64,000 nt of DNA. Source: Camelus ferus. Lineage: Eukaryota. Every line of letters starts with the position of its first letter. Within the stretch, counting starts at the first letter, position 1. Shown piece after piece: positions 1 through 64,000 of the stretch. Where the stretch lies: NCBI RefSeq assembly GCF_009834535.1, contig NC_045696.1, positions 56,918,001-56,982,000 on the forward strand, in the 5' to 3' direction. A program made the translations under genes and the position numbers. The notes beneath the pieces were generated by a model. It saw only the letters and a program-made list of their open reading frames with translations, was not told where the DNA came from and searched no databases.

Positions 1-860
1 AGTTTACAGTGTATCAACTTTTGGTGAACAGCACAATGCTTCAGTCATACATAAATATACATATATTCATTTTCATATTCTTTTTTACCATAAGCTACTA
101 CAAGATATTGAATATATTTCCCTGCATTATAGCAGTATAAACTTGTTTATCTATTTTATATATAGCAGTCAGTATCTGTAAATCTCAAACTCCCAGTTTA
201 TCCATTCCCACCTCCCTGCCCCCTGGCAACCACAAGTCTGTATTCTATGTCTGTGAGTCTGTTTCTGTTTTATATATAAGTTCATTTGTATTTTTCTTTT
301 TTTTAGGTTCCCACATATGAGTGATATATTTTTCTTTCTCTTTCTGGCTTACTTCACTTAGAATGATATTTTCCAGGGCCATCCATGTTGCTAGAAATGG
401 TATTTTATCATTTTTTATGGCTGAGTAGTATTCCACTGTATAAATATACCACAAATTCTTTACCCAGTCATCTGTCAATGGACATTTAGGTTATTTTCAT
501 GTCTTGGCTTTGTAAATAGTGCTGCTGTGAACATTGGAATGCAGGTATCTTTTTGAATTAAAGTTCCCTCTGGATATATGCCCAGGCATGGGATTGCTGG
601 ATCATATGGTAGAATCTATTTTTAGTCTTTTAAGGAACCTCCATACTGTTTTCCATAAGGCTGTACCAAGTTACATTCCCACCAGCAGTGTAGGAGGGTT
701 CCCTTTTCTTCACACCCTCCCCAGCATTTATTATTTGTGGACTTTTGAATGATGGCCATTCTGACTGGTCTGAGGTGATACCTTATTGTAGTTTTGATTT
801 GCATTTCTCTGGTCGTTGGTGATATTGAGCATTTTTTCATGTGCCTATTGATCGTTTGTA
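1..860 (-). mobile_element. 5'-truncated L1 3' end (runs off the left edge)
   Basis: ORF2 C-terminal remnants ([24 protein letters not shown]) and a 3' UTR similar to the copy at 43 kb. Confidence 0.9.
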
Positions 861-2299
861 CTGCATTGCATTTTAATGTTAATTTGGGGAAAGCTTGGCA
901 TCTTTTGACAATTGAATCTTCTGATTTTATGGTATGCCTCTCTAGTTATTTTTTTTTTTTATATTGACCAGGAATGTTTTACAGTTTTAAAATATTTTTT
1001 GATCATTGTTTAAATACACATTTTTGCTAGGTTTCATTCTAGAATTTTATTTGTCTTGTTTTAAGTTGTTTTTTGTTTTGAATAGAATTGCTTCTTACAA
1101 TGGTTTTTTTGTTTGATACTAATCTAGAAGAAAGCTGATATTTAAATGCCTTTTGAGATATGTGAAGTTAAGTAAAAAGAGGAAAAATAAGTTGAAAGCT
1201 ATTGCTAGGTTTACTGTGAAAAGGTAAATCAGTTCAATTTTCCTTTCTCTACTACCTGCCTAATTTTCATAGTAAATTAACAATGGATAATTACTTTGCA
1301 AGCAACTCAATCATTCCTTGGTTTTTATATTTGGAATTTGTTCTGAAAGGAAAATTAGATAGTGATCTTCTCTTAGTCTCCTTAACAAAAGAAATAACAA
1401 GAACTTAAGACTTAGGAATTAAGATTCTGTGAATATTTGGTGAATGAACTGCTCTGCTTTTTCTAAGCTAGAAATAATAAGAGAACTTTATGGGCAAACT
1501 CAGTCAGCCTACTTTGGGTCAGTTATTGGGACACCTAAAGTTATCTTTTGGGGAATATGGATGTTTTTGAACTTATGATGTAAGTTTTACTGTTGTTTTC
1601 TTGGAATGGACCCTCATTGTCTCTGTGATAAAAAGAGGTGCTCAGGAAGCAATGAGGGAATATGAGAGGATCTTTGTTTTGGATGAAGGATTATGATATG
1701 AAGCACTGTTTGATTAACTGAAAACACTATGGATACACAATATGGTAGTTTACAAAGTAATTTGAGTGAGTTTTAGTTGTTTTTTTATTTTCCTAACCCA
1801 TAAATGTTACCCTAAGCTGATCAGTGCCACCTTCAGTTTTAGTTTTTGTTGGCATTGAGTCAAAACAATTTCTAAAATCAAAATACCCTATATTAAACCC
1901 TAAGACATTGATAAAATAGTGTTGTAAAGAGTACACAGTAGAGAGGAAACACCCCTGCTATATGAACACTCCTTTGTACAATATCCTTCTTACCCGTACT
2001 TATTTGAAGATATGAGGTATATTTGATGTTTTCCTTATGAAAACCAATACTAATAAGAAACATATGAATCTCTTCTACATAGTGTAGCTTTGGACAACTA
2101 TATTTAGTGAGATTTTTTAAGTTTCTTTGAATTCTTAAAAGGTATTTCAATTCTTTTTTCTGATTTCTCTCTGAATGACAGTGCTAATCTGACTGGTAGA
2201 ATAGTCTATATTCCAGAGGATTTTTGAGATAGATAAAGAAATTGAAAAACACGAAATCCTATTTACCCTCTGATTTGGCTAACTGAGCATTCTTTAACA

Positions 2300-3390
2300 A
2301 AAATTTTTATACGGAAAAATTCAAATATATACAAACATTGAGAAAAGAGTGTAAAAACTATATATATCCACACAGTTTCAATAATTATCACATTTTGCTG
2401 TTTTTATTTTGTCTATTCTCAATTTCCTCACACAGCTTTTTAATTGGAGTATTTTATTAAATTTTATTTAAATATAATTTCTGATTCACATAAAGTTTGC
2501 AAAAGTAGTACTTCGAATTCCATTATGTCTTCACCTAGGTTCCACAAATATTATTTTATTACATTTGAGTTACTATTCTTTCTCATTTTCTGAACTGTTT
2601 TACAGTATGTTACAGACATAATGCTCCTTTGTCCCTAAATACATAAGCTTTTATTTTCTTGAGAGAAGGACTTAAAAAAAAACATGAAACCACAAAACAG
2701 TGATCAAAATCAGGACACTTACATTGGAATAATATTACTATCTAATATATAGACTTTATCCAAATTTTGCCAGTTGGCTCACTAAAGTCTTTTATGGTAA
2801 GATAAAAATAAACTTGGTTCTGAGCCAGGATCTAATCTACGATCACATGTTATATTTAGCTGTCAAGTCTTTTTAGTTCTCTTTAAAAAGGGGGCAATTA
2901 CTCTTCTTTCTTTGACTTCTATTATCTTGATATTTTTGAAGAGTTCGTGTAGGTTATTTTGTAGAATATAGAAACAATTTGTATTTACTGGAGTAATTTA
3001 AAACAAGTCCCTAGATATTTATTATTTCACCTAGCAGTGAAACATGTTATACTTGAGTTTATATTGCTAACATGTAAAGATTTAAGAAACAACCATAGTG
3101 ATGTTATCTTACTCAGCAAAATTAATTATAATTCTTTAATATTATTTAATGTCTAATACTTACTTCTTCAGTTTTCCCTGATTGTCTCAAAAATGTCTTT
3201 TTATAATAGATTGTTAGAATAATGATACAAAGGCCATACATTCTATTTCTTTGCCTATGTCCCTTAAGATTCTTTTAATTTATAATAATTCCCCTTCCTT
3301 TTCCCCCATGCTATTGATAGTTGGAGAAACTAGGTCATTTGTCTTATAGAATTTCCCATATTCTGTATTTGGCTGATTGCTCAATTAAGT
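2300..3390 (-). mobile_element. Old L1M 3'-end fragments (nested)
   Basis: Degenerate L1MC/MD/ME-like 3' UTR phrases. Boundaries approximate. Confidence 0.5.
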
Positions 3391-4204
3391 GCTCTTAACT
3401 TTATGCTTTTTAAAAAGGTGGGCAATAGTGTAAGAAGGAAATATTGGTGCAAACCACTTCCTCTTGATCTACTCCCTTGGCTCCAGGGTGTTGTTTTCAT
3501 GCTGCAGGCATTCTTCTTTACAATGGTATAATGTTGATGATGACTCTTGAATCATGATTTGGTTTGCTTTTCAGTGTCTGCTGAAAGTGCTCATTTTAGA
3601 GTCAGGCAAAGTGATCAAGTCCAGTCTAAAAGTATCAATTGAACTACCATGGTCACTGAAAAATTTAAGTATATAATCAAGGCTTATTTTGTCTCATAAT
3701 TCTATTCTACTCCATCTAATACAAATATGACTTGCTTTGTTCCTAGTCCTAAAGTTGTTACAACAGAAACAAAGGATTATTTTTCATTAGCTTGTTCTTC
3801 TGAGACTAATTTATTTAGAAGCAGAGGCTTACTTTTATTGACTCATCTGCTTTATCTTGCCTAGGGAAACACAGTTGAATAAGGTAAAACATAAACTATT
3901 CTTGCCAGTAAGACTAGCTCAAGCTAATGGCTTTTTACAATTCCATACGCCTTAGCTAACTTGGCATTTCAATTTTTTTTAATCACTTTTTTCATGTTTC
4001 ATCTCATACATAAATATAAATATACCCATATTCCCCACTAACTAGACTGAATCATCAGCCTGTCAGGAGGAGAAGGTAATGGTAATCTGAGAGATGCTAA
4101 ACAGAGTAAGTGGATTTTAAGGACCAGATGAAGTCAAGGATAGTCAAAATGAATGTCTGATATAATTTTTGATATTATACTATAAAAGGAGGCAATGATA
4201 ATAG

Positions 4205-4430
4205 TGAAAATTTGTTGTATGCCTACTTCTGGTCATGCACTTTGTGACACACTTTAGAGGAATTACTTCTTCTGATTGTCATCATAACAACCCTATGAAG
4301 TAAGAACTGTTCTTATTCTAATGAATCAGGTAGGAAGATTGAGGCTTAGAGAGGTTGTATAAATTACCTAAAGTTACATAACTAATGTATAGGGCTATTA
4401 TTTAAAATCCAGTCTGTTTAACTTGAGAAT
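4205..4430 (-). mobile_element. MIR SINE
   Basis: MIR core-like aacaaccctatgaagtaag...attgaggcttagagaggttg..aaattacctaaagttaca. Confidence 0.75.
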
Positions 4431-4744
4431 TAACTCTAAACCAGGGTCAGATTTGCCTGTTTTTATAACTTGTTTCACTATTGCCAAGTAATTTATTACT
4501 AGTAGTTCTGACTCTTACTTTCTGCTTATTTGCCTGAACATAACCTCCACCCACTTAAATACTTGAATCTTTTAGACTATCTTGAGTCTTTTCAGACAGA
4601 CCTGCCTAGTAGCAAAGGCAAGCCAGTCTTTAAAATAGGCAGGTCTATCTACAAAATCTTGTTACTGCCAAACCAAAGGCTTTGTTTCCTTTCCTTTTCT
4701 TTTCTCATGTCTTCTTTTCTTTTTTCTTTTTTTGACTTTACAAA

Positions 4745-5180
4745 TAATCATTTATTTTGGTCATGAATCTGTGAGTTAACTAGGCAGGTTTTCTGATCTG
4801 GACACACCAGCTGACCACGGATGCATGCTCAGCTGTCTCCCATGTCTAGGATCAGCTGTTGAATTGGCTGGTGGCTAGATGATCTATCATTGTCTCACTA
4901 ACATGTCTGGAGGTTTGTGCTGGCTATCAATCGTGACTGGTTTTCTCCCTATGGCTGCTCATTCTCCATTATGCTAGATTGGGCTGGATCACGTGATAGT
5001 CTTGAGGTTCTAAGAGGAACAAGAGACCAGTCTCCAGTGCATCATAATTTTCAAATCTCTGTTGGGTCATGTGTACTATTATCCTTTTGGTCAAAGCAAG
5101 TCACGTGACTAAGGTAGAGGGGGCGGGACAATATAGGCTCTACCTGTTGATTGGAAGGAAAGAATTTTTGGTCACTTTTC
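4745..5180 (-). mobile_element. MLT1-type (MaLR) LTR remnant
   Basis: atttattttggtcatgaatctgtg ... ttggtcaaagcaagtcacgtgact resembles MLT1. Boundaries approximate. Confidence 0.6.
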
Positions 5181-6059
5181 CATCTATCAAGGAACTCCAG
5201 GGTAGGAAACACAGTGGCACTTTTGAAACATTCAAGCTAAGATTTAGAGTTCAATCAAACATCAGTGTGTGTGGCATGATGGAGAACTTAAACTTATTTT
5301 TCTGAGTAGTTATTTAATTTCCTGAATTCCAATTATTGAATAATTAATTCCTTCCGTAGTGATTCTAGATGTTTTCTTTATCATATATTAAATTCAACAA
5401 AAAGTCGTGGTATGCTTCTGAGATATATCAATTCTATTTCATTCACTGGTGTCTAGTCCAACCCTAGTAGTATACTGATTTATTACAGATTTAGAACATG
5501 TTTTATTAAGTGGTAGACCTAATTTTTTCTTACTACACTTTTAAAGTATATATATTTCTTGTTGAACTTAAGAATCTCTATCTACCTCCTCCAGTACACA
5601 TAAAATGCATTGAGATTTTGATTTAAAAATATATTAAATACAGAAGTTAATTGGAGAAATAAATACCTTAATATTTTTCCTATCCATTCAGGTATGTGAT
5701 CTTTTTCTCCATTTGTTCAAATCTTTTATATTGGTCTTTTTTTTTTTTTAACATTTTTTATTGATTTATAATCATTTTACAATGTTGTGTCAAATTCCAG
5801 TGTTCAGCACAATTTTTCAGTCATTCATGGACATATACACACTCATTGTCACATTTTTTTCTCTGTGAGTTATCATAACATTTTGTGTATATTTCCCTGT
5901 GCTATACAGTGTAGTCTATTCTACAATTTTAAAATCCCAGTCTATCCCTTCCCATCCTCCACCCCCCTGGTAACCACAAGTCTGTATTCTCTGTCTGTGA
6001 GTCTATTTCTGTCCTTTATTTACGCTTTGTTTTTGTTTGTTTGTTTTTGTTTTTGTTTT

Positions 6060-9000
6060 TTAGATTCCACATATGAGCGATCTCATATGGTATTTTTCTT
6101 TCTGGCTTACTTCACTTAGAATGACATTCTCCAGGAGCATCCATGTTGCTCCAAATGGCATTATGTTGTCGGTTTTTATGGCTGAGTAGTATTCCATTGT
6201 ATAAATATACCACATCTTCTTTATCCAGTCACCTGTTGATGGACATTTAGGCTGTTTCCATGTTTTGGCTATTGTAAATAGTGCTGCTATGAACATTGGG
6301 GTGCAGGTGTCATCCTGAAGTAGATTTCCTTCTGGATACAAGCCCAGGAGTGGGATTCCTGGGTCATATGGTAAGTCTATTCCTAGTCTTTTGAGGAATC
6401 TCCACACTGTTTTCCATAGTGGCTGCACCAAACTGCATTCCCACCAGCAGTGTAGGAGTGTTCCCCTTTCTCCACAGCCTCTCCAGCATTTGTCATTTGT
6501 GGCTTTTTGAATGACAGCCATTCTGACTGGTGTGAGGTGATACCTCATTGTAGTTTTGATTTGCATTTCTCTGATAATTAGTGACATTGGGCATTTTTTC
6601 ATGTGCTTTTTGATCATTTGTATGTCTTCCTTGGAGAACTGCTTGCTTAGGTCTTCTGCCCATTTTTGGATTGGGTTGTTTATTTTTTTCTTATTGAGTC
6701 ATATGAGCTGCTTATATATTCTGGAGATCAAGCCTTTGTCGGTTTCACTTGCAAAAATTTTCTCCCATTCCGTAGGTTTTCTTCTTGTTTTATTTCTGGT
6801 TTCCTTTGCTGTGCAGAAGCTTGTAAGTTTCATTAGGTCCCATTTGTTTATTCTTGCTTTTATTTCTTCTAGGAGAAAATTTTTTAAATGTATGTCAGAT
6901 AATGTTTTGCCTATGTTTTCCTCTAGGAGGTGTATTGTATCTTGTCTTATGTTTAAGTCTTTAATCCATTTTGAGTTGATTTTTGTATATGGTGTAAGGG
7001 AGTGTTCTAGCTTCATTGTTTTACATGCTGCTGTCCAGTTTTCCCAACACCATTTGCTGAAGAGACTGTCTTTATTCCAATGTATATTCTTGCCTCCTTT
7101 GTCAAAGATGAGTTGACCAAAAGTTTGTGGGTTCATTTCTGGGCTCTCTATTCTGTTCCATTGGTCTATATGTCTGTTTTGGTACCAATACCATGCTGTC
7201 TTGATGACTGTAGCTCTATAGTATTGTCTGAAGTCTGGGAGAGTTATTCCTCCAGCCTCTTTCTTTCTCTTCAGTAATGCTTTGGCAATTCTAGGTCTTT
7301 GATGGTTCCATATGAATTTTATTATGATTTTTTCTAGTTCTGTGAAATATGTCCTGGGTAATTGGATAGGGATTGCATTAAATCTGTAGATTGCCTTGGG
7401 CAGTGTGACCATTTTAACAATATTGATTCTTCCAATCCAAGAGCATGGAATATCTTTCCATTTTTTAAAATCTTCTTTAATTTCCTTCATCAATGGTTTA
7501 TAGTTTTCTGTGTATAATTCTTTCACCTCCTTGGTTAGGTTTATTCCCAGATATTTTATTACTTTGGGTGCTATTTTAAAGGGGATTGTTTCTTTACTTT
7601 CTTCTTCTGTTGATTTATCCTTAGTGTAAAGAAATGCAACTGATTTTTGAACGTTAATTTTGTAACCTGCTACCTTGCTGAATTCTTCAATCAGCTCTAG
7701 TAGCTTTTGTGTGGACCTTTGAGGGTTTTCTATATATAGTAACATGTCATCAGCAAATAATGACACTTTTACCTCTTCTTTTCCAATTTGGATCCCTTTT
7801 ATTTCTTTCTCTTGCCTGACTGCTGTGGCTAGGACTTCCAGGACTATGTTGAATAGGAGTGGTGATAGTGGGCATCCTTGTCTTGTCCCAGATTTTAGTG
7901 GGAAGCTTTTGAGTTTTTCACCGTTGAGTACTATGCTGGCTGTAGGTTTGTCATATATAGCTTTTATTATGTTGAGATATGTTCCCTCTATACCCACTTT
8001 GGGGAGAGTTTTTATCATAAATGGGTGTTGAATTTTATCAAATGCTTTTTCTGCATCGATTGAGATGATCATGTGATTTTTGTCCTTTCTCTTGTTGATG
8101 TGATGTATTACACTGATTGATTTGCGTATGTTGAACCAGCCTTGTGTCCCTGGGATGAACCCCACTTGGTCATGATGTATAATCTTTTTTATGTGTTGTT
8201 GGATTCTATTTGCTAAAATTTTGGTGAGGATTTTGGCGTCTATGTTCATCAGTGATATTGGCCTATAATTCTCTTTTTTTGTAGTGTCTTTGCCTGGTTT
8301 TGGTATCAGGTTGATGGTGGCTTCATAGAATGAGTTTGGGAGTATTCCCTCCTTTTCAATCGTCTGGAAGAGTTTGAGAAGGACTGGTATGAGTTCTTCT
8401 TTGTATGTTTGGTAGAATTCCCCGGTGAAGCCGTCCAGTCCTGGACTTTTATTTGTAGGGAGGTTTTTAATTGCTATTTCTATTTCCTTTCTAGTGATCG
8501 GATTGTTCAAGTGTTCAGATTCTTCTTGATTCAGTTTTGGTGGACAGTATGTTTCCAGAAACTTGTCCATCTCCTCTAGGTTATCCAGTTTGGTTCCATA
8601 CAGTTTTTCATAATATTCTCTTATGATATTCTGTATTTCTATTTTGTTTGTTGTAATTTCTCCATTTTCCTTTCTTATTTTGCTAATTTGTGCTCTCTCT
8701 TTTTTCTTCTTTGTGAGTTTGGCCAGAGGTTTGTCGATTTTATTTACTTTTTCAAAAAACCAGCTTTTGGTTTGGTTGATTTTTTCTATGGTCTTGTTAA
8801 TCTCTATTGTATTTAATTCCTCTCTGATCTTTATTATTTCCTTCCTTCTGCTGCTTTTTGGGGCATTTTGTTCTTCTTTTTCTAATTCATTCAGGTGGTG
8901 GGTTAAATTGTTTATTTGAGATTGTTCTTTTTTGAGGAAGGCCTGTATCGCTATAAACTTCCCTCTTAGCACTGCCTTTGCTGTGTCCCATAGGTTTTGA

Positions 9001-9848
9001 GTGGTTGTGCTTTCATTATCATTTGTCTCAAGGTATTTTTTAATTTCAGCTTTGATTTCCTCATTGATCCATTGTTTTTTCAATAACATCTTGTTTAATC
9101 TCCATGCTTTCCTTTTTTTCTCCTTTGTTTCTCTGTTGTTGATTTCCAGTTTCATGGCATTGTGGTCAGTAAAGATGCTTGAGATAATTTCTATCTTCTT
9201 AAAATTGTTGAGGTTTCTTTTGTGCCCAAGTACATGATCGATCCTGGAAAATGTTCCATGTGCACTTGAAAAGAATGTATATCCTATTTTTGGGGGGTGT
9301 AATGCTCTGAAAATATCCACAAAATCTAGTTTTTCTATTGTAGTATTTAATTTCTCTGTTGCCTTGTTTATTTTCTGTCTGGAAGATCTGTCTAGTGATG
9401 TTAATGCAGTGTTAAAATCTCCAACTATGATTGTATTCCCATCAATATCCCCCTTTATCTCTGTTAGTAATTCTTGTATGTACTTAGGTGCTCCTATATT
9501 GGGTGCATATATATTAACGAGTGTAATATCCTCATCTTGTATCACTCCTTTAATCATTAGAAAATGTCCTTCTTTACCTTTCTTTATGGCCTTTGTTTTA
9601 AAGTTTATTTTGTCTGAAATCAGTACTGCAACACCTGCTTTTTTGGCTTTTCCATTTGCATGGAATATCCTTTTCCATCCTTTCACTCTTAATCTATATG
9701 TGTCCTTCTCCCTAAAGTGGGTCTCTTGTATGCAGCCTATTGAAGGTTCTTGCTTTATTATCCAGTCTGCCACTCTGTGTCTTTTGACTGGAGCATTTAG
9801 TCCATTAACATTTACAGTAATTAATGATAGATGTGTGTTTATTGCCAT
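6060..9848 (-). pseudogene. L1 ORF2 (endonuclease/reverse transcriptase), 1262 codons, interrupted by a single in-frame TGA at 6699-6701
   Basis: APE motifs NVNGLN, IQETH, GDFN, TDH; PIP-box-like QTKSWFF; RT motifs QGCPLSP and LFADDM. ORF 6060-6617 is in the same frame and holds the CCHC motif [14 protein letters not shown]. Confidence 0.95.
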
Positions 9849-10252
9849 TTTGAACTTATCTTTGCAGTTGAATTGGTATATCCTCTTTGTTCCTTTCTTC
9901 TTCCTTTTGTGGTTTGGTAATTTTCCTTTGTATTATCGAGGATTTTATTTAATTTTTGTGACTCCTTTGTAAATTTTTGGCTTGTGGTTACCCTTTTTTG
10001 TAAATCTATCAACCCATTACTATAACTGTCTTTATTAAACTGATAGTAACATGATCTCAAACCCATCCTACTGTTAAAAAAATTTTAAAAAGAAAGAAAA
10101 AAATATTCTATATTTCCCTGCCTCCCTCTCCCACTCTCAGTGATTTGTATGTCTTCTTTTATAATTTCATGTTTACTTTATTTGTAATTCATGAGTTATC
10201 ACCTTTCCAGTTGTGTGTTTCTCATTTCTGTAGCATCCTGCTGCTTTTCTAT

Positions 10253-11155
10253 TTAGAATAGCCCTTTCAATATTTCTTTTAGCATGGGTTTAGTGTTGCT
10301 AAACTCCTGCAGCTTTTTTTTGTCTGTGAAACTCTTTATTTCTCCTTCTATCCTCAAGGATAGCCTTGCTGGGTAAAGGATCCTAGGCTGCATCTTTTTT
10401 TCATTCAGGGCTTTGAATATATCTTGCCACTCCCTTCTGGCCTGTAGTGTTTGTGTAGAGAAATCAGCTGAGAGCCTTATGGGGGTTCCCTTGTAACTTA
10501 CTCTTTGCTTTTCTCTTGCTGCCTTTAGAATCATTTCTTTATCCTTGACTCTGGCCATCTTGATTATGATATGTCTTGGTGTGGGTCTATTTGGGTTCTT
10601 CCTGTTTGGGACCCTCTGAGCTTCCTGTACTTGGATATCTGATTCCTTCTTTAAGTTTGGGAAGTTTTCAGTCATGATTTCTTCAAAAACCTTTTCAATC
10701 CCCTTTGATCTTTCTTCTCCTTCTGGGACCCCTATTATGCGAAGATTGGCACGCTTTATATTATCCCATAGGTCCCTTATGCTATTTTCATTATTTTTTA
10801 TTTGCTTCTCTTGTAGTTCTTCTGAATGGGTGCTTTCTATTGCCCTGTCTTCTAGATCACTAATTCGTTCCTCTGCATTATCTAGTCGGCTTTGCACAGC
10901 TATTAGATCATTCCTCATCTCTGTCAATGAGTTTACCCATTCTACTTGGCTCTTCTTTATAGCTTCAATTTCATTTTTGACATATTTTATATCTCTAAAC
11001 ACTATCTCTTTTAATTCCTTCAGCAATTCGATCACTCCTTTTTTGAAATCTTGATCTAGTAGGCTATCGGTGTCTATTTCATTGATCTTTCTTTCAGGGG
11101 ATTTCTCTTGTTCTTTTAATTGGGAAAGGTTTTTCTGCTTCTTCATCTTGCTCAT
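10253..11155 (-). CDS. L1 ORF1p (RNA-binding chaperone), 300 aa, open
   Basis: Coiled-coil N-half, NLRIIGVPE (RRM), PRHIIIK, REKQ, ARREW and YPARLS motifs typical of L1 ORF1p. Confidence 0.95.
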   Translation of the reverse strand: MSKMKKQKNLSQLKEQEKSPERKINEIDTDSLLDQDFKKGVIELLKELKEIVFRDIKYVKNEIEAIKKSQVEWVNSLTEMRNDLIAVQSRLDNAEERISDLEDRAIESTHSEELQEKQIKNNENSIRDLWDNIKRANLRIIGVPEGEERSKGIEKVFEEIMTENFPNLKKESDIQVQEAQRVPNRKNPNRPTPRHIIIKMARVKDKEMILKAAREKQRVSYKGTPIRLSADFSTQTLQARREWQDIFKALNEKKMQPRILYPARLSLRIEGEIKSFTDKKKLQEFSNTKPMLKEILKGLF

Positions 11156-11559
11156 ACCTCTTTGGCACTGTGGTTTATGGAGTATCAGTTGTTTATTTTG
11201 GTCCTTAAGGATTTTATCTATCTGATGCCTATTTAGGGATAGAACTTAGGAAAAAAGGAAAAAGAAATATGAGAGAGAGGGAAAGAATTTTAAAAGAAGG
11301 GAGAAAGAGGGTTTGAAAACAGTGTATAATGAATAATAGAAGAGTGAGTTGAAGCAGAGTATTAATCGGGTTGAGACGTCCTTTTGAAACCTTTACAAAA
11401 AAGAGGGGGGGGAATGAATAGATGTATTTTAAACCTGTGTCAAATCAATAGCAGGACATCAAAACCCAAGAGAAACAGAAATGAATTAAGAAGTAAAGAT
11501 TAAGAGAGTAATAGAAAATAGAACAGGTAAAAACAGATTTAAAAAAAAAAAGGGGTGGG

Positions 11560-12865
11560 GAGTTTGTCGGTGTTCTCCTGGAGTCTGTGTCCTTTTAATG
11601 TGAAGTCTTTCTGTCTTCGTCCTGTTTTGGAAGCTCAGCTTGCTGTTTTCAGAGGCCCTCCGTTGGCGTCCTCTTCTGTGCTGCTTCCAGCACCTGTCGG
11701 CAAGCAGATCGCGCCTCCTCCTAACACTGGGTCAGGTGCACCTCTCTGCTGTGGGCGGGCGGGTCGCTGCCCCTCCGGATGCCGCAGTCAGCTGTTGCAG
11801 ACTGGCCGGGTAGGAGGGCGGGTCGTGCCCCCTCCCAGCACCTCGGTCAGGGGCTGTGTTCCTGCCAGAAAGGCGGGGGGGGGGGGGGGCGCTCACCTTC
11901 TACCTGCGCCGCTGGTAGTTCCGCTCTCTGTGCGGCTGTGCGGCGCTCCGCCCTGTGCGGCGCTCCGCCCTGGTCAGCGCTCTGCGGGTGGGCTCGGGGA
12001 AGACCGAGGGACAGCCCTGTCCCTGCGCTGAGCCAAAACCCAGCTCCTTGTTTGTCTTTGTGGAGCAAGTTCTCTGAGGGACCAGGATGGAAGAATCCTA
12101 TCTGCCCCGGGCTGCAGGCCAGTCTCAGTCTGGCCTTTGAGGCTGCTAAGCCCTTCAGTGTGGATGCAGGTTTCGCCCCCACCCCCGCCTGAGTGCTCAG
12201 CGCGGAGGATATGGTGGCGGTGGCTGTGCCTGAGCCCCGCCTCTCTTCCCCCGAAAACTTTCGGGGGTTTTCAGAGATGCGGGTGTGCACCCTTCCCCCG
12301 AGAGCACATCAACCTTGCTGTTTTATGGAGGGCCCAGGTTGTTCTGCCCTGTGCACCCACAGCCACGGCGCGCAGCCCCTTGCTTTCCCCCGGGGCTGCC
12401 TCCGTGCAGCCACTTCCGTCCTCCGCCCGGCTTGTGCAGGCTGGCCCTGCCCTCGGCTGCCGGCCCGCGTCTCAGGCTGGGTGTCCGGGGGGCGCTCTGT
12501 GCCCGTTTAACTTAGTTCTGTTAGTCAAGGGCTGCTCTGTACAGATCCAAGCCTCGGAGGCTACCCCTCCGTCCCGCTGGCCTCTCAGTTGGAGAGGGGA
12601 GACCCAGCGAGCGAGCGCCAGTCCTCCCCTGCCGCTCCCTCCCCGCGGGACCCGTCCTGCGCTGCTTTGCCTTTTGTTCTTTCTTTTTTCCTTTTCTCCT
12701 ACCAGATTTTTGGCGTCTTTATCTTTTGAAGAGGGCGATGTTCTGTCGGAGTTCCACAGGTCCTCTGGTTGGCTGAGTGGGTCTGTAGTTGTGGGTCTTG
12801 GTGTATCTGTGGGAGAGGGTGACCTGCGAGCGTCCTTCTACTCCGCCATCTTCCCGACACACCCC
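11560..12865 (-). promoter_or_regulatory. CpG-rich L1 5' UTR internal promoter with YY1 motif
   Basis: The only GC/CpG-rich block in the window. CCGCCATCTT (YY1 core) at 12843-12852 near the element's 5' end. ~15-G run near 11875-11889 and a 17-bp tandem at ~11936-11969. Confidence 0.8.
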
Positions 12866-13146
12866 TATATTGGTCTTTTTATGCGATATATTTCTTATTT
12901 TGATGAATCCTGATTCTCCATCATAGAGTTTTCATTATTAGTTTTTGCTACTATGAATAAGCATATTTATCCTGAATCCAGAAACTTCAGTGAAATTGAT
13001 TAGTAGATTCTAAATTTTATTTATTTTTGAAAAATTAACGAATGTATGTATTTAAGATGTGCAGCATGTTGTTTTGATATATGTGTACATTGTGAAGTGA
13101 TTACTACAGTCAAACTAATTAATTACTTCCCATAGTTAGCATTTTA

Positions 13147-13170
13147 TGTGTGTGTGTGTGTGTGTGTGTG
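13147..13170. repeat. (TG)n microsatellite
   Basis: About 12 TG units. Confidence 0.92.
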
Positions 13171-15234
13171 GTGAGAACACTTGAGATTTACTCCCTTAGC
13201 AAATTTTAAAGATACCCTGTATTATCATTAATTATAGTCACCATGCTGTACCTTAGTCTCCAGAATTTATTCATCTTATAACTGAAAGTTTATACCCTTT
13301 AATCAGTATCTCTCCTTTTTCTCCATTTCTCCCCCTGCTTCTTCCATCTCTGGTAACCACCATTCTACTCTCTGTTTCTGTGGATTCGTCTCATGTAATA
13401 TTTGTCTTCTGTGTTTGGCTTATTTCACTTAGCATAATGTCTTACAGGTTCATCCATATTATCACATATGGCAGAATTTCTTTTTTTTTTTAAAGGTCAA
13501 ATAATACTCCATTGTGTGTGTTTGCACATGTGTGTACACAGTATTTTCTTTATCCATTTATCCATCAACAGATACTTAAGTTGTTTCCAGATCTAGGGCT
13601 GCTATGAATAATGTTGCAGTGAACATGGGAGTTCACGTAACTCTTTGAGATAATGTTTTTATTTTCTTTGGATATATACCCAGAAGTGGGATTGCTGAAT
13701 CATATGGTAGTTCTAGTTTTAATTTCTTTAGGAAGCTTCATACTGTTCCCCATAGTGGTTGCAACCAGTTTACAATCCCACCATTTGTATATCTTCTTTG
13801 GGAAAAAATGTCTGTTGAGCTCCCCATTTTTTAGCTGGGTTATTTGTTTGGGTTTTGTTTGTTTGTTTGTTATTAAGTTATATGAGTTTGTATATATTTG
13901 GATATTAACCCATTATCAGATAGATGGTTTGCAAATATTTTCTCCCATTTCATTGATTGCCTTTTCATTTTGTTGATGGTTTTCTTTGCAGTGCAGAGAC
14001 TTTTTAGTTTGATGAAGTCTCGCTTGTTTACTTTTGCTTTTGTTGCCTGTGCTTTTGGTGTCAGTTCCAAAAAACTGTTGACAACACTAATGTCAAGGAG
14101 CTTTTCCTGTATGTTTTCTGGTTTCAGGTCTTATATTCAAGTCTTTAATCCATTTTGAGTTGACTTTTGTGTATGGTATAAGATAAGGGTCTGATTTTAT
14201 TCTTTTGCATGTGATTATCCAGTTTTCCCAGTGCCATTTATTGAAGAGACTATTCTTTCCTTCTTGAATATTCTTGGCACCTATGTCAAAAATTTGTTAT
14301 ATATGTATGGTACTCTATTTTGTTCCATTGGTCTATGCATCTGTTTTTGTGCCTGTACCACACAGTTTTGATTACTACAGTTTTGTAATATAATTTGAAG
14401 TCAGAAAGTGTGTTGCCTCCAGCTTTGTTCTTCCTCCAAATTGCTTTGGTTATTTGGGGTCATTTGTGGCTCCATATGAATTTTAGGATTTTTTTTCTAT
14501 TTTGTGGAAAACACAATTGGAATTTTGATGGGGAATTGACTTGAATCTGTAGGTCATTTTGTGTAGAGTGGACATTTTAACAATGTTAACTATTCCAATC
14601 CATGAAGACAGTCTATCTTTCCATTTATTTGTGTTTTCTTTGATTTCTTTCACCAGTGTTTTAAGAGAATTATAAGCCAATATCCCTGATGAACATAGAT
14701 GCAAAAATTCTAAACAAAATAGAAGCAAACTGAATTCAACAGTATGTTAAAAGGATTATGTACCATGGTCAAGTCAGATTTATCCCTGCTATGCAAAGAT
14801 GGTCAAAATACACAAGGCAATGAACGTGATGCATCACATTAGGAAAATGAAGCATAAATATAGGATCATTTCAATAGATGCAGAAAAAGCATTTGACAAC
14901 ATTCAATATCCTCTCATGATAAACTCTCAACAAATTAGATATAGAAGGAATGTACTTCAGTGTAATAAAAGCCATATATGACAAGCCCACAGCTGATCAT
15001 ACTCAGTGGTGAGAAGCTGAAAGCTTTTCCTCAAAGCTTAGAGCAAGACAAGGATGCCCACTCTCACCACTTCTATACAACATAATACTGAAAGTCCTAG
15101 CCAGAGTAATTAGGAAAGGAAAAGAAATAAAAGGCATTCAAGTTGGAAAGTAGGAAGTAAAATTGTCTATGTTTTCAGATGACATGAGTCTTATATATAG
15201 AAAACACTGACGACCCTAGTAAATATCTTGTTGA

Positions 15235-15888
15235 CTTCCTATACTGTTGTTGGTGGAAATGTAATTTGGTGTAGCCACTATGGAAAACAGTATGGAAGTT
15301 CCTTAAAAAACTAAAAATAGAACTACCATATGATCCAGGAATCCCACTCCTGGGATATATATCTGGATAAAACTAATTTGGAAAGATACATGCATCCCAA
15401 TGTTCATAGCAGCACTATTTACAATAGTCAAAACATGGAAGCAACCTAAATGTCCATCGACAGATAATTGAATAAAGAAGATGTGGGATATATATACACA
15501 GTGGAATAGTACTCAGCCATAATAAATGAAATAATGCCATTTGCAATAGTGTGGGTGGACCTAGAGATTATCAGACTAAGTGAAGTATGTCAGACAGAGA
15601 AAGACAAATATCATATAATATCACTTATATGTTCTAAAAAATCTAAAAATGATACAAATGAACTTATTTACAAAACAGGAACAGACTTAACAAACATAGA
15701 AAACAAATACATAGTTACCAAAGGGGATAAGGGGGAAGGGTATATTAGGGGTCTGGGATTAGCAGATACAAAGTACTATATGTAAAATAGATAAACAACA
15801 AGGTCCTACTGTATAGCACAGGGAACCATATTCAGTATCTTATAATAATCTAAATAAAAAAAATGTGGAAAAAGAATGTTTATGTGTC

Positions 15889-15944
<56 letters not shown>

Positions 15945-16070
15945 GATGAATCACTATACACCAGAAACTATACACCACATTACACACCATACACCAGCTA
16001 TACACCAGAAACTAACACAACATTGTAAATCAACTGTACTTTAATAAAAAATTAACTTAAAAATTTTTTT
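15235..16070 (+). mobile_element. 5'-truncated L1 3' end nested in the inverted segment
   Basis: ORF2 C-terminus/3' UTR with A-rich tail. Degenerate TSD (..tgttga) at ~15220-15234 and ~16071-16084. Confidence 0.8.
15889..15944. repeat. (TA)n(CA)n(TA)n compound microsatellite
   Basis: Read directly; lies inside an L1 3' UTR. Confidence 0.92.
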
Positions 16071-17579
16071 AAAAATTCTGTTGAAACAAATAAATTCAAT
16101 AAAGTTACAGGATAAAAAAATCAGCACGTAAAAATCGGTTGCATTTCTACACACTAATAAAGAACTATCTGAAAAGTACATTAAGAAAACAATCATGTGT
16201 ATGACTCCAAGAAAATAAATAAAATACTTAGGAATGAATTTAATGAAGGAAGTGAAAGATCTGTACACCAATGGTGTTCTTAAGATTTCTTTTTCTATAG
16301 CTTTCTGCTGCTGCTACTCAAGGGATCAGGGATTAAAATCTAAGTATTACCTTTGGGATTAGTGTTTTCCAATGTGAAAAATACCTTCATCCATAGCTTC
16401 TATTTCAGTACATGAGTTTGATATTCAGCTTCCAGTGTTTTCTTTCTTAACTTTTTCCCTACTATTATTGTGACACCCCTCCCCATTTTAGGAGTAAAAA
16501 CACTGCTAGTCATTATGATAGTCCCATTGTGAAAAGGTATTTAGTCAGTGTGTTATTTTGTAAAATGTGTCTCCCAGGTGTTGTCTTTCCAAGGTATTTG
16601 TTTTTTGAGTTTTTGTTGCTGTGGTATTAAATGTGTTGACATTCTGAGAGTTGAATTTTGGGCAACAGATTAAATTAATGGAAATTATAAAGGTATACGG
16701 AGCCAAAAAATATTTACATTGCTTCTGAAATTCTGTTTTGGTGAGTAAAACTCTTAGAGCTCTTAGTCAGAATAAATAGCTTGCATTTTACCCCCTCAAA
16801 TATTCACTTGCTTATTGGTTTTTACCCAGTGGACTGTGCTGGCTACAATTGAGGCCTATTACCAGCAGCAACTTGAGGTGGAGGCCTCACAAAGCACAGG
16901 ATCACTAACCTATATATTTTTCCTTTAGTAATTTCTGCCAGTCTTTTTCTTTTCCCTTTGAGCATGTACCTTGTTCTATTATTAATCATATATTTCTGAG
17001 TCCTTGCATCCGTATTTACAGTACCCCGAACCACAATACTTTTGCTATTGTTTTTTCTGCCCTATTTGTGCAAAATGAACTGTTTTTACACATTCCAGGA
17101 AAATTAAAAAGCTAATATTTTAGATTTTTACAAGTATCTTGAGGTATAAACCTTAAGAACTGTAAGGGTTTGCATGGATCAGTTTCTTCTTAACATGACA
17201 GCACTTATTCCCCATACCCTATGACTCAGAGATCAGAGATGACCACTGATCCTTCTTTTTTGATACAGTCTTACTCTTTTCTTGATTGAAGCATTAAGCA
17301 CAAGGATCACTAAGGATCACTTGATCTTTTTTACACCACTAGTGAAATTAGGAGCTGAAGTGTTTGGTTATTGTCTTTGTGGTTTCTTTAACTCAGTGTC
17401 TGATACTGGTATTGATTCTGTAGCTCTGATATTTCTTTTAATTCTTTTGAAATGCATTTCTCCCTCTGGCTTTAAATTCATATCATGCAAATCAGAAGGT
17501 TACATTCTTTCACCCCGAGACAAGATTAGAGTACTAAGAAGCTATAGGGCTCTCATTTCCAAAGCTATCAATCAAACTG

Positions 17580-17745
17580 TGCATCCACTAGTGTGGTGAC
17601 TTTGGACAAGTTGATTAACCTTACTTAGCCTCAATTTCTTCCTCTTTAATGACACCACCTATCTCATGGAGCTATAGAAATAAATAGAAAAAAGAGATAA
17701 CTCATGTAGTGTTTTTCACTATACCTTGTATGTAGTAAACAAATG
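17580..17745 (+). mobile_element. MIR SINE
   Basis: gtgactttggacaagttgattaacctt...gcctcaatttcttcctct...acctatctcatggag. Confidence 0.7.
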
Positions 17746-20700
17746 GTAGTGACAGCAGCCTTGAGGGGCAATGACTATGCATATAGTATTCATTGTTTAT
17801 TTCTAATGCAGCGGGAGGAAAAATGACTAGGTCTCCTAACTCCTAGCATGATACTCTTCCACGTCATCCTATTTATAATTTTGCCTCACAAGATTTTTAT
17901 TTTCTTTTTTTATAAAGTGATTTTTATTTTACCCCCAGGCCAAATTATTTTTCTATGACTACTAATTTCCATTTTTATTATTTATCAATGAGAAAAGATC
18001 TTTAAGTTCACAGGAATTTGTTTGATAGCTGTATAGGCACATATAATAGATTCAATAAAAAGATATATAGTATTTCTCTCAAGCATAGCACAGAATTAAG
18101 TTGAAATATTAAATAAGTTGGGAATAGAGACTAGTGTAGCCAGAAAGAAAATAAGGGTTTCAGATAAGTAGGAGGGTTTAAGTGGAAGTACTAGATAGCA
18201 AGACAGATGGAATGTAGTGATGACAGGAAAGATACTGTGAGTGAATAGAGGAATGCCAAATGTGGATTCTTGAAAGAGATCTGGAAGTGTATGATGATGA
18301 GGCTATGCTCATTTGAGGCTGATAGTATTAACTGTGATGGTCAGCTGAATTGAAAGAGAGGAAAGAATGATATAGTCAAGGTGAATGACAGATTGAAGCA
18401 AGGACATTGAAGACATTAGGCTGTTAATAGGCTGAGAGTAGAGAGAAACTTCATAATCCAGATGATAAAGTTACCTAAGAAGGTAAAAATGAGTCCTATG
18501 GATGGAAAAAAAAAAGGAAGTTCTTTGGAAAGAACAATCTGGCCACATTGAAGATTGTTTTGTCCTTTATTGAATGATGAGGATGATAGAATTGGATACC
18601 CTTTGGGTATACCCATAGTTACTTCATGTTATTAGTGTGTTTGTTTCCTATTACTTATGTCAGTACATATTTGTATGTATATCTCTGTACTTTTCAGTGG
18701 TGAGAATTAGGCCTATTCATTTATTATTTGGTATGTTTTTTGAAGGTATGTTTTAGCATAGCTATGTGGTATTATGAGAGAAGGTGATAGTATGAGAGAT
18801 AACAAGATAGTGTTAGAGGAATGTAAATTCATTTATTTTGAAATTGATTCCCTCATATTTTGAAAGAACACCTTTCTATTACATTTAAGTACTATAAACT
18901 TATATTTACATAGTATACTCAGATTTTTTGGGGTAAGATTAACCGATTGCAAACTATAGAATCAGAGTTACTAGATTTGTTAAACTGTTGTAATAAAAGT
19001 CAATAGTTTTTTGAATGCCTATAGGGATCTTAAGTTTGAAACAACAGAAGCTCTAACCCCAAATGTTTTGTATTATAATATGGTAGGAAGAAACACAATT
19101 AGATAGTAAAAAAATAACCTACTTTTATATTAGATTTAGTGATATATTAGTACCTATAACATATCCTTAATTAAATAGCTGTATATATTAAATATATTAT
19201 CCAAATGTGGGTGCTTGTTCTGTTCTAACACCTTAGCAACCTTAGCATTACATAATTACATATCGTTACAATAATTCACAGGGGTGCTCAGGGGGAAGAG
19301 AGTGAGAATGATAACTATTGAACTTTTTAAGTTCAATCTCAAATGTGCTTTTGTTACTATGGAGAGTTGAGACAGTAGCTTCAAATACAGAGATAATTAT
19401 ATATTGGTTTAAGATTATTCTACATAGAGATTTTATTTCAATACTTACAGAATATTTGGTTGCAGTTATTCATTTTTTAAAAATAGAATATTTTCTGAAG
19501 GAACTACTGCTTATGTGCACAAATCATATTGATGAACTTTAAAAAAACTGTTTAATCATAGTACTAAGCTTAGTGAAGAGAACAACTTAAAAGCATGGTC
19601 CCTACTCACAGAAGAGGTTAGAACTTATTTGGGGAGGCCAAAGGGCAATAATCATTCTTCAGTAATTCTAAATAGTGCTAAACTGTGGTGTTGGCTTAGA
19701 ATTTTAGCAAATATTCCATGGAGGACTGAGGCCTTCTTGACTTGGGATTTGAGAGATAAATAGGTAAATATTTTATTTTTGAAACATATTAATAATTAGG
19801 ATCTCATTTGTTTATCACAATGTATAAATAAATTTTCCAATGGATAAATAATGTTTTCCTAAAACAACTATTAGGTTTTTGTACATACTTTGAAAAGAAA
19901 TGTTCTTAGCAGCTTCAAACACAGAACAACAATGAAAAAGTTTTTGAAGTATATAAAGAAATAATTGCTTGTTGAATACTAAATCCTGATGGGATTTTGT
20001 TGTCATAACTACAGTAGAAACTAATTACATCAGCTCTGCGTTTCTGAGTTCTAACAGTTGTGTTGTAACTTGTATAGTATTAAATAAACATTCATATATA
20101 TGAATATAATTCTGTTATTAATCACTAAGTTCTGGTTTAGTGAAAAATATTTTGTCTACTTAACCATTTTATATATTAGAAAATACATTATTTAGTGCTA
20201 CTGAATAAAATATTTGTATTTAGACTTTAAACAAATTTGACAGACTTCAAATTAGCTAAAAATAAAAATGAGGATTTCCCCACAATTTTATTGGTAATTG
20301 CTTATTTCTAGTAGAGGGAAAAGATGCTGATTTTGGTTTATTCACCTTGTAGCTAGATAACTTACCAGATTCTTCTTCTTCTAAAATATTTTAGTAGTCT
20401 ATTTCATTTTTTACTTTCCTATATTTATATATTTATTGTTTCAATTTCTTGTCTTTCTTTTCTTGTCTTACTAAATTAGCTTGAATCTGTAAAACAATTA
20501 TTGTAACCATGGAACAACTCGCACTGATGGGAAAATTCTCTCAGTTTCAATGATGTGTGTTTCCAATAACAGCCAAATCACTTGAACTTTGTTTTTTAGG
20601 GCTATGTGTATATGTCCATAGCTCTTCCCTAAATCTGATGTCATATTGGATCACTGAAAATACTGCTTAATAATTTCCTGCTCCCTTGGATAAAGGAAAA

Positions 20701-22119
20701 GACTGAGTAAGAGAACCAGGATAGGCATATGACACCATGGAGTGGCATACTGGTAACAAAATAACCAGTTCCTATGAAACCCCATCATACTGCAACAGAA
20801 AGCTAAAATTGCTCTATATGCACAAGTATGGCAAAATATCTGCTTATGCATGTGCCATTGGCAATTGGTACCAGTTTTCCAGTAAGACTTTTTTAAATCT
20901 CTTGAAAGAATGATAAAACCATCATGTTCAAAGATCTAAAAGGCAGTTGATATTAAAATTAAGAATAAAGCCCAAATATATCCTCATTTTATAAGATATT
21001 GGGAAGTCAATATAATAGAAATGTAATGTTAATATTTTGAAATTTTATATCCTTTTTTCATTCTAGTTTTATTTTTATCACACTCAATCATGTACATAAT
21101 TTTAAAAGTCAGATAATTTTATAAGACGTATTATAAAAAATTAATAACAATCTGTCCCCTTCCCTCTCCCATTTCCTAGTTTCTAAAAGCAACCACTTTT
21201 CAACCTTCTTGCTATTTATTTTGGCATTTACCAAATGTGTCTGAAAATAACATCTTTATATTGCTACTTATTGACTTTTCCAAAAAAGATTTTTTTTCCA
21301 CCTCATTACGTATAGAAGCACCCTTGCCATATCCCCATCTTCCTAATAAATCACAGCAGTCAGTGTTAACACTTTATTATTACTACTCTCTTATTTTGCC
21401 TCACAAATGTTTTTATTCCCTGAGGTTACATTTTTTTTAAGTTTCATTTGTTTCGTTTTTATGTACTCGTCACTAATTCAACCCCAACGTCTTCCCCAAT
21501 TGACCAGTTATCTTTCAATATGTAACACACATCAGGTATATGATTCACAGAGAGGGAGTAGAGAGAGACAGACAGATGGAAAGAGAGAGAAAGGAAGGGA
21601 CTATTTGTATAAAATTCGAACAATCCCTAATGACTTAAAAGCAAATCAGTTGTTGCTTTGGTCTAAGAACAGAAAGCGGGATGGACTGCTGTGAAGTTCA
21701 CAAGTGATGAAAAGGTTTAATTGTGGTAGTGATTTTCCAGGAAACATCACATAGTACAGTACATATAATTTCAGATTTTTTTAAGCATTATAAAATACAT
21801 ACTTTTGAATATAGGCACAAAATACTAAATAAGGTGCTAGTAAATCAAGTAATGTATACTACCAATGATAAACCATGACCAAATAATGTTTATTCCAGAA
21901 ATTTAAGTATGTACATATACCTTATATTTTATTTGTTACTAACATATTTCACCTTTTTCCTTTCCTTAACTTAAATTTTAAATTTGCCTCAACCTTGAAA
22001 CTGGGGGCACTTCTAACTGCTTCCAAATTAAACATTGACAAGATACAGACACAGAAAAAGCAAATAATACTCTTCATCATATAAATGTCTCTGCAAATGC
22101 TATTTCTGTATATTTTTTT

Positions 22120-22216
22120 TATTGATCTTGACTTCCTAGCCTTCAAAACTGTGAGAAATAAATGTCTTATTTAAGCTTCTTAGTATTTTGTCATAGCAGC
22201 CTGGACAGACTAATAT
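22120..22216 (+). mobile_element. MLT1/MaLR LTR 3' end
   Basis: gacttcctagccttcaaaactgtgagaaataaatg...ttgtcatagcagcc..acagactaata. Confidence 0.75.
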
Positions 22217-22594
22217 AAAGAGTAAAACAAAAGAAAAGAGAAACAAAATATTAGGAAAAGTTTGGTATTTAAGAACCTCATTTTATTTGTTGGTGATTAG
22301 CTTTACTTAACTTCACCCATTGAACATAAACTATAGTATTTCAACAATCCATTCTGACTGCATCTAAAATTGAGAATTTTTGACCTTGACAAGTTGTCTT
22401 CAGACTTGGTTATCCTACATTTTTCTCTGCTTCCTTTTTTTTTTTTTTTTTTTTTTTACTGCATCTATGTCATTCCAGTTGATAACCTTGATTCTTTTGA
22501 AATTAGCCAGGTACCTCAACTGATAGTAACTTCTTATTATATACAGTGATGATATAATACCAGAATATTTGATATTCTTGAGGAGTACAGTATT

Positions 22595-25180
22595 TTTCTT
22601 TCAAATTTAGATATAATTTATTCAGTTAAAGTATACATTTCAGTAGTTTTCAGTATATTCACAAAGTTATGGAACAACTACCATAATAAATTTTAGAAAA
22701 CTTCATTACCCTCAAAAGCAACTGTGTACTCATTAGCAATAGATGCCCATTATCCAGAGCCCCTACCCACCATTCCTAGGCAATCAGTAATATAATTTCT
22801 GCCTCTATAGATTTTCCTGTTTTGTACATTCCATATGAATGGACTCATACAATATATAATGGGTTTCTTTCAGTTAACATAATATTTTCAAGGTACATCT
22901 CTGTTGTAGCATGCATTATACTTCATTCTCTTTTGTTGATGAATAATATTCCATTGTATGGATATACCAGATTTCATCATCTGTTCATAGTTGATGGATA
23001 TTTGAGTTGTTTCTACTTTTTGAATAGTTCAAATAATGCTGCTGTGAATATTCCTATAATACTTTTATGTGGATTTCTTTTTCATTTTTCTTGCTTACAT
23101 ACTCAGGAGTGGAATCCCTGGGTTATAGGGTAGCTCTATTTCACATTTTGAGGAAATGCCAAACTATTATCCAAAGAGACTACATGACTCTTCATTCCCA
23201 CCAAAAATGTATTTGGACTTCAATTTCTCCACTCTTTGTTAACATGTATTAATATCTATCTTTTTTGTAGCCATCCTGGTGAAGTATGCAGTTGTATCTC
23301 ACTGTGGATATGATTTGCAGTTCCCTAATGGCTAATGATGTTGAACATCTCACCATGTGCTTATCAGTCACTTATATATGTATTCTTTGGATAAATGTCT
23401 GTTTATTAAGATCCTTTGCCTATTTTTAAATTGAGTTATTTAACTTTTTATTATTGACTTGTGAAAGTTCTTTCTTTATTCTGGATATAAATTCCTTATC
23501 AGATAAATGATTTGCAAATATTTTCTTCCATTCTGTGGGTTGTCATTTTACTTTCTTGACAGTATCCTCTACAGCACAAGAGTTTTTAATTCTCCCAAGG
23601 TTCAATTTATCTGTTTTTAATTTTGTTGTTTGTGCTTTCTGTGTCATATTTAAGAAACCATTTTCTAATCCTAAATCACTAAAATCTAAGCATATGTTTT
23701 CTTCTAAGGTTTTTATAGTTTTGGCTCTTATATTTAGGTCTATGATCCATTTTGAGTTAATTTTTGTGTATAATTTAAATAAAGGGTCCAGCTTGGTTCT
23801 TTTTTTTTTTTTTTTTTTTTTGAATAGCAGGTACATTAAGTTTATTTATTTATTTCTTAATGGAGGTCCTGGGGATTGAACCCAGCACCTCATTCATGCT
23901 AAGCAGCAACTCTTCCACTAAGCTATATCCTTCCTGTCACCAACTTGATTCTTTTGCATGCATATATCCAGTTCTTGCAGTATCATTTGCTGAAAGACTG
24001 TTCATTCCTCATCGAATTGTTTTAGCACCCTTGTCAATAATCAATTGACTGAAAATGTGAGCAGTTTATTTCTGGAATCTCAGTGCTGTTCCATTGATCT
24101 AAATGTGTATCCTTGTGCTAGTGCCTAATTGCCTTGATTACTGGAGATTTGTGTAAGTTTTGAAAATGGAAAAGTTCTCCAACTTTGTTCTTCTTTTTCA
24201 AGATCATTTTGGTTTTCGGGGTCTCTTAAATACCCATATGAATCTTAGGATCAACTTGTCTATTTGTGCAAAAAAGCTACCTTGGATTTTGTTAGGGACT
24301 GCATTGATTCTGATGATCAATCTGAGGAGTTTTATCACCTTAACAGTATAAAAGTGAAACCTTTCCTTTTAATTTTTAATTTTTTCACAATATTTTGTAG
24401 TTTTATTATATAAATTTTGTACTTTTCTTCATTGTATTACTGAGCATTCCTTTGGTTGCTATTGTAAATAAAATTGTTCTTTTAACTTCATTTTTGGATA
24501 GTGCATTGCTAGTATATAGATGTATAATTGATGATTGTACATTAATTTTGCAATCTTGCTGAACTTCTTCATAGGTTCTAATAATTTTTTAGGCTTATAT
24601 ACACAAGATCATGTCACCTACAAATACTTTTAGTTCCTTTTTTTTTTTTCTTGCCTGGTTGCCCTGTGTAGGACATAGAAGTGTCAAGAGCAGACATACT
24701 TGTCTCATTCTAGATCTTAGAGAGAAAGCATTCGTTTTTTTCAGTAATTAGTATGATGTTTGCTGTAGATTTTTTATACATGCCACTTATCAGATTGAGG
24801 AAGTTCTCTGCAGTTCCATTTGTTGGGTCCTTTTAACATGAATGGGTGCTGGATTTTCTGAAATAAATTTTTGCATCCTCTGAGATGACCATGTGATTTT
24901 TGTCCTATGTTCTATTGATATAGTATATTACATTAAATAGTTTTTTGATGTTAAACCAATCTTGCATTCCTGGGATAAATTCTACCAAGTCATAGTGTAT
25001 ATCCTTTTTATATGTTGCTGGAATTGGTTTGCTAGTATTTTAGTGGGGATTTTAACACCTATTTTAATAAGAACTATGGTCTTTGTTTTCTTTTCTTGTG
25101 ATGTCTTTGTTTCTAGTGTCAGGGTAATACTGGCCATAGAAAGAGTTGAGAAATGTTCCCACCTCTTCTGTTTTTTTAAG
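22595..25180 (-). mobile_element. Old L1 (L1MB-like) 3' half
   Basis: ORF2 remnants ([13 protein letters not shown]...) and L1M-type 3' UTR. Confidence 0.8.
23800..23939 (-). mobile_element. tRNA-derived SINE (Vic-1-like)
   Basis: B box GGTTCAATCC and degenerate A box on the minus strand, long poly(A), degenerate TSD ccagcttggttcttt/ccaacttgattcttt. Confidence 0.8.
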
Positions 25181-25919
25181 AGGAACTCTATTCTGATTAT
25201 TGTTATCTACATTGCTCTCCATGAAGATTATGAGTATCTTCCTCTTGACAATTTTGTGTATAAGTCAAAATAAGTAAGACAGTTCAGAATCAAGAAGGAA
25301 ACACCTTGGTTAAGAATTATAACTAGAAAATGGATTTTCCGGGTAATTATTTTTACCCATTTAGGTGAGCATTTTTGGAGATTACAGAACTGTAGTTGGT
25401 TGGTTAAGGACATTGTGGTATGTTCATACTGTATAATAGGCTTTACAACTTTAAATGGGTTGAAGTACATCTACATATATTTTTTGTGGAAAATTTCTGT
25501 GATACACTGTCAAGTGAGAAAAACAGATAAATATCTGGTTACATATTAGTTAATATGCATGTGTGTATATGTCCATATATGCTTTAAAAGAAAATGAGGT
25601 TATTCAGTGAATGCCTTACTGTGTTTTCTCTTGGGGATGAGTTTTAGATAAACTATATGCTGTATTTCATCTTTCATCTTTGAATATTTATAAATGTGAC
25701 ATTTTATTATAAAATTATTTCCATTGAAAAAATAGTTCTTGGAGCATTAAATATTTGGCTGAAAAAGATGTAGAATCCCTTTCTTCCTGACCTATGTGGA
25801 TATTCTATTTTTTTTTTTTTTGAAAAATTAGAGCAAATTTAATATGGAAATTAGTTCCTATCTAATTTGCATATTCCTTTTTTACATGTTAGTCTTATCT
25901 CCTTTTGATATTTTTCTTC

Positions 25920-26750
25920 AATTTTTTTTCCCATTATGTTGTTATGAACGCTTTCAGACATACAGAGGAGTTGAAAGAATTATACCATGGACACTCATAA
26001 ATGTGTGTATACACACACACACACACACACTCACACACTCACACTTTCCACCTAGACTGACAATTACTATGTTGTTACCTTTATCATATGTCTATCCAAC
26101 CATCTCTCTATATTATTTTTTTGGATGCATTTTGAAATAAGTTGCAGGTGTCAGTACACTTCACCTCTTTAAAGTTCAGTATGCATATTATTAGCTAGAG
26201 TGCAATATTTGTTTATAATACTTTTTTTGAGGTACAGTTTACATACAGAGAAGTCACAAATTTTATTATACCATTTGATTAGTTTTGGCTAATGTATACA
26301 CATGTGTAATTCAAACTTCTATCAAAATATTGACAGTTACCTTCACTCAGTAAATTTCCTTCATACCCCTTCCAGTCAGTTCTCCTCAAGTCAACTGCTA
26401 TTCCGATTTTTTTTTACCATAGGTTAGTTTTGCTTGTTTAGAATTTAATATAAATGTAATCATAATATATGTACTCTTTTGTGTATTGCTTCTTTTAATA
26501 TAATCTTCTTGAGAATCATCCATATTGGTACCTACATAGGAGTGGAATTTCTAGGTCATAGTACAGGCATATGTTTAGTTTTTAAAGAACTACAAGACAT
26601 TTTCCAAAGTGGTTGTGTCATTTTACATTCCTACCAACAACATTTGGTAGTAGTTGTTTTAAAATTAAAAATATAATTATTTTAGTTATTCTGGTGGTTG
26701 GGTATTGGTATCTTGTTGTGATTTTAAGTTTTATTTCTCTGATGACTATT
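25920..26750 (-). mobile_element. Old L1M 3'-end fragments just upstream of the exon
   Basis: Degenerate L1ME/MC-like 3' UTR with an internal (CA)n. Confidence 0.55.
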
Positions 26751-26772
26751 TTTACCATTTGCTCTCTTTCAG

Positions 26773-26870
26773 ACAGTTCGGCATGGTTTTCCTTATCAGC
26801 CTACAGCATTAGCCTTTGATCCAGTTCAGAAAATCTTGGCTATTGGGACAAGAACAGGTGCTATACGAAT
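26773..26870 (+). CDS. STXBP5L: STXBP5L (tomosyn-2) internal coding exon, 98 nt (probably exon 3)
   Basis: Polypyrimidine tract + cag acceptor. Translates [32 protein letters not shown](I), recognised as the tomosyn-2 N-terminal WD40 region (paralog STXBP5 reads ...AVGTQTGALRL). Ends in phase 2 at the U12 donor GTATCCTT. Exon number inferred from the human gene. Confidence 0.96.
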
Positions 26871-27029
26871 GTATCCTTAATTTTTGGTTCATTATTTGCT
26901 ATATTATTACCAATTACATTTCCTTAAATATTCAGGTAAGTGAAGTATTTATGACCAAATAGTTTATTGTTTCTTTAGAAATGAATAACCCACATCAGCA
27001 AATTTACTGGCATATTTTTAATGCCTGTG

Positions 27030-30000
27030 AGATAAGTATTGATGTCTCTTTTAAAAATACCTGATATTGGTAATTTGTGTCTTCTCTTTTTTCTTGGTTA
27101 GTCTGGCTAGAAGCTTATCAATTGTACTAATTTACAAAAATGAACTTTTTGTTTTACTGCTTTTCTGTATTATTTTCCTATATTTTATTTCATTGAGTCT
27201 TTGATCTTTTTTATTTCTTTTCTCTTGATTAACATTGGGTTTAATTTTATCTTATTTATCTAGTGTTTTAAGGTAGAAACTGAGGTCACTGATTTGAGAA
27301 CTTTCTTCTTTTCCAGTTTTTACCTGTAGGGCTGTAAATTTCCTCCCAAATTGTGTTTTAGTGTCATCCCATTTTTTTACACTAAACTTTTAATTTTGAG
27401 ATAATTGTAGATTTAACTGTAGCTGTTAAGAAGTAACATAGAGGAGTTCCATGTACTCTTCATCAATTACCCCCAATAGTAACATCTTATAAAATTATAG
27501 TATAATATCACAACTAGAATATTGACATTGATATACTCAAGGTAAAGAACATTTCTATCACCACAAAGATTCCTCAGGTTGCCCTTTTATAGCCACATCC
27601 TGTCTCTCCAATTCTCCCACTCTCATCTTTGACTCCTGACAATCACTCATTTGTTTTTCATTTCAATAATTTTCTCACTTTAAAAATGTTATATAAATGG
27701 AATCATGCTGTATATAATCTTTTGAGATTGGCTTTTTTCATCCAATGTAATTCTCTGAATTCATCCAAGTTGTTGTGTGTATCAATAGTTCTTTTTTATT
27801 CTTAAGTAATATTTTATGGTATGGATGTACCACAGTTTGTTTAACCGTTCACTTATTGAAGGACATCTCAATTTCTAGTGTTTTGGCTATTATGATTTAA
27901 AAAGCTATGAACATTTGTGTATATACATTTGCGTACATATTTTTTTGTAAACATAAATTTTCATTTCTTTGGTATAAATACACAGCAGTACAGCTGCAGG
28001 GGCTTTATGATATTTGCATGTTTAGTTTTATGATAAGATCCCAAACCATTTTTCAGAGTGTAGCAGTTTTATATAACCACCAGCAGTGTATGAGTGATCC
28101 TGTATCTCTGCATTATTACCAGCATTTCATGTTATTGTAGCCATTCTGATTATTTTCTGGGGATATCTCATTGTGGTATTCCTGTATATTCTAGATACTA
28201 GTCTTTTGTCAAATATATGGTTTGCAGTTATTTTCTTCCAGTCTTTGACTTCTCTTTTCACCCTCTTAAGAGGACCTTTCAGAGTCCAGTTTATCAGTTT
28301 TTTTTCTTTATAGATTGTACTTTTTGGTACCACCTTTTAGAACTCTTTGCCTAACCTTAGATCTTAATTATTTTATTTTTTATAACAATTTCATAGTTAT
28401 ACAATTTATATTTAAATACAGGTTCCATTTTGAGTTAGCTTTTTATTTGTATTTGTCTGGTTTTGGTATTGGGGTAGTACTGGTGTCATAAAATGAACTG
28501 AGAAGGGTTCTCTGCACTTCTGTTTTCTGGAGGAGATTGTGTAAAATTGGTGTTAATTGTTTAAATGTTTGGAAGAATTTTCTAGTGAAAGTACCTGGGC
28601 CTGGGGATTATTTTATGAGATTTTATATTACAAATTCAATTTTTAAAATTAGTTATAGGTAAAATTTATATGGAATCACAAAAGACTCAGAATTGCCAAA
28701 GCAATACTGAAGAAAAAGAAGGAAGCTGTAGGAATAACCCTCCCAGGCTTCAGATAATACTACAGAGCTATAGTAATCAGAACAGCATGGTATTGGCACA
28801 AAAACAGACACATGGATCAATGGAACAGAATACAGAGCCCAGAAATAAAACCACAGACTTATGGTCAATTAACCTTCAACAAAGGAGGCAAGAACATACA
28901 ATGGAGTAAATACAATCTCTTCAGCAAATGGTGTTGGAAAAACTGGACAGCAGCATGTAAATCAGTGAAATTAGAACAGTCCTTCACACCATACACAAAA
29001 ATAAACTCAAAATGGCTTAAAGACTTAAACATAAGAAAAGACATTATAAATATCTTTGAAGAAAATAGGCAAAACATTTTCTAACATAAATCTTAGCAAT
29101 AATCTCCTAGGGCAGTCTACCCAGACAATAGAATTAAAAGCAAAAATAAACAAATGAGACCTAATTAAACTTAAACTTTCACACAGCAAAGGAAATCATA
29201 AGCAAAACAAAAAGACAACCTTCAGAATGGGAGAAAATTTTTGCAAATGATGAGACTGATAAGGGCTTAATTTCCAGACTATATAAACAGCTCATACAAC
29301 TTAATAATAAAAAAACAAACAACCCAATCCAAAAATGGGCAGAAGACCTAATCAAGCAATTCTCCAGTGAAGACATACAAATGGCCAATAGGCACATGAA
29401 AAAATGCTCAATATTGCTAATTATCAGAGAAATGCAAATCAAAATTATTATGACGTATTACCTCACACCAGTCAGAATGGCCATCATTCAAAAGTCCACA
29501 AATAATAAATGCTGGAGAGGGTGTGGAGAAAAGGAAATCCTTACTATAGTGTTAATGGGAATGTAGTTTGGTGCAGCTGTTATGGAAAACAGTAGGAGAT
29601 TCCTCAAAAGACTAAAAATAGACTTACCATATGATCCAGCAATCCCACTCCTGGGCATAGATCTTTTAATTTGAAAAGAAACATGCACCCGTGTTCATAG
29701 CAGCACTATATATAATAGCCAAGACATGCAACCAACCTAAATGTCCATCAACAGATGACTGGATAAAGAAGAGGTGGTATATTTATACAATGGAATACTA
29801 CTCAACTATAAAAAAATAATAAAGTAATGCCATTTGCAGCAACATAGTTAGACCTGGAGATTGTCATTTAAGTGAAGTAAGCCAGAAAGAGAAAGAAAAA
29901 TACCATATGATATCACTTACATGTGGAATCTAAAAAAGAAAACAAATGAACTTATTTACAAAACAGAAACAGACTCATAGACATAGAAAAGAAACTTATG

Positions 30001-31742
30001 GTTAACAGGGGGTTAAGGGGATGGGAAGGGATAAATTGGGATTTTGAGATTTGCAGATACTAACTACTATATATAAAGTAGATAAACAGCAACCTTCTGT
30101 ATAGCATAGGGAACTATATTCAATATCTTGTAGTAACCTATAGTGAAAAGTATGAAAATGAAAAAAAATTAGTTATAGGACTATTTTAGTTTTCTATTTT
30201 ATCCGTTAAATTTGAATAGTTTGTAGCCAGTCTTACTAGTGGTTTATAAATTTTACTGATATTTTTAAAGAACCAGCATTTTGTTTAATTGATTTTGTTT
30301 TATTTTCAATCTCTTCTGTATTATCTTTATTTTTCCTTTATTCACTTTTCATTGAGTTTATTTTGCTCTTTTTCCCCAGTTTTTTGAACCTAAGTTACTG
30401 ATTTGATACCCTCTTTTCTATGGTATATATCTGGTGTTTTTCTTCTCTCAGCACTCTTTAACTGGATCCCATAAATTTTGATATATGTATTTGAATTTTC
30501 ATTTAGTTATATATAGTTTTAAAAATTCCTTCAAAGCTTCTTTGAGCCATGAATTACTTAGAAGTATTTTAATTAATTGACAAGTGTTGGAATTTTTCTT
30601 GTTATTGATTTCTAGTTTGATGTTATTAGGGTCAGAAAACCCACTCTTTATGATTTAACTTCTTTTAAATTTGTTAAGATTTGTTCTGTGGCCTAGGGTA
30701 TGATCTATCTTGGTGAATATTCTATCTATAGACTCTGGAAAAACATATCCATTCTTTTCTTGTTGATGGAATGTTTTATATGTATCAACTAGATATTGTT
30801 GGTTGATTGTGTTGTTGAGTTCTATATTCTTGCTAATTTTCTGTTTGATAATTCTATCAAATTCTGAGTGGAGTGAATTAGGATATCCAGCTCTAGTTTT
30901 GGATGTATTTATCTCTCTTTCCAGCTTCATTTGTTTTTACTTTCTGTATTTTGAGACTTTGTAATTTTTGTACACACATTTAGGATTATTATGTCTTCCT
31001 GATTGATTAATCCCTTTACCATTGTGTAATGTCTTCATTTAATTTCAGTAATTTTCTTTGCTCTGAAACTGACTTTATCTGATATTAGTATAGCCATTCC
31101 TACTTTTTCTTTTAAAGTAACATTTGCATGGTATATCTATTTCCAATCTTTTACTTTAAACTTGTGTCATTGTATTTGAAGTGAGTTCATTATAGACAGT
31201 ATATTTTTGGATCATTTTATTTCTCTTTAATTGAGGTGTATTTGACATATAACATTATATTAGGTTCAGATGTACAACATAATAATTCAGTATCTGTATA
31301 TATTGTAAAATGACAACTAAAGTATGTCTACTTAACATGCATCACCACATGTAGTTACAAAAAAATTTTCTTCTGATGAAAACTTTTGAGATTACTCTCT
31401 TAGCAACTTTCAAATATATTATGGAGTATTATTAATTCTAGTCATGATGCTGTGCATTACATCCTCAGATTTTATTTATTTTATAATGGAAGTTTGACCT
31501 TTTAAGCATTTACTGAGTCTGTCCACCCCACATCTTCCACCTTTGGCAACCACCAATCTGCTCTCTGTATTTATGTGTTTAGTGTTTTTGTTTGTTTGTT
31601 TTTGGGATTCCACTTACAAGTGAGATCATACAGTATTTCTTTCTCTGTCTGACTTATTTTAGTCAGCATAATGCCTTCAGTGTCCATCTGTGTTGTTGCA
31701 AATGACAGGATTTCATTCTTTTAATGTGGATGAGTAACATTC

Positions 31743-31775
<33 letters not shown>

Positions 31776-33640
31776 TATATACACACACACACATTACACA
31801 CACATATCTACATATATATATTATACCACATTTTCTTTATCCATTCATCCATCAGTGGACACTTTGGTTGTTTCCATATCTTGACTATTGTTTCCATATC
31901 TTGACTATTGTAAATAATGCTGCAATGAACATGGGAGTATAGATACCTTTTTGAGTTAGGTTTTTGTTTACTTATGATAAATACCCAGAAGTAGAATTGC
32001 TGGATCGTATGTTAGTTCTCTTTTAGCTTTTTGAGGAACTTTCATACTGTTTTTCATAGTACCTGCACCAGTTTACATTTTTACTAACAGTGCACAAGTG
32101 TTCCCTTTTCTCTACATCCTTGTTAACACTTGTTTTTTTCTTGCCTTTCTGATAATAGCCATTTTAACCTATGTAAGGTATGATAGCTCATTGTGGTTTT
32201 GATTCGCATTTCCCTGATGATTAGTAATATTGGGTACCTTTTCATGTACCTCTTTGCCATCTGTATGTCTTCTTTGGAAAAATAGCTATTCAGAGCCTCT
32301 GCCAATTTTTTACTTGAATTGTTTGCTTTTTTGCTGTTGAGTTGTATGATTTGGGTAATGCCAGAATTTGTTTTTAGCCTCTCTTCTTCTCAATCCTTTG
32401 ATTGGGAGAACATCCTTTTCTTGGATTTTTTTGTCTTTTTTTTTTTTTTTGCCTGTGCTAGTTGATGGTCCTGGATTGGAGACTTTTGCAGTGCCCTGTC
32501 CAGAGTATATAGGACACAATAAGGAAACTCAAGGAACTCACTGCTGAGGCAACTCAAGTCCTGAGGTGCCTGAGCATTCCTCCTCCTTTTTATCTCAGAA
32601 TTTCCTTGTACTTGTTTGTATTATTATCTCCAGGGTTTTTGTTTTTGTATTTAGTTGTAAGAGACAGAAACTGAGAGGAATGGGGCTATTCCTTCTTGGC
32701 AGAATTATAATTCTCCATCCCTAAATTTTCATATGTTGTGTTTTCCTTCCATTCAGCTTAAACTATTTTCTAATTTCTGCTTGATTTCTTTTCTTTACTA
32801 ATGGGCTACTTATACGTGTTTCATTTAGTTTACAAATACGAGAGATTTTTCTAGAGATCTTTTATTGATTTATAATTTAATTCCATTGTGATTAGAGAAT
32901 ATACCTTATATGACCTGAATCCTCTTAAATTAATTGAAGATTGTTTTATGGCCCTGCCTATGGTCTATCATGATAAATGTTAAATGTGCATTTGAAATAA
33001 ATGTATATACTGCTGTTGTTGGGTGGATTTTTCTGTAAATATCATAGGTAAAATTGATTGGTAGTGTTATTCAAATCTTTATTTGTGCTGATTTCTATCT
33101 ATTTCTATCTATTACTGAGAGAATGGTATTGAAATCTTCCACTATAATTCTAGACTAATCTGTTTATCCTTGCAGTTCTATTAGTTTTGTTTTATTTCAT
33201 GTATTTTGAAGATCTGCTATTAGCTGTATGAACAGTTAAGATTGTTAAGTTCTTTTGATGAATTGACTCTTGAAATGGTTTGGTTTGCTCTGCTTTTGTT
33301 TCACATCATGCAATATTAGGTTATTGAAATGAGTTTGTTTTTGTATAGATGCTTACAGCTCTGAATTTCTATTTAAGAACTGCTTTGCCTGTATCCCTGT
33401 GTTTTATTATGTTGTGTTTTCATTTTAACTCATCTAAAATTATTACCTTGTGACTTCTTTGACCTATTGGGTACTTAGGGACCTACTGGTTATTTAGGGA
33501 TGTGTTCTTTAATTTGCATATATTTGTGAATTTCCCAAGTTTCTTTCTGTTACTGATTTCTAACTTCACTCCATTGTGGTCAGAGAACATAATTTATATG
33601 ATTTCAATCCTTCTAAATGTATTGAGGCTTGTTTTATGCC
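27030..33640 (-). mobile_element. Cluster of nested old antisense L1 fragments
   Basis: ORF2 remnants (e.g. FTKIDHTLGHRTNLNKFKR) and distinct 3' ends starting near 27370 and 31225. Boundaries approximate. Confidence 0.75.
28660..30164 (+). mobile_element. 5'-truncated L1, sense to the host gene
   Basis: Perfect 15-bp TSD aaaattagttatagg at 28645-28659 and 30165-30179, at a TTTT/AA site. ORF2 C-terminal remnants. Confidence 0.95.
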
Positions 33641-33649
33641 CTATCTGGT

Positions 33650-36600
33650 TTCAACTTCTACATAAAGGAGATTGGAAGTTATCACTCCCATCCTTACAAA
33701 AATAAAATGTTAGTCAAACCTAAAATCAACAACTTTTCCTGGACCTATTAGAGAAATAGGGCTGCAGGGCATACCTCCAACCCAAAATCTGGAGAAAACA
33801 GCAAATCTAGAGAGTCACAGCTGTTACAGAAGCTGCTGGAGCCGTATGTTGGTAGGGAACACGCAAATGATGATTTTTTTCCCCCCAAATTGTTGGATGC
33901 TGAATGTGTGGCTGACATGAAAGCAAGAAACTCCTGGGGGCCAAAGTGTTAGGGGAAGCCCTGTACTTTCATGGGTTTTACCTCCAGGAAATATACCATG
34001 TTCTCAAGGTAAGGATCTGGGAAAGATCCCCTCAGGGCTCTGAAAAGGGGAGAATAAGAATCATTGTGAAATAACCCCAGAGTATTTTACATAACAAAGA
34101 CCTGTTTTCCTGGAGGAGAAACTTTACAGGAGCCTTATCCCGGTGAGAGGAAGGCCATTTCTCCAACTTTAGCCCCTTTAGCCTACATGTCTCTCCGATG
34201 TGAGGGAAAAGACTGTTCTCCTTGAGAAATACTTGTGAAGGTCACATTTCAGGCACACAGGCTGAGATTTAATCAAAATATTATTGAACACGTCCCCTCT
34301 TCAAATCTTATCACAACACTAACCAGGCTCCAGTATAATAACAGATTTAGATGCACTCAGAAGGAATAGAAAAGTCTGAAGTCAAGAGAAGAGATAAAAA
34401 CAAAGATATTACAAAGACAGACAGAGAAAGATAAATTTTACATGATATCACTTATATGTGGAATCTGAAAAATAGTACAAATGAATTTATTTATAAAACA
34501 GAAGCAGACTCTCAGACATAGAAAACAAATTTATGATCACCAAAGGGAAAGGGGAGGAGGGGTAAATTAGGATTAGGGGATTAACAGATACATACTACAT
34601 ACATATATATATAATGAATACATAACAATGACCTACTGTATAGCATAAGGAACTACATTTAATATCTTATCATAAGCTATAATGGAAAATAATTTTAAAA
34701 AGTATATATGTATATATGTAAAACCAAATTAATTTGCTGTGCACCTGAAACTAACACAATGCCATAAATCAACTGTATTTCAATACAAAACTGAAAAAAA
34801 AAACACTAGAGAAATTGGAAGTTTCTGACATATATAGCTACAGAAAACATCAAATACTCAGATTAACATGAATGCCCACACTAAGGGCCATTTGCCTCAG
34901 TTATTGTTAACATATTGAAACATGTCTGACTTTTAACAAAAAAATTGCAGGGCATTCCAAAAACAATAAAAAATGCAGTCTAAGCAGGAATAAGAAATAC
35001 ACTCTAAACAGATAAAGAAAGCGTGATAACCAACTCAACTATGATGCAGATTATGGAATTATTAGATAAGGAATTTAAAATTACTGTGATTACTATGCTA
35101 AGAGCTCTCATGTAGACATTAGTTAACATGTCTAGAAGTTGACAACATGTAAGATGGGTAATGTAAACAGAGAGATGAAAACTCTTAAGAAATATTCAAA
35201 AAGAAATGCCAGAAATCAAAAACACTGCAGAAATGAAGAATACCTTGGATGAGCTTATCAATAGACCAGACTTGGGCAAGAACATTGGGTTTGAAGATAA
35301 GTCAGTAGAAATTTCCCAAATGGAAAAGTAGAGAGAGAAAATAATTGAAGAAAAAGCACAATGAGTATCCAAGAACTGTGTTAACAATTTCAAAAGATAT
35401 AAAGCAAATGTTAGTGGACTACCAGAAAGAGGAGAAAGAGTGAGAAGAACAGAACTATATTTGAAGTAAAGGTGGCTGAGAACTTTTCAGAATTAATAAT
35501 AGACACCAAATCACAGATCAAGGAATCTCAGAGAACACCAAAAAGGATAAAAACAAAAGAGAGAACTGCACAAGACATGTAATATTTACTGTAGATAAGC
35601 TAATACAAAGAGAAGATGTTGAAGGAAGCCATAAGAAGGAAAATGCCTTACTATTACAGGAACAAGGATAAGAATTACAGTGGACTCTTCTTTGGAAACC
35701 ATGTAAGCAAGAAGAGAGTAGAGTGAAATATATAAAGTGTTGAAAGAAAAAGCCAGCAACATATTATTCTATATCTAGGAAATTATTTTTCACAAGTGAA
35801 GTAGAAACCCTGAAAATTTCAAAAAAATTGTTAAAACTTATAAATGAATCCAACAGAGCTGCAGGATATAAAATCAACATGCAAAAACCCCCAAATGTTT
35901 CTGTACATTAACAATGAACAATCTGCAAAGGAAATTAAGAAAACAATTCCGAGTGCAATAACATCAAAAAGAATAAAACATTTAGTAATAAATTTAACCA
36001 AGGAGACAAAAGACTTGTACACTGAGAACTACAAAATGTTTCTGAAAAAAATTAAGACCTCAATAAATAGAAAGACATCCTATGTTCATGGGTTAGCAGA
36101 CTTAATATTGTTATGTTGTTGGTACTTTCAAAGTGATCTAGAGTCAGTGCAATCCCTATAAACTCAATGAAACTCTTTTCAGAAATAGAAAAATACCACC
36201 CTAAATTTCACATAGAATTTCCCAGGACCCCAAATAGTTCAAAGAGTCTTGAAAGAGAACAGAGTTGGAGGTCTCACACTTCCTGATTTTGAAACTTAAT
36301 ACAGAGCCATGGTGATCAAACCAGTGTGGTAATAGCGCAAAGACAGGACATATATACCAATGAAATAGAATAGAGAGCCCAGAATTAAACCCTTGTGTAC
36401 ACAGTCATGATTTTTGACAGGAGTGCCAAAACCATTGAATAGGAAAAGGACAAGGTCAACAAATGGTGTTGGGAAAACTAGATATCCACATGCAAAATAA
36501 TAGAGTTGGAACCTTACCTTATACCACATACAAAAATTAACTCAATATGGATCAAAGACCTAAGTGTGAAAGCTAAATCTATAAAAACTCTTAGTGAAAA

Positions 36601-37270
36601 CACAGGAAGAGTTCATGACTTTGGATTTTGCAATGATTTTTGGATATGACGTCCAAAGCATAGGCAACCAAAGAACAAAATACATACATTAGAACTCTTC
36701 AATATTAAAACTTCTGTGCATCAAAGGACCTTAGTAACAGTGAAAAGGCAACCTATAGATTGAGAGAAAATATTGACAAATCATATATTTGATAAGGGAT
36801 TGAAATCAGAATATGTAAAGAACTCCTACAACTTAACAACAAAAACCAAACCCAGTTTAAAAATAGGCAAAGGACTTGAATAGGTATTTCTCCAAGAAGA
36901 TATACAAATAGCCATTAAACATATGAAAAGATGCTCAACATTAGGGAAATGCAAATCAAAACCACAATGAAATACCACTTCATACTCATTAGGATAGCTA
37001 TTATTTAAAAAGTTTTACATGTACCTATATATGGTGGTATATTATTCAGCCTTATAATGAAAGAAAATTTTGATGCGTGCTGCAACATGATTGGACCTAA
37101 AAGACATGTTTAGTGAAAGAAGTCAGTTACAAAAGGACATATGTTGTATGATTTAATTACATGAAATTCCTTAAGTAGTGCAGTTCATAGAGACAGAAAC
37201 TAGAATGGTGACTACCAGGGCTGGGGAGGGAGAATGGAATGGAGAGTTACTGTTTAATGGGTACAAGCAG
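33650..37270 (+). mobile_element. Old sense-oriented L1 (5' region/ORF1 remnant, deleted ORF2, 3' end) with a nested L1 3' end at ~34410-34803
   Basis: ORF1-like remnants at 35000-35800, ORF2 remnants from 35800 (INLTKETKDLYTENYK), L1MB-like 3' end. Confidence 0.7.
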
Positions 37271-37432
37271 TTTTAGAAGAAATAAAGGTAAATTAGAATC
37301 TCTTATTTTTTCTTATTCTTTTTTTAATTGATATATAATTGACATACGACATTGTATAAATTTGGGATATACAGTGTGCTGATACATTTGCATATTGCTA
37401 TATGATTACCAATATAGTATTAGCTAACATCT

Positions 37433-37852
37433 TGTTGGTTCCCAGCCTCAGAATCTCCCCAGGTAAAATTCAAAACTGATCTCCATAAACAGAGGGCAAG
37501 GAAAGGCCAAAGAAAGAGGCAGACCACTCCAGATTGGTAGGTTGCAGTTTTAATCAGCAAGGCAATTAATATACAAGGCTTGTTTTCGGAAGGCTGAGAG
37601 ACTGGTAAATGACCACAGTGGTCCACCAGAATCTTGAAAGTTTACATAGAGGCCTTAGCTGGATTCATTCATGTGTTCAGTCTGGATGGTCTCAACAATA
37701 CATTACTCTTTCAAAACTGCATCTCTGAAATGGCTACTAGAATGGGACTTGTAGTTAGACTGTATATTCCAAGGACAGGGGGAGGGCTGTGGAGCCTCTA
37801 AATGCTTGGGTAAACTAGTGGTCTCATTCTCTTGATGACCTCCTCCAAAACA
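37433..37852 (-). mobile_element. Solo ERV LTR (~420 bp) inserted in an L1 3' UTR
   Basis: TGTTGG...CCAAAACA termini, flanks catct/cctct, host L1 resumes on both sides, ATTAAA on the minus strand. Confidence 0.75.
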
Positions 37853-38270
37853 CCTCTGTCATATCCCATAATTACTTTTTATTTTTGTGGTGAGAACATT
37901 TGAGATCTAGTTTCTTCACAACTTTGAAGTATATAATACAGTAATTTTAACTATAGTGACAATGTTGTACACTAATCTCTGGAACTTAATCATCTTCTAC
38001 AGTATTTTTCTTTGACTTATCCCACTTAGCATAATGCCCTCAGAGTCCATCTATGTTGTTGCAAATGGCAGGACTTCCTTCTTTCTCATGGCTGAATAAT
38101 ATTCTATTGTCCGTGTGTGTGTATGTGTGCATAAATACCATGTTTTCTTTATCTATTAATCTGTTGATAGGCACACAGTTTGTTTCCATGTCTTGGTTCT
38201 TGTAATAATGCTGCAGTGAGCATGGTGGGGGTACAGATATGTCTTTGAGAGAGTGATTTCATTTCCTTAG

Positions 38271-38298
38271 TATATATATATATATATATATATATATA
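38271..38298. repeat. (TA)n microsatellite
   Basis: About 14 TA units. Confidence 0.92.
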
Positions 38299-41200
38299 CC
38301 CAGAAGTAGAATTACTGGATCATGTGGTATCTCAATTTTTTATCTTTTGAGGAACCTCCATACTGTTTCCCATAACAGCTGTACCAATTTACATTCCCAC
38401 CAACAGTGCAAAAGTGTTCCCTTTTCTCCACATCCTCTCCCACACTTGTTATCTCTTGCCTTTTTGATGACAGTCATTCTAACAAGTGTAGTTTAGATAT
38501 GCATTTCCTTGATGATTAGTGATGTTGAGCATCTTTTCATGTACTTGTTGGCCATTTGTATATCTTCTTTGGAAAAATGTCTGTTCAGGTCCTTTGCCTT
38601 TTATTTTTTTGTTATTGAGTTGTATTATTTTTTGTATATTTTGGATATTTACCTCTTACCTGATAAGTTTTGCAAATATTTTCTCCCATTCTATAGGTTG
38701 CTTCTTCATTCTGTTGATTGTTTCTATTTCTGTACAGAACTTTTTAGTTTGATATAGTCCCACTTGTTCATTTTTGCTTTTGTTGCTTGTGGGGTTTTTT
38801 TTGGCCTATCAAAGAAAGCATTTACAAAGCCAATGTCAAGGAGATTTTTGCCTATGTTTTCTTCTAAGAGTTTTATAGTTTTAGGTATTACATTTAAGTC
38901 ATTAATTTATTTTGAGTTACTTTTGTGAGTGGTGTAAGATAGGTGTCCATTTCATTCTTTTGCATGAGAATATTTATTTCTATGTATAGAAAACACCCAA
39001 CAGAATTTATTGAAGATACTATCCTTTCCTCATTGTATATTCTAGGATCCCTTGTCAAATATTAGTTTACTCTATATGTGTAGGTTTATTTCTGGTCTCC
39101 TGATTCAGTTTCATTGGTCTTTGTGTTTGTTTCTGCCTCAGTATCATACTGTTTTTGTTACTGTAGCTTTGTGATATAGTTTGAAATCAAGAAGTGTGAT
39201 GCCTCCAGCTTTGTTATTCTTTCTCAGGATTGGTTTGGCTGCTTGGGATCTTTTGTGGTTCCATACAAATTTTAGGATTTTTTCCCATTTATGTAAAAAA
39301 AAGTCTCTGTAATTTTAATAGGGATTGCAATGAATATATACATGGCTTTGAATAGAATAGACATCTTAACAATATTAATTCTTCCAATCCATGAACACAG
39401 AATACCTTTCCATTTGTTTGTGTCTTCTACAATTTCTTTCATCAATATTTTACAGTTTTTATTGTATGGATCTTTCACTTTCTTGGTTAAATTTATCCTT
39501 AAGTATTTTGTTTTTGTTATTATTGTATATGGTATTATACTGTTTTTTTTTTCTTTCTGATATTTTGTTGTTAGTGTATAGGAATTCAACTGATTTTTGT
39601 ATGTTGATTTTTGTATCAACAAAAATTTTACTTAATTCATTTATTAGTTCTAACAATTTTGATCATATCTTTAGGGCTTTCTGAATATAATATCATGTCA
39701 CATGCAAACAGACAATTTTATTTCTTCCTTATATTATTTAGATGCCTTTTATTTCTTTTTCTTGCCTAATTGCTCTTCTTAAGACTTCGAGTACTATGTT
39801 GAAAAGGAGTGTTGGGAGAGAGCACTGTTGTTTTCTTCTTGATTTTAGAGGGAAACTTTTCAGCTTTACATCATTGAGTATGATAGCAGCTGTTGGTTTG
39901 TCATATACAGCCTTTATTTGTTAAGGTATGTTCCCTTTACACCCAATTTGTTGAGAGCTTTTATCCTGAAAGAGTATTGAATATTGTCAAATGATTTTTC
40001 TGCATCTTCTAGTGGATCATGTGATTTTTATCCTTCATTTTGTTAATATGGAGTTGATTTGTATATATTGAACTATACTTGCACTCAGGGATTAATCCTA
40101 ATTAATCATGGTATCTAAATTAGTTTAATGTGTTGTTGCATTCAGTTTGCTAGAATATTGTTGAGAATTTTTGCATCTATGTTCTTCAGGGATTATTGTC
40201 AAGTAGTTTTATTTTCTTGTGCTGTCCTTGTCTGGTTTTGATATCAGGGTAATGCCTATACCAAACTAAGTTTGAGGGTACTTCCTTCCTCTTCAATTTG
40301 AGAAGATTTGAGGAATTCTGGTATTTACTTTTTAAATGTTTGGTGGAATTCAACAATGAAACCATCTGGTCCTGGGCTTTTCTTTGTTGGGAGGTTTTTG
40401 ATTATTGCTTCAATCTCCTCAGATTGTTAGTCTGTTCAGAATTTCTGTTTCTTCATGATTCATTCTGGGTATAGTTTACATTTAGGAATTTATCCATTTA
40501 TTTTAGTTTATCCAATTTGTTGATGTATAATTGTTCATAGTAGCCTCTTAAGATTCTTTGTATTCTCTGGAGCCAAGTGTCATGTCTCTTCTTCAATTTA
40601 TACATTTAAGTCTTCTCTCTTTTTTCTTAGTCTAGCTAAAGGTTTGTCAATTTTCTTTATCTTTTCAAAGAACCCTGTCTTAGTTTCAGTGATTTTTTTT
40701 TTCTATTTTCTTTCTTATATCTATTTATTTCCACCCTGACCTTTTTATTTCCTTTTTAAAAAAATAACTTTGGTCTTAATTTATTCTTTTTCTAATTCCT
40801 TGAGGTGTAAAGTTAGGTTATTTATTTGAGATACTTTTTCTTAATGTAGGCACTTGCTGCTATAAACTTTCCTCTTTAAAGAATTGTTTTTTCTGCATCC
40901 AGTATGTTTTGTTTTCATTTTCACTTGTCTCACAATACTTTGTTTTCCATTTTGATTTCTTCTTTGACCTGTTGGTTGTTCAGGATTGTGTTGTTTGACT
41001 TCCATGTGTTTGTGAATTTTAGTTTTTTTCCTATTAATTTCTAATTTAATACCATTGTGGTCACAAAAGATACTTGATATGATTTCAGACTTCTTACTTT
41101 ATGTCCCAGTGTATGATCTATCCTGGAGAATGTTCTGTGTGCTTAAGAAGAATCTGTATTCTGGTGCTGTTAGATGGAATGTTCTATATATGTCTGTAAG

Positions 41201-41591
41201 GTCCATTTTGCTTATAGTGTTATTCAGGTCCATGTTTCCTTATTCTGACTGCCAGTGTTGAAAGTGGGGTATTTAAGTTCCCTACTATTGCTGTCATTTT
41301 CTTCCTTTAGTTCTGCTAATATTTGCTTCAAATATTTAGGTCCTCTGGTATTGGATATGCATACATTTATAATTGTTATATCTTCTTGATGAATTGACCC
41401 CCTTTTCATTGTATTGTTGACCGTTTTCCCTTGTGACTGATTGTGACTAAAAGTTAACTTCTCTGACACAAGTTTAGGCACTTCTGCTCTCTTTTGGTTG
41501 CCATTTGCATGGAATATCTTTTTCCATCCCTTCAATTTCAGCCTATATGTGTTGATAAAGCTAAAGTGAGTCTATTGTAGATAGCATATTG

Positions 41592-41698
41592 TTTTTTTTA
41601 AACATTTTTTATTGATTTATAATCATTTTACAATGTTATGTCAAATTTTTTAAACATTTTTTATTGATTTATAATCATTTTAAAATGTTGTGTCAAAT
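41592..41698 (-). mobile_element. Two tandem ~52-bp copies of the young L1 extreme 3' end
   Basis: Each copy matches 5745-5797. Flanked by TSD ttgtagatagcatattg / ttgtagacagcatattg. Confidence 0.9.
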
Positions 41699-42995
41699 TT
41701 GTAGACAGCATATTGAATCTTTTTTAACCCATTTAACCATTTTGTGTCTTTTGATTGGAAAATTAGTCTATTCACATTTAAAGTAATAATGTAGACACTT
41801 TCTATTGCCATTCCTTCATTTTCTGAATTTTTTTAGTTCCTCTGTTCCTTTCTCTCTTAATGTCTTTGTATTTTGTTTTTATATGTTTTATGTGCTTTAA
41901 TTCTTTTCTCTATCTTTTATGTACCTACTATGGCTTTTTGTGTGTGTGTGCGGTTATCTTGAGGCTTACATAAAATATATTCATAACTGTATTTTAAGCT
42001 GGTAGTGACTTACTTTCACTAACATACAAAAATGCTATACATTTATTACTCCTCCCCCAATGTTTTATGGGATTTTTGTCACACTTCACATCTTTTTATA
42101 TTGTGTATCTGTTAACAAATTATTGTAGCTATAGTTGTTTTTAATATCACTATCTTTATTTTGTATAATAGAGGTAAACTGATACATGTGCCATCATTAC
42201 AGTATTTAGCTTTTCTGAATTTAAATATAAATTTACTCTTACCAGTGTGTTTTATACTTTTTTGTTTTTATGCTGTTACATAGCATTCTTTTATTTCAAC
42301 TTGAACAACTTTTTCCCCCCAGCATTTTTTGTAACAGCAGGTCTACTAGTAATGAACTGTCTTACCTTCTGTTTGTCTGGGAATGTCTTTCTTTCTCCTC
42401 CATTTCTGAAGGACAGTTTTGCTGAATATAGTATTATTGGTTGGACATTTTTTTCTTTGAATATATCATCCTACTACCTCCTGGCCTGTAAGGTTTCTGC
42501 AGAGAAATCCACTGATAGTTTTATGAGGGTTTCTTTGTTTGTGACAAGTTGTTTTTCTTTTGCTGCTTTCCAAAATTCTATCCTTATCTTGACTGTTAAC
42601 ATTTTGATTATAATGTGACTCATAGTAATCTTTGTGTTGATCTTGCTTGTATTCTCTGAGCTTTCTGTGTCTGAATAGCCTATTTCTTTCACAAGATTTA
42701 GGAATTTTTAAGTTATTATTTCTTTTAAAAACTCTTTCTTACTCTTTCTCTTTCTTGTCTACTTCTGGGACTCTTTTGATGCAAATATTTATGTACTCAG
42801 TGGTATCTCGTAATTCCGTTAGGCCTTCTTCATGTTTTTTTTAATTCTTTTTTCTTTTTGTTCTGCTAACAGGCCAGTATCAAATGATTTGTTTTTGAAT
42901 TTGCTAACTCTTGCTTCTGTGTGATTGGAACTGTTGTTAAAGTTCTTTATTAAGTTTTTTAGTACAATCTTTGTATTTTTTAGCTCTAGAATTTC

Positions 42996-44824
42996 TTTTT
43001 TTTTTAAATTGAAATACAGTAAGTTACAGTGTATCAATTTCTGGTGTACAGTACAGTCATGAATATACATACATATATTCATTTTCATATTCTTTTTCAT
43101 TAAAGGTTATTACAAGATATTGAATATAGTTCCCTGTGCTATATGGAAGAAACTTGTTTTTTTTAATCTATTTTTATATCTAGTAGCTAACATTTGCATA
43201 TCTCAAACTCCCAAATTTATCCCTTCCCACCTCCTTTGCCCAGTCACCGTAAGATTGTTTACTATGGCTGTGAGTCTATTTCTGTTTTGTAGATGAGTTC
43301 ATAGTGTCCTTTTTTTCTTTTTCTTTCTTTCTTTCTTTTTTTTTTTTTTTTTAAGATTCCACATGTGAATGATATGGTATTTTTCTTTCTCTTTCTGGCT
43401 TACTTCACTTAAATGATCTCTAGGTCCATCCATGTTGCTGCAAATGTAATATTTTATTATTATTTTTTATGGCTGAGTAGTATTCTATTGTATAAATATA
43501 ACACAAATTCTTTATCTAGTCATCTGTTGATGGACATTTAGGTTGTTTCCATGTCTTGGATATTGTATATAGTGCTGCTTTGAATACTAGGGTGCATGTA
43601 TGTTTTTGAATTAGAGTTCCCTCTGGATATATGCCCAGGAGTGGGATTGCTGGATCCTATGGTAGGTCTATTCTTAGTTTTTTGAGGAATCTCCATACTG
43701 TTTTCCATAACAGCTGCACCGAACTACATTCCCATTAACAGTATAATAGGGGTTCCCTTTTCTCCACACCCTCTCCAGCATTTATTTTTTGTGGACTTTT
43801 GAATGATGGCCATTCTGACTGGTGTGAGGTGATACCTCATTGTAATTTTGATTTGCATTTCTCTGATAATTAGCAACATTGAGCATTTTTTCATGTGCCT
43901 GTTGGCCATTTGTATGTCTTCTTTGGAGAATTGCTTGATAAGGTCTTTTGCCCATTTTTGGATTGGGTTGTTTGTTTTTTTGTTATTAAGTTGTATGAGC
44001 TGTTTATATATTCTGGAAATTAAGCCTCCGTCTCATCATTTGCAAATATTTTCTCCCATTCTGAAGGCTGTCTTTTTGTTTTGCTTATGGTTTCCTTTGC
44101 TGTACAAAAGCTTTTAAGTTTAATTAGGTCTCATTTGTTAGTTTTTGCTTTTAATTCTATTGCCTGGATAAACTACCCTAGGAGAACATTGCTAAGATTT
44201 ATGTCAGAAAATGTTTTGCTTATGTTTTCTTCCAGGAGGTTTATCATGTCTTGTCTTACGTTTAAGTCTTTAAGCCATTTTGAGTTTATTTTTGTGTATA
44301 GTGTGAGGGAGTGTTCTAACTTCATTCATTCATACCTGCTGCTATTCAATTATCCCAATACCACTTGCTGAAGAGACTCTCTTTTCTCCATTGTATATTC
44401 TTGCCTCCTTTGTTGAAGATTAATTGACCATTAGTCTGTGGTTTTATTTCTGGGCTCTGTATTCTGTTCCATTGATCGATGTATGTGTTTTTTATGCCAA
44501 TACCATGCTGTTTTGATTACTGTAGCTCTGTAGTATTGTCTGAAGTCTGGAAGGCTTATCCCTCCAGCTTCGTTCTTTTTCTTCAGTATTGTTTTGGCAA
44601 CTCTGGTTTTTGTGATTCTATATAAATTTTAGGATTATTTGTTCCAGTTCTGTTCAAAATGTCTGGATAATTTGATAAGGATCACATTAAATATGTAGAT
44701 TGCCTTGGGCAATATGGCCATTTTAACAATATTGATTCTTCCAATCCAAGAACGTAGGATATCTTCCATTTCTTTAAGTCATCTTTAATTTCCTTAATCA
44801 TTGTTTTGTAGTTCTCCATGTAAA
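42996..44824 (-). mobile_element. 5'-truncated L1 nested in an older L1 ORF1
   Basis: TSD ctctagaatttc (42984-42995) / ctctaggatttc (44825-44836), poly(A), ORF2 C-terminal remnants. Confidence 0.9.
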
Positions 44825-45245
44825 CTCTAGGATTTCCGTTTGCTTTGTTATTATAGTTTCTGTCTTTCTTTTTTTTTTTTTTTTTCATTCTTAGCGGTGA
44901 CAGCTCTTAAATTTACTAGTTTTATTTATTTGTTTATGGGTATAAGTTTGGATTTATTAATTTTTTAAATTAGTGTAGTTGATTTGCACTATATTAGTTT
45001 CAGCTTTACAACATAGTGACTCAATAGTTTTATAGGTTATACTTCTTTTAAAGTAAATAAAATATTGCTATGGTCCATTTGCTTTACAATATATCATTCT
45101 GTCTTATTTATTTTATACATAGAAGTTTGTATCTCTTAATTCCCTACCACTATCTTTCCCTTCCCCCATCCCTTTTCCCACTGGTAATTAGTTCTCATTA
45201 TCTGTGGGTCTGTTTCCATTTTATTGTATTTATATTTTTTTCTTT

Positions 45246-45379
45246 TAAGATTCCATATATAATAAATGATAATATACAGTATTTGTCTTACTCTGTCCAA
45301 CTTGTTTTACTAAGATTCCATATATAATAAATGATAATATACAGTATTTGTCTTACTCTGTCCAACTTGTTTTACTAAG
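45246..45379. repeat. 65-bp perfect tandem duplication
   Basis: taagattccatatataataaatgataatatacagtatttgtcttactctgtccaacttgttttac x2, plus taag. Confidence 0.92.
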
Positions 45380-47752
45380 CATAAGAATATCTTCCAGGTC
45401 TATCCATGTTATTGCAAATGGCAAAACTATACATGTTTTCATGTCTGAGTAATATTATTCAATATTATATAAATACCACATCTTTTTATCCATTCTTCTG
45501 AAGCTGTACACTTAGGTCACTTCCATATCTTGACTATTGAAATTAATGCTGCTATGAACTTTGGAGTTTATATATCTTTTGAATTATTGTTTTTGTTTTC
45601 TTCAGATATATACCCAGGAATTGAATTGCTGGATCATATGGTAGTTCCTTTTTTAGCTTTTTGATGAACCTCCATTATTGTTTTCCATAGTAGGTGCACC
45701 AGTTTACATTCCTACCAACAGTTTACTAAGGTTCCCTTTTCTCCACATTCTTGCCAACATTTGTTATTTGTGAAATTTTTGGTGATAGCCGTTCTATCTG
45801 AATATCTCATTGTGGTTTTAATTTGCATTTCCCTGATAATTAGCAATGTGGAATATATTTTCATGTGCCTGTTGACTGTCTGTCTTCTTTGGAAAAAGAT
45901 CTGTTCAGGTTTTCCCTTCCAATTTTGATGCCTTTTATTTCTTTTTCTTGCCTGATTATTGTGGATATGAATCAATACTATGTTAAATAGAAGTGGTGAG
46001 AGTAGACATCCTTTTCTTGCTCATGATTTTAGGGTAAAAAGCTTTTAGCTTTTCACCATTGAGTATGATGTTAACTGTGGGTTTGTCATAAATGGACTTT
46101 ATTATGTTGAGGTGTGTTCCCTCTATATCAACATTGATGAGAGTTTTTATTATAAATGGATGTTGAACTTTGTCAAATGCTTTTTGCATCTATTGAGATG
46201 ATTATGTGGTTTTTCTTCTTTATTTTATTGATGTGATGTATTACAGTGATTGATTTGTGGATATTGAATCATCCTTTCATCCCTGGAATAAGTCTTAGTT
46301 GATCATGGCGTATACTCCTTTATATGTATTGAATTTGATTTGCTAACATTTTGTTGAGGATTTTAGTGTCTATATTTATCAGAGATACTGGCCTCTAATT
46401 TTCTCTTTTTTTAAAAAATAGTTTCTTTGTCTGGCTTAGGCATTAAGATAATGATGACCTCACAGAGTGAATTTCGAAATGTTTCCTCCTCTTGATTTTC
46501 TTGGAATAGTTTGTGAAGGACAGGTATTAACTCTTTTTTTTATACGTTTGGTAGAATTCCCCTCTGAAGCCCTTTGGTCCTGGACTTTTTTTGCTGAGAA
46601 TTTTTAAATTATAAATTCAGTTTCACTGTTATCAGTCTGTTCAGACTGTCTATTTCTTCCTGAATCAGTCTTAGAAGAATACATATTTCTAGGAATTTAT
46701 CTATTTCTTCTAGGTTGTCCAGTTTATTGACATATAACTGTTTTTAGTAGTCTTTTATGATTTTTTTGTACCTCTGTGATAATGATTATAAATACTCCTT
46801 TTTTATTTATTATATTGTTCATTTAGGTCTTGTCTTTTTTTCTTGATGAGCCTGGCTAAAAGCTTTTCAAGTTTGTTTATCTTTTCAAAAAATCAGCTCT
46901 TGGTTTCATTGATCTTTTCTGTTTTTTTTAAATCTCTGTTTTATTTATTTTCTTTCTGATCTTTATTATTTCCTTCTGCTGACTTCAGGATTTGTTTGTT
47001 CTTTTTCTAATTCCTTCAAATGGTCGGTTGTTTATTTGAGATTTTTCCTGTTTCTTGATAGAGGCCTGTATCACTATAAACTTACCTCTTAGAATGGCTT
47101 TTTCTGCACTCTATAAATTTTGGAAATTTCCATTTTTGTTTCTGTCTTGAGGCCTTTTATGATTTCTTCATTGATCTATGTAGGCTTTTTAGTAGCATGT
47201 TTAGTCTCCATGTGTTTGGTTTTTACCCATTTTTTTTCTCTAATTGATTTCTAGTTTCCTACTGTTGTGTTCAAAAAAATGTTTGATATATTTTTATCCT
47301 TTTAAATGTGTGGACATGTTTTGTGGCCTAGCATGTGATCTGTCTTGGAGAACATTTCGTATGCACTTGAAAAGAATTTGTTGTCTGCTGTTTTGGGATA
47401 TAATGTCCTGTAGATATCTATTAAGTCCAATTGGTGCTATTGTGATATTAAAGACCACTATTTCTTTATTGATTTTTTTTTCTGGATAGTCTGTTTATTG
47501 ATATAAGAGGGGTATTAAAGTACCCTACTATTGTATTATTGTCAATTTCTCCCTTTATATCTGTTAATATTTGCTTTATTTATGTGCTCCCATATTAGGT
47601 GTTTATATGTTAATGAGTGTTACATCCTTTTCTTGCATTGATCCCTTTATCATTATATAATGCCCTTCTTTTTCTTTTATGGTAGACTTTGTCTAATATG
47701 AGTATTGCTACCCTGGCTTTCTTGTTTCCATTTGCATGAAACATCTTTTTCT

Positions 47753-47995
47753 TTCTTTTTTTTTTCTTTTAACATTTTTTATTGCTTTATAATCATTTTA
47801 CAATGTTGTGTCAAATTCTAGTGTAGAGCACAATTTTTCAGTTATACATGAACATATATATATTCATTGTCACATTTTTTTCTCTGTGAGCTACCATAAG
47901 ATCCTGTATATATTTCCCTGTGCTATACAGTATAATCTTGTTTATCTATTCTACAATTTTGAAATCCCAGTCTATCTCTTCCCACCCCCCACCCC
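47753..47995 (-). mobile_element. Short young L1 3' fragment
   Basis: Perfect 16-bp TSD tgaaacatctttttct (47737-47752, 47996-48011). Near-identical to 5750-5965. Confidence 0.93.
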
Positions 47996-49561
47996 TGAAA
48001 CATCTTTTTCTATTACCACACTTTCAATATGTGTCTTTAGCTCTGAAATGAGTGTCTTGTTTTGGACCCTCTGCTTCCTATACCTGATGTCTGTTTCCTT
48101 CTTCAGGCTTGAGAAATTTTCAGCTATAATTTCATTATACACATTTTCAACCCCTTCCTTTCTCTCTCCTCCTGCTTGGGCCCCTATAATGCAGATGTTA
48201 GTATACTTATGTTGACTCAGAGATCCCTTAAACTACTCTTATTTTTAAATTGTATTTTTTTTTTTTTTTTTTGCTGTTAAGACTAGGTGAATTCCATTGT
48301 TCTATCTTGCAGATTGCTTATGCTTTTTTTCTGTATCACCTAGTCAGCTATTAAATCCTTCTAATGTGTTTTTCATTTTAGTTACTGTGTTCTTTTTTCT
48401 GACTGGTTCTTTTTTATATTTTCTAGTTCCTTGTTGAAATTCTCACTGTGTTCATCTATTATTTTCCCAAGTTCAGTTAGAATTCTTATTACTAATGCTT
48501 TAAACTCTATCTGGCAAATTATTTATCTATTTCATTAGTGTCTTTCCTGTTTTTTTTTCTTGTTCTTTTGTTCAAAACATATTGCTCTGTCTTGTTATTT
48601 GCTTAACTTTTTTGTCCTTATGAAATTAAGTGAGACAGTTACCTATTTCAGTCTTGCAGGAGTGTCATGTATGGCAGTGTCCCTGTCCAGTCTTCACATG
48701 CCCAGTGGCTTTGGTGGGAGAGCTGACCTGAAGTAAGCACAGGCTACATCTCCTGTTGTAGTGTGCTGGCAGCTCCCACCTTGCTGGGAGGCAGGGGTGG
48801 AGGTGGAGGGGCTAAAACCAGAGCTAGGTGTGAGCCTGGGCTTCTCCTATGCTTAGTGACTATCACCACCCTATGGGGGTGGGTTTGGATCCCAAGGTGC
48901 TGGAGCAAAAGTCCTGAGTGTCAGTTGGAGCTGATTTTGTTTTTTCTAAGTGTGCGCTCTCCCCCTGGTGTTGGCATCTTTGCCTACTGAAGAGTAGCAT
49001 CAGAGGAAGAGGGGCTTGAGTGGGCCAGGAACAAGGTTTTTATGCCTATTACCTGATACATGGGTAAGCATGACTCCTTTGTGTCCCTTTGCATATGGTA
49101 TATGCTGGTGACAAACTCAAAGCCAAATGGGGCTGTGTCTCACGGGTACAAAGCTATTTCTGTTTTCATAGCCAAGGCCACAGTCAGTGAGTTAGCTGAC
49201 TAAGTACAATTCCGCCTCCTCAAAATGCTGCCTTCATTCTTGGACTGCACTGATTTTCAGATCTCCAGCCTGGATCCTGAAGCTCCTGTGAAAGCACCTC
49301 TGTCTATGCATTGATGTAAAGTTATTGTTGTTGGGTGGGGGGTTATGTGCAAGGGACATTTTATTCAGCCATTTTGTTGACGTCTAATGCTATATAATGT
49401 AATTTCCATCAATTAAGACTAAGATTTTTGAACTCTTTATTTACAAAAATAAAGATAATTAATAAGCCAAACATCAGTTGCTAAGTATGTTAGTTTTTTT
49501 CTTTACACATTAATATTGATGCTAATTTAAATGTTAGAATCCTTGACCTTTGTTATATTAG

Positions 49562-49644
49562 ACTTGGAAGACCTGGTGTTGATTGTTATTGTCAACATGA
49601 AAGTGGTGCAGCTGTTTTGCAGCTCCAAGTTTTTGATCAATGAG
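49562..49644 (+). CDS. STXBP5L: STXBP5L internal coding exon (probably exon 4), 83 nt as assembled, with an apparent +1 frameshift
   Basis: TCCTTGAC branch site, then tag acceptor. Completes the Ile codon and reads LGRPGVDCYCQHESGAAVLQLQ. The conserved FLINE follows only in the +1 frame. Ends at GAG|gtgagg. Confidence 0.95.
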
Positions 49645-50061
49645 GTGAGGATTTTCTTGGCTATTTATATCTCTCTCACACACACTCATATACAAACACA
49701 TACATTGTATAATTTTTTTTATATTATTATTCTAAATGCTTAAAGATGTATACATATTATTCATGGTCACGTTTTTCATAAAAGACTGTACTCCTGTATT
49801 TGTCAGCTTATTAAATTTTAAAGGAAAAACTTGTATGTATAAGAAGATCCTGTTATTGTGATTCTGTAGCATAATTTGATTAATAGTTTAAATGATTTTT
49901 TAAAAATTCCTAAAATCCTTTGATTGCTTCATTGACCATTAAACTTTTCCTCTATACACTCTCCTCCCACCAATTTGCTTTATAATCCAGCAATAATTTC
50001 ATGTTTTGTCTCAATCGTACATTAAATCTTTTCAGTTGTTTACTTATGGGCTCTTTTTGTC

Positions 50062-50111
<50 letters not shown>
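50062..50111. repeat. (TA)n(TG)n(TA)n compound microsatellite
   Basis: Read directly from the sequence. Confidence 0.95.
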
Positions 50112-50112
<1 letters not shown>

Positions 50113-52349
50113 CTTCATATGCGTTTGTTGGTATAGGTATGCATAGCTATTATGACAATAGGCTGCCAGCCCTACCCCTATTTTTATAGACCTGTGGTGA
50201 TGAGGAACGCCCTAGAGACAAAGGTTTTAAAGCTTACAGAGTTTGCAGATCTTCCATTAGTTGAAGGCTATTCAAGGTCTTCTTGACTCATATTTTTACA
50301 GAGGATCCTTGAGTCTTCTAGAACTCTTTTATGTTAAGTGAGCCAATCAATGCAAAAATGCTTGAAGATTTTATGCCATACCAAATTCAGGCACTTAGCA
50401 GATTGAACTCAGTGCCTTGAGAGGAAAAAAATGAGGTATCACTGATTGTTTCCTTAAGGCATGAATGATGATCTTTTATTCAATATCTGTATGTATTTAC
50501 ATGTATCTTTCTAAGAATTTATACTCATAAACATGGGTAAAATGTTTCATATAACTTTATATCAGAGATACCTGAGGAATGAAAAAATTAGTGATATTGG
50601 CAAATGTCCACATTTTTACTTCTCTTGGCTCAAAGTCTTCTTCAGAAGGCTGTGAGATTCTCCTTATTGACAAACCGAGCATATTTCATGTTTTAGGCAT
50701 ATTTGCTGTGGCGTACCAGAATAAGGAAGGGAAATAAGGAAGAAAAGGGAAAACATTAAAAAAAAATTTTATTGTAATAATTAGTCATTTGTATCTAGGA
50801 TGACAACCTTTTTAGAGTCTTAGTGTTACTCCGTAGCTCGTAGTTGAGAGATCTCACCCTTTTGCTTTCTGCATAGTTGTTTACTGGCAGGCATAAATTA
50901 TTTCCATGTGATTTTTCTCTGTGTCCTATCCTCTGAGAATTATCTTCAAGGCCCTAAGTTTGCCCCTCTGCTGTTACATAACTAAGAATAAATAAAGATA
51001 AATCTTCAACATCTTTCCATTGTTTACTTTATCCTGAACTACTCACCTTGATCTGTGTTATACTCAACTTCTGTACCTTTTTCCAGACATACCAGTTTCT
51101 GACCTCGTGACCTGTGGTTTTCTTCAATTTTTAATCTTTTCACAGATCTTCATTAGTAGTGTTTCTTACAGATTTGCTTTTGCAAATGAGCCCTAGAAAC
51201 CCTGCTGATGTGCTTCTTTTCAGGTGTCTTATATCTCAGCTGGTGTTATTTCCAGTGGTTTTGTTCACTTCTCTCAAATGCTAAGTTTCCTCCCAGTTTT
51301 ATCGTAGAGTTACTAATACTGACTTCCTCCCTAGATTTATTCAGCTATTACACTAAGATATTATTGACCATCTGCTGCTTTGTTTTACTTTCGTTTCCTT
51401 TGACGTATTGTATCTTTTGTATAGCACATATGTATTTGCTATAGAGAATGTTTTATTAATTTCATATATCATGGTCTATCCTCACCCTCACCCAAAATGA
51501 GTTTCCACTTTCCCTGCAAAATGAGATCACTATTCTATATTTTTAAAAAATTTGTAGCTTATCAAGTACTTGCAAGCAATCCTAATAATTTTCTAGTGTG
51601 TATATATGAAACATTTGGGAATCGTTTACAAATAAAACAAGCAAACAAACAAAAAATCCTTAAGACACATATAGGGTACATTTTACTGCATGGAATGTAA
51701 TTATTTATGAGTTCATGTTAAAATGTATATGTCAATGCATACCTCTTTGAATATGTGTATTTATATATTTATATATAAATAAGCAAAGTTGTACACATTT
51801 TAAAATATTTTTAATGGTTGTACTCTCTCATTATGATTGTTGTTTCAAAAGCTATTTTTCTTTGAGACTAAAATCACAGGTACGTATTATTGAGAGAAAC
51901 ATCATAGGATACATGACCATATGTTTGTCTTAGGAATTGTTAATTGTTAATTGTTAATTCTCCTCTAACTCCTAAAGAAGAAATAAATTCTAGGAATTTC
52001 AATATAGTTCTTCCTAGCATCTACATGGGATGATCATTTTGATATCTGTGATTGATTTAATAAACTATGAAAGGTTACTTGTAACAGAGTACTTTGTAAA
52101 ATAAGAGAAGAATTTTAGGTATCTCAGGACTACCATGATTCTGCAAGATGACTTTTACAGTACACATTCCATACTCCAGAGTAGCTTCAAGCTCTAATGT
52201 AGGGCAGGCATTGACATTATTTGCTGGGAAACTCAAAATGGCAAAAGTTCTAACATAGTTTAAGGTGATCTTTCTTAACTCAGTGAAATAAATAAATGTA
52301 TGTATATGAAGTTATACATGGCAGCTAGTTTTCTGTCTATATGGTGTCT

Positions 52350-52434
52350 GCTATACTAAGATGTAGAAAGCATCCTATTATAAATGAAATAGCTATACTA
52401 AGAGGTAGAAAGCATCCTATTATAAATGAAATAG
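52350..52434. repeat. 42-bp tandem duplication (1 mismatch)
   Basis: gctatactaaga[t/g]gtagaaagcatcctattataaatgaaata x2. Confidence 0.92.
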
Positions 52435-53061
52435 GATTCATTTATGTTTGGAGGCTTTGTATAAAAAGAATCTTAGTATTATTTTTGTAGTTATAGTGAA
52501 TTCTAGTTGGAGAAATGTTTTCTTTTGTCATAGATGATGCTTCTTGAACTATAAAAACAAATTAAATTACACCAAATATACTTTTTAGGAAGAATATATA
52601 CTTCCCGACTATATAGCAGATTCTTACAAATGGTGAATTTTTATATGGCCAGATTGCAATTTTAAAACTAGGTTGGATATTTGATTCTCTGTAGAGCTAC
52701 ATGGTATATGTCTAAATAGTAGAAACAAAAAAATTAAACTTAGTTTTTCCCAAAGAAAATATAAGAAATCTTGAATAGTCACAATGATGCTTAAATAGTA
52801 ATCCTTTCATTGATAAATGCATATTTCTTAAGCCAGTTATTCTCACCAGTTTATATACAGTAGTTCACCTGCTTCTTCTACTCTTAGCATTTTTAGGCCT
52901 CTTGAGTGAAGTGTGTGCTAATCGTCCTTCCTCACACTTCTAGGTCAGATAAATAACAAATAACATTAAAAGCAGTGAAAAATTCAGTAAATTGGCTTGT
53001 TTTTGCTTCACAAATAACATAATTCAAGTAAATCACTCACTTTGTCTTCTTTTTGTTCCAG

Positions 53062-53162
53062 GGTGCTTTGGTCAGTGCCGGCTCAGATGATACACTTCAT
53101 TTGTGGAACCTTAGACAAAAAAGACCAGCTATTCTTCATTCTCTTAAATTTAACCGAGAACG
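53062..53162 (+). CDS. STXBP5L: STXBP5L internal coding exon, 101 nt (probably exon 5)
   Basis: Strong pyrimidine tract + ccag acceptor. Translates GALVSAGSDDTLHLWNLRQKRPAILHSLKFNRE(R), with a WD-type LHLWN. Donor CG|gtaaga. Confidence 0.96.
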
Positions 53163-55141
53163 GTAAGAATGTATGAGTTAAACAATTACTTAATATGTAA
53201 GAAAATTATTTCCTGAGCAAGTTTCAGGTTAACTTTTGAAAGAATTTTTTTTTTCATAATTCTAATAGCTAGAAATAGTATTTGTGCTTGGTTTTATAAT
53301 CGTTTATTTTCATAGAAAGTTCATAATTGATACAGAATCAGTCATCTAATGGGGAACGCCTAACATTCTTGTTCTCCTTGCTGTAAATCAGGACTTCAGC
53401 AATGATGTGTTCTTTTCCTTAGGCTAGGGTGCTGAAAACCCAGACTTAAAATTTAAAAGTCAAGTAAATACTAAATGTATTTCTACACCTTTTGATCATG
53501 GCAGTTATTTCCTATACTTCTACCCTTTTGTTATTTTTTTACCTTGAAATATTTTTTTACCTTGAAAAAGTACTGAGACAAAAGTTTTAGACATACAGAA
53601 ATGTTGGTACTAACTGTTGAGCAACACTACATATCCAAGGTTAATGTTTTTAAAGATGGTAAATTGATCAGAATTCAAATTCTCCCACTTTATAATGATA
53701 TAATAATCAGAAAAAGAAAATTATATGAATGAATATGGAAAATTTTATTAGATTTTATTTGTAACAAGCTGTACCAAATTTTAGTGTTTCTAATGTTAGT
53801 TTCAACCAGACCTAGAATATAACAGACATCTACGTAACTGATAATCTACCTCGAGATGGAGTAAAATTTGTATTTTATTATCTCTGTTAATTATCTTAAT
53901 TATAAAATGATCTGATATTTGTTTATTATTTGGGAAATAGTCAAACTCTTTGCAGTGAATGAGATGGGCTTCACAGGAAAATTTGATGTTAATGAATGAA
54001 AAGAAACCCCTGAGAAGTAAATTTACACAGATTAGCAAGTACTATTCAAACTGAGGTAGGTGAATAATAGAGACAGGCAGTCACTGCTGAGAGCTCAAGA
54101 AAGTGCTCGTTTTATTTTAATTTTGTTGAATGGTAATAGTTCATAAGGAATCATCACTTTATGGGCAGAGCTTAATGAAGTAAACCAGTTTTTATAGTTT
54201 TGGTGAGAAAAAGGATAGCACCTATATGGACAGTCTTTCTTTTTCTACCTGAAGCTTTTTCTTTTTCTTCTTATATGCATACTATACTATTAAAATCATT
54301 AATCTTCAGTATTCTGAGTAGTATTCATGACTATCATGTCCACAGTATTTTGGGATTCAGCATCAATGGAAGTTTTTATTATATCCAGTATTTTTTGAGA
54401 GGAGGAAATTTATATTTTAGGTATTTACTAAAACCAGATAGGACTTCTTTCTTTAGATTAGATCTAATTTTGGTTATTTTATCTTAAATTTTAAAATAAG
54501 TAATTTAGCAGAAATTTCAGGATATTGAAAAACTTAAAGATCAGTCAAGAATTGTCATACTGTTCCTTATATCTTTACCACTAAAAATATTACTTACTCA
54601 GATATTACCATATTGATTTTATCTCTCTCTGCTTGCAAGATTTTTTTTGTTTGTCAATGTTTTGAGTAGATCCAGCCCTACACTTCTGTGTAGATGTACA
54701 GAATGAGTTTTTTCCCTTTCATAATTGGAATGTTGAAGGAAATATTCTGGCCTTTTTTATGGCCATTTTGGGGAGAAGAAATGATTGATGGTAATGATTT
54801 CCAATTATAATTTTATTATATCAATTGGGGTGGATTTAACTGGTAGCAACATAAAAGTGTAAGCTGACAGATTTCAGACAAATTTAAATCTTAGGAACTT
54901 TGCAGGAATTTCCTATTTTAATGCTTACAAAAATGTGATATTTATCTTTTTGAGAAAGATAAATTCATTATCTTAATTTGAGAATAATCATTAAATATCA
55001 CAATTTATTATGGAGGAGAAAATATCTTTAAATGTATGGTGAATGTGAGGCTTAAGTAAATAAAGAAGCAATAACCAAGCGTCTTTGGGAACTCTAAGCC
55101 CTGTTAAATCAGCCATTTAACTATATAAATTTCTACATACC

Positions 55142-55292
55142 TGTTGAATGAAAGAAAGATGCACAATGTGAGAGTTGTGAGTTAAGTTTTATTGAGGGTC
55201 TTACTAAGGACTATAGCCTGGAAGATAGCCTATCAGATAGCTCTGAGGAACTTCTCTGAAGAAGTAGGGGAGGAACGAAAAAAAAAAAAAAA

Positions 55293-55326
<34 letters not shown>

Positions 55327-55637
55327 TTTTTTTTTTTTGGCCTTGGAAATATATGAAGTCAAGCATTAAAGATTACTGCTAATCACAAAGAACAGACATC
55401 TGAAGTTAATGATTTTAGTGCTTTTCTATGTGTGGGAAGATGTAAGAATCTGGGGTCATTGAAATTCTTCCTTAGATATGCATTTTAACTGTCTAGGGGC
55501 TATACAGTCATAACACAGAATGCTTCATCCTATGTTTTTCTGTCCTGAATTACGCTCTGGGTATACTGTCAGTGGGTGCCTGCATTGGATTGCAATTAAT
55601 CCCTGTAGAACTAGAATGGCAACAGTCTTTGTTTACA
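55142..55637 (-). mobile_element. Solo ERV1-type LTR (MER41-like)
   Basis: TG...CA termini, AATAAA on the minus strand (ttttatt ~55186), internal A/(CA)/(TA)/T microsatellite. Family assignment is from memory of ungulate MER41-like LTRs. TSD not resolved. Confidence 0.65.
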
Positions 55638-57694
55638 TATACTTATGCTTATGACATATACATATATGCATATTTAGTTTATAAATTTTAGGGATTTTTT
55701 AAAATTATGGTACCTTCAGTCTTTAGTCTTACAATTTTTGAAGGCAACAACCATGCTTAGATTGTTGAGGAATAGTTTTAGATATTCCAGCTGCTTTTAG
55801 TGGTTGAACCTTGGAATCCTCTCACATCTGACTTTATAAACCTAAATATGGAAGGAAAACTGCTTTGATTTTTGTGATGCATGACCTGAAAAATGAATAA
55901 AGTCAAACATTCACATTTTAGGCATATTAACAACCCATACTATCACTGATCATAAATTATATAATGTTGGAGGAAGCATAGAGTTGTTTTATATGGTTTT
56001 CAAGTAAAATTCAACAGTTAGGCTATGATATGCAGATCATAAATTATTTGTACTTATTATATTAGAGTTTATTTATTCTATCTCTGATGTTCTGCTAATT
56101 AATATTATCAGACTACTTCTAAGGAATATTAGCTAAACTACCAGGAAGAAATTTTTGTTAAGAACTCTATAATTTATGCATTCTCTAGCAAACTTGGTCC
56201 ATCAGAGTTGGCTTTTGGTGACACAATTTATAAACTAAATTTAAAATGCTTTATTGCTTTATAAAGATAATTTGAATGATTTTTCTTTTAAAATTTTCTT
56301 AAGTAATTAACACGTTTGCCTGGTTTGACATTTAAAACATAAAAGTTGTATGTATAGTGAAGGATCTTTCTTCCACTCCTGTCCCCTAGATACTTAGTCC
56401 CTATCATCAGAGGCAAGCAGTGTTATTAATTTCTTCCATCTTTCCAGAGATTCATTTTGTATACATATAAGCAAATATTATATGTAACATATTTTCTTCC
56501 TTATTTATTTATAGGCAAATATGAAAATATCATATATTTCTGTTACACAAATTGTAGTATGTTATACAGTTTTGTATCTTGCTTTTTTCTCTTTATATAT
56601 ATTCTTAAGATCATTCCTTATCAGTACATAGAAAGCTTCCTTATTCTTTTTTTTGGTGTCTCTGCAAATATTGCTGAATTATCAAGAACTGTAAATATTG
56701 TGTATGCCTTAAAATAAATTTACGTCATCTAGAAAACACACAAATCAAGAAACAGAAACTTACTAAAACCACAGAAACTCCCTGTGTTACCTTCCAGTCA
56801 CAACCTAACCCCCAAGGTTTAACACAATCTGACTTCAAACACTAAAGATTAATTTTGCCTGTTGTTTTTGACAATTATAGAAATGGAATTGTACAGATAT
56901 ACTTGTTTGTATTTGGCTTCTTTTGCTCAACATTATGTTTGTAAGTTTCAACCATATTGCATGTAGCCTTAGTTTATTATTTTCATCATTATGTAGTATT
57001 TAATTTAATGAATATTCTTTGATTAACCATTCTACTTCAATCATCCTGTTAACTTTTGTATTTCCATTTAAATTTTAGAAATAGCTTGTCAAATTCCACA
57101 AACACACTTGCTGAAATTTTGTTTAGAAATATCTTGAATGTGTAGATCAGTTTGGGGAGAAAAGACATTCCCCGTAATGACTGGGAGTGGCAATACTGAT
57201 TAATTGTCATTAACAATGATGACATTAACTCATTGTATGAATCATAAACAGTCAGAGAATTGAACATGGTATATTTATATCCTACTACTTACTTAGGTCT
57301 TCTTTGATTTTTCTAAATAACATTTATAGTTTCCTTTGTAGAGGTCTTTTACATTTTTGTTACATTTGATCAAAAATATTTGATAATTTAAGATGCTATT
57401 ATACATTGTTCATAATGATGATGTATCATTCTCTATATTATTTTTGTTGGAATATGGAAATATAATTTATCTTTGCATGTTGACTTTGTATCCAATGACT
57501 TTGCTTAAATTCAATTAATAATTCAAATAGTTTATTGTAGATTCCTATGTACACAATCCTCCCATCTTCAAATGATAGTTTTATTTTCTTCTTTATACTC
57601 TTATATATATATACACAATACTAATATATATACTAATTTATATATAATATATATATACTAATTTCTTTTTATTATTGTATTGGGGTTAAGACTG

Positions 57695-58250
57695 TGTATT
57701 ACTTATTTATTGCTGTGTGACAGTATTACCACAAACTCAGTGGCTTAAAACAATACACTTTTCTTATCTCAGAGTTTGTGTTTCTTACCTCATTCAGGAG
57801 ACTTAGCTTAGATGAGTTTCTATTTTAGGATCTCACAAACTGCAATTAAGATAGCTGCCAGGGCAGTAGCTTTATCTGAGGCTTGATTGAGAAAGGATCC
57901 ATTTTCAAAATTATTTGGTTGTTGCTGTTGGACTGAGGGGCTTAGTTTTTGCTGACTGTTGAACAGAAGCTATCCTCAGTTGCTTGCCATATGGCCGTCT
58001 CCATAGGCCAGCTCACAATGTAGCAGCTTTCTTCTTCAGAGCCAATAAGGGAGAGAGTCTCCTCACAAGATGAATGTGACAATCATATGTAATTTAGTCA
58101 TGGAAGTGACATCTCATGACCCTTGCCATTTTCTTTTGGTTAAAAGCAAATCATAGGTCCTGTGCACACTGAAGGGGAAGGGGATTATGCAAAGGTAAGG
58201 GCATCAGGAGATGGCGATCATGGGGACTACCGTGGAATCTGTCCACTATA
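57695..58250 (-). mobile_element. MLT1 (MaLR) solo LTR
   Basis: tgtatta...ttgctgtgtgaca..ttaccacaaactcagtggcttaaaacaa start, 5-bp TSD-like gactg/gactt. Confidence 0.8.
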
Positions 58251-58565
58251 GACTTCCAGTATAATATTGAATAAAAAGGTCAAGGACAATGCTTTTCTTG
58301 TCTACTTACTGATCTTAGGGAGAATATTTTTATTATTTCACCTTTAAGTACATGTTTACTGTAAGTTTTTAAAATAGATCTATTTTATTAGTTTCAGGAA
58401 GCTTCTTTTGCTTCTAATTTGTTATAAGCATATATATTTTAAAATTGTGAATGGATGTTGGCTTTTATCACATAGTTCTTGTGAATCTATTGTGATGATC
58501 ATATGATTTTTTCCCTTTTTTATCTATTAGTGTGGTAAATGACATCAATTGATCTTTGAATGTTA

Positions 58566-58692
58566 TCTTTTTCTTTTTTTGTGGGGGGTGGTAATTAGGT
58601 TTATTTGTTTTTAGGGGAGGCCTTGGGGATTGAACCCAGGTCCTTGTGCATGCTAAGCATGCACTCTACCACTTGAGCTGTGCCTTCCCACT
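58566..58692 (-). mobile_element. tRNA-derived SINE (Vic-1-like)
   Basis: Minus strand reads AGCTCAAGTGGTAGAG (A box)...GGTTCAATCC (B box). TSD tttgaatgtta at 58555-58565 and 58693-58703. Confidence 0.85.
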
Positions 58693-59205
58693 TTTGAATG
58701 TTAAATGACGCTTGTATTCCCAGAATAAATACAACTTTAGTGATGTAGTAGCATTACTATATATGCTGAATTTGCTAATATTTTGCTTAAGTTGTTTAAG
58801 AGTTTTTTCTAAATCTATGTTAACAAGCGTTTAGAATGTAAATTTCCTTTCTTTTGAATTCCCTGTTAGGTTCTCATGTTGTAGTTATTTTGACCTTATA
58901 AAATGGAATCTTTCCTCTTTTCTAAACCCTACAAGTACTTGTGGAAGATTGGTGTCATTTCTTTCTTAAAATTTGAAAAAAAATCACAAATAAAGCAATC
59001 TGGGCCTGGGTTTTTCTCTGGGGGAAGATTTTAAATTGCATATTCAATTTTCTTAATAGGTTTAGGAATATTCAGATATTCTGTTTTTCCTGGAGTCAGT
59101 TTTGATAACTTGTGTTTTTAAAGAAATTTATCCTGTTCATCAAAACTTTTAAATTTATTGGCCTTAACAGTAGCATCTGTAGTAATTTCCTGTTTTTCAT
59201 TCTTT

Positions 59206-59664
59206 TTCTTCTCTTTTCTCCATCTCACTCTCTTTTTTAATTGAAGTATAGTTGATTTACAATATCATATTAGTTTCAGGTGTACAGCAAAGTGATTCAG
59301 TTATATATATATATATTTAAGATTATTTTCCATTATAGGTTATTACAAGATATTGAATATTGTTCCCTGAGTTATGCAGTAAATACTTGTTGCTTACCTA
59401 TTTTATATATAGTAGTGTCTGTTAATTCATACTCCTAATTTACCTTCCCCATTCCCCCTTTGGTAACTGTAAGTTTGTTTTCTATATCTGTGAGTCTGTT
59501 TCTGTTTTGTAAATAGATTCATTTGTATTATTTTTTATATTTCACATATAAGTGATATAATATTTATCTTTGTCTGACTTACATCATTTAGTATATTCTC
59601 TAGGTCCATCCATGTTGCTGCAGATGGCAATATTTCATTCTTTTTTATGGCTGTTTAATAATCC

Positions 59665-59717
<53 letters not shown>

Positions 59718-60145
59718 ATATATACTTTATAGATGGCCAACAGGCACATGAAAAGATGCTCACATCACTAATAATCAGAGACATGAAGGTCAAAACTACA
59801 GTGAGGTATCACCTCATACCAGTCAGACTGATTATCATCAAGAAGTCTACAAATACTGAATGCTGGAGAGGGTGTGGAGAAAAAGGAACCCTCCTATAGT
59901 GTTGGTGGGAATGTAAATCGGCACAACCATTATGGAAGACAGTATGGAATTTCCTTAAAAAACTAAAAATAGAGCTACCATGTGCTTCAGCATTTCTACT
60001 CCTGGGCATATATTCAGAAAAGACAAAAACTCTAATTCTAAAAAATATATACACCCCACTGTTCATAGCAGCACTATTTACAATAGACAAGACATGGATG
60101 CAGCCTAAGTGTCCATCAACAGATGAATGGATAAAGAAGATCTGG
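59206..60145 (-). mobile_element. Short L1 with 5' inversion (minus 59206-59726, plus 59729-60145)
   Basis: TSD ttttcattcttt at 59194-59205 and 60146-60157. The two parts are contiguous in L1 coordinates. Confidence 0.88.
59667..59710. repeat. (TG)n microsatellite
   Basis: About 22 pure TG units. Confidence 0.95.
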
Positions 60146-62627
60146 TTTTCATTCTTTATATTGGTGATTTTAAGTTATCTTTTTTCATGATCAATCTTCT
60201 GGGAATTTATCATTTTTATCATTTTGATAGATTTGTTGAGTTCTTCAGTTGAACAATATATATCATTCTAGTTCATTGATTTCTACTCTTTGCTACTTTT
60301 ATTGGGTGTGATTAACTGTCCTTTAACTAGATTCTGGAGATGGAAACCTGATTTGTGTAACTGATTTAATATGTCCTCTGTTATGACAAATGAATTTAAC
60401 GATAAAATTTTTCCTCTAAATAATAGTTTTAGCTGATTTGCAGATTTTAGGTATGTCTTGTCTTTATTAATGTGAAACTAAAATCTTTTACAAATTCTCT
60501 ATGATTTCTTGTGTTATTTATTAATGACTTAATTTCTAAGCAGTTGGAGGTTTTCTGTTTTTCTTTTTTTATTGTAAGTAAACAAATAATACTGTGGAGA
60601 GATTGTTGTCTATATGATTTCAGTTCCTTTGGCATTTGTTGACTTGTGTTATGGTTTCAAATAGGAATGCTTCTGGTAAATGTGCACAAACTGTACTTTT
60701 ACTCATCTGTTGTTGGGTTCTTGTTCTATATATGTAAATTAGAACAGGTTTGTTAATTGTGTTGTTTGGATTTTTAATTATTAATGATTTCTACGTGGTA
60801 TAGAGAGGAGTGTTAAATTCTACTATGATTATAGATTTTACTGTTTCTCTTTTTAATATTAACAATTTATATGTTTTGAAGCTAAATTGTTGGATGCATA
60901 CAGATTTATAATTGTCCTATCTTCCATATATATTTATTCCTTTATCAATATGAAATATCCCTATTCTCTTTAGTAATATGTCTTGTCTTAGAATATACAT
61001 TGTTGATATTTATATAGCTATACCAGCTTTCTTAAGTTAGTGTTTGCATGGTATGTATTTTCTCACTATTTTACTGTGTCTCTATGTTCTTTTCTATAAA
61101 CATATAATTTAAAAAATTAGTCTGACAATCTGGGTCTTGTACTAGGTATATTTACATTTAATATAATTTCTCATGTATCTTGGTTTATATCTGCTATCAT
61201 ATTGTTTTTTGTTTCACTCTAATTTTTATGTTTCTTTTTAATTTTCCTTACTTTCTTTTGACTTAAACTTTTTATTGTCCTTTTCTCCCTATATGAAGCC
61301 TATATATATATTTTTTTCACTCTTGTTTAAGGGCTAAACTTAGAGATTTCAACATAGAACCTTCACTTATTTCAGTCTGAAACAGTATTTCCTATACATT
61401 TCTTTGATAATGACAGTAACTTAAACTTTACCTCCATTTACCATCCCCCTTGCCTTTTGAATATTTGACATTGTATTTTATTTCTAGATTCACTTTAAAC
61501 TCTATAATGCATTACTAATATAGTTTCTAATATACTAATAGAGAAAGAATGTCAATATTCAGTTTATATTGATGTATTTTACCACTATATATTTATTCTT
61601 TCTTTTGATCCTTATCTCCTCCTATAATTCTGTTTGGATTCATTTTCTTCTTCCTGAAGAATATTCTTTATTCTTTATTTTACTTCAGGTTTGTTATGAT
61701 GCATTCACTCAGGTTTTGTTTGTCATTATTTCACTTTTTAGAAAACTTTACTTTGGAATAATTGTATATTTGCAGGAATTTGGAAAATAGTACAGAGAGG
61801 TTCTGTGTCCCCTTCACTTAGTTTCCCCCAATTATTATATCTTGTATAACTATAGTACAGTATTAACTAGGAGATTGACATTATACAACCCACAGTTTCA
61901 GATTTCCCCAACTATTTGTTCACTAATTTGTGTGTTTGTGTATGTGTGTGTAGTAGAGTCTGCATAAATTTATGCAATTTTATCACATGTGGATGCTCAT
62001 GTAACCACCACTACAATCAAAATACAATAAGTATTCTATTATCACAGAGATCTTTTTTGTGCTACACCTTTATAGTTACACTCACTCTCATCCGTCCCCA
62101 TCCCATTACTAACCCCTGGAAGTTTTCTGCATGCAGATCTTGTAATATTATGTTAGAATTATATCTATGCATCTCATTGTTTTGGTGCTATTATAGATGG
62201 TATTGTGTTTTCAAATTTAAATTCCAATTGTTTATTTATGTTATAGAGGAAGGCAGTTGACAGCAATTGTCCTGTATCCTGAAACCTTACTAAAATTGTT
62301 TATTAGTTTTAGGAGATTGTTTTTGTCAGTTCTTTGGAATTTTCTACATAGACAATCTTGTCTTCTGTGAACATAGACCTAATTTTTTCCCAAGCTATAT
62401 ATCTTTTATTTCTTTTTAATTTTCATGTTACAGTAGCTAGGTCTTCTAATACAGTGTTGAATAGGAGTGGTGAAAAGGGACATCCTTCCCTTGTCTCTGA
62501 TCTTAGGGAACAAGCATCTAGTTTCTCACCATTAAGTGTGATGTTGGTGTAGGATTTTTATAGATATTCTTTATTAAGTATAATTTATGAAGAAGTTCCT
62601 CTCTATTCCTGGTTTACTGAGAGTTTT

Positions 62628-62840
62628 TGTTACTGAGCATAGGCTTGTGTGTCCACAGTGCAGAAAGCCAAACTCTGACAATGAGTGTTCATAGAAGGTA
62701 AAGGTTTATTTGCAGGGTGCCAAGCAAGGAAGTGGGAGACAAGTCTCAGATTCACTCCAACTTGGCTTTTGAGTTAGGATTTTTTCTTTTTAAAGGAGAG
62801 GAATATAGAGGTGGATTAATCATCATCTTATGAACATTTC
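62628..62840 (-). mobile_element. Truncated ERV LTR
   Basis: Starts TGTTAC, has AATAAA on the minus strand (tttatt ~62706), cut off by the following L1. Confidence 0.6.
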
Positions 62841-63949
62841 TTTTTTTTAACATTTTTTATTGATTTATCATAATTTTACAATGTTGTGTCAAATTCCAGT
62901 GTAGAGCACAATTTTTCAGTTATACATGAACATATATATATTCATTGTCATATTTTTTCTCTGTGAGCTACCATAAGATCTTGTATATATTTCCCTGTGC
63001 TATACAGTATAATCTTGTTTATCTATCTACATTTTGAAATCCCAGTATATCCCTTCCCACCCCCTGACCCTGTGGCAACCACAAGTTTGTATTCTATGTC
63101 TATGAGTCTGTTTCTGTTTTGTATTTATGTTTTGGGTTTGTTTTTTTTTTTAGATTCCACATATGAGTGATCTCGTATGGTATTTTTTTTTCTCTTTCTG
63201 GCTTACTTCACTTAGAATGACATTTTCCAGGGACATCCATGTTGCTGCAAATGGTGTTATGTTGTTGGTTTTTATGGCTGAATAGTATTCCATTGTATAA
63301 ATATACCACCTCTTCTTTATCCTGTCATCTGTTGATGGACACTTAGGCTGTTTCCATGACTTGGCTATTGTAAATAGTGCTGCTATGAACATTGGGGTGC
63401 AGGTGTCATTTTGAAGTAGGGTTCCTTCTGGATATCATAAGCCCAGGAGCACGATTCTTGGGTCATATGGTAAGTCTATTCCTAGTCTTTTGAGGAATCT
63501 CCATACTGTTTTCCACAGTGGCTGCACCAAACTGCATTCCCACCAGCAATGCAGGAGGGTTTGCTTTTCTCCACAGCCTCTCCAGCATTTGTCATTTGTG
63601 GACTTTTGAATGATGGCCACTCTGACTGGTGTGAGGTGATACCTCATTGTAGTTTTGATTTGCATTTCTCTGATAATTAGTAATATTTAGCATTTTTTCA
63701 TGTGCCTATTGATCAGTTGCATTTCTTCCTTGGAGAATTGCTTGTTTAGGTCTTGCCCATTTTTGGATTGGGTTGTTTGTTTTTTTCTTATTAAGTCATA
63801 TAAGCTGCTTATATATTCTGGAGATCAAGCCTTTGTCAGTTTCATTTGCAAAAATTTTCTCCCATTCTGTAGGCTGTCTTTTTGTTTTACTTATGGTTTC
63901 CTTTGCTGTGTTGAAGCTTGTAAGTTTCATTAGGTCCTATTTGTTTATT
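62841..63949 (-). mobile_element. 5'-truncated young L1
   Basis: Highly similar to 5745-6850. No TSD found. Confidence 0.92.
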
Positions 63950-64000
63950 ATCATACTTTATTTGGATTTTAATCTCTAAATGTTTGAGGATTTTTCCAGC

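Follow-up and report, generated by a model that had tools for sequence, protein, structure and literature searches.

The frameshift that interrupts STXBP5L in the assembled camel genome is most likely an assembly artefact and not a real feature of the gene or a gene loss. Coding exon 3 of this gene carries one base too many in the assembly, and the surplus lies at a synonymous A/G site in the third position of a glutamine codon that is variable among public sequence runs. We consider it very probable that a silent A/G variant, combined with a consensus error in which CAA and CAG were entered one after the other to give CAAG, accounts for the assembled text and that the real STXBP5L is intact. 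Positions are given on the window, that is, the whole stretch of 64,000 nucleotides that was analysed, in which three STXBP5L coding exons were found, all on the + strand. The relevant features are as follows.

26773..26870, + strand: STXBP5L coding exon 2, 98 nt, ending in phase 2, from exon placement (exon 3 in the mouse numbering of PMC10495110)
26871..49561, + strand: intron of 22.7 kb with U12-type-like ends, donor GTATCCTT at 26871 and AG at 49560-49561
49562..49644, + strand: STXBP5L coding exon 3, 83 nt in the assembly and 82 nt in 4/4 public runs compared
49627..49629, + strand: extra-base site, where the last letter of a Gln codon is a synonymous A/G; AAG as assembled, but AG in runs X1 and X6 and AA in runs X14 and X2
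49629..49630, + strand: weak GT, whose use would keep the frame only with CAAG as assembled
49641..49643, + strand: apparent premature TGA, which the extra base alone brings into frame
49645..49650, + strand: normal donor GTGAGG of coding exon 3
53062..53162, + strand: STXBP5L coding exon 4, 101 nt, with the phase-0 start GALVS

The exon at 49562-49644 is bordered directly by AG on its 5' side and by GTGAGG on its 3' side. Read in the frame set by the 98-nt exon at 26773-26870, it translates as LGRPGVDCYCQHESGAAVLQLQVFDQ and then meets the TGA at 49641-49643, where the assembled STXBP5L frame ends after 122 codons. The 83-nt exon, its stop and its single surplus base are thus present in the assembly exactly as the initial annotation had described them. 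That annotation had also held that removing one base would restore the frame and that the next exon requires a phase-0 junction. Both points were borne out, as either 82-nt form is free of stops over 1186 codons and coding exon 4 opens with GGT GCT TTG at 53062 in phase 0. Given that the 98-bp exon is described as exon 3 in mouse (PMC10495110), the exon at 49562-49644, the third coding exon, would be exon 4 of the gene. A run of five T residues adjoins the extra-base site.

Homologous sequences indicate what this exon should look like. In the paralogue STXBP5, located on contig C8, the corresponding exon is 82 nt long. Among 120 homologues examined, the spacing from GRPG to GALV was 27 residues in all of the 111 proteins that contain both motifs, and FL(I/V)NE immediately preceded GAL in 116; of the remaining four, two are short translations extending into intron sequence and two are proteins whose segment at this place differs. 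The locus is single-copy, with one match in the assembly (G000, 2.09 Gb in 2043 contigs), and the assembly therefore contains no second, intact copy. A single copy would also be compatible with collapsed haplotypes. Other exon structures were also considered. The sole unshifted junction found for coding exon 3 paired a GC donor with a far-upstream AG and lost conserved residues, while skipping of the exon did not restore the reading frame.

In order to examine the extra base in other samples, public runs were queried with the window segment 49200-50030 (831 bp), of which 87 words were sampled. The 14 best runs, originating from six studies and carrying two organism labels, each contained 0.97 of the 87 words, and a word share of 1.00 was reached by none of the 24 runs listed. 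With one base fewer at the site, 30-31 of 801 words are lost, which corresponds to 3.3-3.4 of 87 and to a predicted share of ∼0.96. This prediction, which holds for either 82-nt form, fits the 84 of 87 words observed. Four of the 14 best runs, one from each of four studies, were compared base by base, the other 10 being represented by word share alone. X1, X6, X14 and X2 each provided a single contig over the whole 831 bp with one gap, no other differing letters and 830 matching bases. The CAG form (49627 absent) was present in X1 (organism A) and X6 (organism B), and the CAA form (49629 absent) in X14 (organism A) and X2 (organism B), so that each allele occurs under both organism labels. The A/G site is the only variable position among the four contigs in 831 bp.

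The CAAG insertion was found in none of the four public runs compared (0/4), and we conclude that the extra base in STXBP5L coding exon 3 is very likely not real sequence. The four runs are contigs, with depths of 8, 80, 10 and 11, which lose rare variants and show presence rather than absence, and the source sample of the assembly may itself be among them. Runs X15-X20 (RNA or possible RNA, word shares of 0.12-0.56) and X21-X24 (0.00) lie outside this evidence. The initial annotation had taken CAA or CAG immediately followed by the T run as the mark of an assembly error and had proposed a comparison with other individuals. Both forms were indeed encountered in public contigs, and all four runs lacked one base. 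The real frameshift and early termination of its headline are unsupported; the base is absent from 4/4 runs.

The assembled CAAG corresponds exactly to allele 1 followed by allele 2. This agrees with the suggestion, already made in the initial annotation, that synonymous CAA and CAG alleles had been merged into one consensus; X1 and X6 supply the CAG form and X14 and X2 the CAA form. Under such a scheme, the source animal would be heterozygous A/G at the Gln codon and its two haplotypes would have been collapsed in the assembly. If the consensus was then built from long reads prone to indels, an AG template would need just one deletion to account for any read, whether it carried A or G. The product of the real transcript would be a tomosyn-2 of 1186 residues. 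A true insertion at that site and with that letter would amount to a coincidence of about 1 in 1000, because ∼3 of 831 places and 1 of 4 letters would give the same text.

Long-read assemblies have been described as acquiring indels at heterozygous sites where haplotypes were merged, an artefact for which phasing is given as the remedy (Korlach et al. 2017, PMC5632298). The present case resembles those described there in that an indel falls exactly at the allele difference, in what would be a collapsed consensus, and breaks the gene model. It differs in that the paper offers no example for an individual site ('data not shown') and no instance of both alleles in a row, whereas population contigs supply both alleles here; the comparison assumes that the source animal was heterozygous and that its haplotypes were collapsed. 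A literature search for the exact error form, both alleles in a row, found no paper on it.

The same 83-nt exon would arise in a homozygous animal if base calling or polishing had simply inserted a letter, for instance through an error of long reads at the AA dinucleotide or at the edge of the T run. Frameshift errors are numerous in long-read assemblies, with ∼1,000 genes needing frameshift correction in human assemblies based on CLR reads (Jarvis et al. 2022, PMC9668749), and the T5 run borders the site. As in the CLR and ONT assemblies described there, a single indel breaks an otherwise complete and conserved coding sequence. However, the counts reported come from human benchmark assemblies and do not separate errors at heterozygous sites from those at homopolymers. 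A plain insertion would also leave unexplained why the position falls on the sole variable site among four contigs in 831 bp and why the text spells both alleles in a row, and we regard it as unlikely.

The assembled text itself reads CAAG followed by an in-frame TGA, raising the question of whether a private or rare null allele lies on top of the common silent variant, which would make it a natural knockout allele of tomosyn-2 in a large mammal. A rare allele can be hidden in contigs, and tomosyn-2 deletion mice exist and have been studied, so loss is survivable in mice (PMC12139977). An engineered mouse Stxbp5l null was obtained by excising the 98-bp exon 3, causing an early frameshift common to all isoforms (PMC10495110). 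The assembled allele, if real, would mimic this null, except that its frameshift comes one exon later and occurs in none of the four runs. Translation would then end in the third of 27 coding exons, 122 codons from the start, and nonsense-mediated decay would probably eliminate the message. Such an allele would be of interest as a natural tomosyn-2 knockout because deletion of tomosyn-2 raises insulin secretion in mice (PMC12139977). Against this reading, the insertion was seen in 0/4 runs compared and no full word set appeared among the 24 runs listed, it would have to coincide with a silent variant, and no second lesion was found in 27 exons. In addition, severe disease has been linked to homozygosity for a missense STXBP5L variant in two siblings, who had seizures and developmental delay (PMC8792400). 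A genuine null allele is in our judgement very unlikely.

We also considered whether a real insertion might be rescued by the weak GT at 49629, which would yield a 67-nt exon in the correct phase and an in-frame protein lacking FLINE. The initial annotation was right that this GT exists and that it is a poor donor, with 5/9 matches to the donor consensus compared with 7/9 for the intact donor 16 nt downstream; its use as a cryptic donor that rescues the frame is unsupported. Rescue requires a real insertion, found in 0/4 runs, and would cost five conserved residues, FL(I/V)NE being present in 116/120 homologues. Moreover, the CAA form has no GT at the site, and in the CAG form use of the GT would be out of frame. 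This route is extremely improbable.

A merged consensus over the silent variant, which we favour, predicts an otherwise intact gene. Twenty-seven coding exons matching P0126 were placed on C1:56894788-57178275. As assembled, 25 of the 26 junctions fit the reference frame, the exception being the exit of coding exon 3, and GT-AG ends were found in 26/26 introns. With either 82-nt form, the coding sequence comprises 3561 nt, or 1186 codons plus stop, with no internal stops and the same residues at the site. No further frameshift, stop or splice defect was detected across the 27 coding exons; this lack of downstream lesions, which the initial annotation had suggested looking for, is consistent with an artefact. 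Identity of the STXBP5L frame to mammalian orthologues was 96.1-97.9% (7/7 compared), on a par with dolphin-mink (97.5%) and pika-mink (96.2%); for P0126 it was 97.5% over 1186 aligned residues. Judged from these alignments, STXBP5L appears to show no sign of decay, although a very recent null allele would still be compatible with an intact remainder.

Fixed loss of STXBP5L in this lineage has nothing in its favour except the assembly text. It is refuted by the intact 82-nt exon in 4/4 runs under both organism labels, and the full reading frame and orthologue-level identity also speak against it. That all of the runs might come from other species is an unlikely escape because 830/830 bases match. 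We give this reading practically no weight.

Several comparisons identify the gene as the STXBP5L (tomosyn-2) orthologue on sequence grounds, in agreement with the name given by the initial annotation. Protein matches, a search of the camel's own genome and orthologue identity all point to this name. When P0013 was searched against the genome, the exon matches fell into two series, one on C1 (76-98% identity) and the other on C8 (57-84%), the latter being the paralogue STXBP5. The C1 locus is thus nearer to STXBP5L proteins than is the paralogous C8 locus, as expected of an orthologue. Among the matches listed for coding exon 4, those with names were nearly all syntaxin-binding protein 5-like, with a few labelled syntaxin-binding protein 5 or hypothetical. 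P0126, the Lgl/tomosyn family protein that served as the reference, contains the Pfam domains LLGL (PF08366) and Lgl_C (PF08596), both above cut-offs. A PDB sequence search with coding exon 4 gave nothing but generic WD40 matches among the best 60 of 338. Tomosyn-2, a conserved protein, acts as a SNARE inhibitor in both synaptic and insulin secretion. Like mammalian STXBP5L/tomosyn-2 (P0126 and P0013), the camel gene has 27 coding exons, 1186 codons and a 98-nt exon as in mouse, and it differs solely in one extra base, in the assembly.

No own-species protein record was named among 120 listed of 2787 matches in the coding exon 4 search, nor was one present among 15 listed of 687 cluster members or among 70 matches (best identity 95%). 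Own-species records probably sit inside 90% clusters, making their absence uninformative either way. Judged by titles and abstract openings, no paper on the status of camel STXBP5L was found.

Biologically the frameshift is of no consequence, because STXBP5L is very likely intact. Its value is for quality control, where it serves as a clear example: any one-base frameshift in this assembly needs to be checked against reads before gene loss is called, and a frameshift whose text spells two alleles in a row is a recognisable artefact signature. Every animal whose variants are called against this reference would be assigned a spurious deletion here. Separately, a GRAMD1C exon (L046:470-575, C1 ∼51266970-51267075) has a visible frame change and is a candidate for the same class of error.

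The intron that precedes coding exon 3 has unusual ends. U12-type introns are characterised by a GTATCCTT donor and a TCCTTRAY branch point near the acceptor. The 22.7-kb intron at 26871-49561 combines this donor with a branch-point-like TCCTTGAC at 49540-49547, shortly before its acceptor. The same intron of the paralogue STXBP5 (C8 57950485-57974064, 23.6 kb) has the same donor octamer and TCCTTAAT before the acceptor. The intron may therefore be described as U12-type-like, in that its motifs match the consensus and are conserved in the paralogue. A literature search found no paper on a U12-type or minor intron in STXBP5L, but supplementary tables may well list it; it is probably a known, catalogued minor intron.

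Further observations concern the remainder of the gene. An L1-like element, which we take to be L1 from its translations, lies antisense in the first coding intron (window ∼6060-11250, minus strand). It has long open frames of 330 codons (11245-10256), 1077 codons (9932-6702) and, beyond a single in-frame stop, 212 codons (6698-6063); the element looks young. In the assembly, two-copy tandem duplications, both intronic, flank coding exon 4: one of 42 bp (97%) at 52350-52434 and one of 18 bp (100%) at 53532-53567. At C1:57124350-57124424 (L038), an 88% match to residues 733-757 of the dolphin isoform P0013, which are absent from P0126, marks a candidate alternative exon of STXBP5L. Finally, the assembled sequence at C1:57173024-57173191 (L010) matches P0013 over 56 residues with a single difference, Glu to Gly.
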